A DNA stretch of 64,000 nt, from IMG/VR virus record IMGVR_UViG_3300042465_006773; one strand, written 5' to 3'. Position 1 is the stretch's first letter. The number at the start of each line of letters is the position of its first letter. The notes below the pieces were generated by a model. The model worked only from the letters and a program-made list of their open reading frames with translations, did not search any database and had not been told where the DNA came from. Origin of the DNA: a virus. Below, piece after piece: positions 1 through 64,000 of this stretch. The translations under genes and the position numbers were made by a program.

Positions 1-407
1 TATCTAACCTTATATCCCATACCTTGAACCAAACCAACAGCCTGTCTTAATACCTTGTTTGACCTAAACTTTGGGTCTGGGTTTAAATCGATATCAATCC
101 ACGTTACTTTAGGTAAATCGTTATTTCTTAAAAACTCAGCAACTTCTATGGCTTTCCAAACTTCATTAATTAATCTAACTGACATCTCTTTTTCAAATGG
201 TGTGGTTTCTTTTGTGCACAAAATATGGGCACCTTTACCTTTCATGTATAAAGCGATAACAGTACCGTACACCGTTTTAAAATTACCAAATGATTGAGAA
301 TCTGACCCAATTAATATTTCGGTGTCAGGTTTTTCTAATAAAAAATTTCTTATATATTCTATTATATTATCTATCGGTATTCCGTGTAGTGTTTTAAAAT
401 TTTTCAT
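1..407 (-). CDS. RNase H-like YkuK/DUF458 family protein (runs off window edge)
   Basis: Not in the ORF track. Manual translation from ATG at 407: MKNFKTLHGIPIDNIIEYIRNFLLEKPDTEILIGSDSQ...RLINEVWKAIEVAEFL...IDIDLNPDPKFRSN...AVGLVQGMGY. The IGSDSQ, E and IDxN motifs fit YkuK. Confidence 0.8.
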   Translation of the reverse strand, partial: MKNFKTLHGIPIDNIIEYIRNFLLEKPDTEILIGSDSQSFGNFKTVYGTVIALYMKGKGAHILCTKETTPFEKEMSVRLINEVWKAIEVAEFLRNNDLPKVTWIDIDLNPDPKFRSNKVLRQAVGLVQGMGYKVR

Positions 408-427
408 AACTTATAATATAAATATAG

Positions 428-499
428 TAGGCCCACCTAGACTCGAACTAGGAATAACAGATTAGAAATCTGTGGTTATATCCCTTTAACTATGGGCCC
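428..499 (-). tRNA. tRNA-Arg (anticodon TCT)
   Basis: Reverse complement folds as a cloverleaf: acceptor GGGCCCA/TGGGCCT, anticodon arm ACAGA-TTTCTAA-TCTGT, T-loop GTTCGAG. No encoded CCA. Confidence 0.9.
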
Positions 500-506
500 A
501 ACTTTG

Positions 507-591
507 TACCACCGACCGGACTCGAACCGGTACGGGAATTACTCCCAACAGAGTTTAAGTCTGTATCGGCTACCAATTACGACACGATGGC
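507..591 (-). tRNA. tRNA-Leu (anticodon TAA)
   Basis: Acceptor GCCATCG/CGGTGGT, anticodon arm ACAGA-CTTAAAC-TCTGT, long variable arm, GGTTCGAGTCC. No encoded CCA. Confidence 0.9.
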
Positions 592-635
592 ATTTTTTTA
601 TATAAAGATACACAAAAAACTAATGATTTCAAATA

Positions 636-878
636 TTAAATATAGTCTTCACACCATATCGGTGTTTTTTCTCCTACATATGAACCAGAAACATTAAATT
701 CAAAGTATTCAACGGCATCCATTTCACTCATACCTTGTTTTGTCAGTACATCAATACACTTACTAACAGAATAGATTAATCTCATTGTTTTTGTTTCGAT
801 ACCTATTATTGCATCGTCGAAACCGTCGGCCATTAAAATATCCTCATCAGGATAGATGTCTAAAATTTTTTGTATCAT
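636..878 (-). CDS. Small acidic hypothetical phage protein inside the tRNA cluster
   Basis: 80-aa ORF with ADGFDDAIIG and EYFEFNVSGSYVGEKTP, a pattern I recognise from phage hypothetical proteins. Confidence 0.7.
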   Translation of the reverse strand: MIQKILDIYPDEDILMADGFDDAIIGIETKTMRLIYSVSKCIDVLTKQGMSEMDAVEYFEFNVSGSYVGEKTPIWCEDYI

Positions 879-897
879 TTTTTAAAAATATTTTTAG

Positions 898-971
898 TAC
901 TCCCGATGGGACTCGAACCCACAAGCTTCCCCGTGAAAGGGGGATGTCCTAACCAGTTAGACGACAGGAGC
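898..971 (-). tRNA. tRNA-Glu (anticodon TTC)
   Basis: Acceptor GCTCCTG/CGGGAGT, anticodon arm TCCCC-CTTTCAC-GGGGA, GGTTCGAGTCC. Confidence 0.9.
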
Positions 972-989
972 ATTGTTTCATAATTAATG

Positions 990-1062
990 TGACCCTGGGC
1001 AGGTTCGAACTGCCGACCCATACATTAAAAGTGTATTGCTCTACCAACTGAGCTACAGAGTC
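990..1062 (-). tRNA. tRNA-Lys (anticodon TTT)
   Basis: Acceptor GACTCTG/CAGGGTC, D-arm GCTCAGTTGGTAGAGC, anticodon arm ATACA-CTTTTAA-TGTAT, GTTCGAAC. Confidence 0.92.
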
Positions 1063-1071
1063 ATTAGGTGA

Positions 1072-1079
1072 CAAATATA
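1072..1079 (-). promoter_or_regulatory. Bacteroidota-type -7 promoter element (TATATTTG) for the tRNA cluster
   Basis: Matches TAnnTTTG, about 10 nt upstream of tRNA-Lys. The same octamer precedes genes at 9107-9114, 11063-11070, 13255-13262 and 27778-27785. Confidence 0.65.
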
Positions 1080-1154
1080 CATAATAAAAACTAAAAAACA
1101 AAAAAATGTCATATATAATTTTTTAAATATATATGAAAAATAAAATTGCCGGGA

Positions 1155-1161
1155 TATTTAT
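1155..1161 (+). promoter_or_regulatory. Putative phage late promoter (TATTTAT) upstream of the envelope operon
   Basis: Same heptamer that precedes the structural transcription units; lies about 45 nt before ATG 1205. Confidence 0.45.
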
Positions 1162-1204
1162 TGTTAACCAAACATGATAAATAAACCAAACATAAATTAT
1201 AACT

Positions 1205-1459
1205 ATGACTTTCAAAAATTGGATTGTAGACTTATTTAAAGACGAGAGAGGTTCTACTTCTATAAAACCCGTAATCGCATTTTTAGGTTCAACTTTTCTA
1301 TGTGGTACTATGTTAGCTAATTCATTTTCTCATGGTGATATTAAACCATCTGAGGATTTGGTAAACGCAGTAATGATTATAACCGCGATAGGAATGGGTG
1401 CCGATACTTTGGATAAGTTTTCACATAAAAGGAAATTTGAAGACAATGTATCTGAATAA
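1205..1459 (+). CDS. Small two-TM membrane protein (holin-like topology)
   Basis: Two hydrophobic segments (PVIAFLGSTFLCGTML; VNAVMIITAIGMGA) and a charged C-terminus. Confidence 0.7.
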   Translation: MTFKNWIVDLFKDERGSTSIKPVIAFLGSTFLCGTMLANSFSHGDIKPSEDLVNAVMIITAIGMGADTLDKFSHKRKFEDNVSE

Positions 1460-1461
1460 AA

Positions 1462-1956
1462 ATGAAAAAACCATATATACTTACCGTTTTATTTTTTCTT
1501 TTATTGGGGTTAAATAATCTTAACGCCCAAAGTCTTGTTGTTGATACGGTAATCAACAACATAAAAATAGGTCCATTTACTGAAAATAAAAATTTGGCAT
1601 TTGGAGTTAAAAATATTGCTGAAGAAATTATAAACGAACAGGATAAATTTTATTTGGTTGGAGACAAATCAACGTCAGAATATAAAATAAAAATTGAACT
1701 AATATTTTTTGATATTATTAAGGTTAACTCCGGTATTAGTGTTTTCCATCAAGATAAAACAACGACGGTAATTAGAATGAAAGGGATTCTATACAAAGGA
1801 GATAAAAAAATAAAACAAGAATTTTCGGAAGGGAAATCGACAGAAATATCAACTTCAACAATCATTATTGATGAAGGTGGTAAATTTAATCAACAATCTG
1901 CCAGTTCAGCAATAAAAAAAACAACTCAAACACTATTAAATAATTTATTACTATGA
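1462..1956 (+). CDS. Secreted protein, short CsgG-like paralogue
   Basis: Signal peptide ending LNA|Q. Aligns by eye with 4775..5539: FGVKNIAEE/LGVANITLE, SEGKS/GLGEA, KFNQQSASSAIKK/KFNQSTIGISTKK. Confidence 0.65.
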   Translation: MKKPYILTVLFFLLLGLNNLNAQSLVVDTVINNIKIGPFTENKNLAFGVKNIAEEIINEQDKFYLVGDKSTSEYKIKIELIFFDIIKVNSGISVFHQDKTTTVIRMKGILYKGDKKIKQEFSEGKSTEISTSTIIIDEGGKFNQQSASSAIKKTTQTLLNNLLL

Positions 1957-3860
1957 AAAAACTAATTTTAACATTTGTGTTAATGATGATAACCTATGTA
2001 GGTTATTCACAGAGCGTAGGTAATTTTCAACAATTATCTACAATAAGAAGAAACGATACGTTAGATGTAATATTTCAATACATCCCCGACCCAACAAAAG
2101 ATGTAAGGTCGTTTCAAATCGATTTCCAATTTAAGAAGGATTTATTTACACACGTTTCAACAACTGTGGATAATAGTGTTAATACCATGACACCGGCAAT
2201 ATCATATAACGAATATGATAACTTTAAGTATGGTTCATATAGTCCAGCAACGGGTTTATATGGGTATGTTAATGACACAAATTGGACCGTCGCTAGAAAC
2301 TTTTTAGTATTATCAAGTGGTTCTCAAATTTCAGGAGCAATATACATCATTCACAATAAATTTTTAATTAACAATGTTCAATCCAATTTCGTGGAAGATA
2401 GTGTACACGTGAACTGGGTTAGATTGTTTAAAAAAGACGGTACAAGTATTGGTGATAACGTAGCGAATTTGACTTACAAGAGTATGAAGTTAGATTTGGG
2501 TGGTAACTTGGTTATAAGTGGTAATGTTGAACTTCCACCGACTATGAAATTAGATGGTAGAAGACCAATGGTTATATGTACTAAATTAAACACTGGTGAG
2601 TTTGTGTCTTCTTCTTTATGTGATACTTCAGGTAACTATAGTTTAAATAATGTTGATAGAAACACTAGATATAAATTACTTTTAAGATTCCCATCTGATA
2701 GTATGGAAACTTTCAGAGATTATGCGGTAACGATATCAGATGCCGTAAAAACATATGATGAATTTACAAGAACAGACGTTAATCAAACGTATTCAAGATT
2801 TTATTTGAAAAATGGTTTATCTTATTTGATTGCTGATTTAAATGGAAATGGTAATTTAGATGGTGGTGACCCGTATTTGATATACGCAAATGTTAGTGGT
2901 TTAAGAAAAATAGATACTACGAACATGATTAGAGTGTTTAAAGCATCTGATTATGATAACTTAGTTTTAGGTCAAAACCAATGGTCTATTTGGCCTAATT
3001 TTTTAAACACAACAAACTTTATCACGGATAGTGTTGGTAACGAAAATTTGGTTGTGAATATTAAATACTTTATACAAGGTGATGTTGATAGAACATTCTC
3101 TTCAAGAGTGTGGGATAGTAATGGTAATTTAGTTGCCAGAGCAATTTATAAAGGTAAATTAGATATTAACATACCAAACACATATTCTGTTGGTAATCCA
3201 TCGTTATATGTTCCATTTAACATAAACACAAATGGGGATAATAACTATGGACTACAATTTGAAATGAAGTATGACAGAACAAAAGTTAAATTTGAAGAAA
3301 TCGTGTCCAATTTTAATGGTGGCCCATGGTTACAATATGTGACACACGATGAACTATCAGGTACTGTTAGGTTTGGCGGAATGAATAATCAACAAAGAGA
3401 CGGTTTAATTGGTCAATCGACACCTTTTAAACTTAAATTTTCACCAATTGGTGGTGAGGATATCGTAACAAATATTCAAATTAGAGAATTGATGGATGCC
3501 TCGGACGAAAATGGTGACCACTTAAATATTGAGTTACAAAACCAAATCGCAGTTTTAAGTTATAGGTCAATTCCACAGACCCATCAAGTTGTTGAAGAAA
3601 TAACAGCATCGATAAGACCAAACCCAACAACAGGTTGGTTTGAATTAGAAGTTAAATTTCCAAATCAAAATATGTTTATGGACGCATCTATTTATGATAT
3701 CAGAGGTAAGTTGATTCAAAACGTAGGACAAGTTATAACAAATCCAATGGAAACGGTCGCATATAAACAAATTGATATGACATACGCTTCTAATGGAAAT
3801 TATTTTCTAATTCTGAATAATTATAATAAACAATTAACTAAACAATTTATAAAAGTATAA
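1953..3860 (+). CDS. T9SS cargo: cohesin-like / beta-sandwich / dockerin-like / cohesin-like / T9SS C-terminal sorting domain
   Basis: Signal peptide GYS|Q. Cohesin-like motifs VRSFQIDFQF and YGLQFEMKYD...GTVRFGG...FKLKF; Ca-loop ADLNGNGNLDGGD; C-terminus IRPNPTTG...SIYDIRGKLI...GNYFLIL...TKQFIKV typical of a type A T9SS CTD. Confidence 0.8.
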   Translation: MKKLILTFVLMMITYVGYSQSVGNFQQLSTIRRNDTLDVIFQYIPDPTKDVRSFQIDFQFKKDLFTHVSTTVDNSVNTMTPAISYNEYDNFKYGSYSPATGLYGYVNDTNWTVARNFLVLSSGSQISGAIYIIHNKFLINNVQSNFVEDSVHVNWVRLFKKDGTSIGDNVANLTYKSMKLDLGGNLVISGNVELPPTMKLDGRRPMVICTKLNTGEFVSSSLCDTSGNYSLNNVDRNTRYKLLLRFPSDSMETFRDYAVTISDAVKTYDEFTRTDVNQTYSRFYLKNGLSYLIADLNGNGNLDGGDPYLIYANVSGLRKIDTTNMIRVFKASDYDNLVLGQNQWSIWPNFLNTTNFITDSVGNENLVVNIKYFIQGDVDRTFSSRVWDSNGNLVARAIYKGKLDINIPNTYSVGNPSLYVPFNINTNGDNNYGLQFEMKYDRTKVKFEEIVSNFNGGPWLQYVTHDELSGTVRFGGMNNQQRDGLIGQSTPFKLKFSPIGGEDIVTNIQIRELMDASDENGDHLNIELQNQIAVLSYRSIPQTHQVVEEITASIRPNPTTGWFELEVKFPNQNMFMDASIYDIRGKLIQNVGQVITNPMETVAYKQIDMTYASNGNYFLILNNYNKQLTKQFIKV

Positions 3861-3864
3861 AATC

Positions 3865-4212
3865 ATGAGTGAAGAAACAGAAAACGACGGCTCTTGGGGT
3901 GGTTTGAAAAAAACCATCGTAGGTACATTAGCAACCATTGTCACAGGTGGTGGTGTGTGGGTATCCACAACTCTATTTGGTGGTGGAGGGGACGATAAAG
4001 AAGAAACTAAAACAGAACAGGTTGCACCCGCACCAGTTATTAATCTTAATTTAGAAAATAATAACACTCAACAACAAAATAACTCGGGTGGTGGAACAAC
4101 TATCATAAAAGAAAGAGTTATTGAAAAGCAACCAGAAAATAACAATAAACCCGCACCTGCTCCGAAGAAAAAAGAAGGTGATGAATTTAAAGAAACCCCA
4201 CCAGCATGGTAA
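3865..4212 (+). CDS. Single-pass membrane protein with low-complexity N/Q/P tail
   Basis: Hydrophobic Gly-rich segment TIVGTLATIVTGGGVWV followed by a disordered-looking tail. Confidence 0.7.
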   Translation: MSEETENDGSWGGLKKTIVGTLATIVTGGGVWVSTTLFGGGGDDKEETKTEQVAPAPVINLNLENNNTQQQNNSGGGTTIIKERVIEKQPENNNKPAPAPKKKEGDEFKETPPAW

Positions 4213-4778
4213 ATGATAATTCTCAAAACACTGGATTTAGAGAACTTCTAAATTCAATGATGAAAAGAAGGTGGTTTATAACCGCCATAGTTCTTGGTGG
4301 GTTCATGTTAATTATGGGTGGAATATTTTTGGCCATATTTGAACAAAGTGCCATAAGTGGAGAATGGAAAGAACTTCTTCTTTTACTTCTTGGTGCTTTC
4401 ATTGGTTCCTACGGTAAAATCATTGACTATTGGTTCAGTGATACTGATAAGGATAAAATGTTAGTTCAAAAAATGGATGAAGAGGATGGTACTTCGTTAT
4501 CAAATACATCGGATATACCAGATTCACCAAAACCATCAACACCATCTAAACCCATTCTTGATTTAGAAAGTACTGAAACGAAATCAAATAATGAACAAAA
4601 AGTTGGTGTAGAAATCGATGAGGATGGTGATGGTATTATGGATGGTTTAGATTTCGATAATGACGGTATCATTGATGAATATTTCACACACAGACAATGT
4701 GAACACGTTTGGGGTGATTCAGACAATGACGGTGATTTAGAGTGTTTAAAATGTGGTAAAATAAAAGACGAAGAATGA
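4206..4778 (+). CDS. Two-TM membrane protein with Ca-binding DxDxDG repeats and a Cys/His cluster
   Basis: Two TM helices, then DEDGDG, DFDNDG, DSDNDG and CEH...CLKC. Confidence 0.75.
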   Translation: MVNDNSQNTGFRELLNSMMKRRWFITAIVLGGFMLIMGGIFLAIFEQSAISGEWKELLLLLLGAFIGSYGKIIDYWFSDTDKDKMLVQKMDEEDGTSLSNTSDIPDSPKPSTPSKPILDLESTETKSNNEQKVGVEIDEDGDGIMDGLDFDNDGIIDEYFTHRQCEHVWGDSDNDGDLECLKCGKIKDEE

Positions 4779-5539
4779 ATAACATAATCAAAATGAAAAA
4801 ATATTTACTACCAATTTTAGTATTTCTATTTTGGGTTATCATAATGACGATATTAATGTTTGATGTTGCATCTGCACAAGTTATTGGTAAAACACAAACA
4901 GAGCAATACAAAGCGTCATTTGAAACAAGTGTAAATATTGATTCATTAATGGATTATGAGGGACCACAAATTCCTATTCAAATTTTGAAAATAGGTATAA
5001 ATGATGAAGTTTATGAACAATACCCAGAATTAAAAGAAAAAAAAGTTGGTTTGGGTGTTGCAAATATCACATTGGAGTACTTGGAAAATCTAAATAGATT
5101 TACTTTTACCGAAGATAAAACCGAAATAAAAAACAGAATGGTTAAACAATTCCAAGCGTCTCAAGCTGGAATAAGTGCAGATACTTTAGATGGTAGGGGT
5201 AAAATTCGTTTAGCACACTATTTTGTTAGTATTGAAGTTTATGATTTTTCAATAAGTGAAGATGAGACTGTTAACTTGTCTGATGGCGTAAAAAATACTG
5301 TGGTTACAAGATTAGGTTTACAGGTTAGATTTACCGATGCAGAAACAGGCCAAATAATCGCTGCAAGTGGTTTGGGTGAAGCTAAAACGGTAAGAGAATT
5401 AAGTTTAATAAACGACGATAATTTAAGTGATGTTAAATTTAACCAATCAACTATTGGTATAAGCACTAAAAAAGCATTAGACATTGCATGTTGTAGAATA
5501 CTATTGAGAATGATAAAAAAGGGTGTTTTCCCTAATTAA
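4775..5539 (+). CDS. CsgG/HfaB-family protein (likely start MKKYLL, about 4793)
   Basis: Signal peptide ASA|Q. LGVANITLEYLENLNRF, VYDF, LGLQVRFTDAETGQIIAASGLGEA and a C-terminal helix fit the CsgG/HfaB family. Confidence 0.75.
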   Translation: MNNIIKMKKYLLPILVFLFWVIIMTILMFDVASAQVIGKTQTEQYKASFETSVNIDSLMDYEGPQIPIQILKIGINDEVYEQYPELKEKKVGLGVANITLEYLENLNRFTFTEDKTEIKNRMVKQFQASQAGISADTLDGRGKIRLAHYFVSIEVYDFSISEDETVNLSDGVKNTVVTRLGLQVRFTDAETGQIIAASGLGEAKTVRELSLINDDNLSDVKFNQSTIGISTKKALDIACCRILLRMIKKGVFPN

Positions 5540-5577
5540 CAAAGACAGATTCTAATATCTTCTTTTAAAGAAAATGA

Positions 5578-7011
5578 GTGATGATATTAAAAAATATTAT
5601 AAAAGTATCTTTAATAATATTACTTATAATATTTTCTAAAATATCAAATGCACAAGTAACCACTTATACATTTATAGACCCTTGTACAAAAGAAGTTAAC
5701 ATTTTTAGTGTACCATTACAAGGAGGTAAAACAACAATAATTTTTTTAAATAAAATAGGTTATTTTGATAGTGACGATTTGTTAAATGGAACATTTTCAA
5801 ATTGGATAAATCAAGTTTATGGTGAATATAGACAAATAAGTCCGTGTTCACAACAACAATCTCAAGTAACTCAAAATCAAATAACCAGTCAAATAATCGG
5901 AGGAGTTGTACAATCGGTAGTCGGTTCAATAATGTCATCCAATCAATCTTCAAATGGGTCAACAGAAAATAACAATGAGGACTCTGAAGAAAACAATAAT
6001 ACTCAAAGAAATGGAAACAATAATACTACGGGAAATAATGAAAACAACTCTTCAAATCAAGGAGGAGGACAATCTCAACCAAATCAAACAAATGGTGGGT
6101 CATCTGGAGGAACAAATAACGGTCAAGGAAATGGAACTACAGGCAATGGTGGAGCGAATGGAGGTACAACTGGTTCAACACAAGGAAGAAATCCGTCGAC
6201 TAAACCGACTGTAAACAATTCAAACAATTCTGAATCAAATGGTGAAGAAGTTGCCGCAACTACCACAATAAATTTAGATAGTAGAACCGAGAAAGGTGAT
6301 AATTCATCAAATGATGGTGGTGGTTCAGGAAGAAGAGGTGGGTCAAGAAGTGGTGGTTCAAACAGTAATCCAATTATAGTTTCCTCAGATTTAACATCGG
6401 CACAAAATTTAGATGGTAGGTTCACAGGGATAATAAACATCAGTACCAGTAGGTCGTCGATGACTGGTTTATCAAATTATGGTGTTACAAGTATGATTTG
6501 GTTAAATTTAAACCAATTCGCCATTTCCGCCAAATATAGTAAAATACATTTTGATAAAAGTCAAAAGTTAAAATTCGTCCATAATCTAAATTTAACAGGT
6601 GTTTATACATATGGTAATTACCTGGTATTTTTAGGGTATAGTGGTATCTTAAATGCAGGTAAATTCGGAGTAACCGGTTTAAATTTGAGTGCTGCCGCCT
6701 CAATAATCACTAAAGAAAAAACAGGTTATTACTCACCTTCTGCAACTTTTTTCTACACAAAACCATTTCAGGTTAACAAAAGATTTATGATGTCACCTGA
6801 AATATATGTAATGTCAACACCGTTAGTTTATTCAACAAAAGATAGAATAACAATTACAGACAGGTACGTGAGTGGTTTTATAGGTACGGGAATGGATTAT
6901 CAAATATCAAAAAGATTTAAAATAAACTTGAATTATAAGGCAAATATGAGTACTAAACCGAATTTTCCTATTTTGTCTTTTTTTCTAATTGGTAGTAAAG
7001 TTAATTTATGA
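5578..7011 (+). CDS. Outer-membrane beta-barrel protein with N/G/S/Q-rich low-complexity stalk
   Basis: Signal peptide SNA|Q, small N-domain with two Cys, about 140 aa of N/G/S/T/Q-rich sequence, then about 210 aa of alternating hydrophobic strands ending FFLIGSKVNL. Confidence 0.7.
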   Translation: MMILKNIIKVSLIILLIIFSKISNAQVTTYTFIDPCTKEVNIFSVPLQGGKTTIIFLNKIGYFDSDDLLNGTFSNWINQVYGEYRQISPCSQQQSQVTQNQITSQIIGGVVQSVVGSIMSSNQSSNGSTENNNEDSEENNNTQRNGNNNTTGNNENNSSNQGGGQSQPNQTNGGSSGGTNNGQGNGTTGNGGANGGTTGSTQGRNPSTKPTVNNSNNSESNGEEVAATTTINLDSRTEKGDNSSNDGGGSGRRGGSRSGGSNSNPIIVSSDLTSAQNLDGRFTGIINISTSRSSMTGLSNYGVTSMIWLNLNQFAISAKYSKIHFDKSQKLKFVHNLNLTGVYTYGNYLVFLGYSGILNAGKFGVTGLNLSAAASIITKEKTGYYSPSATFFYTKPFQVNKRFMMSPEIYVMSTPLVYSTKDRITITDRYVSGFIGTGMDYQISKRFKINLNYKANMSTKPNFPILSFFLIGSKVNL

Positions 7012-8756
7012 GATTCTTTGGGTTCTTGTATGTATTATTTTTATTACCAATATTTGTTTTTTCTCAAAACATAAGCGCACCATCATCCACCAATTTTTCT
7101 CAAAATTTATCTAATCAAAATGCGAGTGGATTTTCAATATCAAATTTTAACACAAGCGCAACTTTACTTATTACAATTGGTTTAGTAAATCCACCGGCCG
7201 GTACTACTCTTTCGTTAATAACAACAACAGGATTATCTTTAAGTACAGGTTATTCTTCTTGGTCAAATTTTACAAGAATTAGTTTTACGGGTATTCAATC
7301 AAATATTAACAACGCTTTAAGTTCGTTAAAATTAAACACAGGTTCTTTACCGGGTAATGTTTACATCGCGGTAACCGCAACCGTAAATCCAACGGGATAT
7401 TATTATTTACCAACAAACGGACACTTTTATAGACCGATGTCTTGGCCAGCGGGTAATTCAGGAACAAGTAATTCGATATATGAAAATATAAAAACATTAT
7501 CAACACAACAAACATTTAAAGGACAAACCGGGTATTTGTTAACGATTACATCTCAAGATGAACAAAATTTTGTTCAGTCAAACGTACCGGGTAATAATAT
7601 TTTATTTTCATTAACAGACGTTGGTCAAGAAGGTGTTTGGAGAATAGATGCCGGACCTGAAAATGGTACAATAATAAAAACATCAAATTCGGGCGGAAAC
7701 GTTGCGGGTAGATATAACAATTGGTGTGGTGGTGAACCAAACAATTGGGGTAGTGGTGAAAACTATGCAGTTACTAAATGGGGTGGTGGTAATTGTTGGA
7801 ACGATTTTGGTCCACCTGCATCATCTTTTCCTGGTTCAATAAGTGGTTATGTTGTTGAATTTGGAACGTGGTCAGACCCCGCAAATCAAAATTTCACAGA
7901 TTTTTTTACAGGATTTGTTACACATCAAATTACTTGTACACCATCACAAGAACCACCAAAACCCATTGCAGTAAACGGTAGTAGAACGGGTAGTGGTACT
8001 GTGACAATATCAGCAACAGTTGGTCCCGGTCAAACTGTTGATTGGTATAATAATTTAACAGGGGGTAACCCAATATTAGTTGGTAATACCACTTTTACGA
8101 CACCAGTTATTTCTCAAACAACAAAATATTATGCTCAGTCAAGAAATACGTCAACGGGTTGTGTTAGTTCAACAAGAACAGAAGTCACGGCAACAGTTTC
8201 AATTTCAGAAACAATAAGTGGGACAATAACTATTCCTAATAATATAACAAATAGACCACAATTAAAATTTTATCTTGTTGAGAATAATTTAGAAACATTA
8301 ATACAGACCATAAACGTTAATTCAAATGGTTCATATACTTTGAACCCAACAAAACACAATTCAACATACAAAATAGTTCCAACGTTTTTTGATTCATTAA
8401 CAAATAACGATTTTAATTTATTATTTAACGAATCTAAAAATGAAAATACACCAAATCAATTACCCATTGGTTTGGTTTTAAATAATGGAAAAAAAATGAT
8501 TTCGGGTGATATTAATAATGATGGAAAAATAACAATTGTCGATGCCTATCTATTGGCATCAAGAATATCGGGAATGATTTATTTTAACGAAACGGTATGG
8601 TATTACGAAAATGATTATAATTTAATAGGTATTGGTAATTTTAATTCAATACCTAATTACCGACAATTTATTGTTAATTTTGGGACATCCAATATTATTT
8701 TAAATTTAAAATATATTGTTAAGGGAGACTGCGATTTGTCAATATCCTCTTATTGA
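7008..8756 (+). CDS. Secreted C-type-lectin-like / Ig-like / dockerin-like protein
   Basis: Signal peptide VFS|Q. CTL motifs GYLLTITSQDEQNFV, EGVW, YNNWCGGEPNN, ENYA, WND; Ig module TVDWY...TTFTTPVISQTTKYYAQ; dockerin loop GDINNDGKITIVDAYLL. Confidence 0.8.
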   Translation: MRFFGFLYVLFLLPIFVFSQNISAPSSTNFSQNLSNQNASGFSISNFNTSATLLITIGLVNPPAGTTLSLITTTGLSLSTGYSSWSNFTRISFTGIQSNINNALSSLKLNTGSLPGNVYIAVTATVNPTGYYYLPTNGHFYRPMSWPAGNSGTSNSIYENIKTLSTQQTFKGQTGYLLTITSQDEQNFVQSNVPGNNILFSLTDVGQEGVWRIDAGPENGTIIKTSNSGGNVAGRYNNWCGGEPNNWGSGENYAVTKWGGGNCWNDFGPPASSFPGSISGYVVEFGTWSDPANQNFTDFFTGFVTHQITCTPSQEPPKPIAVNGSRTGSGTVTISATVGPGQTVDWYNNLTGGNPILVGNTTFTTPVISQTTKYYAQSRNTSTGCVSSTRTEVTATVSISETISGTITIPNNITNRPQLKFYLVENNLETLIQTINVNSNGSYTLNPTKHNSTYKIVPTFFDSLTNNDFNLLFNESKNENTPNQLPIGLVLNNGKKMISGDINNDGKITIVDAYLLASRISGMIYFNETVWYYENDYNLIGIGNFNSIPNYRQFIVNFGTSNIILNLKYIVKGDCDLSISSY

Positions 8757-9088
8757 TGATTTGTATTAAGTTTATTATATAAAGTTAATATTTGTTCACA
8801 GTATTCATATTCTTCTTTATCTTCAAAGAAGGGTAAAATGTCTCTAATTAAAACAAAACACTCTTTTTTGTTGAATTTTAATTCAGTTTCCCATTGAAGT
8901 CCGTTAATTTTTGCGGATAATAATAATATGACGTTTTCTTTATCTTTTCTATTTATACTTTTAAAAGATAATACAACATTTTTATATATTTCTTCTTTGT
9001 TTTTTAAATAAAATTCAGGGAAGTCTTCATACGATTCGTCGATTTTTAGTTTCTTAATTATCGTGTCCTTTGGTTTGTCTTGATACAT
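8750..9088 (-). CDS. Hypothetical protein (probable ATG at 9088)
   Basis: ORF preceded by a TATATTTG promoter at 9107-9114; C-terminal EEYEYCEQI resembles a UVR-type helix. Confidence 0.6.
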   Translation of the reverse strand: MYQDKPKDTIIKKLKIDESYEDFPEFYLKNKEEIYKNVVLSFKSINRKDKENVILLLSAKINGLQWETELKFNKKECFVLIRDILPFFEDKEEYEYCEQILTLYNKLNTNHQ

Positions 9089-9152
9089 TGCACTATCTGT
9101 TTTAATCAAATATACGAATCATAAGACTCATATCAAAATTTTTTTATTAACA

Positions 9153-9611
9153 TTATTGGGTATGGTCTATTTTAACCCTAACACAAGATTGTTCTTGTCT
9201 TTCTCTCATTAAAAAATTATTGATATACCCCATAATGTTAGATGCCCCAACTGGGTTCGCTGAATGTGTATAAACCTGTGGAAAGTTAATCGGGGTATTC
9301 CTTTTCTCCATAGATGACATCTTTTCTCTATTTTGAGAAAAATTATCGTAGTAGTGATTTATTAACCATTTAGCACAATCATATCCTGTTTTTTCTTTAA
9401 TATTCTCATAATTTAATTGTCCGTTTGGGTAAACATTTGAATAGAATTCCTCCATCGCACTATCACCTAAATCATGGTCAAGAGATATTATGTCAATATT
9501 CTCTAATCCAATTTTTGTTACTGTTTTTACAAAATCATCGTAATTTCTTACAACAATCCAATCTGTATTAATTGGTGTACGGATATCGTCTAAATAAATT
9601 TTAACTTTCAT
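9153..9611 (-). CDS. Cyclic-phosphate-processing receiver-like (cREC) protein
   Basis: YLDDIR, WIVVRNY, ISLDHDLG, TGYDCAKWL and HSANPVG motifs; adjacent to an RNA ligase. Confidence 0.8.
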   Translation of the reverse strand: MKVKIYLDDIRTPINTDWIVVRNYDDFVKTVTKIGLENIDIISLDHDLGDSAMEEFYSNVYPNGQLNYENIKEKTGYDCAKWLINHYYDNFSQNREKMSSMEKRNTPINFPQVYTHSANPVGASNIMGYINNFLMRERQEQSCVRVKIDHTQ

Positions 9612-10668
9612 CTTTTTTAAATGGTTTAGAATATGTTGGTCGTATTAATTTCCAAATTTTGCTTGAGTAGTCTTTACCATCTAACATACTAAATAATAAA
9701 TATGGGTACTTATATTTTTTAGTATATTCAGCAAATACCGCTCTATTTTCACCGTTTGAACTTCTACTAATTACTTTGAAAATACACTTGTATTCTTTTT
9801 CTATTTTTTCGTATTGATTTAACAATTCGTTTTTAGTGTCTCTAACCCAATTATAAAATTCATCGGGTACTTTATCAAGAATTTCATCAAAAGAAATATT
9901 ATCTCTTAAAGATTCCCAAATATCGATATTTGAAACATTCGTTAAAATTCTATGTAAACGAACATACTCTTCAAACTTTATTTTCATTCTAAAATTTGAA
10001 GGATAAAATCGAATAACAAACCCCTCTCTATTTGGGGTATTTAGTTTTTTATATGTATCAAAAGTTTCTTTCCCAAAAGTTATCATGGTACTTTCCACAA
10101 TATCTTCTTCTTTAATTTCTGATGAATTAAAAATTGCTCGGGCAGTATACCAATTCAGTTCACCTTCAGGTGACGTTACCGATAAAAAAGTAACCTTATC
10201 GTGTTCGTAACTGACTACAATTCTATTCTCCGAATAGATTATTTCTAATAAATAAGTAAATCCCTTAACAAATTTTGATAAATCATATTTTGATTTAAGA
10301 ATATTAAAACCACGAATAGATTGTTCTGAGGTAAACGAACCTCTTGTCGCCATTATCCACTCATCATCATAATTAAATAAAATACCAAGAGACCCGTCCA
10401 TTTTTTCTTGAACATAAGCATATTCACTATTCCAAGGAATTAAATCTTTATGAATAACCTCTTCGTAATTAAAAAATTTACCAAACGGTTTGGCAACAAT
10501 ATCACCTTTTGAATTAGTAATGAGACCACGACACTGCATGGTGATATCATCCCAAAGAGATTCATACTGTACTTTGGGGGTATAGTTCCAAATGCACAAA
10601 TCTTTGGTAGGATGGATTTGTTTCATTAATAAACCATCTTCGTGGTATTTTTTAAGTGTTTCTATCAT
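9601..10668 (-). CDS. T4 Rnl1/RnlA-like RNA ligase
   Basis: CRGLI, KFFN, motif I EKMDGSLG, ATRGSF, LEII, EGFV, KIK. Confidence 0.9.
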   Translation of the reverse strand: MIETLKKYHEDGLLMKQIHPTKDLCIWNYTPKVQYESLWDDITMQCRGLITNSKGDIVAKPFGKFFNYEEVIHKDLIPWNSEYAYVQEKMDGSLGILFNYDDEWIMATRGSFTSEQSIRGFNILKSKYDLSKFVKGFTYLLEIIYSENRIVVSYEHDKVTFLSVTSPEGELNWYTARAIFNSSEIKEEDIVESTMITFGKETFDTYKKLNTPNREGFVIRFYPSNFRMKIKFEEYVRLHRILTNVSNIDIWESLRDNISFDEILDKVPDEFYNWVRDTKNELLNQYEKIEKEYKCIFKVISRSSNGENRAVFAEYTKKYKYPYLLFSMLDGKDYSSKIWKLIRPTYSKPFKKDES

Positions 10669-11048
10669 ATAGAAAATTCAAAACGTTTCTTCATTATTTC
10701 TAATCTATCTTCTGGTACTCCGTGTAAATTCAAACCTCCATGTCGATTTTCAACAATAATGGAATGTACCCTGTAACCAAATTGATTAGCCATTTCATAG
10801 TAAGAATCCATTTCCCATTTTTGAGTGAAAGTATTAGATACAATGATAAGTGGTTTTTCCAACAACATCCAATCCGAAACTTGATTCCTACACCATTCGT
10901 GTGCTATTTTTAATTTTGACCCGTCAAAGTGATATTCACCGTCTTTCATAAAGTACATATCCGCTTCGATATGTTCACCATCTAAAAGTTTCGCTAACGT
11001 TGATTTACCTGACCCAGGTAATCCTCTTAAAAGTAACAGTTCTTTCAT
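10665..11048 (-). CDS. P-loop polynucleotide kinase-like (AAA_33) protein (probable ATG at 11048)
   Basis: LRGLPGSGKST, EADMYF, AHEWC, VSNTF, HGVP. Confidence 0.85.
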   Translation of the reverse strand: MKELLLLRGLPGSGKSTLAKLLDGEHIEADMYFMKDGEYHFDGSKLKIAHEWCRNQVSDWMLLEKPLIIVSNTFTQKWEMDSYYEMANQFGYRVHSIIVENRHGGLNLHGVPEDRLEIMKKRFEFSI

Positions 11049-11086
11049 TTTATTTGTTTTTACAAATATACGAAAAAAAAACCAAT

Positions 11087-11180
11087 AAAAAACCCCCAAC
11101 GGAGAGTTGGGGGTCATGGTCATTTTGTGGTTTCAACACCACTAACTAAAACGAGAGGAATCGGCAAAGATTTCCTATTT
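11087..11180 (-). ncRNA. Candidate structured small RNA ending in an intrinsic terminator
   Basis: TATTTATA at 11185-11192 (-), hairpins at 11156-11176 and 11121-11153, then terminator ACCCCCAAC-TCTCC-GTTGGGGGT-TTTT at 11087-11114. Confidence 0.45.
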
Positions 11181-11220
11181 GATATATAAATATATATACT
11201 TTTACAAAAAGTCAAGGTAT

Positions 11221-13239
11221 TTAGCTTCTTTTTTTAATTATTTTTATTTCACCGTCTTTAAACTTCAGTAAAATGTTTTGATTTTCAGACACCTCACCTC
11301 TTAGTATTTTTTCACTTAAAAAGTCCTCACACAAGTTTTGTATGATTCTCTTTACTGGTCTAGCCCCGAAATCTTCTTGGGTATTCAATTCAGAAATCCT
11401 ATCAACAATTGATGAATCAAATGAAACTTTATAATTTTTTAGTGTGAGTCTTTTTTTAAGTTTCTCTAATTCAAGTTCGATTATTTTGTGGATACTTTCT
11501 TTTACGAGAGGATTAAAACTAATGATATCATCCACCCGATTTAAAAATTCAGGATTAAAGTATTGCTTCAAAGATTTTTGAACAATTAATTTTTTTACTT
11601 CCTCATTTTGAGTATTACTAAAAGATGTTTCAAATCCGAGACCCTTACCAAAATCAGAAACTTTTTTTGCTCCAATGTTAGAGGTCATGATAATTATTGC
11701 ATTTGAAAAACTAACTTTCCTTCCAAAAGAATCTGTAAGGTGTCCTTCATCTAAAATTTGTAATAGTATATTGAACACGTCTTTATGGGCCTTTTCTATC
11801 TCATCAAATAAAACCACAGAAAAGGGGTTGTGTTTAATTTTTTCAGTCAACTGACCACCTTCATCATATCCAACATACCCAGGAGGTGCACCAATCAATT
11901 TTGCAACATTGTGTTTTTCCATGTATTCACTCATATCAACCCGAATAACTTTATTTGGGTCATTAAACAATATCTCTGCAATTGATTTTGCTAAGTAAGT
12001 TTTACCAACACCTGTTGACCCTAAAAAGATAAAGGAACCAATTGGTTTATTGGTGTCTTTAATTCCAACTCTGTTTCTTCGTATTGATTTTGATATAATT
12101 GAGATTGCCTCATCTTGACCAATAACTTTAGATTTCAATTTTTCTTCTAAATTTAAAAGATTGTCAGTTTCAACAACATCAACTTTAGATATAGGAACAC
12201 CGACAATTTGGGATACCATTTCATATACATCATCTATTGAAATTGGTATTTTACTATCTTTTTGTGTTTCCAACCATTTTTCTTTTTCTTCTTGTAGTTT
12301 TGATAAAACCTTTTTTTCTTCATCTCTTAACTTAGCCGCTTGTTCATATTGTTGATTTTTTACTACCTGAATCTTCCTCATTTTTATATCATCGGACTCT
12401 TTTTTAAGTTTTTCAATTACTTCAGGTATTTTAGAGTTTATTTTTTTATCGGAACCAAGTTCATCTAAAACATCAATTGCTTTGTCAGGAAATTGTCTAT
12501 CTGTTATGTACTTTGAAGACAAGGTAACGATTGTAGATAAAACATCATCACTATAATGAACTTTATGAAAATCTTGATATGAATTTCTAAGATTTTTTAA
12601 TATTTGAACTGTTTCATCGGCCGATGGTTCCTTTAAAACTATTTTTTGAAATCTTCGTACAAGTGCACCGTCTTTTTCAATGTTTTTTTTGTATTCATCA
12701 AAAGTGGTTGCACCAATACATTGAATCTCACCTCTAGCCAATGCGGGTTTTAATATATTGGCAACATCCATTGAACCACTTGCGTTACCGGCACCGACCA
12801 TCGTATGCATTTCATCAATAAACAATATTACATTTGGTTCATTTTGTAACTCATTTAAGATTGCTTTAATCCTTTCTTCAAACTGACCCCTGTACTTTGT
12901 TCCTGCAACCAAAGACGTTAAATCCAACGATAATAATTTTTTATCCAATAGATTACTTGGACAATCTCCATTGACTATTTGTAATGCTAATTTTTCAACC
13001 AACGCCGATTTACCAACACCAGCATCACCAACAATTATTGCATTATTTTTTTTCTTTCGGGCTAAAATTTGGGCAATTCTTTTGACTTCTTTTTCTCTAC
13101 CAACAACGGGGTCAATTTTACCTTCTTCCGCTAATTTATTTAAGTCCCTTGAAAAATTATCAAGAACCGGTGTAGTTGAACTTTTTTTTGTTTTTTTGGA
13201 ACTCGATGGGTTCCCATCTTCGAAAAAATCTACTGACAT
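11221..13239 (-). CDS. clpC: ClpC-like AAA+ chaperone lacking the N-terminal Clp domain
   Basis: Two AAA modules (GDAGVGKS/LFIDEMH; GSTGVGKT/LFDEIEKAH), KYRGQFEER, GYVG pore loop, UVR-like middle domain QQYEQAAKLRD and a GLGF ClpP-docking loop. Confidence 0.92.
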   Translation of the reverse strand: MSVDFFEDGNPSSSKKTKKSSTTPVLDNFSRDLNKLAEEGKIDPVVGREKEVKRIAQILARKKKNNAIIVGDAGVGKSALVEKLALQIVNGDCPSNLLDKKLLSLDLTSLVAGTKYRGQFEERIKAILNELQNEPNVILFIDEMHTMVGAGNASGSMDVANILKPALARGEIQCIGATTFDEYKKNIEKDGALVRRFQKIVLKEPSADETVQILKNLRNSYQDFHKVHYSDDVLSTIVTLSSKYITDRQFPDKAIDVLDELGSDKKINSKIPEVIEKLKKESDDIKMRKIQVVKNQQYEQAAKLRDEEKKVLSKLQEEKEKWLETQKDSKIPISIDDVYEMVSQIVGVPISKVDVVETDNLLNLEEKLKSKVIGQDEAISIISKSIRRNRVGIKDTNKPIGSFIFLGSTGVGKTYLAKSIAEILFNDPNKVIRVDMSEYMEKHNVAKLIGAPPGYVGYDEGGQLTEKIKHNPFSVVLFDEIEKAHKDVFNILLQILDEGHLTDSFGRKVSFSNAIIIMTSNIGAKKVSDFGKGLGFETSFSNTQNEEVKKLIVQKSLKQYFNPEFLNRVDDIISFNPLVKESIHKIIELELEKLKKRLTLKNYKVSFDSSIVDRISELNTQEDFGARPVKRIIQNLCEDFLSEKILRGEVSENQNILLKFKDGEIKIIKKRS

Positions 13240-13321
13240 ATTTTGTTTTTTATACAAATATAAGGGATTTCATGATAAAAAACAAATATATGACAAAATA
13301 ACCTAAAAAAGAAAAAAAGTA

Positions 13322-13361
13322 TGACAATATGTCAGTTTGTGTAATTTGGAATCTTTTTTGT
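13322..13361 (+). promoter_or_regulatory. TGACA-N3-TGTCA palindrome plus sigma54-like TGG-N10-GT element upstream of hsp20
   Basis: Palindrome at 13322-13334, another TGACA half-site near 13291, GG at 13348-13349 and GT at 13360-13361; ATG at 13391. Confidence 0.35.
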
Positions 13362-13390
13362 ATAAACATATTCAAATAAAAAAATATAAT

Positions 13391-13762
13391 ATGTTAACAC
13401 TTTACAGAGACCCATTCAAAGACGTATTAGATACGTTTTTTGAAAAACCATCTCTATTTAGGGATGGTCAGAGTAAAATCGTTACAAGAGATGATGAATA
13501 TCAAATCCACCTCTCTGTACCGGGATTGACAAAAAATGATTTGACAATTTCGGTAAAAGATGGTTTGATTTCCATTTCTTATAAAAAGGAAGAAACGGAT
13601 GACAAAAATTATTCGTTTGTCAATTCGTTTAAAAAAACTTATTTGATACCAGAAGATGTATCTGAAAAGGATATTTCGGGAAAGGTTGAGAATGGTATTT
13701 TACAAATAACTCTTCCGAAGAATAAGAAAAAATCATTGGAACGATTTATCTCTTTAAATTAA
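13391..13762 (+). CDS. Small heat-shock protein (Hsp20/alpha-crystallin)
   Basis: VPGLTKNDLTISV, FKKTYLIPEDV, GKVENGILQITLPK and a C-terminal ISL motif. Confidence 0.92.
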   Translation: MLTLYRDPFKDVLDTFFEKPSLFRDGQSKIVTRDDEYQIHLSVPGLTKNDLTISVKDGLISISYKKEETDDKNYSFVNSFKKTYLIPEDVSEKDISGKVENGILQITLPKNKKKSLERFISLN

Positions 13763-13766
13763 AACA

Positions 13767-13792
13767 AACCCCGAATCGATTCGGGGTTTTTT
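13767..13792 (+). terminator. Intrinsic terminator after hsp20
   Basis: AAACCCCGAAT-CG-ATTCGGGGTTT followed by a T-run. Confidence 0.85.
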
Positions 13793-13830
13793 ATTTGATA
13801 TTTATTATGTATATTACTAAACAAAAAAAA

Positions 13831-14178
13831 ATGAAAGTAATAATTGCTGGTGGTCGTGATTTTAACAATTACGAACTTTTAAAAGAAAGGTGTGATTATT
13901 TTTTACAAAATCAAACCGACATAGAAATTGTAAGTGGTAATGCTAACGGTGCAGATAAATTGGGTGAACAATATGCCATTGAAAAAAATTATTCATTAAA
14001 AATTTTTAAAGCGGAATGGGATAAATATGGTAAATCAGCGGGAATGATTAGAAATACGGAAATGTCAAATTACGGTGACACTTTGATTGCATTTTGGGAT
14101 GGAAAAAGTAAAGGAACGTCACACATGATAAATGAATCAAGAAAAAAAAATCTAAAAGTTAGAGTAATAAATTATTAA
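13831..14178 (+). CDS. SLOG-superfamily YspA/DUF2493 protein
   Basis: IIAGGRDF, IVSGNANGAD, AGMIRN, IAFWDGKSKGT. Confidence 0.88.
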   Translation: MKVIIAGGRDFNNYELLKERCDYFLQNQTDIEIVSGNANGADKLGEQYAIEKNYSLKIFKAEWDKYGKSAGMIRNTEMSNYGDTLIAFWDGKSKGTSHMINESRKKNLKVRVINY

Positions 14179-14179
14179 T

Positions 14180-14425
14180 ATGGGAATTACATCAGAAAAA
14201 ATCGAAGGAAATATTATTGAAGTTCAAATTTCTTCTTCAAACCTTAAAAGTGCCAAATATAATACCGAGGAAAAAAATCTTTTGGTTGAATTTAATAATG
14301 GCTCTATTTATGAATATGAGGACGTACCATGGGAAACTTTTGTAAAATTACGAATGGCAGAATCTCAAGGTAAATATTTTAATTCAAGTATATCAAAAAC
14401 ATATAAATACAAGAAAATAACATGA
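14180..14425 (+). CDS. KTSC domain protein
   Basis: SSNLKSAKYN...LLVEFNNGSIYEYEDVP...AESQGKYFN. Confidence 0.9.
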   Translation: MGITSEKIEGNIIEVQISSSNLKSAKYNTEEKNLLVEFNNGSIYEYEDVPWETFVKLRMAESQGKYFNSSISKTYKYKKIT

Positions 14426-15192
14426 GTTTGATTGATGAACTTTTTGAAAAATCCGATAAGAAAATCGTAAAATCATTTACGCCAAAGAGTTCGTTATGTA
14501 ATAAAATTTTTAATTTAGAGGGTGAACCGTCTTTAAAAGAAGAAGTAAGAAGTAAACTATTGGAAGTAACCAATGAATTTTTAGAATATTTAGGTATAGA
14601 ATTTTTTGTTTATGATGTTCATTTAACAGGTTCTTTGGCCAATTATAATTGGTCAACATATTCCGATTTAGATATACACATAATAGTCGATTTAGATGAA
14701 TTTAGTAATGGGAAGGAAAAAACAACAACTTATAATGAAATTGTTAGAGAGTTTTTTGAATTGAAAAAGAAATTATGGTCGACAACAAATGATATTAAAA
14801 TAAAGGGCCATGAAGTTGAGTTATATATCGAGGATATCGATGATAAAGGAGTTTCGACTGGTATATATTCCATTTTAAATAATGATTGGATTAGAAAGCC
14901 AGAAAAAAATGAAACAAATATAGATGAAAAAAAAATATTACAAAAAGGTGAAGAGTATGGGAAATTAATTGATGATATATTCAATCGTGCAAAAAATGGT
15001 GAAAATGTTGTAAAAGAGGTTGATGAGTTAAAAAACAAATTGAAAAGATTTAGACAGTCTGGTTTAGAAAGTGGTGGAGAGTATTCTTATGAAAATTTAA
15101 CATTTAAGTTATTAAGAAGAAACGGATTTATTGACAAACTTTTTAAAATAAAAACATACGTTAGAAGTAAAAAATTGTCTTTACCACAGTAA
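14422..15192 (+). CDS. Pol-beta superfamily nucleotidyltransferase
   Basis: LTGSLANYNWSTYSDLDIHI (GS...DxD) with a third acidic residue in EVELY. Confidence 0.8.
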   Translation: MSLIDELFEKSDKKIVKSFTPKSSLCNKIFNLEGEPSLKEEVRSKLLEVTNEFLEYLGIEFFVYDVHLTGSLANYNWSTYSDLDIHIIVDLDEFSNGKEKTTTYNEIVREFFELKKKLWSTTNDIKIKGHEVELYIEDIDDKGVSTGIYSILNNDWIRKPEKNETNIDEKKILQKGEEYGKLIDDIFNRAKNGENVVKEVDELKNKLKRFRQSGLESGGEYSYENLTFKLLRRNGFIDKLFKIKTYVRSKKLSLPQ

Positions 15193-15265
15193 ATAAAACA
15201 ATTTTTTTACTATATGTGTGTATTTATTAATAAACAAATAATAATATTTATTAATTTATAAAAAA

Positions 15266-16294
15266 ATGGCAGATTTAAAACCATTGGGTAGTGAAAAACT
15301 CAAAGCGGATGAAAAATTAAAAAGAATCCTTGAGTTAACATACTACGGTGAAAACAAAAATAAAACCATCACCGAATCTAAATCTTCAACAATGAAGACA
15401 GAATATATATCTGAATCCGTTAATGGGTTTAGATATGGTATTGTTAAAGAAAAAGATGGTTTCTATGTAAAAAAAGGTTTAAATGAAAGTTCATTAGATT
15501 ACATTGGTGGACTTTTTATGAAAAATAAAAATAGATTTAATTCATATGCTGAGGCACTTAAAAGATTACAACTATTAAGTGGCGGTGAATTAAATGAAGC
15601 AACAAAATATGTTTTAAAACAAAAACCTTCAACACCTGAAGGTGATATGGGAGCATTACCACCAGCACCTGAAGGTGATATGGGTACGGATTTACCACCG
15701 GCACCTGAAGGTGATATGGGAGCATTACCACCAGCACCTGAAGGTGATATGGGTACGGATTTACCACCGGCACCTGAAGGTGATACGGCAATGGGAAATG
15801 AGGGTTCACCTAAACCGTCGGATTATATGACGGAAGTGCAGAAATTTGCTGGTAAGTTGGGACAAGAATTAAGAGACCAAAAAGAAAAAATGGAAAGTGA
15901 CGATATTAAATATGTTTTAAACATGATAATATCCGCAGTTGATTTAGACAAACTCGATGATGAAGATATTGAAGAAATCGGTGGTAAATTTGATAGAGAA
16001 ATTGAGGATGACGCAACAATGGGAGATAATATGGATGACGAAACCTTACCAGCAGACGATGAAACCGTTCCTGAAGAACCTGCAGGTGATGAGGAATTAG
16101 GTGAAATGATGGGTATGGATAAACTTGAGTCTTTTATTAATCAACCAATTGAAACTGGTGAGATAGATTTGTCAAAATATGCCGATTTAGGAAAAGGGAC
16201 AAACGAGGAAGATTTAAAAGAGATTGATTTAGATGAAATTAAAAGTGAGATAAATAAAAGTATTGCTGAAACTTTAGGTAAATATTTCAAATAA
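15266..16294 (+). CDS. Acidic, Pro-repeat hypothetical head-associated protein
   Basis: Late motif at 15221; upstream of terminase; LNE/ITE/ISE motifs; PPAPEGDMG repeats. Confidence 0.65.
   Translation: MADLKPLGSEKLKADEKLKRILELTYYGENKNKTITESKSSTMKTEYISESVNGFRYGIVKEKDGFYVKKGLNESSLDYIGGLFMKNKNRFNSYAEALKRLQLLSGGELNEATKYVLKQKPSTPEGDMGALPPAPEGDMGTDLPPAPEGDMGALPPAPEGDMGTDLPPAPEGDTAMGNEGSPKPSDYMTEVQKFAGKLGQELRDQKEKMESDDIKYVLNMIISAVDLDKLDDEDIEEIGGKFDREIEDDATMGDNMDDETLPADDETVPEEPAGDEELGEMMGMDKLESFINQPIETGEIDLSKYADLGKGTNEEDLKEIDLDEIKSEINKSIAETLGKYFK
15633..15786 (+). repeat. 69-bp tandem repeat (about 2.2 copies) encoding PEGDMGALPPAPEGDMGTDLPPA
   Basis: Near-exact DNA duplication seen directly. Confidence 0.9.
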
Positions 16295-16295
16295 A

Positions 16296-16694
16296 ATGCG
16301 TCTTATTTATGTTAACGAAATAGGAACAGACTATAAAGGTCAAAAACAATACGAATTCATATTCAGCTTGTCTGGCGAAATAAATATGGATGAATGGTAT
16401 GATGTTCCCGCTTCTTCAACATTTACAACTAAATCCCCAAGTGTTGAATACATAGACCAAGTTGGTCTACTCAAAGATACGGATATTGTTTTTGAATTGA
16501 TACAAAATTCTGACTATTTTGGTATTATCGATGCTGTTGACGGTATAGTTGCAATGGCTTGGGAAAAAACAAATTTTGATTCAGAAAAAGATAGGTTATT
16601 TTTTAGATTTGGAGAAACCTATGAATTTATCACAAATAAATTAAAACAAAGAGGAATAACATTAGAAAATAAAAAAATAAAATATTATGAATAG
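16296..16694 (+). CDS. Hypothetical protein
   Basis: 132-aa ORF tightly coupled to its neighbours. Confidence 0.7.
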   Translation: MRLIYVNEIGTDYKGQKQYEFIFSLSGEINMDEWYDVPASSTFTTKSPSVEYIDQVGLLKDTDIVFELIQNSDYFGIIDAVDGIVAMAWEKTNFDSEKDRLFFRFGETYEFITNKLKQRGITLENKKIKYYE

Positions 16695-17454
16695 AAAAAT
16701 AATAATTGAAAAACTTTTAAAAGAAGGGTTTTCAGAAAAAACTCTTGTTAGTTTTAATGATAAACAACTTGTGACTTTATCAAAAACAGTTTTAAAAGAA
16801 GCTGTGATGATTAAAAAAGACAATGTAAAAGATATCGCAGCAGCTAAAGCTGCTGGTAAAACTATTGAAACTTACGAGTCAAAACATAAAGATGTAAATG
16901 AAAAGTGGAAAGGTGATGTTAAAGTTAAGAAAACAGGAGAACATGCAGATAAAACTGTATCTGAATTAAAAAAAGAACTTAATTCTTTAAAAGAAAAAAG
17001 TAAAAAATATCAAGACGAAGGTAAAAAAGTTCCTAAAAAAATTATAGACCAAGAAGCGGAATTGAAATTTGCTATTAGAGCAAAACAAGGGTGGAAGAAA
17101 AAAATGAATGAAAATGTTTCCGAAATTGAAGAATGGGTTTTAGATTTAACCGAATCAAAGTATTCTCAATTTACATCAAAAAATGATATCATGAAAATTA
17201 TAAATGAAAAAATGGAAACGTTTCAACCGATGCCTATGTCAAAACCAAAAAAAGGTCACAACGGTATTCCTGAGTTTATGACTTACGATGCAATTGTTGG
17301 TAATCAACCGGCTCCATCACCAAATCCATCTCAACCTGATGTACTTCCCGATGCACCACCAAAAGAGAAAGATAAACCAAAACCAAAAACACCTTATCAA
17401 CCGGGTCCGGGGGTTGACCCTAAACCTAAAGCATTAAGAGAAAAAAAATATTAG
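16687..17454 (+). CDS. Hypothetical Lys-rich protein with Pro-rich C-terminus (possible internal head protein)
   Basis: ORF with multiple LKE/VNE/MNE/LTE/INE motifs. Confidence 0.65.
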   Translation: MNRKIIIEKLLKEGFSEKTLVSFNDKQLVTLSKTVLKEAVMIKKDNVKDIAAAKAAGKTIETYESKHKDVNEKWKGDVKVKKTGEHADKTVSELKKELNSLKEKSKKYQDEGKKVPKKIIDQEAELKFAIRAKQGWKKKMNENVSEIEEWVLDLTESKYSQFTSKNDIMKIINEKMETFQPMPMSKPKKGHNGIPEFMTYDAIVGNQPAPSPNPSQPDVLPDAPPKEKDKPKPKTPYQPGPGVDPKPKALREKKY

Positions 17455-17457
17455 ACA

Positions 17458-18786
17458 ATGAAGTTTTTAAAAAAAGATTTATTACGTATATTAAGTGAAA
17501 ACTTACATGAGATGCCAATGGATTTTGATACACCTGATAGACCATATCAAGGATTACAAGACAAATTAGCACAAGGAGACACTCCACTAAAAAAGATTCC
17601 ATTACCGTCAACCGGTGAAGAACCTAATAAAAATTTTCAAGAATTACTTGCATCTGAAAGATACAGACAAGTAGTTGCTAAAGTTAGAGAATATACGGGA
17701 GTTGATGCACCAATGCGAGGTGAAGAAAATATTATGCCGTTGGCTCGAATGATGATGTTAGCACATGATGAAATTATCCAAACTGAACGGGCACATAAAG
17801 AAGAATTAGAAAGACTTGCAGTTGAATTAGTAATGAAAGAAATGGGTATTCCTGAAGGGGCCCTACAATTTGATGCGAAGATTGTTGGTATGGGTGAAAT
17901 TGATACTCAGAATTTTAATCGAGAAATGCAACAACAACCAAATATTGAACCTGTCGACATTGAACAAGATTTGATGAGTGATTTGGAATCAATGACAATG
18001 GAAAAGGCGAAGAGAAGATTAATTAATAATATGATACAAGGGGCATCTAAAAAAGGTCACTACATGTATCATTATGTTGCAGATAAGATTAGAGAGATTA
18101 CGGGTTCTGACAGAATTATTGGACAATATGGTATTTTGATGTCAATCAACGATACGTTGTACTGGCAATTAAGTGATGAGACCATGAAGATGATGATGGG
18201 TGGGCCTGAAGGTGGTGGTTCTGTTGGGGGTAAGGAAGAGGTAAGAAGAAATACTAATCCACCGACAATCGTTGCGAGAGGTGTTAATTTTCCGATTCTT
18301 GTTCATGAGTTAATTAAGGGTGTTATGGAATTGTTTGCGATTCAAGGAAGACCTACAGATGAAGAAGGTAATGAAGATACAGAAGCGTGGTCAGAAATTG
18401 AGGGTTCTGAGGACACTCTTGAAAAAGAAATGTGGGATTTACGTTTAGGACCAGCAATTTGGGAAAGAATTAGGTCTCAGTATCCTGAAAATCTTTTAAC
18501 TGATGAAAATAAAATAGAATTACAAAATTATTTATTGGTTGAAATATTTAAATTACCAGCAAAACAATTTTTGGTGTTTATGAGAGAGGTTATATCGGGT
18601 TCAGATGGTGGTAAACGTTTAATGAACGAATTGATGGATGGTATAGATAAATTGCTTAAAAACCAAGATTATCAAGATGCTATTGATGCATTTAACGAAG
18701 ATTTAAATGACATTACAGATAATACAGATGATGATGATTTATCTGATTTCTTAGGTGGTTTAGGTATTAGATTATCCGACGATTAG
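17458..18786 (+). CDS. Hypothetical helical protein upstream of terminase
   Basis: 442-aa ORF with an acidic tail; no motif recognised. Confidence 0.7.
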   Translation: MKFLKKDLLRILSENLHEMPMDFDTPDRPYQGLQDKLAQGDTPLKKIPLPSTGEEPNKNFQELLASERYRQVVAKVREYTGVDAPMRGEENIMPLARMMMLAHDEIIQTERAHKEELERLAVELVMKEMGIPEGALQFDAKIVGMGEIDTQNFNREMQQQPNIEPVDIEQDLMSDLESMTMEKAKRRLINNMIQGASKKGHYMYHYVADKIREITGSDRIIGQYGILMSINDTLYWQLSDETMKMMMGGPEGGGSVGGKEEVRRNTNPPTIVARGVNFPILVHELIKGVMELFAIQGRPTDEEGNEDTEAWSEIEGSEDTLEKEMWDLRLGPAIWERIRSQYPENLLTDENKIELQNYLLVEIFKLPAKQFLVFMREVISGSDGGKRLMNELMDGIDKLLKNQDYQDAIDAFNEDLNDITDNTDDDDLSDFLGGLGIRLSDD

Positions 18787-18810
18787 TCCGTTTAAATGAC
18801 TAAAAAAAGA

Positions 18811-18836
18811 AAGGGGGACTTATGTCCCCTTTTTTT
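18811..18836 (+). terminator. Intrinsic terminator
   Basis: AAGGGGGAC-TTAT-GTCCCCTT followed by a T-run. Confidence 0.8.
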
Positions 18837-18848
18837 ATATTTATATAT

Positions 18849-20621
18849 ATGAGTAATCAAAAAATAGAACAACTAAAGGAGTATGCTAAAATTATCAAAG
18901 ACACCCCTTATGCATTAAAAACGTATTTACAAACTTACGATAATACGCAAAAAAGATTCGTTCCGTTGGAGTTATTTCCTGACCAAATACAATTATTAGA
19001 GGATTACGAAAAATACAATGAGAATATAACGAGAAAATATAGACAGGCTGGTGTAACAACGGTTACCGCTGCTTGGATTTCAAAAAAACTTCAAACAGCA
19101 AAAAAAGATAATCCTGAAAGGGTATTGATAATAGCAAACAAAAAAGACACTGCGGTTGAAATGGCTAACAAAATTAGGGCGTTTATTGAACAATGGCCCG
19201 ATTGGGTTAATGTTGGTTTTTCACCGGATAAAAATTCAGAAAGTAGATTTAGATTAAACAACGGTTGTGAAGTAAAAGCAGTGGCAACATCTGCAGATGC
19301 GTTAAGAGGTTACACACCAACGATATTGATTTTTGACGAAGCGGCATATATTGAGGCCGGTGAAGATTTTTGGGCAGCATCTATGGCATCATTGTCTACG
19401 GGTGGTAAGATTATTCTTATTTCCACACCAAATGGTTTTGACCCAATTTATTACGGTGTATACGACCAAGCTATTAGAGGTGTTAACGATTTTCATATAA
19501 CTGACTTAAGATGGTTTAAAGACCCGAGATACACAAAAGATTTAAGATGGGTTAAATGTAGTGATATTGTTCACTATATGTTAAATAGAGAACAATATGA
19601 CGATGATGAGATTGTAATGACCGATTTTGAAATCGAAAATTACAAACAGTATGAAGAGGAAGGATATAAACCTTTATCTTCTTGGTTTGAGTCAATGTCT
19701 AAAAAATTCAAATTTGATAGAAGAAAAATTGCTCAGGAATTGGAGTGTGATTTTCTTGGTTCGGGGGATGGTGTGATTCCAACAGAAGTGCAAGATAACA
19801 TTGTCAAAAACATGTTGAGGGACCCAAAAGAAAAGTACATGCAAGGTACTTTTTGGCAATGGAAAGAACCTATACAAGGCCATAAATACATAATGGGTGT
19901 TGATGTTAGTAGAGGTGATAGTGAGGATTTTTCATCAATAAACATTATTGATTTTGATGAAAGAGAACAAGTTGCAGAATATATTGGTAAAATACCGCCT
20001 GATGATTTAGCATCTATCGCTTATAAATGGGGTGTTCTTTACGAAGCGTTTATTGTTGTTGATATTACTGGTGGGATGGGTGTTGCAACATCAAGAAAAC
20101 TACAAGAATTAAATTACAAAAATCTCTATATTGATGGTATTAACACAAAGAATATTTGGGAATATAATTCTAAAGCAATGGAAAAAATACCCGGTATTAA
20201 CTTCAATAATAAGAGAACACAAATTGTGGCAGCGTTTGAAGAACAATTGAGAAAAGGGTTTCAAGTTAGGTCCGCAAGATTAATGAATGAATTAAATACG
20301 TTTGTTTATATCAATGGTAGACCAGACCACATGAAAGGTGCTCATGATGATGCTATCATGAGTATGTCTATGGCTCTATATGTTGGTGATATTTCTTTTG
20401 CTCAACTAAGTAAAAATGAAAATGCAAATAAGGCGATGCTAGAATCGTGGACAATATCTGAGAGGACATATGAACCAAATAAATCATTTTATTCATATGG
20501 AACATCATTTGACCAAATTGGTTCAATGTCATCGGATGGTAATCCTATTTTTCAACAAAACAATAATGCAACAAAAGAACAATATAAACAATATTCTTGG
20601 TTATTTGGTAAACAACGTTAA
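18849..20621 (+). CDS. Terminase large subunit (T4 gp17-like)
   Basis: Q motif LFPDQ, Walker A-like KYRQAGVTT, LIFDEAAY, ISTPNG, QELECDF, nuclease GVDVSRG and HDDAIMS. Probable ATG at 18849. Confidence 0.95.
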   Translation: MSNQKIEQLKEYAKIIKDTPYALKTYLQTYDNTQKRFVPLELFPDQIQLLEDYEKYNENITRKYRQAGVTTVTAAWISKKLQTAKKDNPERVLIIANKKDTAVEMANKIRAFIEQWPDWVNVGFSPDKNSESRFRLNNGCEVKAVATSADALRGYTPTILIFDEAAYIEAGEDFWAASMASLSTGGKIILISTPNGFDPIYYGVYDQAIRGVNDFHITDLRWFKDPRYTKDLRWVKCSDIVHYMLNREQYDDDEIVMTDFEIENYKQYEEEGYKPLSSWFESMSKKFKFDRRKIAQELECDFLGSGDGVIPTEVQDNIVKNMLRDPKEKYMQGTFWQWKEPIQGHKYIMGVDVSRGDSEDFSSINIIDFDEREQVAEYIGKIPPDDLASIAYKWGVLYEAFIVVDITGGMGVATSRKLQELNYKNLYIDGINTKNIWEYNSKAMEKIPGINFNNKRTQIVAAFEEQLRKGFQVRSARLMNELNTFVYINGRPDHMKGAHDDAIMSMSMALYVGDISFAQLSKNENANKAMLESWTISERTYEPNKSFYSYGTSFDQIGSMSSDGNPIFQQNNNATKEQYKQYSWLFGKQR

Positions 20622-20673
20622 TCGTTTATTTTAAACTAATTTTTATTTATATTCTTTTTAACTATTTATATAC

Positions 20674-22476
20674 ATGGCTGATAATTTAACAGTATTTCAA
20701 AGATTAACAAAAATATTTGGTTTTCCCGGTAAAGTAACTCCTGAAGAAGCACCATCTTTTAAATTCGATAAAGAAGAAATTTTAAAAACGAGTAGTAGAG
20801 AAGAATATGAAAAGGCGATGTTGCAGGCTCAACAAACTCAATACATTGCTGATAAATTTTCTAAACTTGACCAATCACTGTATAACCAATCTGTTTATTA
20901 TGAACCAAACAGATTATCAATGTATTATGATGTTGAGTCGATGGAGTTCACTCCTGAAATTTCAGCTGCTTTGGATATATACGCTGAAGAATCTACAACA
21001 TTATCTGAAAAGGGAAACTTACTAACAATCTTTTCGGAATCCGATAGAATTAAATCAACATTAGAAGATTTATTTGTAAACAGATTGGATTTAAACACTA
21101 ATTTACAAATGTGGGCTAGAGGTATGTGTAAATATGGTGACAATTTTGTTTATTTAAAAGTTGACCCAGAAAAAGGTATTATTGGTTGTCAACAATTACC
21201 AAATATTGAGATTGAAAGATTAGAGGGTAAGGAAAGTAAAACCCCTAATCAAATGGATACTATGCAAATGCCAAGTAGAGAACTCAGATTTCAATGGAAA
21301 AATAAAGAAATGGAGTTTCAGTCTTGGGAAATTGCTCATTTTAGACTATTAGGTGACGATAGAAAACTTCCTTATGGTACATCTATGTTGGATAAAATCA
21401 GGAGGATTTGGAAACAATTGTTACTTGCTGAAGATGCTATGTTGATTTATAGAACAACGAGGGCACCCGAAAGACGTGTATTTAAAGTTTTTGTTGGTAA
21501 TATGGATGACAAAGATATCGAACCATATGTACAAAGAGTTGCGAATAAATTTAAAAGGGACCAAGTTGTTGATTCAAGAAACGGTCAAGTTGATATGAGG
21601 TATAATCAAATGGCGGTAGACCAAGATTATTTTATTCCTGTTCGTGACCCGGCTCAAACAAATCCAATTGAAACATTACCTGGTGCTCAAAATTTGGGAG
21701 AAATTGCGGATATTGAATATATTCAGAAAAAAATGTTAGCCGCACTAAGAATACCAAAAGCCTTTTTGGGTTTTGAAGAAGTTGTTGGTGATGGTAAAAC
21801 ATTAGCACTAATGGACATTAGGTTCGCAAGAACAATTAATAGAATTCAAAAATCTTTAATACATGAGTTAAATAAAATCGCTTTAATTCATTTGTATTTA
21901 GTTGGATTAGAAGATGAATTAAATAATTTTTCATTATCTTTAACAAACCCATCCGCTCAGTCAGATTTATTAAGAATTGAACAATGGAAAGAAAAAATTC
22001 TCTTATATAAAGACGCCACTTCCGACCAATCTCAAATAGGTATATTACCCGTTTCACATACATGGGCAAAAAAGAATATCTTGGGTATGAGTGATAGTGA
22101 AGTTGTTTTAGATTTACAACAACAAAGATTAGAAAGGGCGATTGGTTTTGAATTAACTAATACTCAAATGGTAATAAAACGTTCGGGTGTTTTTGATGAG
22201 GTCGATTCCAAATATGGTATTCCCGAAAATGAGAGGGAGGCCGCAGCACAATCACCAGAAGGTGCTGAAGCAGGTGGGGGTATGGATATGGGAGCACCAC
22301 CAACACCACCTTCACCGCCGGCCGGTGGTGAGGCTCCGCTAAGTGAAAATAAAAAAATTAGATTAACAAATTTTTTAGGTGAATCTAACAATTTAGAAGA
22401 TTTATTTGATATTAATAAAGCACAACAGAATATTTATGAAATAGAAAATAAATTAAACGATATACTAAACCAATAA
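20674..22476 (+). CDS. Portal protein (T4 gp20-like)
   Basis: LLLAEDAMLIYRTTRAPERRVFKVFVGN, DYFIP, IETLPG, DIEY, LRIPK. Confidence 0.95.
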   Translation: MADNLTVFQRLTKIFGFPGKVTPEEAPSFKFDKEEILKTSSREEYEKAMLQAQQTQYIADKFSKLDQSLYNQSVYYEPNRLSMYYDVESMEFTPEISAALDIYAEESTTLSEKGNLLTIFSESDRIKSTLEDLFVNRLDLNTNLQMWARGMCKYGDNFVYLKVDPEKGIIGCQQLPNIEIERLEGKESKTPNQMDTMQMPSRELRFQWKNKEMEFQSWEIAHFRLLGDDRKLPYGTSMLDKIRRIWKQLLLAEDAMLIYRTTRAPERRVFKVFVGNMDDKDIEPYVQRVANKFKRDQVVDSRNGQVDMRYNQMAVDQDYFIPVRDPAQTNPIETLPGAQNLGEIADIEYIQKKMLAALRIPKAFLGFEEVVGDGKTLALMDIRFARTINRIQKSLIHELNKIALIHLYLVGLEDELNNFSLSLTNPSAQSDLLRIEQWKEKILLYKDATSDQSQIGILPVSHTWAKKNILGMSDSEVVLDLQQQRLERAIGFELTNTQMVIKRSGVFDEVDSKYGIPENEREAAAQSPEGAEAGGGMDMGAPPTPPSPPAGGEAPLSENKKIRLTNFLGESNNLEDLFDINKAQQNIYEIENKLNDILNQ

Positions 22477-22480
22477 TCAA

Positions 22481-23218
22481 ATGACAAATTTTGGAGAATT
22501 TAAATTAAAAATGTTAACTAAGTTAACTGATTTATATACATCAAAAAATAAAGTGGAATTAAAAAATACCATAAAATCAATCACATCAAATAAAACATTA
22601 TCCGAAATGTATACTTTCTATGAAAACATAGAAAATTTAAACATCACATCAAAAGATAAGGCCAAATTATATGTGGAATCAATCGAACCTATTTTGATTG
22701 AAAAAATGAAAACTATAAAGAAAGATTTGAAAAATTTCACTAAGAATTTAAAAGAAGTTGAGTTTGAAAAAAATTCTTTGTATGAAAATTTAGATATTCT
22801 TTCGGAAGAAAACACTATACACAATATATCCAAAAAAATAGATGCTAGAGAAAATTTAATTGAACATTTATTGAAGGAAAAAAAACGAGATGAAAAACCA
22901 AGTGAAATTCAAATAGAAAATCATTCACTGTTGAATGCAGTATTGGTTAATAATTTTAATATAAAATATTCGGATTTTTTAAGTGAGGAACAAAAAGAAA
23001 CATTTAATAAAATTGTTTCAATGCCCAATGATGAATTAATAAAAGAAACAAAAAACCTTAAAAAGGAATTGACTAACAAAATCGACTCTTTGATTAAAGA
23101 ATCGAGTGAGGATACGTTAAAAGATAAATTAAAAAATGTGATGTCAGAAATAAATAAATCTGACACCACAAAATTTGATTATTATAAACTTATTGAATTG
23201 AAGAATGGGTTACTATGA
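22481..23218 (+). CDS. Hypothetical helical head-module protein
   Basis: 245-aa ORF immediately after the portal. Confidence 0.7.
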   Translation: MTNFGEFKLKMLTKLTDLYTSKNKVELKNTIKSITSNKTLSEMYTFYENIENLNITSKDKAKLYVESIEPILIEKMKTIKKDLKNFTKNLKEVEFEKNSLYENLDILSEENTIHNISKKIDARENLIEHLLKEKKRDEKPSEIQIENHSLLNAVLVNNFNIKYSDFLSEEQKETFNKIVSMPNDELIKETKNLKKELTNKIDSLIKESSEDTLKDKLKNVMSEINKSDTTKFDYYKLIELKNGLL

Positions 23219-23410
23219 CCTATCTTCTTTGCTTTTAATTTTTTGTTTATAAATTGCTTTAAGTAATTTATCTCTTTTAGCCACGGAAGGTTTCACAAAC
23301 TCCTCTCTGTCTCTTAATTGTTCATTTTGTCTTGTTTTTTGAACCCTGTATTTATATTTTTTTAATGCGGATTCAATTCCTTTTTCTTTACTTACATTGA
23401 TTTTTATCAT
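23213..23410 (-). CDS. rpsU: Ribosomal protein bS21
   Basis: IESALKKYK...LRDREEFVKPSVAKR...KA matches bS21 (IExALxxFK...RExFxKPSxxR). Confidence 0.88.
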   Translation of the reverse strand: MIKINVSKEKGIESALKKYKYRVQKTRQNEQLRDREEFVKPSVAKRDKLLKAIYKQKIKSKEDRS

Positions 23411-23509
23411 AACTTTTTTTTTAAAAATATACGAAAAAAATTTTAAATTATTAACATTATTTCATATATTTTATAAACACCATAAAAATATTATATATGA
23501 TAAATAATA

Positions 23510-23935
23510 ATGAAAAAAGGAAAATTTATAGTAATTGGTTCACACAAGAGTGTAAAAATAGGTTACGGAACTGTAGATTATAAAAATTTAAAAACAATTT
23601 ACATACAATTAAACTCATGGATACAACCAACGTTGGATGAACAAGATTTTGATAAATTAATTTATAAAAGTAGAAAAAGAATAAAAGATAAAATCTATTT
23701 ACTTAATTCCGAGTTTTTCAAACCACAGTGTATTGTTGATTTGGACATAAAAACAAACGGAATTAAATTAAATAAAAGGTCTTTTATGGATTTAGAAATA
23801 ACCCTTTATGTTAGTAAACATTTTGATGTAAGGTCAAAAGAAATAAAAAATTACATTGCAAACCTATCAAAAGACATAATCGAAACAGTACTTGTTGACA
23901 AAACTTTTTATAATTTCTTCGATAAAAAGAATTAA
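23510..23935 (+). CDS. Hypothetical protein
   Basis: 141-aa ORF divergent from bS21. Confidence 0.7.
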   Translation: MKKGKFIVIGSHKSVKIGYGTVDYKNLKTIYIQLNSWIQPTLDEQDFDKLIYKSRKRIKDKIYLLNSEFFKPQCIVDLDIKTNGIKLNKRSFMDLEITLYVSKHFDVRSKEIKNYIANLSKDIIETVLVDKTFYNFFDKKN

Positions 23936-23968
23936 TCTTTTTCCGAAGTATTTATTATAAAAAGTTTA

Positions 23969-24652
23969 ATGAAGATATTGGGTCCTAATGATACCGGTAG
24001 AGGTATTCTTTTAGAATACGATGCTGGATATATTTCATACGAAGAAAATAAGAAAATAATTTCTGAAATGAGAGAAATGGATTTCTCTCAAGATATTATA
24101 TTGTTTGCTGTTTTACAAAAATATGATACACCAAACAAAAATGGTAGAATATATCCGGAACTTTTATTAAAAAGAGAAAACGAAAAATATCAAACATTAA
24201 TTAAAAAGGGTGGTGCTTTAAATGAATTAAATCACCCAAGTTCGTCTTTAATTGATTTAGATAGGGTTTCCCATTCAATTTTAGAGACATGGTGGGATGG
24301 TAAAATATTAATGGGTAAAATAAAACTTTTTACTTCACCCGCATGGAAAAAAATGGGTATCGTAAGCACAAAGGGAGACCAAGCGGCAATGTTAATTATG
24401 AATGGGGCAACACTTGGTATATCATCAAGAGGTGTTGGTTCATTAAAAAATGTAAAGGGACAAAATATCGTTCAAGATGATTTTGAATTAGTTTGTTTTG
24501 ATTTAGTATCATCTCCAAGCACCCCAGGAGCGTATGTTTTCTCAGACATAAATGACAGAGAGCAGTATCAAGAGTCATTGGATGAAAAACCAAAAGACGT
24601 TGATAAAATGAAAAATCTTATGTCAAGATTGGATAGTTTTTTATCAAAATAA
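23969..24652 (+). CDS. Prohead core protease (T4 gp21-like)
   Basis: NKNGRIYP, ELNHP, VSH, GISSRGVGS, FDLVSSPSTPGA. Confidence 0.95.
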   Translation: MKILGPNDTGRGILLEYDAGYISYEENKKIISEMREMDFSQDIILFAVLQKYDTPNKNGRIYPELLLKRENEKYQTLIKKGGALNELNHPSSSLIDLDRVSHSILETWWDGKILMGKIKLFTSPAWKKMGIVSTKGDQAAMLIMNGATLGISSRGVGSLKNVKGQNIVQDDFELVCFDLVSSPSTPGAYVFSDINDREQYQESLDEKPKDVDKMKNLMSRLDSFLSK

Positions 24653-24731
24653 ATTTTTTTACGTTTTTAACAACGTAACATAATATTTTTTACGAAAAAC
24701 AATATATTTATTATAAAACTATATTCATAAA

Positions 24732-25934
24732 ATGAGCAACAAATCAATTTTAGAACAAGCGTTACTTCAAGTACAAACACTTGAAGAAGCAGTAAAAGCG
24801 AACGCAAAAGGTATACTGGCTTCTACAATGAAACAGGAACTGAACGATTTGCTAAAAGAATCATTGGAAGAAGAGAAAGAGGTTGACGAACAACCCGATT
24901 CTGAAGAGGATACAGATGATGTACCAGTAAAAACTGGCGATGAAGAAAATCCAGATAATGAAGATGATGAACCATCAAAAGATATCGATTCATTAGATAC
25001 CGATGATGACATGGCCCCAACAATGGACGACATGGACACCGATGATGACATGGCTCCAACAATGGACGACATGGACACCGATGATGATGTATTAGATATG
25101 ACCGGCGCAGATGAAGACGAAATTTTAAAAGTTTTCAAAGCAATGGGTCCTAATGATGGTGTAATTGTCAAAAAAGATGATAATCATATTGAGTTATCTG
25201 ACGGTGATGATGAGTATATCATTCAATTAGATGAAGACGAAATGATGTCTGATGAAATGCCGGTCGATGAAGACGAAATGATGTCTGATGAAATGCCGGT
25301 CGATGAAGACGAAATGATGTCTGATGAAATGCCGGTCGATGAAGACGAAATGATGTCCGATGAAACTGTTTACGAAATTGAACTTGATGATGTAGATGAG
25401 GGTGACATGTCACCTGAAGACGCAATGGAGGGAGATGTAGAACCAGTTGAGGGTGATGTCGATGAATCCGCTCGTACAATGGGTTATGGTTACCATGGGG
25501 GTTTAAAATCAAAAAACGTGTACAAGGCTGGTAACAAAAGAGACGAAATTAACGAAGAGGTTAGTAAACTAAAAAAACAAAACGATGAATATAAAAAGGC
25601 GTTAGTCTTATTCAAAGATAAGTTAAATGAAGTTGCTGTCTTTAACGCTAATTTGGCCTATGCAACTCGTTTATTTACCGAGCATTCAACAACAAAACAA
25701 GAAAAATTAAATATCTTAAAAAGATTCGATTCAATCTCAACCTTGAAAGAGTCTAAGAACTTATACAGTTCAATAAAAACCGAGTTGGAAACAAAAAAAC
25801 CAGTAACCGAATCGGTGGTTGAAAAAATAAATCACGCACCAACATCTTCTTCTACGAATGTATTGTCCGAGTCTAAGGCTTATGAAAATCCACAATTCAA
25901 AAGAATGAAAGATTTGATGCAAAAATTAAAATAA
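24732..25934 (+). CDS. Prohead scaffolding/core protein (gp22-like position)
   Basis: Highly acidic with a coiled-coil C-terminus; lies between protease and major capsid protein. Confidence 0.8.
   Translation: MSNKSILEQALLQVQTLEEAVKANAKGILASTMKQELNDLLKESLEEEKEVDEQPDSEEDTDDVPVKTGDEENPDNEDDEPSKDIDSLDTDDDMAPTMDDMDTDDDMAPTMDDMDTDDDVLDMTGADEDEILKVFKAMGPNDGVIVKKDDNHIELSDGDDEYIIQLDEDEMMSDEMPVDEDEMMSDEMPVDEDEMMSDEMPVDEDEMMSDETVYEIELDDVDEGDMSPEDAMEGDVEPVEGDVDESARTMGYGYHGGLKSKNVYKAGNKRDEINEEVSKLKKQNDEYKKALVLFKDKLNEVAVFNANLAYATRLFTEHSTTKQEKLNILKRFDSISTLKESKNLYSSIKTELETKKPVTESVVEKINHAPTSSSTNVLSESKAYENPQFKRMKDLMQKLK
24999..25088 (+). repeat. 39-bp tandem repeat (TDDDMAPTMDDMD, about 2.3 copies)
   Basis: Seen directly. 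Confidence 0.9.
25230..25364 (+). repeat. 36-bp tandem repeat (DEDEMMSDEMPV, about 3.7 copies)
   Basis: Exact DNA repeats seen directly. Confidence 0.92.
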
Positions 25935-25967
25935 ACAATAAACTTAAAAAATAAAAAATCTAAAAAA

Positions 25968-27713
25968 ATGGGAGCATTATTAGAATCAGGTATGGTTGGT
26001 AACATTGGATTAAAACACCTCCGTGTTATCAAAGAAGATACCATTAAAAAATGGGATGAGTTAGGATTCCTTGAGGGTCTTGGCGGTCATCAAAAAGATA
26101 ATATCGCGCAATTATATGAAAACCAAGCGTCATATTTGATAAACGAAGCGGCTGTTGCTGATGCATCAGGTTCATTTGAAACTGTTGTATTCCCAATCAT
26201 CAGACGTGTATTCTCCAAATTGTTGGCGAATGACATCGTATCTGTACAAGCGATGAACCTACCTATCGGTAAATTGTTCTACTTTGTACCTAAAATTCAA
26301 GAAAGACAATCTAACGCAACAGGTGACCACTATCAACCATATGGTTTCCCAAGTTCGTTGACTGACCCTAACACTGGTTATACTGGTATCAACTTGTACG
26401 ACCGCTTTTACGAGACTTCTGAAACCGATGCAGTTACTTCAGGTTTGTTTGATTACTCTAAAGGTTCGTATGCGGCGGTCACCGCTAACCCACATGCGTT
26501 TGTGACTTTCTCAAATGGAACTGCAAGTACATCAGCAGCCGCTTTATCTGGTGCTAGTGTATCAAGTTTCATCATTGCCGTTTCGGGTTTCACAACTTAT
26601 GAAGGTGGTGGAAAATTAGCAGGACCTAACGGTCATCCAATGGATACTGAAGAGTTCTTGGCTTCTTTAACTGTAACAATTGCTGGTAACACTACCACAA
26701 ACAATGGTGCTAAAAATTTCAACGTGGTAACACAGAAATATGGTAAAGGTATCGTAGAATACGGAAGTAAAGGTACAGGTAGAACCGGTAAGTATTTTAA
26801 CGTTTGTGATGCTGAAGGTGTTATTTACTTAAACGTAGATGTTGAAACATACACTAATACTTCAGGGTACACCGGTGCTGATTTCTCTTCTAACGACTTG
26901 GCACTTGCAAATATTACTGTTGCGTGGAGAGAGTACAACTCATTAGAATTTGAGGAAGAAATCGGTGAAGTTTCTTTCGACCTTGAATCAGTAACAGTTT
27001 CTGTGACTGAAAGAAAGTTGAGAGCTAGCTGGTCTCCTGAATTAGCACAAGACGTAAGTGCATTCCACAACATCGACGCTGAGGCTGAATTAACAGCTTT
27101 ATTGTCCGAACAAATCGCGGCAGAAATTGACCGTGAAATTCTTCGTGATATTCGTAAAGGTGCCGCTTGGACCACCAAGTGGGACTACAACGAATGGAAA
27201 TATGGGGCTACAGGTAACGCACCTTTCCAAGGTTACACCCAAAAAGACTGGAACCAAACATTGGTTACCAAGATTAACCAAATCTCGGCTCAAATCCACA
27301 AAACTACCTTAAGAGGTGGGGCTAACTGGATTGTTGTATCTTCTGAAGTATCAGCAGTATTTGATGACTTGGAGTACTTCCACGTTTCAAACGCGGCTCC
27401 TGAGCAAGACCAATACAACATGGGTATTGAGAAAATCGGTTCATTGGCAGGTCGTTACCAAGTTTACCGTGACCCATACTTACCAGCCGGTAAGATTATC
27501 ATCGGTCACAAAGGTAAATCATTGTTGGACGCTGGTTACATTTACGCACCATACGTTCCACTACAATTGACACCTACAATGTATAACCCATTCAACTTTA
27601 CACCGATTAAGGGTATCATGACAAGATACGCGAAGAAAATGGTTAACAACCGTTACTTTGGTGTAATCAACGTTAATGGATTGACTACATTTAGTCTTGA
27701 CACCTTAAGATAA
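25968..27713 (+). CDS. Major capsid protein (T4 gp23-like)
   Basis: VQAMNLPIG, RKLRASWSPELAQD, HNIDAEAEL, EIDREI, YAPYVPL, GIMTRY. Confidence 0.97.
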   Translation: MGALLESGMVGNIGLKHLRVIKEDTIKKWDELGFLEGLGGHQKDNIAQLYENQASYLINEAAVADASGSFETVVFPIIRRVFSKLLANDIVSVQAMNLPIGKLFYFVPKIQERQSNATGDHYQPYGFPSSLTDPNTGYTGINLYDRFYETSETDAVTSGLFDYSKGSYAAVTANPHAFVTFSNGTASTSAAALSGASVSSFIIAVSGFTTYEGGGKLAGPNGHPMDTEEFLASLTVTIAGNTTTNNGAKNFNVVTQKYGKGIVEYGSKGTGRTGKYFNVCDAEGVIYLNVDVETYTNTSGYTGADFSSNDLALANITVAWREYNSLEFEEEIGEVSFDLESVTVSVTERKLRASWSPELAQDVSAFHNIDAEAELTALLSEQIAAEIDREILRDIRKGAAWTTKWDYNEWKYGATGNAPFQGYTQKDWNQTLVTKINQISAQIHKTTLRGGANWIVVSSEVSAVFDDLEYFHVSNAAPEQDQYNMGIEKIGSLAGRYQVYRDPYLPAGKIIIGHKGKSLLDAGYIYAPYVPLQLTPTMYNPFNFTPIKGIMTRYAKKMVNNRYFGVINVNGLTTFSLDTLR

Positions 27714-27733
27714 TCATAAATTATCTTATGTTT

Positions 27734-27760
27734 AAAAGGGGGACATTGTCCCCCTTTTTT
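27734..27760 (+). terminator. Intrinsic terminator after the major capsid gene
   Basis: AAAAGGGGGAC-ATT-GTCCCCCTTTT; a second AT-rich hairpin overlaps the stop codon (27706-27728). Confidence 0.88.
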
Positions 27761-27789
27761 ATTGCACCATTCTTTTGTATATTTGTAAT

Positions 27790-27978
27790 ATGGAATCTGA
27801 AAAAATAAAACAAATAACTTACGAGAAATCAAAAAACGGTTATACCGTGGGTATTGATATTAGAGATGAAAAAAACTTAAGTGAAATTGGTAAATTAATT
27901 GTTAAAGGTGACGCCATTAGATTGAATTATTATTGTGATGATAGAATCCATTTTACGTCTAAAGAAAAATTAAAATGA
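27790..27978 (+). CDS. Small hypothetical protein
   Basis: ATG at 27790 just after the TATATTTG promoter (27778-27785); overlaps the start of the deaminase. Confidence 0.55.
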   Translation: MESEKIKQITYEKSKNGYTVGIDIRDEKNLSEIGKLIVKGDAIRLNYYCDDRIHFTSKEKLK

Positions 27979-28424
27979 ATTGGACAGATTATTTTTTAAA
28001 TATTGCTGAAGCAATTAAATTAAAGTCTAAAGATAAATCGACCCAAATTGGTGCTGTTATCGTTGGAAAAGATAATGAAATACTCTCTACGGGTTATAAT
28101 TCTTTCCCAAGAGGTTTAGATGATTCAATTGAAGAGAGACAGGAAAGACCTGAGAAATATTTTTGGTTTGAACATGCAGAAAGGAATGCAATTTTTAATG
28201 CCGCAAGAATTGGTGTTTCTCTAAAAAATTCAACGATTTACATCACTTCAGGTATACCGTGTATGGATTGTGCTCGTGGAATTGTAAATTCAGGTATTAA
28301 GACAGTGTGGTGTAAATATACCTGCACAACAAAAAATAAAGAAAAGTGGGAAGAATCCCAAAAAAGAAGTCTACAATTATTTGATGAGTGTGGTATTCAG
28401 GTGTTTTTTTACTCTGACCACTAA
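27975..28424 (+). CDS. dCMP deaminase
   Basis: TGYNSFP, HAERNAI, PCMDC. Confidence 0.93.
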   Translation: MNWTDYFLNIAEAIKLKSKDKSTQIGAVIVGKDNEILSTGYNSFPRGLDDSIEERQERPEKYFWFEHAERNAIFNAARIGVSLKNSTIYITSGIPCMDCARGIVNSGIKTVWCKYTCTTKNKEKWEESQKRSLQLFDECGIQVFFYSDH

Positions 28425-28670
28425 ATCCCCCGTTCCTTTAATTATTCGATGATACAGACCTTCTGGTATGTAAATTGGGGTATTTTTTTTAATCCTTGTT
28501 GGTAGTTCATTATCAATTTGAAACATCCAATCGGTGTCATGTTCACAAATAACTGTTCGGTCTTCCTCATCAAAATGCCATTTAAGTTCAGTATCTAGTG
28601 TGTTTGAACTAAATGTTCTAATGTAGAATCCTTCTTTTAAATTTTCAGTAAAGGGTAATTTATCTACCAC
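28377..28670 (-). CDS. Small cupin-like protein
   Basis: WHFDEED and IYIPEGLYHRIIKG. Confidence 0.7.
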   Translation of the reverse strand: MVDKLPFTENLKEGFYIRTFSSNTLDTELKWHFDEEDRTVICEHDTDWMFQIDNELPTRIKKNTPIYIPEGLYHRIIKGTGDLVVRVKKHLNTTLIK

Positions 28671-29647
28671 GGACTTGAAGATTTTATTCCAAGTGCTTTC
28701 CTATATCTTGAAATATTACAACTCCAATACCCCGCTGTTGTCCTATCTTTCTTCTGGTCACACTTGTGACGAGCCCTGAACGACTTTGCGGCTTTTGGGT
28801 TATTATTCCTAACTCTCAAATTAGGGTCTCCAAAAGTGACCTTAACAACGTTACCGCTACTATTTTTTACATATACAGCAAATTTCTTTGGGCCACCTGG
28901 TGTTCTGAATGGTTTATTGAGTTTAACGTTTTTACCTCTGTGTTTTGCTTCAACAAGATATTCTTCTTCGTCCAAAATAAATGGAATATCTAAAAATACT
29001 TCTTCCCCTTCGTAAATTCCTGTTTCACCTATGTTTGTTTTTATCAATTCCAAATCATCACCATCAAGTAACAAAACACCTTCATTATATAATCTTCTTG
29101 ATTCATTAAATAAATTAAAGAATTTTTCCGAATATATTCTATAAACATTTTCAATCAGTGGTTTCTGATTATTTATATGATAAGATAAACCCTCACTTAA
29201 TAAGTGATTTTTTGATTCAACTAATGTAAGTAGTCTAGGTGGTAAATAAGTTTCAACTATTTCTTCAACATTTAAATTTATAAAATTTACATTTTCATCA
29301 AATCTTGTGAAAGTAGGTTTATTTCCTTTACCTATTTTAGGTTCTTTTTTTTCCGCGTTTCTTTTTTGTGTCACCATAGATTTTTTTTCTTCTTTTGAAT
29401 AAGAACCAGCGGTTTTTGGGGTATCTTTAGATACTTTTTTTTGTGGTCTACATTTAGGGTAACCTTTTCTATCTTTATCACCATCAGCGTCTTTTCTTCC
29501 ACATGGTGGGTGTTTACCATCTACTTTACGACTCACATCAACCCATTTTTCTTTAAACCAACGTCTAAGGTCTTCTCTTAAAACTTCACCACTTTCAAGA
29601 CATTCTTGAATGTATTTTTTATCTTCTTTATTTACAAGTATTTTCAT
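28664..29647 (-). CDS. Basic two-domain hypothetical protein (likely internal head protein)
   Basis: WFKEKWVDV...PCGR...YPKCRP domain and KKFAVYV...FGDP...FRARHKC...AGYWSC domain; LRE/LVE/LSE sites. Confidence 0.7.
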   Translation of the reverse strand: MKILVNKEDKKYIQECLESGEVLREDLRRWFKEKWVDVSRKVDGKHPPCGRKDADGDKDRKGYPKCRPQKKVSKDTPKTAGSYSKEEKKSMVTQKRNAEKKEPKIGKGNKPTFTRFDENVNFINLNVEEIVETYLPPRLLTLVESKNHLLSEGLSYHINNQKPLIENVYRIYSEKFFNLFNESRRLYNEGVLLLDGDDLELIKTNIGETGIYEGEEVFLDIPFILDEEEYLVEAKHRGKNVKLNKPFRTPGGPKKFAVYVKNSSGNVVKVTFGDPNLRVRNNNPKAAKSFRARHKCDQKKDRTTAGYWSCNISRYRKALGIKSSSPW

Positions 29648-29654
29648 ATTAAGA

Positions 29655-30410
29655 TTAATTAATATAACAATTTAATTCATATTTTTCACCCATACCATAT
29701 ACTTGAATATGTAACGCTTTTTTTTGTTCTTTATCATCTTTTTTTAGTGTTATGGTGAATCTATTTGTCTTTCCCTCTGATGGTTTTTTTGGGCCTGACC
29801 CAATTTTTTCTGCGGTTTCTTCTTTATCATATGTGTACCCTTTTTTCTCAGCATAATCAAGTGCTGCATTTATTGCGGATGTGTAACTCTTGTGATAGAT
29901 TTCATATGATTTATCGTTTTTTCCCTCATTTATCTCTTCGTTTGTTGCTTTTCTCCATTTACCACCTTTTTGTTTGTATCTTTTTGCGGCTGCACCATTA
30001 CAATACGCACTTGGACAAACATCATATCTTGCTTTGGCCCACGCCAAAGCCGCAGCCCATAACTTAGGATTAGTTGGTTTGTTTTTTCCCTCATCAATAG
30101 ATTTTTCTTCATTCATACTAAATTGACTGAGGTCCGCCCTTACTTTATTTGAAGGTTCAATTTGATTCATTAAAAAATCGAAAACTTGGTCTAAAAGACT
30201 TTTCGCCTCCGCAATGTGGTCTTGAGCCCAATCGTGTTGTTTCATTATTGAATCAATTGTATTTTTATTTTGTTTCATTAACATATTACATTGTCTTCCC
30301 ATTTGTTCAATGTTGTCAAAAAACATATAGTTTTCGGGTCTATTCTCTAATTCTGGTTGTTCAGAAATTACCCTTAAATGTTTTCTTATTATTTTATCTA
30401 AATTTTTCAT
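29655..30410 (-). CDS. Modular hypothetical protein (likely internal head protein)
   Basis: Modules separated by MNEE, IDEGKN and INEGKN; KPTNPKLW...PSAY...YKQKGGKW module. Confidence 0.7.
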   Translation of the reverse strand: MKNLDKIIRKHLRVISEQPELENRPENYMFFDNIEQMGRQCNMLMKQNKNTIDSIMKQHDWAQDHIAEAKSLLDQVFDFLMNQIEPSNKVRADLSQFSMNEEKSIDEGKNKPTNPKLWAAALAWAKARYDVCPSAYCNGAAAKRYKQKGGKWRKATNEEINEGKNDKSYEIYHKSYTSAINAALDYAEKKGYTYDKEETAEKIGSGPKKPSEGKTNRFTITLKKDDKEQKKALHIQVYGMGEKYELNCYIN

Positions 30411-30424
30411 ATATTATAAATATT

Positions 30425-31798
30425 TTATCTTTCTGACAAGATTTCAAACTTGACGTAATTATTGTAAAAAACTTCTTCTGTATATGTTTTTGATTTGAAT
30501 TCCATGTAATATTCTCTTGGAATTAAGTATGATGTATCTAAGTAGAAAGAATTTTCATTTGTAACATCTGTTTTTGTCCAATCAAAAACAACAACATTTG
30601 TTTTTCCTTCTTTTATAAAAATACGATAATACACATCATCAAATAAAACCGTTTTTTGTTGTTCAATTGACTTTAGTTCAATTAGTATTTTCTTTAATTC
30701 TCCTCTAATTATTTTTTCATTTTGTTTTATACCTGAAAATTGTACGATATAATTTTGCGTTTCTTTTGGATTTTCACCAAAACTATATCCAGAAGAAAAA
30801 GATTTTGGTACAAATTTTTGAGTGACATCACTAATTGATACACCATCAATTGATAAATTTTTCCACTTGTCATAATAAAATCTTTTACCATCACAAAGTT
30901 GACCTAATAAACCAAAACTAACTTTATACACACCCTTTCTAATTTTTGTTGTTGTTAACCCTGTAACACCAGTAATTGGTGTTAAACTTGAATTTAACAC
31001 GTCGACAGTTGGGGTGTTATCTAAATCATAAAAATTCGTACCTTTTGTCACATAGAGGTAAAGGTTATTTACTTTGTCCCCAATAAAATTTTGTCTATTA
31101 TCAAATATTCTATCTTCAAATACGGTTTCTACAAATGGTTCAAAAAAAGTTTGAGTGTATTTTGAAAAAAAAGAAACAGATTGTTCAGTAGAATCTGTAA
31201 TCTCTTCATATTCACTATCAAATTTTATCCCTAATCCATAATTGGTATTACCCGATACAACAATTCCATTTACATAACTTGTGATGTCTAAATTGATGTT
31301 TTCGTTACCATTGTCAAAATGAATAGTATCAATTATGGTTGCACCGGTAGAATATACTCCTTGAGTTGTCCATCCACTTATTGTTGTTTTGTTAAACCAA
31401 TTGGATGGTCTTGTATCATATATTTTATCACCAAAATCATCGGTATATTCCACAAATTCGTAATCATAACCAACACCCTCATCCCATGATTCATTTAATT
31501 TAAAAACAACCAAATCAAAAGAGGTTGCTCTTTCTCGTCCATTTGATTTATCATTACCAATTAATTTGGGGTCACCAATGACAGTATTTGTCATTTTTAA
31601 ATAGTGTTTAGTGTTGTTATCTATAACTAAATCACCATTATTAACTTTAGATGTTAATCCACTAAAATTAACGGTAAAAATAAATCTAGAAAACCCCTCA
31701 CCATAATAAATTTCGGTAGTTGGATTTTTGGCGGTATTGACCTCACTATTTTTAATAATAGTGTTATTTTTTGAAAAATAAGAACGATAATATGACAT
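30425..31798 (-). CDS. Putative virion structural protein
   Basis: Beta-rich, SWDEGVG motif, TATTTAT upstream. Confidence 0.6.
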   Translation of the reverse strand: MSYYRSYFSKNNTIIKNSEVNTAKNPTTEIYYGEGFSRFIFTVNFSGLTSKVNNGDLVIDNNTKHYLKMTNTVIGDPKLIGNDKSNGRERATSFDLVVFKLNESWDEGVGYDYEFVEYTDDFGDKIYDTRPSNWFNKTTISGWTTQGVYSTGATIIDTIHFDNGNENINLDITSYVNGIVVSGNTNYGLGIKFDSEYEEITDSTEQSVSFFSKYTQTFFEPFVETVFEDRIFDNRQNFIGDKVNNLYLYVTKGTNFYDLDNTPTVDVLNSSLTPITGVTGLTTTKIRKGVYKVSFGLLGQLCDGKRFYYDKWKNLSIDGVSISDVTQKFVPKSFSSGYSFGENPKETQNYIVQFSGIKQNEKIIRGELKKILIELKSIEQQKTVLFDDVYYRIFIKEGKTNVVVFDWTKTDVTNENSFYLDTSYLIPREYYMEFKSKTYTEEVFYNNYVKFEILSER

Positions 31799-31823
31799 CA
31801 GTTTTTATATAATAAATATCAAT

Positions 31824-33404
31824 TTAGTTGATTTTAATTGAGGTATTTACCAACTCTTGTCTTAATCTATTATATAATCTTTCCAACTCAGTGTGAGCGT
31901 CGTAATCAGATTTAACGTATGGCTTATTAATGTTGTGTACGTGGGTGGTTAATACATTGTACACCGCATCTATAAAACTTAATAATATTTCACCTCGAAC
32001 TAAAGAATAGGTATTTGGGTCTATTTTTTGAACATAATCGTCTTGATTATATTCGTAACTATCTAAGCTCGAAAAATCAATTGTTTTATCAGTAAAATTT
32101 GTGTCCGTTGATAAAAGATATATTTTATCTGCGGTCATATTTCCAAATGTCTGTTCTTTTACTTTTGTATCAATTTTTAAAACCTGTGTTTTTTTCTGTA
32201 TTGTTTTTTGTGGTGGATTAATTGAATCTTGACTAAAAACGATACTTGAACCAGCTGATGTTTTTGACGTTAATTGAATTTTGGATAAGACATATTTTCT
32301 ATTTGCAAATTCAGTAGAAGTTGTTACTCGGTTCTTAAATTCTGATGTTGGTCTAAAGAAAAATGGATGTATCTCTAAAAATTGAACAGACTGAGTACCG
32401 TCGTTTGTTGTTATTAAGTTAGATAATAATTTATAGGGGACAATACCATCAAAACCATTTTGGTGGATTTCATTTAATTTATTTCTAACGGAATATATGA
32501 CTTCATTTAGTTTATTGTTTAACGTTAGACCACTATAACCATTAATATTGTTTAAATTAATTTGAAACGTGTATGTTACACCAGATTCAGATAACAATAC
32601 GGTTTCATTTTGTAGTATTTCAGTAAATTCTGTAAAATTATTTGAATTATATTTTGGGATATAAAAATTTGGTTTAACTTGGTAAATGTAAAAATTACAT
32701 ATAGTTGGATTGGTTAAGTCATCCAAATCGTATTCGATTATGTATTTTATTATTTTATTTTCTGTTGTTGTTTCTTCTTTTATTTCTTCTGAAAGAAATT
32801 TTTTATCTGAAAATTTTTTAAGGTGTAATCTTGCTGATTTTCTCGATACAATTGGGAAACCTCGTGAAATTAATAATTCTTCATTTTTGGTTGCTTTTAT
32901 TTTTGAAATTAGTTTACCTGCCCTTAAAACTAAACCTCCGGTTGTAAAGACAATGTCATCACCGTATTTACCTGAAACAGAGTAGTCTTTGTATTTTGAT
33001 AATGCATTTTTTGAATTTTCAGGTAACTCACCTAATTCATTTTTTATAATATCTGACTTCGCTTCAACAGATACACCATATGAAGTATCGGCAATTTGTT
33101 CATTAAAAGTTTGAGAGTTGAAATCAAATCTTGTTGTGAATGGTCCAGCAATGTATTCTTGGTTTACTGTTGTCTTTTCGGTGTCATATCTTATTATTTT
33201 TACTGTTTGTTTAATTTCTGGTATAAAATTAATATTATTCGGTAAAAATGGTATGGCTAAAAATGGGTCATCTTTACTCCATTCTGTATATTCTTTAATA
33301 TTTGATTTTGCACCAACATAATCATCATAGTCTATAACACGTATTCGACCTAAACCTTTTGGGTCATTATTATCAATACAAACACCTAAATCAACTATTT
33401 TCAT
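31824..33404 (-). CDS. Baseplate hub/spike-like protein (gp5-type OB-fold N-terminus)
   Basis: GVCIDNNDPKGLGRIRV N-terminus and HVH near the C-terminus. Confidence 0.65.
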   Translation of the reverse strand: MKIVDLGVCIDNNDPKGLGRIRVIDYDDYVGAKSNIKEYTEWSKDDPFLAIPFLPNNINFIPEIKQTVKIIRYDTEKTTVNQEYIAGPFTTRFDFNSQTFNEQIADTSYGVSVEAKSDIIKNELGELPENSKNALSKYKDYSVSGKYGDDIVFTTGGLVLRAGKLISKIKATKNEELLISRGFPIVSRKSARLHLKKFSDKKFLSEEIKEETTTENKIIKYIIEYDLDDLTNPTICNFYIYQVKPNFYIPKYNSNNFTEFTEILQNETVLLSESGVTYTFQINLNNINGYSGLTLNNKLNEVIYSVRNKLNEIHQNGFDGIVPYKLLSNLITTNDGTQSVQFLEIHPFFFRPTSEFKNRVTTSTEFANRKYVLSKIQLTSKTSAGSSIVFSQDSINPPQKTIQKKTQVLKIDTKVKEQTFGNMTADKIYLLSTDTNFTDKTIDFSSLDSYEYNQDDYVQKIDPNTYSLVRGEILLSFIDAVYNVLTTHVHNINKPYVKSDYDAHTELERLYNRLRQELVNTSIKIN

Positions 33405-33601
33405 TTAATTTTTCTATTTTCAATTTCTTCTAAAACTTTAGAATGTAAATTTTCTATTGTTTCTAATTTATGTGTTAAATTAACAATGTAGTTTTTCAAA
33501 TCTTCGTGTTGTTTAAATAAAAATTCTTCCGTTTCAAATAAATCTTTATTTGATTTGTCTTTAACATTTTCAATTACATTAACGAATTTGTCTTTTTCCA
33601 T
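33401..33601 (-). CDS. Small coiled-coil protein
   Basis: Short ORF with heptad pattern; start uncertain (33601 or 33619). Confidence 0.6.
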   Translation of the reverse strand: MEKDKFVNVIENVKDKSNKDLFETEEFLFKQHEDLKNYIVNLTHKLETIENLHSKVLEEIENRKIK

Positions 33602-33602
33602 T

Positions 33603-35576
33603 TTAGAATTTTTTTCCAACTCCCGATATTAATCCCGGTGGTATAATTGCACCACCAGCAACAGGTGGACCGGGTAATGTACCACCTTGTAAAACAATTT
33701 TAACAAACGAATTTGAATCTTCTTCTTCTGTGTGACCATCAATAATTGATTTAACTAAATTACCAATGTCATTAGACTCACCAAACAATGGTCCTGTAGG
33801 TATTCCTGAAGACTCCAATCGATTCATCACATTCATAAACGCCCTATCTTGACTATAACCCGGTAATTTATCTGAAAAAAGTAATAACAAAGACGGAACT
33901 GAAATACTAAGTCTTTGTGAGAGTGCCCCTTCTATTGTTGTCAATATTGTTTGAAAAATTGCATAACAGTTATCAATTCCGTTTTCTAAAATCTTTTTTA
34001 GGAGAGCAATTAATGATGTTATTATTAAAAGATATCTCTTATATTTGTTTTTTAAAATTCTTTGTACTACTTCATTCACAAAAGCCAATAAATCAATTTT
34101 AACGAGTCTCCAAAATTCTCTAATGAACAACCAAAACAAATCAGATACAATCTTGGTAATTGCCTTTTTAAATTTTTTAATTAATTCTTTGGCGTTTAAA
34201 TAAACATTTACCGCCATTGTTTTAAAGATTTTATATAGAATAATTAATGGTAAAAATATCTTTGCGGATATTACTGACATTACCAATACTTTAGGTATGT
34301 AAAGTATAAAATTATTTAGTAATGCATCCAAAAGAATATTGATTGATAACGAACCACCAGATTGTTCAGACGCGTCCCTTGCAACGTTTTCTAAAGATTG
34401 ATTTACTGAGTCTTGTATATTTTTTTCTCTTGATAAAAAAATAAAGTCTTCAACATGCATATCACTTACTGGTATTTCATAGTCATCACAACTTTTAAAT
34501 TTTAAAACTCCTCTATTTCTAGCATCTTCACTATCTAAGTCTATACCTTCAACATTGTCAAAATCAAAATAGAATTCCAAATCTTCGTCATTTTCATTGA
34601 ACATATCGACGGGTGTTTGATTTTTTAAAAGGTCACGATTTGTCCCTCCACAAATTTTTAATAATCTATCAATTAATCTTGAGGAAAAGTTGATTGACTC
34701 TGTAAATTTTTTTGATTCACTACAACTAGCACCGCCATTAATGGTAAATAACATACATTGTTTTACGATATCATTAATATCGGAATATTCCAAAGAGTTA
34801 TAATAGTCTGTAATAAAATCTTGTACATTTACAACACCCGCGGTTCCTCTTGTAAACCCACTAAAAGTAAATTTTTGAGTACCAGCATTCCAAGATGCGG
34901 TAAATAGGTCATTTCCATTATTGGAGGTGTACGTATGGGTTCCACCATTAGCCATTAAATCATAAAGATTTCTATTAAGTTTTTCTTTGTTTTTATCCGG
35001 TGACTTTGATTCATAAACTAATTGACCACATGTTGAATCAGGGTCCAATGTGAAAATATTTAAAAAATCAAATTCATCGGGACTAAGTTGAATTGAATCA
35101 ACGTTAAATACTGATTTTGAACCACATATTCCGTCACCCATAAAAAGTGCCTCCGAAAGTCTATTAATAACAATTTCTTTGGCTTGACCTAATGTTACAT
35201 TTGCAGACGAAATTGCGTGTCTTTTAATTTTAGATTTGGAGGGATTTCTATCAATATTGACGTTTATTCCCCTTCTGTTTGGGTTACTAAAAGATATGTT
35301 ATTTAATTTATCGTTAACCGTTTTTTTGTTTGTTGTGATAAATTGTTCAACAACTTCTATCAGTTCACCAAAAATATCTTTTTTATTGTCTATTTTTCGT
35401 TTTTTCTTATCAAGAAGCGCACTTAATTGTTCTCCTAAAAATTGGTTAGGGTCAGGTATGTTTTTTTGAAAAGCATCCCCAACATTCTCAATTTTTTTTG
35501 TGGAATCGTCAATTATTTTTTTTACAGACTCAATCTTTGCCTGTAATTTTTTTTTTGTTTCTTTAGTTTTACTCAT
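33603..35576 (-). CDS. Large hypothetical protein with hydrophobic helical region (possible virion/baseplate component)
   Basis: 657-aa ORF in the same unit as the gp5-like gene. Confidence 0.6.
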   Translation of the reverse strand: MSKTKETKKKLQAKIESVKKIIDDSTKKIENVGDAFQKNIPDPNQFLGEQLSALLDKKKRKIDNKKDIFGELIEVVEQFITTNKKTVNDKLNNISFSNPNRRGINVNIDRNPSKSKIKRHAISSANVTLGQAKEIVINRLSEALFMGDGICGSKSVFNVDSIQLSPDEFDFLNIFTLDPDSTCGQLVYESKSPDKNKEKLNRNLYDLMANGGTHTYTSNNGNDLFTASWNAGTQKFTFSGFTRGTAGVVNVQDFITDYYNSLEYSDINDIVKQCMLFTINGGASCSESKKFTESINFSSRLIDRLLKICGGTNRDLLKNQTPVDMFNENDEDLEFYFDFDNVEGIDLDSEDARNRGVLKFKSCDDYEIPVSDMHVEDFIFLSREKNIQDSVNQSLENVARDASEQSGGSLSINILLDALLNNFILYIPKVLVMSVISAKIFLPLIILYKIFKTMAVNVYLNAKELIKKFKKAITKIVSDLFWLFIREFWRLVKIDLLAFVNEVVQRILKNKYKRYLLIITSLIALLKKILENGIDNCYAIFQTILTTIEGALSQRLSISVPSLLLLFSDKLPGYSQDRAFMNVMNRLESSGIPTGPLFGESNDIGNLVKSIIDGHTEEEDSNSFVKIVLQGGTLPGPPVAGGAIIPPGLISGVGKKF

Positions 35577-35953
35577 TAGACTTTATAGGTGGAATCCTTA
35601 GTCTCTGAATCATCGTCATTTATTAATTTTTCTAAGATTACTCTATCTTCTTCTGTTAATTGAAGTTTACCACCAGAATTAATGGCATTAGGTCCATAAC
35701 TTTGTTTTAACAGTGCGCTTTGTAATTTTACCAACGATATTTTTTTTTCGGTACAGTCATTTAGAATCTTTTGTTGTTCTTTAATTACCGGACCAATAAC
35801 ACTCATGTCCTCCGAATCTTTCATAAAAGTTAACATCTTTTTTGTAATCATGGATGCGGTGGTTTTTTGTTCCATAATATCGTTATAAATTTCTTGCATT
35901 AATACAAGTGCGGAATCAGTATCTAAGGATATTAGATTTTTATTACGTCTCAT
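35576..35953 (-). CDS. Hypothetical helical protein
   Basis: 125-aa ORF with TATTTAT upstream (35959-35965). Confidence 0.7.
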   Translation of the reverse strand: MRRNKNLISLDTDSALVLMQEIYNDIMEQKTTASMITKKMLTFMKDSEDMSVIGPVIKEQQKILNDCTEKKISLVKLQSALLKQSYGPNAINSGGKLQLTEEDRVILEKLINDDDSETKDSTYKV

Positions 35954-35974
35954 AATATATAAATAGTAAAAAAA

Positions 35975-36673
35975 TTAATTTATAAAAGTAAACACGATAT
36001 CAACATACATTTTTTTGTATTTTTTCAAAGATGTTCTTATTTCTTTTGTTGATAATGAGGTCATTTCTCTTAATGATAACAGAATCAAATTTTTATTAAA
36101 TTTATTACCATTTCCAATTTGAAAAATTTTATCAAAATTACTAAAAATTTCAATCAATGCATATCCTAATTTTTGTTCATTTTCGGTCATTTCTTCATTT
36201 TCAATAAAGGTTTCTAAATCATTTACGAATTTGATAATGACATCTCTATAATCAATTTCTATTTCATCCATAACATATGAATGTTCAGGACTTTCTTCTA
36301 ATTCCGCTGACACATCTTCATATGAGATTGTTCTATTTGTTTCTTTTGTGTCTTTTTGTATACTACCCATTAAGTAGTTTTTACAAATAGTACCAAAGTA
36401 AGAATATGCCTTGTGATTTTTGGTGTGGTCGAATTTATTTATTTTTGTAATAAGAAAAGACATGGTATCTGAATGTATATCTTCAAATTCCAAATCTTTT
36501 CTATATAACTTATAACGTCGAATAATTGATTCGACCATTATTGTGAGAGGCTCTTTTAAATATTCATTGAATATCTTATTCTTTTCATTGTCGGAATCAG
36601 ATTGTAAATATCTTACTACCGCTTGTTCTTGTTCCTCCCCAAAATATATTTTTTGGGTTCTTTTACGGGGCAT
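35975..36673 (-). CDS. Late-transcription sigma factor (T4 gp55-like)
   Basis: Sigma region 2-like stretch KINKFDHTKNHKAYSYFGTICKNYL, comparable to the gp55 'FD...AY.T....N' pattern. Confidence 0.7.
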   Translation of the reverse strand: MPRKRTQKIYFGEEQEQAVVRYLQSDSDNEKNKIFNEYLKEPLTIMVESIIRRYKLYRKDLEFEDIHSDTMSFLITKINKFDHTKNHKAYSYFGTICKNYLMGSIQKDTKETNRTISYEDVSAELEESPEHSYVMDEIEIDYRDVIIKFVNDLETFIENEEMTENEQKLGYALIEIFSNFDKIFQIGNGNKFNKNLILLSLREMTSLSTKEIRTSLKKYKKMYVDIVFTFIN

Positions 36674-36674
36674 T

Positions 36675-37454
36675 TTAATTTTCTACATAATTTATATCTC
36701 TTACGTTTTTAAAGAAAAATTCTTTTTTTGCGGTATCCAACCAAAATTTAACTTCGTTTGAATCTAATTTATCTTTATCTGAGTTTTTATAACTCCAAAA
36801 TAAAGAATCTTCTCTAAAATTAACGTGTTGATAACCCACCCTTGGTATTGTCATAATTTTTAAATTATTAAATGTTAATCTTAATAAAAATTCATAACCA
36901 AAAGTCAGTTTAATGTTTTCTTTCAATTTACCATATTCTTCTATTTTTGATGTTCTATATATACCACCTGATATTTGAAAATTTTGATATTCTAAAAGTG
37001 CCGCATTATCTAATAAACCTTGTTTATCGGTAAAACCGTAAGCCCAAGTCGATTCATTAGTGTAACTTAAAAAGTTACCTTCAACATTTATATCTTTTAC
37101 CAAAGATAGAAAAACATCTACATCTGGATTCTCATTTGAATATTCATTAAATAGGTTTACCCAATTTTTATTATACTCATCGTCAATCTCTAAAATAGAA
37201 AACCATTCGGTTTCACAATTATCAATTCCTAAGTTTATTTGACTACAGAAATCAGTTTTTCCTTTATTTTCTATAATTACACATTCCAAATTTGTTTGTT
37301 CTATTTTTATGTTTGATAATACGTTTTTTGGTGCAACTATTAATAATTTAACATCGTTATAAAATCTTTCAACGGACTTAAATGCATTGTCAAACATTAT
37401 TTTATAATCATCGTTCCATTTGTGAACTGGTAATATTACGGATATTTTTTTCAT
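36675..37454 (-). CDS. Glycosyltransferase family 2-like
   Basis: ISVILPV, INLGI, WFSILEIDD, GIYR, YEFLLRL. Confidence 0.85.
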   Translation of the reverse strand: MKKISVILPVHKWNDDYKIMFDNAFKSVERFYNDVKLLIVAPKNVLSNIKIEQTNLECVIIENKGKTDFCSQINLGIDNCETEWFSILEIDDEYNKNWVNLFNEYSNENPDVDVFLSLVKDINVEGNFLSYTNESTWAYGFTDKQGLLDNAALLEYQNFQISGGIYRTSKIEEYGKLKENIKLTFGYEFLLRLTFNNLKIMTIPRVGYQHVNFREDSLFWSYKNSDKDKLDSNEVKFWLDTAKKEFFFKNVRDINYVEN

Positions 37455-37468
37455 TATACTTATTTTGT

Positions 37469-38554
37469 TTATTTATCCGAATCTAATATTGAATCAAATT
37501 CTTCTTTTAATTTATCAATTGCGTTATTAATATTATCAATTCTTTTATTAATAAAAGAATTAAAAATATTTACAATGTTATTTTCTGTAATATCGGTTGA
37601 ATATGGTAATAAAGTATCTTTCATTTTTTGTTTTACATCATCATTAATCTCAATACCTTCTAGCCATGCTGTTACATATGTACCTAAAATTTCAACAATT
37701 TTAGATTCATCGTATGTCCACATGCCATTTTCTGATAACCAATCAGGTTCATTTTTTGGAATTTTTCCAACAATTGGTACTTCACATTTCATAGATTCTA
37801 AAGGAAATGTTCCAAAGGTTGAATCATCATCAACCCATACAGACACCATACATTCTTTTAATCCGTTCGCAAAATCAACATACGACATATTAACCATGTC
37901 TCTAAATGTAATCCATCTTAAATGTGGGTATTTTATGTAAAATTCAGATATGATTTTTTTATTAATTGACCTATCTTTACACAAAATAGCTATTACGGGT
38001 TTTAATGTAGTTTCATTTTTAGAAAATTCATCTCCAATAATTGGTGGAATAATATGTACTAAACATTCATTAAATAAATTATTTATATATTTTTTTGAAA
38101 ACTCGGTTGTGGTTATTACTCTATCAAATCCATAATCTGACCACCTACTGCCAATTGGTAATGTTTCAAAAATATATTCTTTTTGTTGAATCAACATGAT
38201 TTTAACACAACGTATGTTAGATAAAGATTCTAAAACATTTGAATAATACTCAGGAACAACAATTATATCTTCAATTTTTATTTCTACTCTATCGTCTTTA
38301 ATTGTTACAATTTCCAAATCTGAGTACTTATCTCCCAACCACTGAGAGATACCGGTGTAAGTTTTATCTTCTACTAAAATTTTAGCATTAAAATTTTCAT
38401 TTTTTAGTGTTAATGCTAAATCGTATATGTATTTAACAGATGCTCTTGGGTTATTTTTAGTATCATAAACTAAAAAATATATAACATTTGTTTTGTTGTG
38501 TAAATTTTCTAACGAATTAGATAGTTTTTCAATATTTTCATTATTTTTATTCAT
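37469..38554 (-). CDS. GT-B (family 4-like) glycosyltransferase
   Basis: DIIVVPE and FGTFPLESMKCEVPIVG. Confidence 0.75.
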   Translation of the reverse strand: MNKNNENIEKLSNSLENLHNKTNVIYFLVYDTKNNPRASVKYIYDLALTLKNENFNAKILVEDKTYTGISQWLGDKYSDLEIVTIKDDRVEIKIEDIIVVPEYYSNVLESLSNIRCVKIMLIQQKEYIFETLPIGSRWSDYGFDRVITTTEFSKKYINNLFNECLVHIIPPIIGDEFSKNETTLKPVIAILCKDRSINKKIISEFYIKYPHLRWITFRDMVNMSYVDFANGLKECMVSVWVDDDSTFGTFPLESMKCEVPIVGKIPKNEPDWLSENGMWTYDESKIVEILGTYVTAWLEGIEINDDVKQKMKDTLLPYSTDITENNIVNIFNSFINKRIDNINNAIDKLKEEFDSILDSDK

Positions 38555-38828
38555 CTTCAGGGATTAATATATCATATTTTATTAGGGTATTAAAAGCAAT
38601 TTTAAATGAAATGGTTAAACCATTTTCTGCAAACGGACCTAATTCGTTGTCAACTTCTGCAAATTCACTTAAAATTCTTTCAACACAAGATTTTATTATT
38701 TCATATTTAAATAAGTTTATTTCAAAAGTTGTTGTGCCGTCTTCATTTTTGACTTCATTGCCTGTTTGACACGTTTGAGTAATCCCATCAACATTGATAA
38801 AATAGTTTTTTCCGAGAATTTCAACCAT
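38547..38828 (-). CDS. Hypothetical protein
   Basis: 93-aa ORF coupled to the downstream glycosyltransferase. Confidence 0.65.
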   Translation of the reverse strand: MVEILGKNYFINVDGITQTCQTGNEVKNEDGTTTFEINLFKYEIIKSCVERILSEFAEVDNELGPFAENGLTISFKIAFNTLIKYDILIPEDE

Positions 38829-39403
38829 AATTTGTTTATTTCTGATAATTTACTAATTTCTAAATCAATTTTGTAGTGATTATTGTAATATGTATTAAAT
38901 TTAATAACTTTTTTGTTTTTTGGACACTTTTCAATAACTTCAAAATCTTCAGTTATCCATACATCGCATTTTTTCCATAAATTATCTATTTCTGAATTAT
39001 TTGAAAAAATGACTTGGTCCATCATTATTCCATTCTTTGAAATAAAAAAAAGAGAAGCAGATTTTGCTTTCCCTTTTTCATTTAACCCAATTAAAGTAAA
39101 ACGAGAATTGGGATGTTCAATAATTAATTTGTTTAAATCTGTTGCCGTTTGACTATAACTTAAACCGGCGTGTCCAAAAATTTCAATAGGAAAATCAAAA
39201 TAAAGAAACTTGATAAATTCATCTACTGACTGAAAAGAATATGAATCCATTATTTTTTGAAAAGATAATGGTTTTGTTTTTACCTTATATTCAAAGGTTT
39301 CTTTTTCCTCCGATTCGGTATTTAAAAAATAATCCTTATAGTGATAGTCGAATTTTTGAACAGTATTTCTTAGAACACCATCAATACTTACAAATATTTC
39401 CAT
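38717..39403 (-). CDS. HAD-fold 5'-nucleotidase-like protein with degenerate motif I
   Basis: IFVSIDGVL (DxD becomes SxD), CDVWITED, IKFNTYYN. Confidence 0.7.
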   Translation of the reverse strand: MEIFVSIDGVLRNTVQKFDYHYKDYFLNTESEEKETFEYKVKTKPLSFQKIMDSYSFQSVDEFIKFLYFDFPIEIFGHAGLSYSQTATDLNKLIIEHPNSRFTLIGLNEKGKAKSASLFFISKNGIMMDQVIFSNNSEIDNLWKKCDVWITEDFEVIEKCPKNKKVIKFNTYYNNHYKIDLEISKLSEINKLWLKFSEKTILSMLMGLLKRVKQAMKSKMKTAQQLLK

Positions 39404-39440
39404 ACAAAGAATATAACAATAAAATCATTGCATGTAAAGT

Positions 39441-40157
39441 TTAATCGTATCTTCTTAGTATTTCTGTTATTATAGGATTTCTGACGATATCTCTATCATC
39501 AAATTCAAATATACCAACATTTGGTAAATCACCTAATCTTACCTTAGCATCGTATAATCCTGTTTTTGTTTTATCTTTGAATTTATCAGATTGTTCTAAA
39601 TCACCAGAAATAAAAAATTTAGAATTAAAGCCGATTCTTGTTAATAACAGTTTCATTTGAGATGGTGTTGTGTTTTGTGCCTCTTCAAATACTAAAATGG
39701 TATTATCCACATTCCATCCTCTCATGTATGCCAATGCCGCAATTTCAATAAAACCCTCATCTTTAAGTTTTTCTCTCGCGTCTTTACCTATTATTTTATT
39801 TAACAAGTAATAAGATGGGTAGATGTATGGGTCTAATTTTTCTTCTAAACCACCAGGTAATGAACCTAATTTTTCTTCCGCTTCAACAGCGGGTCTAACA
39901 ATGATTATTTTCTCATATTTATTTTTATCGTCCCATAATAAATCAATTGCTCTTTTCATAGCAATATAAGATTTACCAACACCCGCTGGTCCAAAACACA
40001 AAGTTATTTCATTATCAGTTAAAGTTTTCCAATATTCTTCTTGATTCTTTGTTAAGAATTTTTCTTTTGGTTGTTTAATAATATCTCTAATTCTTTGTTT
40101 TTTAGGTGTTTGTCTTTCTTCTGTATTTACTGATAATTTTAATATTGACTTTCTCAA
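39441..40157 (-). CDS. phoH: PhoH-family ATPase
   Basis: GPAGVGKS, RPAVEAEEKLGSLPG, YMRG, EEAQN, LLTRIG, GDLEQSD, DIVRN. Confidence 0.95.
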   Translation of the reverse strand: MRKSILKLSVNTEERQTPKKQRIRDIIKQPKEKFLTKNQEEYWKTLTDNEITLCFGPAGVGKSYIAMKRAIDLLWDDKNKYEKIIIVRPAVEAEEKLGSLPGGLEEKLDPYIYPSYYLLNKIIGKDAREKLKDEGFIEIAALAYMRGWNVDNTILVFEEAQNTTPSQMKLLLTRIGFNSKFFISGDLEQSDKFKDKTKTGLYDAKVRLGDLPNVGIFEFDDRDIVRNPIITEILRRYD

Positions 40158-40184
40158 TTTATTAATATTTTATATTTTAATTAT

Positions 40185-40790
40185 TTATTTTCCTGTACTA
40201 CCAAACCCACCTTCACCTCGTTCTGAATCCGATAATTCATCAGACTCAATAAATGTGACAGAAGGATACGGCATGATTATTATTTGTGCTATTCTATCTC
40301 CTACTTTGTAATCTATTTCATCCAATCTAATATCATTTTTACCAAAAATTTTTTTAAAAGTTGCTTGAATTTCACCTCTATATCCGCTATCAATTACTCC
40401 CACGCAATTGGTTAATGACAAATCAGTTTTTCTTATTGATGACCTTGGAAACACTAATCCTACATAACCTTTTGGTATTTCCATAGCAATACCTGTTCCG
40501 TATGTAATATCAAATGTGGTATTTGATATTATCTTAGTTGCAACTAAATCCATACCAGCATCGCCGTCTTTTGCGTATTTGGGAATCACTGCATCTGGGT
40601 GTAGTTTTTTTACTTTTACTTCAAATTTATTTACGTCTTGTTCTATTTGTGATTTTATCTCTTGACCAAGATTAGATAAAAGACCGTTTAAGTCATCCAT
40701 AAAACTTGAATCAGTACTTTCTTCTTGCAAAATTTGATTTTCTAACTCTTGCAATTTTTTAATATAATCTTCAATTTGATTTTTTTGCAT
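40185..40790 (-). CDS. dut: Trimeric dUTPase with N-terminal helical extension
   Basis: AGMDL, PRSS, GVIDSGYRGE, RIAQ, RGEGGFGSTG. Confidence 0.95.
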   Translation of the reverse strand: MQKNQIEDYIKKLQELENQILQEESTDSSFMDDLNGLLSNLGQEIKSQIEQDVNKFEVKVKKLHPDAVIPKYAKDGDAGMDLVATKIISNTTFDITYGTGIAMEIPKGYVGLVFPRSSIRKTDLSLTNCVGVIDSGYRGEIQATFKKIFGKNDIRLDEIDYKVGDRIAQIIIMPYPSVTFIESDELSDSERGEGGFGSTGK

Positions 40791-41343
40791 TTTTTTCTTC
40801 TAAAATTGCTAATTCAAAACCGATTCTAACCACATTAGATAAGTTAGATGCTCGATATTTTACTAATTTATCTTCAGTATCTCTATCTGAATTTAAAATC
40901 GTTTGAAATTCTTCTTCAGATAATTGGATACCAAATCTTAATACATAGTGAATCGACCTTTCATTTGATTTCATTGAAACTTCACTATCGGTAAATTCAT
41001 ACATTTTACCTAAATTCTTTCTATGCCATTCACTTGGGTTTGGTTTGAATAAGAAACTTTTTCCTATTTGAGACAGAAAAACACACTTCAATATTGAAGA
41101 TGGAGTTTGTTTCATATTATCGGGTAAAATATCGTTTGTTTTGACCGCATATTTTGCTGCTTTAAAACACACATTTAATAATCCCCCAGGATAACAACCA
41201 AACATGTCCAAAGACATTGACGATGGTGCTAAAAAAAATTCCTCACCTAAAAAATCTAATAATTCTTGATTAAAAAGATTGTACTTGGCGTTTGTTTCTA
41301 AGAATTTAGCCTTATTTAATTCGATTTGTTCTTTGTTCAGCAT
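40771..41343 (-). CDS. HD-domain-like protein with degenerate metal ligands
   Basis: FFLAPSS...YPGGLL and FLSQIGK where HD hydrolases have LHDIGK. Confidence 0.6.
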   Translation of the reverse strand: MLNKEQIELNKAKFLETNAKYNLFNQELLDFLGEEFFLAPSSMSLDMFGCYPGGLLNVCFKAAKYAVKTNDILPDNMKQTPSSILKCVFLSQIGKSFLFKPNPSEWHRKNLGKMYEFTDSEVSMKSNERSIHYVLRFGIQLSEEEFQTILNSDRDTEDKLVKYRASNLSNVVRIGFELAILEEKNAKKSN

Positions 41344-41347
41344 TTTT

Positions 41348-41581
41348 TTATTTTTTGTAATATTCAGGTGTGTTTTTTTGGTCGATAATACATTCAATTG
41401 GCATTTTTACAATTGCTAAACTTTCTGAAGCTCTCATGTCTCCAGACCTGTATTTAGAAACAACAAGGGTCGCTTCTTCAACAGAATCTGCTTCAACGAT
41501 GTACTTTAGTTTTTGTAATCTTGGATTACCATTTCTGTCTAAATTTTCGGTTTCATAACCGACGGTTACTAAGTAGTGCAT
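41348..41581 (-). CDS. DUF4494-like small protein
   Basis: YLVTVGYE...KYIVEADSVEEA pattern; probable ATG at 41581. Confidence 0.55.
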   Translation of the reverse strand: MHYLVTVGYETENLDRNGNPRLQKLKYIVEADSVEEATLVVSKYRSGDMRASESLAIVKMPIECIIDQKNTPEYYKK

Positions 41582-41597
41582 TTTTTTGTTTTTAAGT

Positions 41598-42818
41598 TTA
41601 AATGATTGTTTTGAAAAATTCTGTTCTGTCCTTACAAACTTTTTGTAAGGAATATTTGTCTTTAACCGTTTCGTATAATTTATTACCCAAATCTTCAATC
41701 ATGTTAGGGTTTTCGATTAAAAGTTTCATATACTTGGCCCAAAGTTTATGACCCTTTTTTTGTGGAACAGTTAGTGCGTTTCCATCGTTAATAAAACTTC
41801 CGTCTTGATATGCATTTTTTAAGTCAAAAGTATATGGTTCAGTTTCACTAGCGATAATTGGTTTTTTATGAAAACCAGACTCAATTATTTTTAACTGAGA
41901 TTTATTGGCATTAAAATCCGATTCAACCACCGGTGCCAAAGAGACATCAAATAAGTTATAATTGTTACCGTAAATGTTGATTGGTTGGGTCCAAACTCTT
42001 TTATATTTTTTATTAGATGTATCTATTTCTGGTGTTTGAGTAAAATTCATCAGATATGATTTATATTCGCTGTCTACACTTCTGTAATTATTTGTGAATA
42101 TTTTTTCATATTTAAACCACACAGTTTCTTCGGGTTTAATTGGTCTTGTTCTTTTTTCTCCCGTTTTTGGGTTAAATTCTGTGACATTTCCTCTTAAATC
42201 AAATCCACATAAAACAAATTGCACATTTTCATAATTGGTTGAAATCACAGATATCCCATCATTTAAAAGTTCAATATCATGTAAGTGACTTGACCCACCT
42301 AACCAACCAAATCGGATTTTTTCTGATTTTGTTGGTTTTGGTTGAAATTGAGATTCGTTAGAATCAATTGCATTTGGAAAAACATATACATTTTTGTTAC
42401 CTGTTCTATTTTTTATGTTATTTGCAAAGAATTCTGTTGTACATGTGATATAATCAGAAATCTTCATTAACTCCATTTTCTTTTTCGGTAATTGACTTTC
42501 TCTGATGGCCAAATACATCGGATGTCTATGGTCAGGAGACCAATAGTCATCAATGTCCATTACTACTTTTATTCCTTGTGATTTTAAAAAGTTAATTCGT
42601 TGTATATTTTCTTCATGTGTATTTTGATGAATAAAACTATGAAAAACAACAATATCATAATTTTTAAAGAAATTATCACCTTCGGTGACATTAAAAGATA
42701 TGTCTATATGAAAATCATTAGAATAGTTATCTCCAATGTATTTAAATGGGTCCAGTACCCTATATTTACCAACACCATGTGTGTCGGGTGCAATTGCTAA
42801 TATTTTTATTTTTTTCAT
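41598..42818 (-). CDS. GT-B glycosyltransferase
   Basis: GVGKYRV, VMDIDDYW, FPNAID, FGWLGGSSH, DVSLAP, FNANKSQLKIIE, PIIAS. Confidence 0.85.
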   Translation of the reverse strand: MKKIKILAIAPDTHGVGKYRVLDPFKYIGDNYSNDFHIDISFNVTEGDNFFKNYDIVVFHSFIHQNTHEENIQRINFLKSQGIKVVMDIDDYWSPDHRHPMYLAIRESQLPKKKMELMKISDYITCTTEFFANNIKNRTGNKNVYVFPNAIDSNESQFQPKPTKSEKIRFGWLGGSSHLHDIELLNDGISVISTNYENVQFVLCGFDLRGNVTEFNPKTGEKRTRPIKPEETVWFKYEKIFTNNYRSVDSEYKSYLMNFTQTPEIDTSNKKYKRVWTQPINIYGNNYNLFDVSLAPVVESDFNANKSQLKIIESGFHKKPIIASETEPYTFDLKNAYQDGSFINDGNALTVPQKKGHKLWAKYMKLLIENPNMIEDLGNKLYETVKDKYSLQKVCKDRTEFFKTII

Positions 42819-42867
42819 TAATATTTCTCTATATGAGAAATATAAGAAAAAAAAATGAAAAAACAAA

Positions 42868-43449
42868 TTACTTTGACTTATTTACTCCTGTAATTTTTCC
42901 TTTAAAAATTGAATCACCAACTTTTAGTACTAAACTTTCATTAATTGATAAAGTTTGTTGTGCTGTAAGTATTTGGTTTAATTTTGAATCTAAAATTTCC
43001 GTTACAGTTTTTCTAACAACATTTTCAATAAGTGGACTTAATTGTTTAATTAACTCAGTATTATTTATCTGACTTGACTGTGTTTTTGTTGGTTTTGAAG
43101 AAACACCTTGTGATTCCATTAATTTTTTTGTTTTTTCAACAAAATTTAAATCTAAAGAATCGGATAAACTAATTTGTGGGATTGGGTTTTCAATCATCGC
43201 TTTTTTAATTGCATCTGGTAATTTTGATTCTTGTATTTTTTGGAGATTAGGGACAGATGGATTTTGTGACCAAGGTTGTTGTATTGTTTGAGACTTTAAT
43301 ACTTCTTCGGGGTCACTTCTTAAAATTTCTTCATTAACTGAACCTTTTTCAAATTGTCCTGTTTCTACTTTTTGCATTACTTTTTTGGCTTGTACCAACC
43401 TTTGCATTAAATCGTTTGTACTTATTACACCATTTCCTTTTTGTTCCAT
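42868..43449 (-). CDS. Hypothetical protein
   Basis: 193-aa ORF containing SKLPDAIKKAMIENPI. Confidence 0.7.
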   Translation of the reverse strand: MEQKGNGVISTNDLMQRLVQAKKVMQKVETGQFEKGSVNEEILRSDPEEVLKSQTIQQPWSQNPSVPNLQKIQESKLPDAIKKAMIENPIPQISLSDSLDLNFVEKTKKLMESQGVSSKPTKTQSSQINNTELIKQLSPLIENVVRKTVTEILDSKLNQILTAQQTLSINESLVLKVGDSIFKGKITGVNKSK

Positions 43450-43467
43450 AACTATAATATAATTATT

Positions 43468-44307
43468 TTAAAAAAAGATTAAAGCTTTAATTCTTAAAAT
43501 TTCTTCCTGTAATGGAATGGTTTCATCTTTTTTTATTTGTATGTTGTTTCTTTTTAAGATTTGAGTTAAATCATATTCTGAGTCTTTTTCAAACTTTCTT
43601 CTAGTTCCTTCTCCTGGTGTAGTATTTAACCCTAAATCTATTTGTGCTCTTTTCCAATCTTCAATTCTTTTTTTGTATAAATCATCAATACCGATTTTGA
43701 AATCATCAGGACTTAATGTTTTTTCATTATTGATTGTTTTTACTTTTTTTTCTAAATTTTTAAAAACTTCGTCTTCTCTTTTTAAATCTTGAGTTGGTAG
43801 TGGTGAAGGTTTTACTTTTGGTTTTGGTTGAGGTAACTCGTCTTTTTGTGGTTGAGTTTGTTTAGGTTTAGGTTCGGTTATGGGTTTTTCTTTTTTAGGT
43901 TGCATCGTAACACCCCAATCAGTTGTTACATATGTTACAGAAAAACTACCATCATCACCTTCTTTATAGTTTGGTCTTTTTGTTGAAAATTGTTCATCTT
44001 CATAAACAATTAAAGAGCCGGTAGAAATTCTATCAATTAAAAAAGTTCTCCAACCGTGTTTTTGAAAACCTTTTTTAGATGTTGATGGTGGTTGTGTCCA
44101 ACCTCTAACCGCTAAATTTCCTTTTTTTGTTAATCCAGATGCGACCAATTCAACTTTAACTCGTCTACCAGCTAAGACATCTTTTGGTGGTCCTTTATAA
44201 TAAAAGGAAACGGGGAATCTATTTTTTATCGCATATTCTAATCTTGCCCTAATGCTTGTTTTAGGATTGGCTTCTAAAATAGATGTGAAAAATAATTTAT
44301 TAGACAT
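43468..44307 (-). CDS. WYL-like domain protein with Pro-rich linker
   Basis: VSFYY...RVKVE...AVRGW...GWRTFLIDRI matches the WYL SH3-like signature. Confidence 0.6.
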   Translation of the reverse strand: MSNKLFFTSILEANPKTSIRARLEYAIKNRFPVSFYYKGPPKDVLAGRRVKVELVASGLTKKGNLAVRGWTQPPSTSKKGFQKHGWRTFLIDRISTGSLIVYEDEQFSTKRPNYKEGDDGSFSVTYVTTDWGVTMQPKKEKPITEPKPKQTQPQKDELPQPKPKVKPSPLPTQDLKREDEVFKNLEKKVKTINNEKTLSPDDFKIGIDDLYKKRIEDWKRAQIDLGLNTTPGEGTRRKFEKDSEYDLTQILKRNNIQIKKDETIPLQEEILRIKALIFF

Positions 44308-44684
44308 TAAAAATCAGGATATGGTTTATTGTTCCCGTATTTATTTCTTGATTGTAGTCCAATTCGTTCTCCGATATCGGTTTTGGTCCCAACACTACCA
44401 TTGTTTTCTCCTCTGCCTTTGTCATCACCATCAGAAATGGCATTTCTATTTACAGAAGAGTATTCGTTTTTTGGACCATACAAATTTCGAGCTTGTAATG
44501 TTTTTCTTTCTGAAATGTCTGTTTTTGTACCTATACTACCATTATTTTCACCTCTACCTCTATCATCACCATCCGATAGTGCGCCTGTATTGGATGAATC
44601 GTACAAATCACCATAGTTATATTCATTTCTGGCCAATAAAATGTTTCTTTCTCTATCGCCAATTGTTTCTAATTGTGTTGCCAT
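44307..44684 (-). CDS. Hypothetical protein with two 44-aa repeats
   Basis: A(L/I)SDGDD(R/K)GRGENNGS(I/V)GTKTDIxER...LQxRNxYG occurs twice. Confidence 0.75.
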   Translation of the reverse strand: MATQLETIGDRERNILLARNEYNYGDLYDSSNTGALSDGDDRGRGENNGSIGTKTDISERKTLQARNLYGPKNEYSSVNRNAISDGDDKGRGENNGSVGTKTDIGERIGLQSRNKYGNNKPYPDF

Positions 44685-44685
44685 A

Positions 44686-45183
44686 TTAGTAAGTTATTAA
44701 TTTTTTTATTTTATCAACTTCCTCATATAATTTTAAAGAGGATATTGGGGATACGCTTGTTTTATTAGAATTACTTTTTATTAAGTTTGTTGGTATTTTA
44801 AAATTAAATCTTTTTTTGTGTTTTTTTAAATGTGAATTTTTTCTTTCGTTATTCATTCCGGTCATGTCATCGGATTTCATTTTTGATTTTTTTCTATTAG
44901 AAATTAAATCTCTTTCTCCTTTTAAAAACTGATTAGCCCATTTTTCCATTAACTCACCACCACACAAGTCATATTTTAATTTATCTTTTATTTTGTCAAT
45001 GTTTTGAAGGTCGTGTATTATTCTTTTTAGTTGTCCGTATTTTACTTTTTTATCCGATATAAGTTTTTTTGCGCGTTGAATTCCCCTTACATTTTTTCCA
45101 TTTAATCCAATAATCGTATGATTTATTGTTTTTAAAATGTCTTGAGGTATGTCAAATACTCTATCTTTTAGTTCCTTATTCAT
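44686..45183 (-). CDS. Basic hypothetical protein
   Basis: 165-aa ORF ending LYEEVDKIKKLITY. Confidence 0.7.
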   Translation of the reverse strand: MNKELKDRVFDIPQDILKTINHTIIGLNGKNVRGIQRAKKLISDKKVKYGQLKRIIHDLQNIDKIKDKLKYDLCGGELMEKWANQFLKGERDLISNRKKSKMKSDDMTGMNNERKNSHLKKHKKRFNFKIPTNLIKSNSNKTSVSPISSLKLYEEVDKIKKLITY

Positions 45184-45925
45184 TGTCTTTATTTAGTAAT
45201 TTGATAACATCTTTTACTGAAAGATTATTTTTAACTAAAGTATTTTTAAGTGCTAAAATTTGTTTTTTTATTATAGGATTTAATTCTTTATCAATATCTT
45301 CTGTTTGGTCTTTTTTTACTAAATCACTATTTTGTGTTTTTTTTGATAAAACACTTTCAACATAATCTTCCACATATTTTTTAGGGTTTTCAATTAATCT
45401 GACTTTATCACCTTTTAAATCTTCATCATATCCGTATGATGACAATCTTTCTTCGGCTTCTTTATCATCTAACCCTAAATCCTTTTTAAAATAATCTTCA
45501 GCGTCTTCCCTATCTTCATCATTACCCAAAGTTTTTTCGTATCCCAACGCTTTACTTAAATCCGCTTCTGCCCAATATCTTAACGAAGTGTGTGTACCAT
45601 GAACACCATGTGTTCCCATAGAACCTGCACTTGTTTTTACAATTTCATCGGTAGTTTTTTTTGAACCACCTTTACTATCTTTTGTTGTTGGTATTTTATT
45701 TACCGCAACATTTCCTTTTGTATCTACAATTTCATCAACATCTTTTTCTACCTCATCTGGTAATTTTTTAAAATCGGTGTCACTAGAAAATTCTTTAGCC
45801 CATTTTGACCATTTTTTTCTCTCCTTTTTTGGAATTGATTCATCAGAAGCCTTCGCATAAAAATATCTTTGTTGTTTTTTTGATGCAAATTTTTCTTCAA
45901 TTATTGATTTTATATAGTTATCCAT
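45176..45925 (-). CDS. Hypothetical protein (likely internal head protein)
   Basis: EKFASKKQQRYFYA...KWAKEFSSDTDFKKLP module; TATTTAT upstream. Confidence 0.7.
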   Translation of the reverse strand: MDNYIKSIIEEKFASKKQQRYFYAKASDESIPKKERKKWSKWAKEFSSDTDFKKLPDEVEKDVDEIVDTKGNVAVNKIPTTKDSKGGSKKTTDEIVKTSAGSMGTHGVHGTHTSLRYWAEADLSKALGYEKTLGNDEDREDAEDYFKKDLGLDDKEAEERLSSYGYDEDLKGDKVRLIENPKKYVEDYVESVLSKKTQNSDLVKKDQTEDIDKELNPIIKKQILALKNTLVKNNLSVKDVIKLLNKDNE

Positions 45926-45980
45926 GTAATTACTACTTTAGTAATAAATATCAAAAGAAAGGAAAGATATTTATAGTATA

Positions 45981-47378
45981 ATGAATACACAAAACATTCT
46001 CAAATATTGGGGTACCAAATTAGATTTGCAACTCGATTCATCAGAATATTATGATTATGAAATAGCAAAGACCGAGGTTGATTACGATGAATTGGTTTTG
46101 GATTTAGAAAATTCAATACCTTACACATCTTTAACTATTAATACTACAGGTTTAACAAATTCAGATTGTACAAGAGATACCATAAGTTTAGTTGAATATA
46201 ATAATACTGTAAATGATACTGGATATACTTATTCAGCGATTACTTGGACTTTATCGTATTCAGCGTTTACTAGTACATTTTCTAATTCTGATATTATATT
46301 AAATAATGATGTGTATGAATTAAATTTTAGTGGTAACACACACTATTTGAAAATAGATGAATTTAATAACGCACTTTCAAATCCGTTTTCATTAAATCTT
46401 AGTGATTTTAAAACAGGTGTTACGGGATATTCTTATGCTTGTGTTCAAAAATTAACAGATAACGATAATTGTTGCCCACAAGACCCCCAACTAAACGCGA
46501 AACCATGGGCATATCAAATTAATCATGGGGGTGGTAATGACAATTGTTCATATAAAGTTAAGAGAAGAACAGAAAAGGGTTGGACCATTGATTTGGTACT
46601 TAATAGAGATGATAATCCATGGTCAAGTGGTAAAACAATTTACTATTTAGGTGTTAGGGGTGAAACGGAAAATACAAAGTACTCAGATAATAATCTTTCT
46701 TTTTCTTTTACAAACGACGGTAGGATTCAATGGAGAGCATCGAGATATTCGGGAATATGTTTAACTGATAGTGGGTACACTGAATCATATTATACGTCAT
46801 CAGGACAAACACCGGTACTATGTACGAGTGGGACATCCGAAGATTTTAATATTACCATAACCTTTGAAAGAAATAAATATTTTACTGATTGTGGTATAGA
46901 AAACAATGGTGGTTGGAATGATTTAATTACAGGGAGAACATTAAACACTTCAATATCGGATTGGTTAACTGGTGCAACACCATCGTATGATGATGTAGAA
47001 ATTTTAAACAAAAAATGGGCGGAAGAAAAAAATAGAAGGTTAGGGACATTAAAAATTTATCTAAATGGTAAAAAAATTTATAAATTAAATGATTGGGAAG
47101 AGGTGATACCTTCAACAAGGGGATATCAACCTATGATTCAATCTTGGGCTGGTGGAACTCAATATTCAGGAAGCCTACATAATTTGGGTATTTCTTGTTT
47201 TATTTTTAAAAGAATCCAATATTATGAGGAACCATTAAACTATGTTAGAGTTAATCATCATTATTTGGTTGACACTAAACCAAACTATAACATTGTAGAG
47301 TGTGATGAAGATTGCGTTGATTCTACAACGATTATTATAACGGCACCAGAAAATGATTTACAATATGAATATATATAA
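45981..47378 (+). CDS. Putative virion protein with LamG/concanavalin-like domain
   Basis: GWTID, LSFSFTNDGRI, GTLKIYLNG, IQYYEEPL. Confidence 0.6.
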   Translation: MNTQNILKYWGTKLDLQLDSSEYYDYEIAKTEVDYDELVLDLENSIPYTSLTINTTGLTNSDCTRDTISLVEYNNTVNDTGYTYSAITWTLSYSAFTSTFSNSDIILNNDVYELNFSGNTHYLKIDEFNNALSNPFSLNLSDFKTGVTGYSYACVQKLTDNDNCCPQDPQLNAKPWAYQINHGGGNDNCSYKVKRRTEKGWTIDLVLNRDDNPWSSGKTIYYLGVRGETENTKYSDNNLSFSFTNDGRIQWRASRYSGICLTDSGYTESYYTSSGQTPVLCTSGTSEDFNITITFERNKYFTDCGIENNGGWNDLITGRTLNTSISDWLTGATPSYDDVEILNKKWAEEKNRRLGTLKIYLNGKKIYKLNDWEEVIPSTRGYQPMIQSWAGGTQYSGSLHNLGISCFIFKRIQYYEEPLNYVRVNHHYLVDTKPNYNIVECDEDCVDSTTIIITAPENDLQYEYI

Positions 47379-47393
47379 TAAAATAATAATATA

Positions 47394-49625
47394 ATGCCAT
47401 CAGGAATAAGAATATCGAGTATTAATTTAAGTGGTAAAACCGCCACTGTAACTTTCTTGCCATATACAGGTGGTACATTTAATTTAGGTGAAAAAACTTT
47501 ACCATTTGAATATAATTCAAGTTATCCATATGGTGTATATGAACTATATTTTGAATTGTATAATAAAACATATGAGGTAAATGCTTTGTTTCCGTCTCCT
47601 TCTATTACGCCAACAATTACAAGAACACCTTCTATTACGCCAACAATTACAAGAACACCTTCCATAACACCGTCCCCAACACCTAGTGTAATTATAGAAG
47701 ATTTAGATTTTGATGGGTTTATTAACTCCGGTTCTATTGTCATAACGTACATAGTATCAATACCAAGTGCGGTTGATTTCGATGTTACTATTGATTTTGT
47801 TCAAGAACTCCCCATAATAGGTGGTGGAAGACCTTTTTACATAAAGGGTAATATAATAATACCAAAAGGTTCTACTCAAGTTGGTACAAAATATTCGTCA
47901 TCAGAAGAGTGGGCTGATTATAGTAAATTATCAGGTGTTAGTGTTTTAACGACAACAGTAACAACACCAGGAGGTTCTAATCGATACACGGTAAAAGAAC
48001 TTATAAAATTTGGGGAGGAACCTCCTGACATTGGACCTATTCCTGATAATCAAATACCCGACCCAAATTCAATATCAATCACACCAACACCAAGTAGAAC
48101 AATTACACCAACACCGACAAGGACGATAACACCAAGTATTACACCAACACCGAGTCAATTACCTTGTGTTTGTAACGGTCCTGTGGGTATTCCTTTTGCG
48201 AACACACCTGGAAACCCAATACCAATAACAATACGAGAAAGTATTGATGGTAACTCAACGGGTTTATACCGTTATTTTCAAGGATGGTTGTCTAATTTAG
48301 TGGATGTTTGTGGTTATCCAAATGGAAACATAAGAGAAGTTTTCAATTACAGACCGAACACGTTTTCTTCAGGTCAAGGTAGTATGTATAGAACGGTAAC
48401 GGATAGTTTTTATACTAAATCTTATTCGTACATGTTGGCAATTAAAACAATACCAAGTGCAGCGCATCTTACAATTCCAAATTTTAAAATAACTGTAGGT
48501 ACGGGTGTTAAAGGTGATTGTTCTTTTGGAACATATATCATTAATAACCCATCTTTTAATACGTGGTATGTTATTAGAGTAGATGTAAGAGACATTACTT
48601 TATATGGTAACGAAATTTGGGCACACGTGGTTCAAGAAGGTAATTCAAGTTATTATTTATGTACAAATCCAGGTAATGACTCATGTTGTTATGTAACCAC
48701 ATCAGGTGTTGATGTTGGTCAAAACGATTTACCATATAATCATCCCTGTCCGTGTTCTGTAACAAGTTGTCTTGATTTAGGTGTTGTTCCTCCATATCCT
48801 ATAAATTTTTGGTGTCCAAATCCTTGGGACACACCGATTTGTACTTTAACACCAACACCATCAAGAACAATTACACCAACCGTAACACCATCAAGAACAC
48901 CAACACTAACACCATCCATCACACCAAGTAGAACTCCATCAGTAACACCATCAAGAACAATTACACCAACACCAACACCATCCATTACACCGAGTATTAC
49001 TCTATCGGTAACACCAACATCCACCAATAGTTCAACACCATCTGTTACACCAAGTGTCACACCATCAGTAACACCAACATCTTCTATTACACCAACACCA
49101 TCCATCACATCGAGTATTACTCCATCGGTAACACCAACATCTTCTATTACACCAACACCATCCATCACATCGAGTATTACTCCATCGGTAACACCAACAC
49201 CATCTATTACACCAAGTATTACACCATCAATAACACCAACATCTTCTATTACACCAACACCAAGTATTACACCAAGTATTACTTCATCAGTAACACCAAC
49301 ATCTTCTATCACCCCAAGTGTAACTCCAACAAGAACAATCACACCAACACCAACTCCTTCACCACAATACGTTCCATATTTATTTTGTAATTGTCTTGAC
49401 CCTTATAACAATTCGGGAATTGTTCCACCGTTAGAAGTTGGTGTAAGTGTTAATTTTACAATACAATCTGGTGTACAATATGGATTTATTCATACGGATG
49501 GTTATTGTTATTTTAACTGTGACCAATGGTCTGGATATACAATGACAAAAGATACATTAACAGTCAATCAATGTAGTACTCCATATTGTGTATCATTACC
49601 ATATCCTCAACCACCAAATCCTTAA
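47394..49625 (+). CDS. Mucin-like (T/P/S repeat) virion fibre or decoration protein with Cys-rich domains
   Basis: Three TPS-rich tracts, an Ig-like domain and many Cys; N-terminal module shared with 49635. Confidence 0.75.
48845..49365 (+). repeat. Degenerate tandem repeats encoding about 170 aa of TPS(I/V)TP
   Basis: ACACCA-rich repeats, including a 60-bp exact duplication around 49069-49198. Confidence 0.9.
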
Positions 49626-49634
49626 ATAAATTAA

Positions 49635-51386
49635 ATGGATACTTTAAGAATCGTCTCAACAAACTACAATGGTCAATCGGCCGTAATTACGTTTTATCCC
49701 GACACGGGTGGGACAATTAATCTTGGTACTCAAGTTTTACCCTATGATTATGTTGCTCCATATTTTTATGGGACATATTCTTTATTCTTTCCTGCTTTTG
49801 GTAGTACATGTACTTTGTATGTTGAAGACACTTCGGGTAATTTCTTATTACAAGAAAATGGTGATTATATTTTTCAAGAAAATTATTATAAAATTATAAT
49901 AGAGTCTTTACCAAGCCCAACACCAACACCTTCTATTACACCAAGTATAACACCAACTCGTTCAGTAACACCAACACCATCTATTACTACGTCTATAACA
50001 CCAAGTAGAACTCCATCAGTAACACCAACACCATCAAGAACACCATCTATAACACCGAGTAGAACTCCATCAGTAACACCAACACCTTCTATTACACCAA
50101 GTATAACACCAACTCGTTCAGTAACACCAACACCAACTTTAACACCGACATCAACATCTTATGGTCAATCTTTTATATATTATAGGTGGCAAATAACTGA
50201 ATCTAAAACAACACCACCAAATGCAAACTGTGTTCAATCTTCTGAATTTGTTTTTCAAAAAAATGGTGTAGACCAAAGTATGTCCGGTGTTGTGGTAACA
50301 AACCCTAGTGGAAATAACCCTGTGGGTGAAGAACCATCCAAATTAATTGACGGTAGTTTAACAACAAAAGCATTAGATTTAAATTTTGTTACTAATGGTA
50401 ATGTAACGAATTTTATATTTCAATTCCCAACCGGTCAGTCGTTTGATGGGTATAGATGGGGAACCGCAAATGATGAAGAAAGTAGAGACCCAAAATCTTG
50501 GACCATATCAGGAAGTAACGATGGTGTAAATTGGAGTTTGTTACATACGGTAAGCGGATTTAATTCCACAACAACTAGAAATACGTACCAAACTCCTCAA
50601 ACTTATTTACCACCAGCAGTAAGTCCTACACCTACAGTTACAAATACACCAACACCAACAAGAACACCGTCAGTAACACCAACACCATCAACAAGTTCTA
50701 TTGTTAATTTTGTTACAGATAGTTTATTTATGAAATTAGATGCCACAAACTATACGAGTGGTACATGGTCGGATGAAACGGGTAATGGTAATAACGCAAC
50801 AATAAATGGCGCGACTTGGTTATCAACCGATGGTGGTATTTTTGATTTAGATGGAACGAATGATACCATTAGTGTTCCTCACGTATCTCAATTAAGTTTA
50901 ACCACAACGGGTCAAAAGACCGTGCAAGTTTGGGTTAAATTTGACGCACTACCATCGTCAGGTCAACAAATACCCGTATTTGGGAAGTTGTCAAGTGCAT
51001 CAGGATTTGACGGTTATTGGGGTGGTTTGTTTTCAAATACGGGTACTGTTAGATGTGTAACAAATGGTACCGGTGTCCAACAAATCAGTACTTCAACTTT
51101 AACAATCACAACAAATACTTGGTATTTGTTTACATTTATTTCACAAATAACCTCAACCGCCAATACCACAAAAGTCTATATAAATAATACTGAGTATATA
51201 ACTACAGCACATGGTGCTGATTCATATGGTGAAACAAATCCATTTTATTTAGGATGGATTGGTTCAGGTGTGTCGTCACTATATTTGAATGGTAAAATAG
51301 GTGCATGTTATTTCTATACCAAAGGTTTAAACACCACAGAGATATCAAATAATTATAATTCAACCAAATCAAAATACGGTTTGTAA
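49635..51386 (+). CDS. Virion fibre: anchor module, TPS linker, discoidin-like domain, TPS linker, LamG domain
   Basis: [22 protein letters not shown] (discoidin/F5-8-like); [39 protein letters not shown] (LamG). Confidence 0.8.
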
Positions 51387-51409
51387 AGTTTTAATATTTA
51401 TAAAATAAG

Positions 51410-52033
51410 ATGGCTAATTTACCAATATCACAACTACCGGAAATTACAACAGGACTAACTCCAAATGCGGAGTTCGCGGTTGCACAAGGTGGCACCACAT
51501 ACAAAGTAAAAAAAACTTATTTAAAAGAAGGATTTTTTGCTCAAACAAGTGACGGTACAACTGTGAGTGGTACGACATCTGAAACAACAATTATAGGTAG
51601 TGGTGTTGGGTCCTTATCAGTACCGGCGAGTGGATTTTCTGTTGGTGATTCTTTTAGATGTATCGTAAGTGGTGACTTGGGTGCAAATAATAATGACACT
51701 TTAACTTTAAAAGTAAAATCGGGTTCTGTGGTGTTAGGGACTACCGGTGCAATTAATCTACCTGGCGTAACCAATAAACACTTTAATTTTGATATTCATT
51801 TTACAATAAGAGAAATTGGGGGTACTGGTGTTGCATCAATAATATCCGTTGGTTTTTTTACATTCAACAAAGACGCGTCCGCTGGTTTTGAAGGTGGTAG
51901 TTTTAGTACATTAAACAATAGTACATTTGATACAACCATTTCAAATACATTAGATATAACCGCACAGTTTAGTTCAACTAATGCTGCTAATTTCATAAGA
52001 ACCGAACTTTTAGTTTTAAGTAGAGAATATTAA
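51410..52033 (+). CDS. Putative tail fibre or appendage protein
   Basis: N-terminal ISQLP...GGTTYKV module followed by a beta-rich domain. Confidence 0.6.
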   Translation: MANLPISQLPEITTGLTPNAEFAVAQGGTTYKVKKTYLKEGFFAQTSDGTTVSGTTSETTIIGSGVGSLSVPASGFSVGDSFRCIVSGDLGANNNDTLTLKVKSGSVVLGTTGAINLPGVTNKHFNFDIHFTIREIGGTGVASIISVGFFTFNKDASAGFEGGSFSTLNNSTFDTTISNTLDITAQFSSTNAANFIRTELLVLSREY

Positions 52034-52045
52034 ATAAAATAAAAC

Positions 52046-52414
52046 ATGGAATTTTTTATAAGACAAGGAGCTTCGGAACCAATATTAAAAATGAGACTTA
52101 TCGATGACGGAAAAAACGATAAGTCGGGTTTTAACGATATGTTAGAAAGTTGCGATATTACTTTTGATATGTATGATGTTGAAACAGGTGAACCTGAAAT
52201 ATTAAATTCGAATTGTCAAATTACCACAAGAGATAAAAAATATAATCAAACAACTGATGAGTATTATATTGTTCATCAATTTACGGAGTCTCAAACCGAA
52301 AAATTGGGAAAATACGAAGGTAAAATAACCATTCAATTTTTAGATACAAATTTAAATCCAACAACCAAACTAATATTACCGGTAAAGGAAAAACTTTACA
52401 TTACAATATTTTGA
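52046..52414 (+). CDS. BppU-N-like beta-sandwich virion protein
   Basis: FFIRQG..P.L, GKYEGKITIQF, LILP...LYITI. Confidence 0.55.
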   Translation: MEFFIRQGASEPILKMRLIDDGKNDKSGFNDMLESCDITFDMYDVETGEPEILNSNCQITTRDKKYNQTTDEYYIVHQFTESQTEKLGKYEGKITIQFLDTNLNPTTKLILPVKEKLYITIF

Positions 52415-52500
52415 TTTTTAAATTTTGTTTCTTATATTTTAAATAAGACAAACTACAATGTTACATTGTAAGCTAATGTGTCAAACTAAAATTATAAGAA

Positions 52501-55398
52501 ATGTCAAAAATAATTTCACAAGAGATAATCGAGAACTTTTTAAATGGTTCAGATTCGGAGCAGTACATTGTTGGAGTCGAATATGATTACCAAACAAACA
52601 AAATTTTTAAAATAATACAGGACCCCGAAAGAGGTAAAATTGTAAAATCAGACACATTAATACCATTTTTATGGGTTGGTGATTTGAGTGAACATAATTT
52701 TTATAGTGGAAATAAGTCACTTCAAAAAAGGAAGATGGCTGAGTTTGGTATCGTAATTGAAAAATTACAGACACATGGTAACGAAAGATTAGAAAACGGT
52801 CAGTGTTTTTTAGTAAAAAGTTTAAAAAATTACACGTCTTTAGTTTCATTTTTTAGATACGGAGGCATTGACCCTTGGAATGAAAAATTCAAACATTTAT
52901 TTACAATATTGTCACCGGTTGAACAGTTTTTAGTTCAAAAGAAAAAAAGACTCTTTAAGGGTATTGACGATTATTCAGGTGTCTATCGTTTTGTTTTTGA
53001 CATCGAGACAACAGGTCTTGAACCTGAAAAAAATAGAATAATCCTTATTGGTGTTAAAGATAATCGTGGTTTTAAAAAAACCATATCGGCATTTGGTGAT
53101 GATGGTGAAAAAAAATGTATAGAAGAATTTTTTGAAATAATAAAAGAATTAAAACCAACAATAATTGGTGGATATAACTCGGCTTCCTTTGATTTTCCAT
53201 TTATTTTAAAAAGGGCAGAAATATTGGGTATAGATATTAAAGAGTGTACTTCAATTTTCACAAACGAAGGTATAAAACAAAAAGAAGGTCTATTAAAGTT
53301 AGCAAATGAAGTGGAACCCTATACCCAACATGTAATATGGGGTCACAATATTGTAGATATATCACACTCGGTTAGAAGAGCACAAGCGATTAATTCGGAA
53401 ATTAAATCTTGGGGGTTGAAATACATTACCCAATACTTAGAAAAAGAAAAACCAAATCGTGTTTATGTTGAGGGTTCTATTATTTCTAAGATATATTTAG
53501 AAAACGATAGTTATTATATTAATCCGAAAACGGGTAAATACAAAAAAATTGGTGAACCGGGTACTGAGAACTTATTAGACAAGTATCCTGGTAAATATGA
53601 AATATGGCCGGGTCAAAGAATAGTTGAACAATATCTTGACGATGACTTGTACGAAACAATGATTGTCGATGATTCGTTTTCACAATCAACATTTTTGTTA
53701 TCTAAACTGGTACCAACCACTTATGAAAGAATTGCAACTATGGGTACCGCCACTCTTTGGAAAATTATCATGTTGGCTTGGTCTTACGAAAATGGATTAG
53801 CAATCCCCTCTAAAGATGAAAAGAGAGCCATTACAGGGGGTCTATCAAGATTACTAAATGTGGGATACTCCAAAAATATTGTAAAATTTGACTATGCGTC
53901 CCTTTACCCATCAATTCAATTGGTTTACGATGTTTTTCCTGAATGTGATGTGATGGGTGTTCAGAAATCTATGTTAAAGTATTTTCGAAATATTCGTATT
54001 AAATATAAAAGATTGGCCGGTGAACTCGCTAAAACAAATCCTGTTGAAGCAGAAATGTACGACCGTAAACAATTACCGATTAAAATTTTTATTAACGCAT
54101 ATTTTGGTTCATTATCTGCCCCTCAAGTGTTTCCGTGGGGTGATATGAACATGGGTGAAACAATCACCTGTACGGGTCGACAATGTCTTCGTATGATGAT
54201 TATGTTTTTTGAGAAAAAGGGTTATGTTCCGTTGGTTATGGATACTGATGGTGTTAATTTTTCAACTCCTGAAGACATTGATACTCATGTTTACATCGGT
54301 AAAGGTTTAAATGAATTGGTAGAAAAAGATAAAGAATATAAAGGAATTGAGGCGGACACCGCAGAATTTAATGATATCTTTATGAGAAACGAAATGGGTC
54401 TTGATATTGATTATACCGCACCTGCTTGTATTAATGTATCAAGAAAAAACTATATTATTAAACTCCTTAAAAAAGGAAAAGAAAAAATTAAATTAACGGG
54501 GAACACCATCAAATCTAAAAAACTACAACAATACATTGTAGAATTTTTAGATGAAGGTTTGAAACATTTACTAAATGGTGATGGGTTATCGTTTATTGAA
54601 TTATATTACAAATATGCTGAAAACATTTATAATCAAAAGATACCTCTATCAAAAATTGCAAATAAATCAAGAGTAAAACAATCGGTTGAAGATTATAAAA
54701 AACATATTAAAAAAATAACAAAATCAGGTTCTTTGATGTCTCGTCAGGCTCACATGGAATTAGTTATTCAAAATAATTATCCCGCCGGTTTAGGTGAAAC
54801 GATATACTACATTAATAATGGTAAAAAGAAATCTGATGGTGATGTTCAAAAAATAACAAAACCAACTAAAAAACAACAAGAAGAATATTTTCAAAAACAT
54901 GGAGAACAAATACCATCTGATTATTTGGAGATAAATTGTTACATGATTTCAGAGAGGGAATTGAGTAATAATCCCGAAATGACAGGTGATTATAATGTTG
55001 CCAGATATTTGAATAATTTTAATAAAAGAATTGAACCACTACTGGTTGTTTTTAACCCTGAAATTCGTCATGATATTTTAATCGAAAATCCCGAGAAAAG
55101 ACAATATTTTACTAGGGCACAATGTCAATTGGTTAGTGGTTATCCATTGAAAGAAGATGGTCAAGATAAGTATGAAGAAGTGATGACATTATCAGACAGT
55201 GAAGTATTGTTTTGGAATAGAGTTAATAGAGACCCGTTCTTTATGTATGTAGAAGATAGTTTAGAACTTGTAAATCCACATTGGGTTGAATTAAATAGAA
55301 GAGTCGTAAATTTAGAATCTGAAAGTATTAAGAACAATGAGGACGAATACATCGAAAATAACGGAAACGATTTCGCATTCCACGCGGTGGAATCTTAA
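52501..55398 (+). CDS. Family B DNA polymerase
   Basis: Exo motifs FDIETTG and GYNSASFD; Pol motifs DYASLYPS, KIFINAYFG, DTDG, KNY. Confidence 0.96.
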   Translation: MSKIISQEIIENFLNGSDSEQYIVGVEYDYQTNKIFKIIQDPERGKIVKSDTLIPFLWVGDLSEHNFYSGNKSLQKRKMAEFGIVIEKLQTHGNERLENGQCFLVKSLKNYTSLVSFFRYGGIDPWNEKFKHLFTILSPVEQFLVQKKKRLFKGIDDYSGVYRFVFDIETTGLEPEKNRIILIGVKDNRGFKKTISAFGDDGEKKCIEEFFEIIKELKPTIIGGYNSASFDFPFILKRAEILGIDIKECTSIFTNEGIKQKEGLLKLANEVEPYTQHVIWGHNIVDISHSVRRAQAINSEIKSWGLKYITQYLEKEKPNRVYVEGSIISKIYLENDSYYINPKTGKYKKIGEPGTENLLDKYPGKYEIWPGQRIVEQYLDDDLYETMIVDDSFSQSTFLLSKLVPTTYERIATMGTATLWKIIMLAWSYENGLAIPSKDEKRAITGGLSRLLNVGYSKNIVKFDYASLYPSIQLVYDVFPECDVMGVQKSMLKYFRNIRIKYKRLAGELAKTNPVEAEMYDRKQLPIKIFINAYFGSLSAPQVFPWGDMNMGETITCTGRQCLRMMIMFFEKKGYVPLVMDTDGVNFSTPEDIDTHVYIGKGLNELVEKDKEYKGIEADTAEFNDIFMRNEMGLDIDYTAPACINVSRKNYIIKLLKKGKEKIKLTGNTIKSKKLQQYIVEFLDEGLKHLLNGDGLSFIELYYKYAENIYNQKIPLSKIANKSRVKQSVEDYKKHIKKITKSGSLMSRQAHMELVIQNNYPAGLGETIYYINNGKKKSDGDVQKITKPTKKQQEEYFQKHGEQIPSDYLEINCYMISERELSNNPEMTGDYNVARYLNNFNKRIEPLLVVFNPEIRHDILIENPEKRQYFTRAQCQLVSGYPLKEDGQDKYEEVMTLSDSEVLFWNRVNRDPFFMYVEDSLELVNPHWVELNRRVVNLESESIKNNEDEYIENNGNDFAFHAVES

Positions 55399-56513
55399 AT
55401 TACGTTATATGGTGATTGGAAAGGTCTATATTTAAGAGCCTTGTTTAAATTTTCAGCTTCTGCTCCCTTTCGCTCCAATAATTTATCTGGTCTAAGTCTT
55501 TCTAAACGATTCATTAATTCTTCAATTAGTTTTAATTTTTCGTCTTTACCTTCGGTCAACAATGTACTATAGTCTAATTTTATTGTACTATCAGGTACTT
55601 GTAAATCACCTGAAAATTTACCCCATATTCTACCTAATCCTTCTTTTGAATAGGCAATAAGATACTTTCTAACCCAATTTTGTGCGGGTTTATTTAACAT
55701 ATCCCATGTTAATTCTTCAACCTCCACATCTGATGGTAATTTAACGATACCACTGTTTTTATCTAAACAAGTGTCACTTGATGTGGTGTCATAGTACCAA
55801 TACCAAACTCTACTTCTATTATTTTGTATCGAACCAAAATCGAATCTACCACCAGGTACGTTTGATAAATGAACTATTTTAGTACCATTTGGACCTGCTG
55901 TTATTCGATATGTGAGTTCACCACCTATAAGTCTATTTTTTAAATTTCTGTCCTGCATTCTCAATAAAAGGTCGTATGCTGGTAACAAGAAATATGACCC
56001 CGATGCACCTTGTTGAGCAAAACCACCGACACCCCCAAAAGCAACACCACCTAATCCACCAAACCCACCCAAAAATGGGTCAACAATAGAATCAGTTAAT
56101 TCTGCTCTGGTAAACCATAATAATTCGTTTATTTCTCTACCAGCAGGAATTACATAGGTTTGGGTGTTGGCTGACAACGTTATATAGTCTTTTTTCAGTT
56201 CACTATCACCACCGGCTTGTAATCCAACAATCTTAGAGTACGAGTGACTATATTGTGTTTCATAATCCAAACTTCTTGTTGTGAATGCTCTTGTTAAGGA
56301 TTGTGTATCCACATCTAAACCAACTAATGCCGACCATTGAGATTCGATTAACCAATCATTAACATACTGTTCATACTCTGATACCGATAACTCTAAAAAG
56401 GTGTCCATTTGTTCTTCGGTTAATTCGACACCTCTAACAGGTAAACCTAATAAATGAAAAACTTGTGTATATAGTTTTTGTTTTTCGGTATTTGAAATTA
56501 TTGTTATACTCAT
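55395..56513 (-). CDS. Neck/head-completion protein (T4 gp13-like)
   Basis: LGLPVRGVELTEEQ, WVRKYLIAYSKEGLGRIWGKF. Confidence 0.75.
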   Translation of the reverse strand: MSITIISNTEKQKLYTQVFHLLGLPVRGVELTEEQMDTFLELSVSEYEQYVNDWLIESQWSALVGLDVDTQSLTRAFTTRSLDYETQYSHSYSKIVGLQAGGDSELKKDYITLSANTQTYVIPAGREINELLWFTRAELTDSIVDPFLGGFGGLGGVAFGGVGGFAQQGASGSYFLLPAYDLLLRMQDRNLKNRLIGGELTYRITAGPNGTKIVHLSNVPGGRFDFGSIQNNRSRVWYWYYDTTSSDTCLDKNSGIVKLPSDVEVEELTWDMLNKPAQNWVRKYLIAYSKEGLGRIWGKFSGDLQVPDSTIKLDYSTLLTEGKDEKLKLIEELMNRLERLRPDKLLERKGAEAENLNKALKYRPFQSPYNVI

Positions 56514-56554
56514 GAATTTACTTTATTTATAAATACTCGTATATTCAGTACACT

Positions 56555-56833
56555 ATGTCTAACAATAATATATTTAATTCTAAAATATTTTATGAGTTTT
56601 TTCTTTTTTGTACAAAAAAAAACATTGATTTTGTTTTAGAAATTAGTGAAAAAAGTAAAATAAAATATAATTCTAATGAAAATAAACTCACTGCGAGTTT
56701 ATCAAAAAAAGATGATGAATTCAAACCGCAAATGATTTACAGTGTTTGGAATAAAATTATTGATAATAATATTGTGGATATGGATGAAAAAGAAAAAATA
56801 AAAAAAGAATTAAATAATTTGTTTGAGAAGTGA
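56555..56833 (+). CDS. Hypothetical protein
   Basis: 92-aa ORF filling the gap between two minus-strand genes. Confidence 0.5.
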   Translation: MSNNNIFNSKIFYEFFLFCTKKNIDFVLEISEKSKIKYNSNENKLTASLSKKDDEFKPQMIYSVWNKIIDNNIVDMDEKEKIKKELNNLFEK

Positions 56834-58564
56834 TTGTGCGAAGTTTTCACCAAAATCACCGTCACCCATAACTTGGTCTATTATATTTTTCTTTTTTTGC
56901 AAAATATTATAAACTATTTTTTCTATTGTGTTTTCAAAAATTGGATAGTAGACAACTACGTTTTTTTTCTGACCATATCTAAATGCCCTATCTTCCGCCT
57001 GACTGTGATGTGCGGGAACGAAAGATAAATCGTTCATGATAACAACTTCGGCTTCTGTTAGGGTAATACCAACACCACCAGCAACAATATTTGATATGAA
57101 AATTTTTATTTTATCTTCGGTTTGAAATCTATCAACGGATTTTTGTCTTTTTTCTTTAGACATTCTACCATCTAAGACAACCGAATTTTTTTTATATTTT
57201 TCATGTAACATATCCAATGCCATTGTAAAATTAGTAAAAACAATAATTTTTTTTCCTTGCTCCAAACACCTATCAATTATCTCACAAGTATAATCTACTT
57301 TTTGTTCTGAAATTATTTTTCTAATTTTCATTAACCTGTTAATTGTCACAGATAACGACTCTTTATTTTTGTTTTCTTGAGCGATTTGAATAAACTCTTC
57401 CAATCCACTATCATATTCAGTACTTGATAAGGTTAAAAATACAGGACTAATTATTTTATCTGGTAAATCTAAAATATCTGTTTTTAATCTTCGTAATATA
57501 GTGTTTTTTGTTTTTAATCTTAATTCATCTAAATTTGTTGCTCCACCTGTATTCCAAATTTTTCTACCGTTTACTGTAAACTGATACCCACCACAATATC
57601 TTCTAACATATGAAGACCAATCCAAAGTCACATTTGAATTTACAATTCTTAATAGGTTAAAATAATTTATCGGTCTCGATGTCATAGGTGTACCTGTAAG
57701 TAACCAAACTTTAGGTATCTTTGATAAGATATCATTTATTAACTTTGTTCTTTGTGCTGTTGTATTTGAAATATAATGGGCCTCATCAACTATTGCTAGG
57801 TCAAAATTAGTATCTGAAATCTGTGTGTTTTTTTGTTCACCAATTTCGGGTTCACCAATTGTGTGATAATTTTTTATAATGTCATAATTTATTATGTAAT
57901 AATCAAATGTTGAACCCCATTTACCTCCTTCCACAATTAGAGTTTTTTTGTTTGAATAAATTTCAATTTCTCTTTGCCAATTTATTTTTAAAGAGGCTGG
58001 ACATATTATAAGAATTTTTTTTGATTGACTTTCTAATGAAGCAATTATTGTTGATGTCGTTTTACCCAAACCCATATCATCTGCTAATATAAATCTATCG
58101 TTCGATAGTAATTTTTCAATAGCTATTTTTTGATGAGGTAATGGTGGTCTATTATCATATGGGGAATAATCTATTTCTCTATTTAATTTTTTTTCTTCTT
58201 GTATAATTGCTGATTTTGGAATCCACATCGCATGATTTTTTTGGTTTTCATAAATCTTACCCCATATATGGTACGCCTTATCTGTTTCACACAATAATTT
58301 TTCACACCATATTTTTTCGGGAACAAAATCTAATTCCTTTGTTTCTTTTAGTTTTTCTCCAAAGTTCTCAACTATAACAATATTTTTTCTTGCTACTTTA
58401 GGTACAACTTCATGATATTTGATAACATATTCAGATTGAGGTCTTGTTAATTTAAAACTTTTATTTGTTTCAAATTTTTTTTTCCAATCGAGCATTTGGT
58501 TATTGTAACCCTCGTAGGTCTCTAAAATATTTTTTGCAACAATTTCCGGTACTTTATCAAGCAT
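56810..58564 (-). CDS. SNF2-family (SMARCAL1-like) helicase
   Basis: ADDMGLGKT, CPASL, VDEAH, LTGTP, LRRLK, GVGITL, QAEDRAFRYGQ. Confidence 0.93.
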   Translation of the reverse strand: MLDKVPEIVAKNILETYEGYNNQMLDWKKKFETNKSFKLTRPQSEYVIKYHEVVPKVARKNIVIVENFGEKLKETKELDFVPEKIWCEKLLCETDKAYHIWGKIYENQKNHAMWIPKSAIIQEEKKLNREIDYSPYDNRPPLPHQKIAIEKLLSNDRFILADDMGLGKTTSTIIASLESQSKKILIICPASLKINWQREIEIYSNKKTLIVEGGKWGSTFDYYIINYDIIKNYHTIGEPEIGEQKNTQISDTNFDLAIVDEAHYISNTTAQRTKLINDILSKIPKVWLLTGTPMTSRPINYFNLLRIVNSNVTLDWSSYVRRYCGGYQFTVNGRKIWNTGGATNLDELRLKTKNTILRRLKTDILDLPDKIISPVFLTLSSTEYDSGLEEFIQIAQENKNKESLSVTINRLMKIRKIISEQKVDYTCEIIDRCLEQGKKIIVFTNFTMALDMLHEKYKKNSVVLDGRMSKEKRQKSVDRFQTEDKIKIFISNIVAGGVGITLTEAEVVIMNDLSFVPAHHSQAEDRAFRYGQKKNVVVYYPIFENTIEKIVYNILQKKKNIIDQVMGDGDFGENFAQSLLKQII

Positions 58565-58615
58565 CTTTAATAAATAATAATAAATAAGATTGATAATATA
58601 AACTATTTATTATAT

Positions 58616-59128
58616 ATGAAAAACAAATTACCCATTACAAGAATTTCAAAATTTTTTTCCCAAACAGATATGGATTTAAATGTTCAATTGGGTGAAGAGT
58701 ATCTACACGGTGATTTAGGTATGAGATTGGTTCTTTTTAGAGTTGATAGACAAAAAACGGATACCGATAACGTATATGGTGAAGTGGGTAAAGATGGGAT
58801 AAAATTTTACCCACCTGTTGAATTTTATGGTTTGGTAAAAATAGAAGAACCAAAAAACAATAGTTATACAAAAGGAGTAAACAGATATTTGGAACCGGGA
58901 AATATGTCGGTATCTGTCTATTTAAAACATTTAGAAGAAATGCAGATAGATATCAAATATGGTGACTTTATTGGGTATCCTGAATCTGAAGAAAAAATTA
59001 GATACTATACTGTTACAAATGATGGTAAAGTTGTATCAGACAATAAACATAATATGTTTGGTTTTAAACCATATTATAGAACTATTCTTTGCGTACCAGC
59101 ACAAGAATTTGAATTTAGAGGAATTTAA
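58616..59128 (+). CDS. Neck/head-closure protein (gp14-like position)
   Basis: DNVYGE motif, GDFI; lies before the gp15-like and sheath genes. Confidence 0.6.
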   Translation: MKNKLPITRISKFFSQTDMDLNVQLGEEYLHGDLGMRLVLFRVDRQKTDTDNVYGEVGKDGIKFYPPVEFYGLVKIEEPKNNSYTKGVNRYLEPGNMSVSVYLKHLEEMQIDIKYGDFIGYPESEEKIRYYTVTNDGKVVSDNKHNMFGFKPYYRTILCVPAQEFEFRGI

Positions 59129-59130
59129 TT

Positions 59131-60225
59131 ATGGGATTACCTAAAAGAAAAACAGATATAAAAGTTTTTGGTGTTAGTCAAAATACAGACAATGCCGTTA
59201 TTGGTAGAAGAAAAGAATTGTTAGAAGAAATAACAAAATCAGATACTTTTTTACCTGATTCAATTATGCATGATGACATGGATTTGGGTATGCTTGAATT
59301 TGTAAAAGAAAATTTTAAAATAATGTCTGATGGTGAAGAGTTACCTATAATACCAAAAATACTAACGATTCAAAGATGGTCAGAATTTAAAAATAATTGG
59401 AACTTTTCAGATGAAGATGGTAATATAAAATTACCATTTATTGCGGTTGTCAGAAAACCTGATGTTCAATTGGGTACTAATCCATCAATTCAAAGAACCA
59501 TACCCGATAGAAGAGATTTTTTCTATGCCTCGGTACCAACTTGGGATGGGAATCAAATGGGTGCCGATGTGTATAAGATACCTCAACCTGTACCTGTTGA
59601 CATTGGATTTGATGTAACAATTGTTTGTACAAAATTTAGAGATATTAACACTTTCAATAAAAAAGTTTTACAAAAATTTTCATCAAGACAAGCCTATACT
59701 AAAATTAAAGGACATTATATACCAATAATTTTAGATAGAATAGAAAACGATAACACCGCAATGGATACAATGGATGGTAGAAGATTCTATGTTCAAAATT
59801 ATTCTTTTACGATGTTAGGGTTTTTGATTGATGAAGAAGAGTTTGAAGTTTCACCAGCGATTTCAAGAGCAATATTGATGAGTGAAGTTGATAGTAGAAA
59901 ATTAAAAAGTAGTAATAAAAGTAATTTAATAACTTTAAATTCTTCATATAGTAGTGGTTCAGTTATTGCCACTTATACCGCAACCTCACAATATAAAGTA
60001 GATAAAACAATAGAGATTGTTTTTAATGATGTAATTAACACTATAACAGGTGATTCAATAAATCAAACCGTAAGATTGTTTATTGACACAAATCAAACAT
60101 CGGGAACAACACAATACACAATTAATGAAAATTATTCAAATATTACAGGTAATAATACATTTTCAGGGGTTACCATTAATTCAATTGGTAAATCAAAGTA
60201 TTCATATTCATATGAACTAACTTAA
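59131..60225 (+). CDS. Tail terminator/sheath stabiliser (gp15-like) with C-terminal Ig-like extension
   Basis: LPFIAVVR, PQPVPVDIGFDV, YSFTMLGFL; synteny with the sheath gene. Confidence 0.65.
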   Translation: MGLPKRKTDIKVFGVSQNTDNAVIGRRKELLEEITKSDTFLPDSIMHDDMDLGMLEFVKENFKIMSDGEELPIIPKILTIQRWSEFKNNWNFSDEDGNIKLPFIAVVRKPDVQLGTNPSIQRTIPDRRDFFYASVPTWDGNQMGADVYKIPQPVPVDIGFDVTIVCTKFRDINTFNKKVLQKFSSRQAYTKIKGHYIPIILDRIENDNTAMDTMDGRRFYVQNYSFTMLGFLIDEEEFEVSPAISRAILMSEVDSRKLKSSNKSNLITLNSSYSSGSVIATYTATSQYKVDKTIEIVFNDVINTITGDSINQTVRLFIDTNQTSGTTQYTINENYSNITGNNTFSGVTINSIGKSKYSYSYELT

Positions 60226-60401
60226 TCCCCATAAATGTCTCTTTTTTGTTGTTGTATTTGTTTTGTGTTATTTTTACAAATTTCTTCAATACTTTTTTGA
60301 ATTACTTTGTGAATTTTTAATCCGTTAATTTCACAATATTCTTTCAGTATTTTGTGATGATATTCACTTATTTTTATATTTTTAGAAGTGTTATCTTTCA
60401 T
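60222..60401 (-). CDS. Small ribbon-helix-helix-like protein (59 aa)
   Basis: Not in the ORF track. MKDNTSKNIKISEYHHKILKEYCEINGLKIHKVIQKSIEEICK shows the RHH strand-helix-G-helix pattern. Confidence 0.65.
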   Translation of the reverse strand: MKDNTSKNIKISEYHHKILKEYCEINGLKIHKVIQKSIEEICKNNTKQIQQQKRDIYGD

Positions 60402-60536
60402 AAAGATAAATATAGATAAAAAAAGATAAATTTATATATATAACTATTTTTTTTTATAAAATAAAGGGAATCTTTGGTAAATGTGATAATATTTATTATA
60501 AAAAGAAATAAAATAATATAACCAAACAATATAAAA

Positions 60537-63392
60537 ATGGCAAATTCAAATAGAGTTTTTGTATCTCCTGGTGTATACACATCAGAAAAAGATTTAACTT
60601 TTGTAGCTCAAAGTGTGGGTGTAAGTACACTTGGTTTAGTAGGTGAGACCTTAAAAGGTCCTGCGTTTGAGCCGATTTTAATAACTGATTTCGACGAGTT
60701 TAAGTCCTATTTTGGAACAACGTCTCCACTTAAAGATGGGAATGGTAACCCAAAATTTGAATTGCCATATTTTGCTAAATCATACTTAGAAGAATCAAAC
60801 CAATTATTTGTTACAAGGATATTAGGTTTAACAGGATATATGCCAAGTAAAAGTTTTGGAATACAAACTATTGGTGGTGTTACTTTGGGAACTTTAAGTG
60901 GAACAACATCTGGTTTAACCATGTCCGCAACTACCAGTACAATTACAGGTAGTACAATATATTCGGAATTGTCCGATAAAATTTCAGTAGATGGAAATTA
61001 CATTACCGATTATATTGTATCTAATTTTAGTGGTAATACTTCTTCAAACCATGGTCAATGGTTTGTTATGGGAAATGTACCATCTTCAGGTACAACATCA
61101 TTAACCACCTCTTTGGAGGAAGTTTCTCCTTTGACAGGTTTAGATAACGCAAACAATAACAATAATAAAGAGTGGTATAACGTTTTAGTTAACACAGGTA
61201 ATACCGAAGTTTATTCATACTTATTTGTTTACAATAGTGGTACTTCAAGGTTTGATGTAACAAGATATACCTATAACGCAACTTTGAATAGTGACTACGA
61301 TGGAAAGATAATTTTATCTTTTAGACCGAGAGGTTCGTATGTTGGACAAACATTGAATCTTGAAGTAACTACCGATTCCAATTTTAATATCAGTGGTACT
61401 GGTTTAACATCAAATCCTTTATCTGAGTTTACTGTAAATGTAACAGGTGCAACAAGTGGAGCAAAATCTTTTACATGTAGTATGGACAGTACTTCATCAA
61501 AATACGTAACCAAAGTATTTGGTACAGACGTTTATGATAGATTAAAAGGTGATGTTCCAATTTATGTTTTCGAGTCATACCCTAACTATCTTTTAGAGGC
61601 CTACAAACAAGGTTATATCAGAGGTTTAAGTTTAACAGAAATCTATGAAAGTGAAACAAATTCTTTTAGAACAAAATGGGACACACCTGTTTCTCCAACA
61701 ATTGTTTCAGAAGTTCGTGGTGGTGAAGTTGTTGATTTATTTGACATAATCACTATTTCAGATGGAGACAGTGCTAATTTTGAAGTAAAAATATCGATAA
61801 TAAACATTAACATTGAAACAGGTGAATTTGATTTGATTGTTAGGGATTTTAATGATACCGATGATAACATTGTTGTACTTGAAAAATTCTCAAGATGTTC
61901 AATGAATCCAGATTTACCTGGATACGTTGCAAGAAAGATTGGAACCTCCGATGGAGAATATGAATTACGTTCAAGATATATTATGTTATCGATGAGTAGT
62001 AGTGCACCATCAGACGCATATCCCGCAGGATTTAAAGGGTTCGTATCAAATAGTACGTTCGGTTCAAAAACTTTGGGTTCTGTTATGTACAAAACGGAGT
62101 TCTACGATGCTGGTGATATTATGGGTTATGAATCAGATGGTACTCCTATTTTATCTTCAGGTGATAAACTAAGAAGAACATATTTCGGTTTAGGTAATCA
62201 AGTTAGTCAAGTTACATTTGATAGAGATTTATTTAAATTTAAAGGAATAAATGCAACTTCATCAACTGAAGGATTTCACTTATCAACAAACGCTTCAACT
62301 TTGACAGGTACGACGTATTTAACAACACCATATGATTTAGAAGGTCAAACAGATGCAACAAACAATAAATTAACAAATATTAACTATAGAAAGTTTACAT
62401 TAGCGGTATGTGGTGGATTTGATGGGTGGGACATTTATAGAAACGTAAGAACATATGGTGACAATTATATCTTTGGTAAACCAACATATGTAAGTGGTAA
62501 CACTTCAAATGGGGGTGTATTTAGTACTCTTTCAGGAAATTCTGATTATTACTCATACATACAAGGTATTGACACTTTTTCAAATCCAGAAGCGGTTGAT
62601 ATCAATATATTTGCGACACCAGGTATAAACTTTTTTGACCACAGTTCATTGACAGCTTACGCAATTGAAATGGTTGAAGAAGATAGAGCAGACTCTTTAT
62701 ACGTAATATCAAGTCCAAATCAAACAACAACTGATGAAATTATTGATTCATTGGATTTAGTATCAATTGATAGTAACTATTCGTCAACATATTGGCCGTG
62801 GATTCAAGTGAGAGATGTGGATAATGCAACACAATTGTTTTTACCACCAACAGGTGAAGTATTAAGGAACATTGCGTTAACCGATAATGTTTCTTTTCCA
62901 TGGTTTGCTGTGGCCGGGTATTCAAGAGGTTTAGTTAATTCAATTAAAGCATATAAGAAATTAACATTGGATGAAAGAGATGATTTGTATAAGAATAGAA
63001 TTAATCCAATCGCAACTTTTGCTGATACAGGTACTATAATTTGGGGTAACAAAACTTTACAAGTTAGAGAATCCGCTTTGGATAGAATAAACGTAAGAAG
63101 ACTTTTGTTGAGAACGAGAAAATTAATATCAGCAGTTGCGGTTAGACTTTTATTTGAACAAAATGATGAACAAGTTCGTAATGAGTTCTTAAGATTAGTT
63201 AATCCAATATTAGAATCGATAAAAAGAGAAAGAGGTGTTTACGAATTCAGAGTAACAGTATCAAACGACCCAGAGGATATTGATGCAAACACTTTGAGAG
63301 GTAAAATATATATTAAACCAACCCGCTCATTGGAATTCATTGATTTGGAATTTATAATTACACCTACAGGTGCATCTTTCGAAAATGTTTAA
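60537..63392 (+). CDS. Contractile tail sheath protein (gp18-like)
   Basis: SPGVYTSEKD, GETLKGP, YWPW, PWFAVAG, RINPI, WGNKTL, RINVRRL, FEQND, KPTRSLEFI. Confidence 0.96.
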   Translation: MANSNRVFVSPGVYTSEKDLTFVAQSVGVSTLGLVGETLKGPAFEPILITDFDEFKSYFGTTSPLKDGNGNPKFELPYFAKSYLEESNQLFVTRILGLTGYMPSKSFGIQTIGGVTLGTLSGTTSGLTMSATTSTITGSTIYSELSDKISVDGNYITDYIVSNFSGNTSSNHGQWFVMGNVPSSGTTSLTTSLEEVSPLTGLDNANNNNNKEWYNVLVNTGNTEVYSYLFVYNSGTSRFDVTRYTYNATLNSDYDGKIILSFRPRGSYVGQTLNLEVTTDSNFNISGTGLTSNPLSEFTVNVTGATSGAKSFTCSMDSTSSKYVTKVFGTDVYDRLKGDVPIYVFESYPNYLLEAYKQGYIRGLSLTEIYESETNSFRTKWDTPVSPTIVSEVRGGEVVDLFDIITISDGDSANFEVKISIININIETGEFDLIVRDFNDTDDNIVVLEKFSRCSMNPDLPGYVARKIGTSDGEYELRSRYIMLSMSSSAPSDAYPAGFKGFVSNSTFGSKTLGSVMYKTEFYDAGDIMGYESDGTPILSSGDKLRRTYFGLGNQVSQVTFDRDLFKFKGINATSSTEGFHLSTNASTLTGTTYLTTPYDLEGQTDATNNKLTNINYRKFTLAVCGGFDGWDIYRNVRTYGDNYIFGKPTYVSGNTSNGGVFSTLSGNSDYYSYIQGIDTFSNPEAVDINIFATPGINFFDHSSLTAYAIEMVEEDRADSLYVISSPNQTTTDEIIDSLDLVSIDSNYSSTYWPWIQVRDVDNATQLFLPPTGEVLRNIALTDNVSFPWFAVAGYSRGLVNSIKAYKKLTLDERDDLYKNRINPIATFADTGTIIWGNKTLQVRESALDRINVRRLLLRTRKLISAVAVRLLFEQNDEQVRNEFLRLVNPILESIKRERGVYEFRVTVSNDPEDIDANTLRGKIYIKPTRSLEFIDLEFIITPTGASFENV

Positions 63393-63397
63393 AAATT

Positions 63398-63543
63398 GCC
63401 CAGTATATTACACCAGTATATAAAACTAGTAGATAATAAATGTTAAATAGACTAGAAATAATAAATACTAGATAATAAAAACTAGAAATAATAAATACTA
63501 GATAATAAAAACTAGAAATAATAAATACTAGTATATACTGGGC
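63398..63543. repeat. ACTAG-containing tandem array flanked by an 11-bp inverted repeat
   Basis: GCCCAGTATAT (63398-63408) and ATATACTGGGC (63533-63543) enclose the 30-bp unit ACTAGAAATAATAAATACTAGATAATAAAA in about 2.7 copies (63451-63531). Confidence 0.9.
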
Positions 63544-63701
63544 TAATAAAAGATAAATAAAAAAAAAGAAAAAACCAAGTAATTATATAATTTTTTTGCC
63601 TTTATAACAAATTTTTCTTTTTTTATTAAACTTTTCCATTATATAGATATTTATAAACATACAAATAGAAGTATAAAAATAAATGCATAAAAAAAAATAA
63701 A

Positions 63702-64000
63702 ATGGCAGATTTATTAATGAAAATGCCGGTTCCATACGAACCGAAACGTCAGAATAGATTCATTTTGAGGTTCCCATCTTCATTGGGAATCAATGAATGG
63801 TATGTATCATCCGCGGCTAGACCTTCGGCAAAAATAAACTCGGTAGCAATACCATTTTTAAATACTTCAACGTATGTTGCTGGTAGATTTGAATGGGCTG
63901 AAATGAGAGTAACTTTCAGAGACCCAATTGGTCCATCGGCAGCACAGGCTTTAATGGAATGGTTTAGATTACACGCAGAATCTGTTACAGGTAGAATGGG
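63702..64000 (+). CDS. Tail tube protein (gp19-like), truncated by window end
   Basis: Not in the ORF track. MADLLMKMPVPYEPKRQNRFILRF...RPS...YVAGRFEW...VTFRDPI...ALMEW; follows the sheath gene. Confidence 0.88.
   Translation, partial: MADLLMKMPVPYEPKRQNRFILRFPSSLGINEWYVSSAARPSAKINSVAIPFLNTSTYVAGRFEWAEMRVTFRDPIGPSAAQALMEWFRLHAESVTGRM

Follow-up and report, generated by a model that had tools for sequence, protein, structure and literature searches.

A conserved phage gene block predicted to equip the envelope of Bacteroidota hosts with a lectin-bearing assembly

What use could a phage make of a compact run of genes whose products all seem bound for the envelope of its host? The question is raised by IMGVR_UViG_3300042465_006773, an IMG/VR record of 121 kb that is marked as phage by its genes for a terminase, a portal protein and a T4-type major head protein, estimated to be 39% complete and therefore a fragment rather than a whole genome. 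We take its most likely source to be a large lake-water phage of Flavobacterium-type Bacteroidota, the host having been assigned indirectly. In the window (the whole stretch of 64,000 nucleotides that was analyzed), positions 1205-8756 contain eight tightly packed ORFs, all on the + strand: p1 (1205-1459, 84 aa), p2 (1462-1956, 164 aa), p3 (1953-3860, 635 aa), p4 (3865-4212, 115 aa), p5 (4206-4778, 190 aa), p6 (4775-5539, 254 aa), p7 (5578-7011, 477 aa) and p8 (7008-8756, 582 aa). The original prediction had placed eight coupled same-strand genes exactly there, and the intergenic distances from p1 to p8 are, in order, +2, -4, +4, -7, -4, +38 and -4 nt. The block is surrounded by tRNA, RNA-repair and chaperone genes, and the head and tail genes are found elsewhere.

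Such a block could be a bacterial surface locus, recently acquired or misjoined, with no phage role. The domains described below (T9SS CTD, cohesin, CsgG and C-type lectin) are all of bacterial type, and the distant relatives of p6 are lipoproteins of bacteria, encoded alongside other envelope genes. Against this origin, contigs from independent public metagenomes (lake, aquaculture, lagoon) span the upstream junction, where the tRNA genes meet p1-p4, as well as the downstream one, from p7/p8 into the following genes. Both junctions are thus bridged by independent assemblies, and the misassembly that might have explained the locus is contradicted. The search for the gene set gave the same answer. 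The order p2-p8 was kept in more than 120 of the 139 viral loci fetched, hundreds of viral contigs having the block in this arrangement with changing flanks, whereas 185,579 bacterial species genomes yielded only six matches, all of them MAG contigs. Five of these have adjoining phage-type genes of the block, and the sixth (Ignavibacteriales) has only a p6 relative at 34% identity. Besides, p6 is the best conserved of the eight genes and equals the ClpB-like protein of the phage in strength of conservation: it is 83-87% identical across contigs in which this neighbor is 77-82% identical. IMG/VR holds 555 relatives of p6, the best 80 of them at 74-98% identity. The block belongs to the phage, and a host locus without a phage role is hardly credible. 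The cultured Flavobacterium phage immuto has Lectin_C and Cohesin + Por_Secre_tail proteins together with homologues of p2, p4, p6 and p7, its GenBank annotation already naming the cohesin and lectin genes, and the same gene set appears in marine TARA phage-like contigs.

Signal peptides open the products of p2, p3, p6, p7 and p8 and end in LNA|Q, GYS|Q, ASA|Q, SNA|Q and VFS|Q, respectively, so that the five Sec signals with Gln at +1 that had been proposed are all present. We scanned the 178 ORFs of at least 70 aa in the whole 121-kb record with a crude pattern that required [ASGC]Q after a hydrophobic N-terminus. Seven were positive and five of them are genes of the block, which indicates a concentration beyond chance; the other two are apparently spurious antisense or short ORFs, leaving all the credible signal peptides of the record inside the block. 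This Gln at +1, a pattern of the Bacteroidetes, was retained by the orthologues of p6 (19 of 19), p3 (30 of 31 aligned) and p7 (29 of 29 aligned). In p1, p4 and p5, hydrophobic membrane segments could be read by eye. From these features it is likely that the products of the block leave the cytoplasm and assemble in the envelope of the Bacteroidota host during infection. On the other hand, receptor-binding and decoration proteins of phages commonly have lectin, Ig-like and SdrD-like domains, and the products might be virion fibers or decoration proteins in which the hydrophobic segments at the N-terminus do not serve export. We regard this as very improbable, given five typical cleavable signal peptides with a conserved Gln, a T9SS sorting domain on p3, and for p6 a fold known from an outer-membrane lipoprotein family, with distant relatives of p6 that carry lipoboxes. 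The block also lies apart from the head and tail genes, and PHROG gave no structural matches save a marginal one of p2 to a portal family (E 0.0024).

The largest product, p3, was modeled with AF2 at a pLDDT of 86.9 and is composed, after the signal peptide, of four parts in a row. A first cohesin-like module (residues 19-185, positions 2007-2507, + strand) superimposes on the cohesin of a Clostridium perfringens GH33 protein, 2vo8 (VIA-align Z 13.9, rmsd 2.5 Å over 132 residues). It is followed by a beta-sandwich with a calcium-loop dockerin-like module (residues 224-384, 2622-3104, +) that is shared with p8. The second cohesin module, type-I-like (residues 400-540, 3150-3572, +), matches CaCohA2 (6kgf_A) with a VIA-align Z of 17.1 and an rmsd of 2.2 Å over 136 of 143 residues, and dozens more cohesins come after it at Z 12-17. 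The protein finishes in a type-A T9SS CTD (residues 556-633, 3618-3851, +) that passes the cut-offs of both PF18962 (31.2 bits against 27) and TIGR04183 (25.1 bits against 23) and has the fold of the PorU CTD (6za2_A, VIA-align Z 9.8). Orthologues of p3 from TARA contigs and from immuto (gp015) pass Pfam Cohesin. One distant group of relatives has a cohesin protein that terminates without a CTD. The T9SS cohesin scaffold that had been predicted is therefore well founded, the cohesin folds on the model and the CTD on both HMMs. With its signal peptide, Gln at +1 and type-A CTD, p3 resembles the bacterial cargo of T9SS (such as gingipains of P. gingivalis and adhesins and lectin-domain proteins of F. 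johnsoniae), but it is encoded by a virus in one operon with outer- and inner-membrane proteins of its own. No T9SS component genes were found in the block.

In p8 the signal peptide and an N-terminal domain precede a C-type lectin domain (residues 165-292, 7500-7883, +), an Ig_7 domain (residues 316-398, 7953-8201, +; Pfam E 7.4e-16) and the C-terminal beta-sandwich with dockerin-like module common to p3 (residues 438-581, 8319-8750, +). No T9SS CTD was found in p8. The lectin matched the CRD of langerin (5k8y_A, E 1.9e-5 by phmmer against PDB); its Lectin_C score of 18.1 bits is under the Pfam cut-off of 22.6, and the EPN and WND motifs are retained across the orthologues. BLASTP of p3 224-384 against p8 438-581 (E 3e-9, 27% identity) defines a common module of about 160 residues. 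Dockerin_1 scored 16.6 bits in p8, under the cut-off of 22.9, and the p3 family profile matched the ScaH dockerin (8ajy_B, E 0.0056) only at profile positions 288-312. The module contains a single calcium-loop repeat and a helix, where two repeats would be expected. Of the lectin-dockerin protein originally proposed, the C-type lectin stands, while the dockerin is reduced to one calcium loop within a larger module.

The comparison with the cohesin-dockerin assemblies of C. thermocellum (CipA/OlpB), C. acetobutylicum (CipA) and the glycosidases of C. perfringens is close in the two cohesin folds of p3, and the presence of the calcium-loop module on both the scaffold p3 and its putative cargo p8 recalls adaptor scaffoldins. 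Unlike cellulosomes, the block is phage-encoded and has no enzymes, its cargo is a lectin and the binding is predicted; anchoring would depend on a T9SS sorting domain instead of an SLH domain or a sortase signal, and, in contrast to cellulosomal dockerins, the docking module is a larger fold that contains a single F-hand repeat. Docking of the p8 lectin on the p3 cohesin scaffold at the cell surface is a prediction with about an even chance of being correct.

A CsgG-like pair had also been predicted, and p6 and p2 bear this out. Foldseek against PDB with the AF2 model of p6 (pLDDT 84.6) gave CsgG as the best matches (E 7.8e-8). The VIA alignment with CsgG (4uv2_A) reached Z 13.5 with an rmsd of 3.5 Å over 184 residues, followed by PelC (Z 10.1) and LptE (Z 9.4). 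The best viral structural match, in BFVD, was also a phage CsgG (E 4.5e-8). Both p6 and p2 are themselves too divergent for Pfam CsgG, but 14 of 35 aligned relatives of p6 pass its cut-off, which provides a transitive link. The p2 and p6 families aligned by hhalign with 93.4% probability (E 2.4e-7, 128 columns), a profile match that identifies p2 as a paralogue of p6 in shortened form; p2 is syntenic in 130 of the 139 loci and its homologue in immuto is gp019. Neither protein has a lipobox or the lipid anchor of CsgG.

The gene that follows, p7, codes for a signal peptide, a small domain with two Cys (residues 25-95, 5650-5862, +), a linker rich in S, G, N and T that varies from 117 to 267 aa in the orthologues, and a conserved C-terminal domain of 216 aa (6361-7008, +). 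The latter is 70-76% identical among the 120 clusters listed of 1093 protein clusters, and no Pfam family appeared in these 120. Searches of p7 in Pfam and PDB gave no sequence match, and the period-2 hydrophobicity signal was weak (z +1.5). The nearest named language-model clusters, a lead only, are porin and OMP families, and three JGI clusters are labeled 'predicted porin'. On these features and labels the C-terminal domain of p7 is probably an outer-membrane beta-barrel. A p6-type gene followed by one for an exported protein of 340-480 aa is found in phages and in the distant bacterial relatives, and this arrangement, like the ranking of CsgG over PelC and LptE in the p6 model, recalls the two-part outer-membrane machines (the CsgG nonamer, PelC-PelB and LptE-LptD). 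These combine an alpha/beta lipoprotein with a barrel, whereas p6 and p2 are not lipoproteins and p7 could be related neither to PelB or LptD nor to the neighbors of the bacterial p6 relatives.

The remaining three products carry membrane segments. Predicted to be a small inner-membrane protein, p1 has two hydrophobic segments and no family match in Pfam, PHROG or NCBIfam; it behaves as a mobile member of the module, with homologues in just 38 of the 139 loci. The p1 homologue of a Flavobacterium MAG locus sits between p5 and p6, where another locus has an 84-aa ORF that is a candidate counterpart. An N-terminal membrane anchor and a low-complexity tail rich in Pro and Asn make up p4, syntenic in 129 of 139 loci and 63% identical to immuto gp016 over its first 51 residues. 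For its part, p5 (syntenic in 128 of 139) has two membrane segments and then an acidic tail with a Cys/His cluster and Asp-rich motifs that resemble calcium loops. Marine TARA contigs encode a protein of 104 aa to which the membrane part of p5 is 72% identical. The layout of p1 and p5, two membrane segments and a charged tail, is holin-like, and p4 resembles a periplasmic protein with a membrane anchor. The CsgG-like, barrel and membrane part might then be an egress or permeability device, either a spanin-like disruptor of the outer membrane or a pore for molecules moving in or out late in infection, with the cohesin and lectin as separate passengers. To our knowledge spanins have rarely been identified in phages of Bacteroidota, which leaves room for such a device. 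A pore for uptake has in fact been suggested for the CsgG of pelagimyophages (Zaragoza-Solas et al., 2020; PMC7029224). We still consider it improbable. In every lineage examined, the genes for the cohesin and lectin proteins are interspersed among the CsgG-like ones and have been conserved along with them, and the endolysin of immuto is located some 8 kb from the module. No endolysin was found in our fragment using three Pfam families and that of immuto as queries, which is weak evidence because the fragment is only 39% complete.

The explanation that we favor, about as likely as not when taken as a whole, is that a module owned by the phage uses the Sec and type IX pathways of the host to set up a lectin-bearing assembly in the envelope. 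The scaffold p3 would be routed through the type IX secretion system to the cell surface, where its cohesins would dock with the dockerin-like modules on p8, and possibly with those on further copies of p3, displaying multivalent sugar-binding heads. Together, p6, p2 and the probable barrel p7 could form an outer-membrane unit, in the manner of CsgG, PelC-PelB or LptE-LptD, that anchors the assembly or moves p8 outward, with p1, p4 and p5 linking it to the inner membrane. Lacking a sorting domain of its own, p8 would be passed out by this unit or else carried out bound to p3. The infected cell might then stick to the glycans of neighboring hosts or particles and the progeny be freed beside new hosts. 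If this is true, the phage rebuilds the surface of the infected cell from its own genes. Adhesion or host capture is the likeliest of the purposes considered but still a tentative proposal, and aggregation, exclusion and grazer avoidance are guesses.

Literature searches found no described phage system of this composition, in agreement with what had been stated before, and gave one partial precedent. Pelagimyophages of the HTVC008M group have a conserved csgG/csgF 'curli' (type VIII secretion) cluster of unknown function between the replication and structural genes, for which a part in aggregation ('sibling capture') has been put forward (Zaragoza-Solas et al., 2020; PMC7029224). Both are conserved sets in large aquatic myophages that join a CsgG-type outer-membrane protein to unknown partners. 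The pelagimyophage CsgG and CsgF, from phages of SAR11, are recognizable and near the alphaproteobacterial ones, whereas here the hosts are Bacteroidota, p6 and p2 have diverged beyond Pfam, no CsgF was detected in the block, and the set is extended by a cohesin protein with a T9SS CTD, a lectin and an outer-membrane protein of another kind.

The same assembly could instead act in cis, as a shield. A lectin coat that binds the glycans of the cell itself (the phage receptor or its surroundings) would block superinfection and keep the progeny off debris, as T5 Llp, Cor and TraT-type lipoproteins do. Outer-membrane exclusion proteins of phage origin are well established, and the weak resemblance of p6 to the TraT surface-exclusion lipoprotein (Z 7.8) points the same way, but a value of this size is usual for common folds. 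Phage-encoded proteins such as lambda Lom and Bor, T5 Llp, Cor of phi80 and N15 and the TraT-like proteins are exported to the host outer membrane, as is predicted for the products of the block, and alter the surface in infection or lysogeny. They are single and small, however, and seven or eight co-conserved genes with modular scaffold and lectin parts seem excessive for the task, so that we see the shield as possible but rather unlikely. Two further observations would suit it. Among the relatives the lectin head varies while the docking module is constant, as in an arms race over strain-specific host glycans, and an exported nuclease is found beside or within the module in immuto and in the TARA contigs.

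The eight plus-strand ORFs were recovered at 1205-8756 with coordinates identical to those of the original prediction: p1 1205-1459, p2 1462-1956, p3 1953-3860, p4 3865-4212, p5 4206-4778, p6 4775-5539, p7 5578-7011 and p8 7008-8756. The junctions between them were, in order, +2, -4, +4, -7, -4, +38 and -4 nt. Typical N-terminal signal peptides ending directly before Gln are found in p2, p3, p6, p7 and p8; p1 and p5 have two hydrophobic segments each and p4 a single one (cleavage sites and topologies were taken from the sequence by reading). A lipobox is absent from all eight proteins. In a crude scan of the whole virus record, 7 of the 178 ORFs of at least 70 aa had a hydrophobic N-terminus with [ASGC]Q after it. 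Five of these were again p2, p3, p6, p7 and p8, and the remaining two look spurious. Besides, the Gln at +1 was retained in the orthologues of p6 (19/19), p3 (30/31) and p7 (29/29). Bacteroidota signal-peptidase-I substrates prefer Gln at this position, and the conservation observed agrees with that preference. Hence the pattern of Gln after the signal that had been described for five peptides is borne out, and Sec export of the block proteins is, as far as such sequence features go, well supported.

The virus record (121,302 bp, 31% G+C) has genes for the large terminase, the portal and the major head protein, the last of T4 type. It is linear in IMG/VR and has a CheckV completeness estimate of 39%. 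Since the contigs of close relatives are 288-321 kb long, we are probably dealing with a jumbo phage, of which the record is only a fragment. The block is placed among accessory genes, about 10 kb away from the head genes. Four minus-strand tRNA genes, Arg (TCT), Leu (TAA), Glu (TTC) and Lys (TTT), occupy 427-1062, directly upstream of it. Downstream and convergent with p8 there is a minus-strand gene for an unknown 119-aa protein and then, at 9153-11123 on the same strand, the genes of a cREC_REC (cyclic-phosphate-processing receiver-domain) protein, a T4 Rnl1-type RNA ligase and an AAA_33 kinase-like protein, possibly an RNA-repair trio. A ClpB-like AAA+ protein (11221-13257, minus strand), an Hsp20 (13337-13762, plus strand) and a YspA/SLOG protein (13795-14178, plus strand) follow. 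We found the motif GATAAATA at 1176-1183, 29 nt ahead of the p1 start, and nATAAATA motifs were present 11-50 nt ahead of about 15 of 58 gene starts, those of several structural operons included. This motif resembles the T4 late promoter and could be a phage promoter, or merely reflect AT-richness; being common in AT-rich DNA, it gives no conclusion on expression timing. The first 25 kb had no match to GenBank phages by megablast. No endolysin was matched in the record, which is about 39% complete, either with the endolysin of the cultured Flavobacterium phage vB_FspM_immuto (tblastn) or with the Pfam families Glucosaminidase, Phage_lysozyme and Amidase_2.

An envelope operon in a phage contig might be a host locus joined by misassembly. 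We searched metagenomes for the same DNA and found near-identical sequences (83-99% of sampled words) in 18 runs belonging to 16 freshwater studies. No RNA data set was listed for this region, two runs labelled as RNA-Seq being probably DNA. In the four runs examined, the left junction was bridged by contigs, for example those covering 1028-4194 and 530-3759, and the right junction by contigs covering 5324-9864 and 8172-12000. These bridging contigs and the recurrence of the DNA rule out an assembly artefact, leaving the block as a genuine part of the phage genome.

The distribution of the genes indicates that they form a set. In IMG/VR we found 60 relatives of p3 and 555 of p6. The genes p2 to p8 appeared in the same order in 121-136 of the 139 loci fetched (some contigs were fetched twice), and p1 and the flanking genes in about 40 of the 139; in a Flavobacterium MAG locus a p1 homologue is found between p5 and p6. 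Among the closest relatives, p6 (83-87% identity) was as conserved as the ClpB-like neighbour (77-82%), and lower values were found for p3 (62-74%) and p8 (46-70%). The genome of immuto (160 kb, infecting Flavobacterium sp. LMO8) contains the same gene set in another order and among replication genes: gp013 (Lectin_C), gp014 (a protein with a docking-like segment), gp015 (Cohesin and Por_Secre_tail), gp016 (p4 homologue), gp017 (p6 homologue, 57% identity), gp018 (p7 homologue) and gp019 (p2 homologue). The GenBank naming of this set is limited to the lectin and cohesin domains. Among the products encoded by marine TARA contigs that contain phage replication genes are a Cohesin plus CTD protein, a p5 whose membrane part is 72% identical, a nuclease that is secreted, proteins resembling p4 and p7, and p6 in the form of a lipoprotein. 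A search with p6 across 185,579 species genomes retrieved no more than six loci, all of them on contigs of MAGs, namely of Flavobacterium, Sediminibacterium, other Bacteroidota and one Ignavibacteriales relative (34%). Neighbouring block genes were present at all of them except the last. We infer the host from such relatives, that is, from Flavobacterium sp. LMO8 as the host of immuto and from the Bacteroidota MAG hits. A nuclease of the Endonuclease_NS/NUC1 type with a signal peptide is located beside the module in immuto (gp012, 5193-5771 of the fetched locus) and inside it in the marine contigs (5050-5670 of locus L147); no homologue was found in the present record.

The AF2 model of p3 (pLDDT 86.9) contains two modules of cohesin fold, residues 400-540 matching type-I cohesins (Z 17.1, rmsd 2.2 A over 136/143 residues with 6kgf_A) and residues 19-185 matching cohesin modules with Z 13.9 (2vo8). 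At the sequence level p3 itself gave no PF00963 match and no meaningful match in a direct PDB search, its family profile reached a ScaB cohesin with E 0.03, and its orthologues passed the PF00963 cut-off of 24.1 bits (36.7 bits for immuto gp015 and 43.4 bits for TARA t646). At the extreme C-terminus of p3, which begins with the Sec signal peptide, residues 556-633 scored 31.2 bits with PF18962 (cut-off 27). The type A sorting domain TIGR04183 was matched as well (25.1 bits, cut-off 23), this being the sole NCBIfam match in the block. Residues 546-635 resemble the PorU CTD (Z 9.8), and the same C-terminal motif ends 27 of the 36 aligned p3 orthologues. Both the cohesin fold and the T9SS CTD originally predicted for this putative scaffold are thus supported, and its targeting to the T9SS is well supported. 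In a more distant phage group (locus L121, 3946-13670) the cohesin protein ends without the T9SS CTD and its gene is directly followed by that of the lectin (764 aa). The same locus has extra genes for a DUF3244-like, a weakly PAP2-like and a 270-aa protein, plus an 84-aa ORF between p5 and p6.

The assignment of a C-type lectin domain to p8 is supported by sequence. Residues 165-292 match the langerin CRD by phmmer (E 1.9e-5). The EPN and WND motifs are retained across the orthologue alignment, including the variants in which the lectin domain is N-terminal. With PF00059, p8 itself scores 18.1 bits, under the cut-off of 22.6, and orthologues pass it (57.3 bits for immuto gp013 and 30 bits for that of L121). 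In animal CTLDs the EPN motif goes with sugars of the Man/GlcNAc/Fuc type, which would suggest a similar specificity for p8. After the lectin domain there is an Ig_7 domain (E 7e-16), and residues 438-581 are homologous to residues 224-384 of p3 (E 3e-9). The shared module has one dockerin-type calcium loop followed by a helix. In p8 it scored 16.6 bits with PF00404 (cut-off 22.9) over profile positions 2-22 of 57 alone, and the p3 profile matched a ScaH dockerin with E 0.0056 over 25 positions. A second F-hand repeat was not recognisable in either protein. The dockerin predicted for p8 has to be restated accordingly: the calcium loop is there, and in p3 too, but with a single repeat and scores below the Pfam cut-off the module is to be called dockerin-like and not a member of the dockerin family. 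In the alignment of p8 orthologues the N-terminal head is rearranged in some relatives and the docking module is constant. Different heads on the same C-terminal docking module make the sugar-binding head look swappable. Loci such as L008 (11251-13011) and L063 (13152-14873) have an N-terminal EPN/WND lectin, then Ig-like repeats and the same conserved C-terminal docking module.

Neither p6 nor p2 gave any Pfam match at E up to 0.1, PF03783 (CsgG) included. For p6 the NCBIfam search was empty as well, and PDB sequence searches with both proteins and their profiles retrieved nothing meaningful. Only 286 relatives of p6 emerged when its profile was run against 1.84 billion representatives. PF03783 was hit by 14 of the 35 aligned relatives obtained with this profile (best E 1.9e-17), and the full-length distant relatives carry a lipobox Cys. 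The AF2 model of p6 (pLDDT 84.6) had E. coli CsgG as top match (Foldseek E 7.8e-8), with VIA Z 13.5 and rmsd 3.5 A over 184 residues of 4uv2_A. Next came Cj1090c (Z 11.0), PelC (Z 10.1) and LptE (Z 9.4), CsgG exceeding the first of them by 2.5 Z units. Among viral structures it is a phage CsgG that matches best, and the language-model neighbours of p6 are CsgG/HfaB clusters. Given that PF03783 is blank for p6 directly and matched by its relatives, we consider p6 a member of the CsgG superfamily and not a recognisable member of the CsgG/HfaB family. CsgG is a nonameric ring whose transmembrane hairpins make up a 36-strand channel; in the p6 monomer model, residues 149-209 form three long strands that may be candidates for such hairpins. 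The relationship of p2 to the p6 family was detected by hhalign (probability 93.4%, E 2.4e-7, 128 columns) with a diverse alignment of the family; with a shallow one the probability was 10%, and significance was reached only with the former. The predicted CsgG-like pair consequently holds for fold and superfamily. By sequence p6 (ASA|Q) and p2 (LNA|Q) are non-lipoproteins, with signal-peptidase-I type ends and no lipobox Cys. In bacteria, the farther relatives of p6 are lipoproteins, and the gene after them codes for a further exported protein, e.g. DUF3187. The curli partners CsgF and CsgE and the amyloids CsgA and CsgB were absent from the eight products in Pfam, NCBIfam and PHROG searches. 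Seven of the eight proteins had no PHROG match, and p2 had a single marginal one, to a portal (E 0.0024).

The protein p7 consists of a small two-Cys domain, an S/G/N/T-rich linker of 117-267 residues and a conserved C-domain of 216 residues, which has relatives in 1093 protein clusters, with no Pfam family among the 120 listed. The language-model neighbours of p7 include porin/OMP families (0.93, with few features in common), and three JGI clusters are named "predicted porin". These neighbours and labels, together with the look of the sequence, are the basis for a putative outer-membrane beta-barrel in the C-domain. Neither of two simple hydrophobicity-periodicity tests was decisive, the period-2 signal having a z of +1.5. 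A Pfam scan of 43 orthologues produced low-complexity noise only, the C-domain profile had no match in PDB, and the full-length profile matched solely low-complexity eukaryotic proteins. Comparing p7 by hhalign with a 419-aa protein encoded next to a p6 relative in bacteria gave no match either. The tail of the membrane protein p5 (residues ~135-190) combines a pair of Asp-rich motifs resembling calcium loops with a Cys/His cluster (C-x-H ... C-x-x-C), the latter similar to a small zinc-binding knuckle.

How these parts might work together can be proposed from their assignments. The lectin p8 may dock on p3 and be displayed at the cell surface, and p6, p2 and p7 may form an outer-membrane unit. 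As for the purpose, adhesion or host capture is our first choice, followed by masking of the cell in cis (exclusion) and then by egress or permeability. Taken to its full extent, the proposal is a "lectinosome" by which large Flavobacteriia phages would build a self-assembling cohesin-dockerin coat on the infected cell. The T9SS-delivered scaffold would polymerise via its own docking module, swappable C-type lectins would cap it, and parts without a sorting signal would get their route or their anchor from the phage-made CsgG-type outer-membrane unit. So coated, infected cells would capture uninfected hosts or particles, leading to more transmission in dilute water. As a whole, from polymerising scaffold to host or particle capture, we regard this reading as rather unlikely.

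Single phage proteins placed in the host envelope are known. There is also a partial precedent, for the CsgG part of the block only, in the csgG/csgF clusters of pelagimyophages, of puzzling role, for which the idea of "sibling capture" was put forward (PMC7029224). We did not find a phage-encoded set of T9SS cohesin and lectin described in the literature, in line with the earlier statement that no phage system of this composition was known, and a paper on Baltic Flavobacterium phages (PMC7077304) mentions neither lectin nor cohesin. All the domains of the block are of known kinds; what is new is their combination and their viral ownership, which make it a new version of the phage-encoded host-envelope modules. 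Seven to eight genes are conserved together here, in a group of lake and marine Flavobacteriia phages that is very abundant. If the proposed working is true, phages would use the host T9SS and a plug-and-socket of cellulosome style to display sugar-binding heads, and a lytic virus would thereby have a novel means of altering how its host sticks to cells, particles or other phages. This would be relevant to host finding by phages in dilute water and to carbon flow via particle-attached Bacteroidota. The protein-engineering toolbox would gain a new cohesin-dockerin-like pair and bacterial EPN-type lectins. The cultured pair vB_FspM_immuto and Flavobacterium sp. LMO8 makes the idea testable now.

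Two stretches of the window stood out in the metagenome contigs. At 4401-5200, where p5 ends and p6 starts, the summed contig depth increased 10- to 50-fold in two metagenomes (for example 751 vs about 10 in one run), indicating that many related phages occurring together share at least 90% DNA identity over this stretch. Over the tRNA stretch at 427-1062 the summed depth was very high and the contigs joined in many alternative ways, which indicates that this stretch is common to many related genomes.

Follow-up and report, generated by a model that had tools for sequence, protein, structure and literature searches.

Cohesin-dockerin scaffolds and cargo proteins of type IX secretion systems (T9SS) are both known from cells. 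In cellulosomal scaffoldins, such as CipA of Clostridium thermocellum (Coh9-X-DocII; 4fl4, 3kcp), several cohesins lie on one exported chain with a beta-sandwich that has a calcium-binding helical element behind it (the X-dockerin, 2b59 and 5g5d), and separate proteins bear the matching module under varied heads. Type A cargo of the Bacteroidota T9SS (TIGR04183/PF18962) carries a signal peptide and, at the C-terminus, a beta-sandwich of about 85 residues (the CTD). Among phages, T4-like pelagimyophages encode a partial curli cluster (CsgG/CsgF) whose products are exported; its function is unknown, and a role in "sibling capture" or aggregation has been put forward (PMC7029224). A search of the literature for phage-encoded T9SS cargo or cohesin/dockerin proteins gave nothing relevant, and no paper was found on the gene block that is described here. 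The corresponding block of the Flavobacterium phage vB_FspM_immuto (NC_055915) is known by database annotation only, no functional study of it having been found in the literature.

The locus lies in a stretch of 64,000 nucleotides (the window), which belongs to a source record of 121 kb. The window encodes TerL, portal, gp23-type capsid, sheath and DNA polymerase, which bears out the original prediction of a phage protein; it is part of a T4-like jumbo phage. The complete relatives of this phage have genomes of about 320 kb and the nearest cultured relative is immuto. A host of Flavobacterium type, and with it a T9SS, is suggested by the fact that this nearest cultured phage infects Flavobacterium and by signal peptides of the Bacteroidota type. 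All genes from position 1205 to 8756 are on the same strand, with stop/start overlaps at four junctions, as in an operon. A scan for sigma-70 promoters gave no excess over shuffled sequences, with a model that is ill-suited to Bacteroidota promoters.

The gene at the centre of the block (P0001; 1953..3860, + strand) is an intact open reading frame of 635 amino acids, whose start overlaps the upstream stop (ATGA). Its product, the scaffold, is made up of a signal peptide, a cohesin fold, a beta-sandwich with a calcium loop, a second cohesin and a T9SS CTD, in this order. The signal peptide, read from the sequence (amino acids 1-20; 1953..2012, +), begins with KK, continues with a hydrophobic core and ends in ...YSQ. 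The Gln at position 20, just after the predicted cleavage site, is invariant in both family alignments A1 and A2. In Bacteroidota, signal peptides are typically cut in front of a Gln, and the sequence reads as a Sec signal peptide in the style of this phylum. As in the cellulosomal scaffoldins, several cohesins and a beta-sandwich with a calcium-binding helical element share one exported chain, and CipA Coh9-X-Doc (4fl4_I, 3kcp_A) aligns with residues 16-384, in agreement with the scaffoldin-like architecture that had been proposed. Unlike them, the protein comes from a phage whose host is Gram-negative, and a T9SS CTD stands in the place of the SLH or sortase anchoring. Search of the PDB with a sequence profile of the whole scaffold family gave nothing useful, and PHROGs holds no family matching the scaffold or its six neighbours; NCBIfam has none for the neighbours.

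The CTD (amino acids 548-635; 3594..3857, +) ends at residue 634-635 of 635, that is, at the extreme C-terminus. Residues 556-634 match Pfam PF18962 (Por_Secre_tail) with 31.2 bits (cut-off 27) and TIGR04183 with 25.1 bits (cut-off 23). The domain was matched in 22 of the 22 aligned orthologues, and those from complete genomes reach 38-43 bits. When the model of residues 548-635 (local pLDDT 81-90) was superposed on the CTD of PorU (6za2_A), 86 residues were aligned (Z 9.6, rmsd 2.4, 21% identity); the modelled fold is a seven-stranded beta-sandwich, as in the solved CTDs. The prediction of a T9SS sorting signal in the C-terminal ~85 residues thus holds, since the domain passes both curated cut-offs and folds like the PorU CTD. 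It is the only T9SS-type domain in the 121-kb record, and the same is true of each complete relative. In its signal peptide and C-terminal beta-sandwich the scaffold resembles ordinary type A cargo, from which it differs in that the gene is viral, and export through the host T9SS can be inferred.

The N-terminal domain (amino acids 17-185, or more narrowly 22-183; 2016..2501, +) has, according to its model, the nine-stranded jelly-roll fold of cohesins. The ten top rows of a VIA-align search are all cohesins aligned over nearly whole chains (Z 11.4-12.9, rmsd 2.7-3.8), the best being 2vo8 (Z 12.9, rmsd 2.7, 133 of 135 residues aligned), with 2jh2, 3ul4_A, 4uyq_A and 1g1k among the others. A distant homologue (P0131) matches Pfam Cohesin at amino acids 28-180 with 34.6 bits. 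The C-terminal cohesin-like domain (amino acids ~400-540; 3150..3572, +) was modelled with modest confidence. Pfam Cohesin (PF00963, cut-off 24.1 bits) gave no match to the scaffold sequence itself at E <= 1, but it matches this second domain in 14 of 22 orthologues (E <= 1); a relative with 63% identity to the scaffold (P0016) reaches 26.5 bits at residues 402-499, and two others reach 27.2 (P0127) and 27.1 bits (P0139) over the equivalent domain. The two domains are related to each other (hhalign, E 2.3e-4), and the second one can be aligned with the cohesin that immuto gp015 carries. Of the two cohesin-like domains in the original prediction, then, the first is backed by its own fold and the second by the Pfam matches of its orthologues and not of this sequence.

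Between both cohesins there is a beta-sandwich of the prealbumin/CnaB/CarboxypepD_reg type with a helical insert (amino acids 184-385; 2502..3107, +), recognised by AF2, VIA-align and Pfam. The AF2 model (pLDDT 92.3, pTM 0.88) places the calcium loop in a helical insert of about 80 residues within a single prealbumin/CnaB-type sandwich. The closest folds by VIA-align are the SdrD B-domain (Z 9.4) and other CnaB/transthyretin folds (Z 7-9), and Pfam CarboxypepD_reg matches the module in 8 of 22 orthologues. The top Foldseek matches are X-Doc chains (5g5d_B, 4u3s_B, 2b59_B), which are weak (E 3e-3 to 8e-3, rmsd 13-15 A). The loop itself, D295-x-N-x-N-G-x-x-D-x-x-D306 (2835..2870, +), is a canonical EF/F-hand loop followed by a helix, and both D295 and D306 are invariant among the 47 sequences of alignment A4. 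Dockerin_1 (PF00404, cut-off 22.9 bits) has no match in the scaffold and stays below threshold in its relatives (13.5-14.3 bits) and at the F-hand of the head protein described below (16.6-19.8 bits). The module has one canonical loop; its first repeat has degenerated, and the loop of that repeat is missing in the head proteins. A stand-alone dockerin with two repeats was rejected on these grounds, namely the single canonical F-hand, the insertion of the helices in a beta-sandwich and the Dockerin_1 scores of 13-20 bits. Hence, the dockerin-like calcium loop proposed earlier stands as a canonical EF/F-hand loop, but not as a dockerin on its own.

The scaffold gene belongs to a strictly syntenic block of genes for exported proteins, and over 400 viral contigs carry this block. 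Upstream, and invariably adjoining it, lies the gene of an exported protein of 164 amino acids (1462..1956, +), present in 78/80 and 80/80 related loci and weakly related to the product of 4775..5539 (hhalign against the family of the latter, E 4.7e-4). Downstream follow a bitopic membrane protein whose tail is disordered and whose C-terminus bears a conserved motif (3865..4212, +; in 80 of 80 loci with the fused CTD) and a protein with two transmembrane segments, Asp-rich repeats and a Cys-rich C-terminus (4206..4778, +). The next product (4775..5539, +) is the most conserved of the block, with 65-92% identity across loci. A likeness to CsgG/HfaB is only a lead for this protein: a language-model atlas gave it a score of 0.94 with 170-182 features in common with CsgG clusters, no Pfam family, CsgG/HfaB (PF03783) included, was matched at E <= 0.01 and CsgG was not among its PDB profile matches. 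The gene at 5578..7011 (+) encodes an exported protein with a spacer rich in N, G and S and a C-terminal part that is probably an outer-membrane beta-barrel; this part of the family gave low-complexity matches only against PDB profiles. A structural role of the block in the virion was rejected because signal peptides on four of its products and membrane anchors on two direct them out of the cytoplasm.

The last gene of the block (7008..8756, +) encodes the exported head protein, in which a C-type lectin and an Ig_7 domain precede the beta-sandwich/F-hand module shared with the scaffold (8187-8753). Ig_7 was matched with 58.7 bits, and Lectin_C (18.1 bits) and Dockerin_1 (16.6 bits) remained under their cut-offs; in a homologue (P0181) Lectin_C reaches 28.9 bits. 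Across loci the heads are swapped while the C-terminal module stays. About 71 of 80 loci that bear the CTD have this gene, and it is missing from all 80 loci in which the CTD is not fused to the scaffold. This arrangement recalls the cellulosome, where separate proteins also bear the matching module under varied heads. Nevertheless, the binding in the phage is predicted, the "dockerin" is a single F-hand within a CnaB/prealbumin sandwich and the heads are lectins instead of enzymes.

Taking these features together, the explanation that we favour, tentatively and at slightly less than an even chance, is that of a modular scaffold exported by the T9SS, which would display swappable lectin-headed modules on the infected cell by means of its cohesins. 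According to this proposal, Sec would carry the scaffold into the host envelope through its signal peptide, and the type A CTD would most likely pass it to the host T9SS and to the cell surface, where it would be attached or released. The two cohesins would be sockets for the calcium-loop beta-sandwich module, either that of the scaffold itself or the one at the C-terminus of the head proteins, and lectins made by the phage would thereby be displayed on the infected cell. The display would form part of a larger, conserved envelope block, together with a pair of small exported proteins, a pair of inner-membrane proteins and the outer-membrane barrel. Its candidate purposes are to mask, on cells and debris, the glycan receptor of the phage itself, to exclude other phages or to make cells stickier. 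The most obvious candidate as cohesin partner is the homologous module of the neighbouring head protein (7008-8756) rather than the scaffold's own loop; the gene of this protein co-occurs only with a scaffold that bears the CTD. Prediction of a complex between the C-terminal cohesin (amino acids 398-548) and the head-protein module gave a median of 0.29 against a mark of 0.32, which speaks neither for nor against the binding. The head protein is devoid of a CTD and yet needs to cross the outer membrane, which weighs against the display.

If the display were true, it would be the first use of a T9SS by a virus and the first viral display of the cohesin-dockerin type. It would also provide phages with a new route to exploit host secretion, by which the surface of the infected cell is remodelled with exchangeable sugar-binding heads, and it bears on superinfection exclusion, on the progeny lost to debris and on the attachment to particles in lakes. 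Exported envelope genes in aquatic T4-like phages are also found in the curli clusters of the pelagimyophages, and the sibling capture and aggregation put forward for them would suit a lectin display as well (PMC7029224). In those clusters CsgG and CsgF can be recognised, and cohesin, lectin and T9SS tag are lacking; in the present block the CsgG likeness of the 4775-5539 product is only a language-model lead.

The sister clade of these phages, with genomes of 111-130 kb, has the CTD in a different form. Its scaffold is CTD-less, with a C-terminus that reads ...GYNNF, and a lipoprotein of about 120 amino acids is encoded directly after the scaffold gene in 77 of 80 loci. The lipobox was found in 73 of these 77 proteins and its Cys is invariant. 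Comparison by hhalign relates the lipoprotein to the fused CTD (91.5%, E 8.6e-7), although it reaches at most ~24 bits, under the cut-off, compared with 31-43 bits for the fused domain. The CTD homologue being free-standing, it is not a cleavable cargo tag there; therefore the domain may be more than a throw-away export tag and may have a role of its own. To our knowledge, a stand-alone lipoprotein form of the CTD is not known for ordinary T9SS cargo tags, and the existence of both a fused and a split form is a natural experiment in what a CTD can do besides targeting.

This clade is an argument for another explanation, doubtful in our opinion but worthy of consideration, in which the CTD is not an export tag but a subunit (anchor or adaptor) of a phage-built complex, located in the outer membrane or on its periplasmic side and tied to the lysis region, that is, a spanin-like bridge or a sensor of lysis or superinfection. 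The lipid anchor would serve such a complex in the sister clade, and the fused CTD may dock to the phage barrel or to the CsgG-like protein. Besides the homologous lipoprotein after the scaffold gene, this explanation is favoured by the gene that follows it, which encodes a bitopic protein of the inner membrane whose C-terminal motif is conserved, and by the neighbourhood of lysis genes. In 113 of 160 loci a GH19 endolysin gene (PDB 9eoi, E 2.9e-35) is no more than 8 kb away from the block (105 on the same strand); for a holin-like gene the count is 91 of 160, without exception on the same strand. Frequently these two genes sit immediately upstream of the block or within it. On the other hand, the GH19 endolysin was not found in the 121-kb fragment of this phage, the fused CTD comes closer to the canonical domain than the lipoprotein form does, the lectin head fits the extracellular side better, and neither a coiled-coil nor a spanin signature was found.

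The sister clade also bears on the polymer that was originally proposed, in which each scaffold would insert its own calcium-loop module in a cohesin of its neighbour, so that the molecules join head to tail as a filament or mesh, either on the envelope or inside it. Complete genomes of the jumbo clade have two copies of the module and those of the split clade one, on the scaffold, so that in the latter the two cohesins have no other phage-encoded module as partner; moreover, both cohesins and the module are kept in homologues down to ~25% identity. However, the module could bind in cis or to a host molecule and neither a repeat-like signal nor one of filaments was found, and we consider such polymerisation improbable. 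Less probable still would be a decoy or plug, formed by the scaffold and the CTD lipoprotein of the sister clade on PorV or the translocon, which would stop secretion or gliding of the host and remove the T9SS-delivered receptors of competitor phages. In favour of a decoy, a protein with hardly anything besides a lipid anchor and a CTD has no cargo for export, and gliding and T9SS genes are where resistance to Flavobacterium phages is often located; against it, the two conserved cohesins, the head proteins and the rest of the block would be left unexplained.

Returning to the lectin display, it could be extended to hundreds of T4-like phages of Bacteroidota as a kit for rebuilding the surface of the infected cell. 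The scaffold would be placed by the T9SS where the CTD is fused and by a lipoprotein anchor derived from the CTD where it is split, calcium-loop modules would plug in the swappable lectin heads, and the display would mask the phage's own glycan receptor on cells and on the debris of lysis or make infected cells capture neighbouring hosts; in this general form the proposal is possible but rather unlikely.

Phage immuto and its host, Flavobacterium sp. LMO8, are a cultured pair, which makes the reading testable. Genes gp013-gp019 of this phage constitute a block syntenic with the one described here, an independent parallel that counts in favour of the display. The product of gp015, annotated as "cohesin domain-containing protein", has one cohesin and a CTD, and its gene adjoins gp013 and gp014. 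It differs from the scaffold in having a single cohesin and no module of its own, as well as in its length (243 versus 635 amino acids). The products of gp016, gp017, gp018 and gp019 match those of the genes starting at 3865, 4775, 5578 and 1462, respectively, and gp017 is 57% identical to the 4775-5539 product. A C-type lectin protein is encoded by gp013, with a weak match to the shared module (E 2.6e-6); the product of gp014, which has the module's GD-type motif at its end, matches it at E 0.003.

At least 414 full-length homologues of the scaffold, with 55-95% identity, were collected, and IMG/VR contains 106 loci with the scaffold gene. A pattern-limited scan of 185,579 species genomes with alignment A1 found zero relatives, which is not proof of absence. 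No RNA run is listed among the sequencing runs with near-identical DNA, the two labelled RNA-Seq being probably DNA. The block is very common in phage contigs of freshwater and marine origin, and lake metagenomes from over a dozen studies contain near-identical DNA.

The scaffold gene (1953..3860, + strand) is intact and encodes 635 residues. The window is phage DNA, with genes for the large terminase, portal, T4 gp23-type major capsid protein, tail sheath, DNA polymerase and helicase. The source record is a 121 kb IMG/VR fragment with a completeness of 39% (CheckV), and relatives carrying the same gene reach 288-321 kb, one of them with terminal repeats. By capsid protein, the closest cultured phage is Flavobacterium phage vB_FspM_immuto (~40% identity), and near-identical DNA is present in lake-water metagenomes of more than 12 studies.

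The original prediction described the scaffold as scaffoldin-like, with two cohesin-like domains flanking a dockerin-like calcium loop and a type IX secretion system (T9SS) signature at the C-terminus. The signal peptide (aa 1-20) ends in ...YSQ, and Gln20 is invariant even in homologues at 25% identity. It is followed by a cohesin fold (aa 17-185): all ten of the best-matching structures for the full-length model are cohesins, led by 2vo8 (Z 12.9, rmsd 2.7, 133/135 residues), and Pfam Cohesin reaches 34.6 bits on this domain in one distant homologue. The C-terminal cohesin-like domain (aa ~400-540) is recognised by Pfam Cohesin in orthologues (26.5-27.2 bits, cut-off 24.1), unlike in the scaffold itself, where the same search gave no match. 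The T9SS signature is confirmed, since aa 548-635 pass both curated type A models (31.2 vs 27 and 25.1 vs 23) and, as modelled, superpose on the PorU C-terminal domain (CTD) with Z 9.6. The anatomy originally described holds, with the dockerin label only loosely apt. Residues 184-385, refolded on a 47-sequence alignment (pLDDT 92.3, pTM 0.88), form a single sandwich of the prealbumin/CnaB/carboxypeptidase-regulatory type with strands supplied by both segment ends. Between these strands the model places a helical insert of ~80 residues with one canonical EF/F-hand loop only (D295-x-N-x-N-G-x-x-D-x-x-D306, then a helix). Foldseek ranks type II X-dockerin chains first for this module, weakly (E ~3e-3), and Pfam Dockerin_1 stays below cut-off in every module-bearing protein checked (scaffold relatives and the head protein described below).

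At least 414 full-length homologues share 55-95% identity with the scaffold, nearly all with the CTD, and 106 IMG/VR loci carry the CTD-bearing form. The genes in 1205-8756 are co-oriented, with stop/start overlap at four junctions, and the order 1462, scaffold, 3865, (4206), 4775, 5578 (genes named by start coordinate) is conserved across 160 related loci. Signal peptides occur in four of the products and membrane anchors in two; apart from the scaffold, family searches gave no matches save Ig_7 and weak lectin/dockerin hits on 7008-8756. The most conserved product, that of 4775-5539, is 57% identical to immuto gp017. A language-model protein atlas gives it a CsgG/HfaB likeness, a lead without support from Pfam or PDB profile searches. 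The nearest published parallel to the block is the unexplained CsgG/CsgF cluster of pelagimyophages (PMC7029224); no paper was found that describes T9SS cargo or cohesin/dockerin proteins encoded by a phage. The exported products of 4775-5539 and 1462-1956 appear to be distant paralogues, to judge from an hhalign match (E 4.7e-4) across the whole smaller protein. The 4206-4778 product has two TM segments, Asp-rich DxDGD-type repeats that may bind calcium, and a C-terminus rich in Cys and conserved at 55-86% identity across clades. The exported 5578-7011 product runs from a small Cys-containing N-domain through a low-complexity, N/G/S/Q-rich spacer of ~140 aa to a probable C-terminal beta-barrel; the spacer length is highly variable among relatives (proteins of 364-555 aa).

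Immuto keeps homologues of 1462, the scaffold, 3865, 4775 and 5578, whereas the 4206 type has no counterpart and gp019, the homologue of 1462, lies 3' of the barrel gene. Its scaffold counterpart, gp015, consists of one cohesin and the CTD; the adjacent lectin protein, gp013, shows a weak match to the module, whose terminal motif (given below) also closes gp014.

The last gene of the block (7008-8756) encodes a head protein whose C-terminal module of ~190 residues is homologous to scaffold aa 184-384, with acidic residues and a terminal GD...SS motif invariant in both. Among its relatives the module is retained and the N-terminal head varies, from C-type lectin forms (477-584 aa) to unrelated forms of 367 and ~765 aa. 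A docking tag under exchangeable functional heads would show just this pattern, and the head protein is a likely partner of the scaffold through predicted cohesin binding. The best-supported reading, at slightly under an even chance, is that the scaffold would be exported by Sec and then delivered to the cell surface by the T9SS, where its cohesins would hold module-tagged lectin heads. The head gene occurs in ~71/80 CTD-bearing loci vs 0/80 of the other form, and complete genomes of the jumbo clade carry the module twice, those of the other clade once. For that other clade, the scaffold self-polymerisation originally proposed would be the sole phage-encoded pairing available; overall it seems improbable.

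This sister clade numbers 307 IMG/VR loci, and its complete genomes measure 111-130 kb. Its scaffold homologues (~25% identity) terminate in a conserved ...GYNNF directly behind the second cohesin, and the gene that follows codes in 77/80 loci for a ~120-residue lipoprotein (lipobox in 73/77, Cys invariant). The 80 split-form loci are L003-L082, and one example of such a CTD-only lipoprotein gene is L005:9698-10072. By profile comparison the lipoprotein body is homologous to the scaffold CTD (hhalign probability 91.5%, E 8.6e-7, 75 columns; controls <2%). The T9SS signal is more canonical in the fused CTD: Pfam Por_Secre_tail matches 20/38 lipoproteins at E <= 1 (24.4 bits in the listed member, below cut-off) and TIGR04183 gives 19.5 bits vs a cut-off of 23. 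Acidic residues after the Cys are common, often at +3 and +5; they resemble the Bacteroidota lipoprotein surface-export signal, as a lead only. Fusion in one lineage and adjacent genes in another suggest that scaffold and CTD-like domain act as one unit, and that the latter may be more than a disposable tag. The main rival, somewhat unlikely, makes this domain the anchor or adaptor of a phage-built, lysis-linked envelope complex instead of an export tag; action as a T9SS decoy ranks as a minor alternative.

Related to this rival, 113/160 related loci encode a GH19 endolysin (E 2.9e-35 to a solved lytic enzyme) no more than 8 kb from the block, in 105 cases on the same strand; for a small holin-like membrane protein the figure is 91/160, always on the same strand. 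Both genes are often immediately upstream of the block or within it. The window has a holin-like gene (1205-1459); no GH19 endolysin was found in the 121 kb of the source record. Most related phages have these lysis genes within or immediately next to the envelope block, for example at L010:10141-10990 and L084:11080-11673.

Just 5' of the block are four phage tRNA genes (427-1062, - strand): Arg(TCT), Leu(TAA), Glu(TTC) and Lys(TTT). The segment 9153-13257 (- strand) encodes an RNA-repair-like set, made up of a cyclic-phosphate receiver domain (cREC_REC), an RNA ligase of the T4 Rnl1 type and a small PNK-like P-loop kinase, followed by a ClpB/Hsp104-type double-AAA+ protein.
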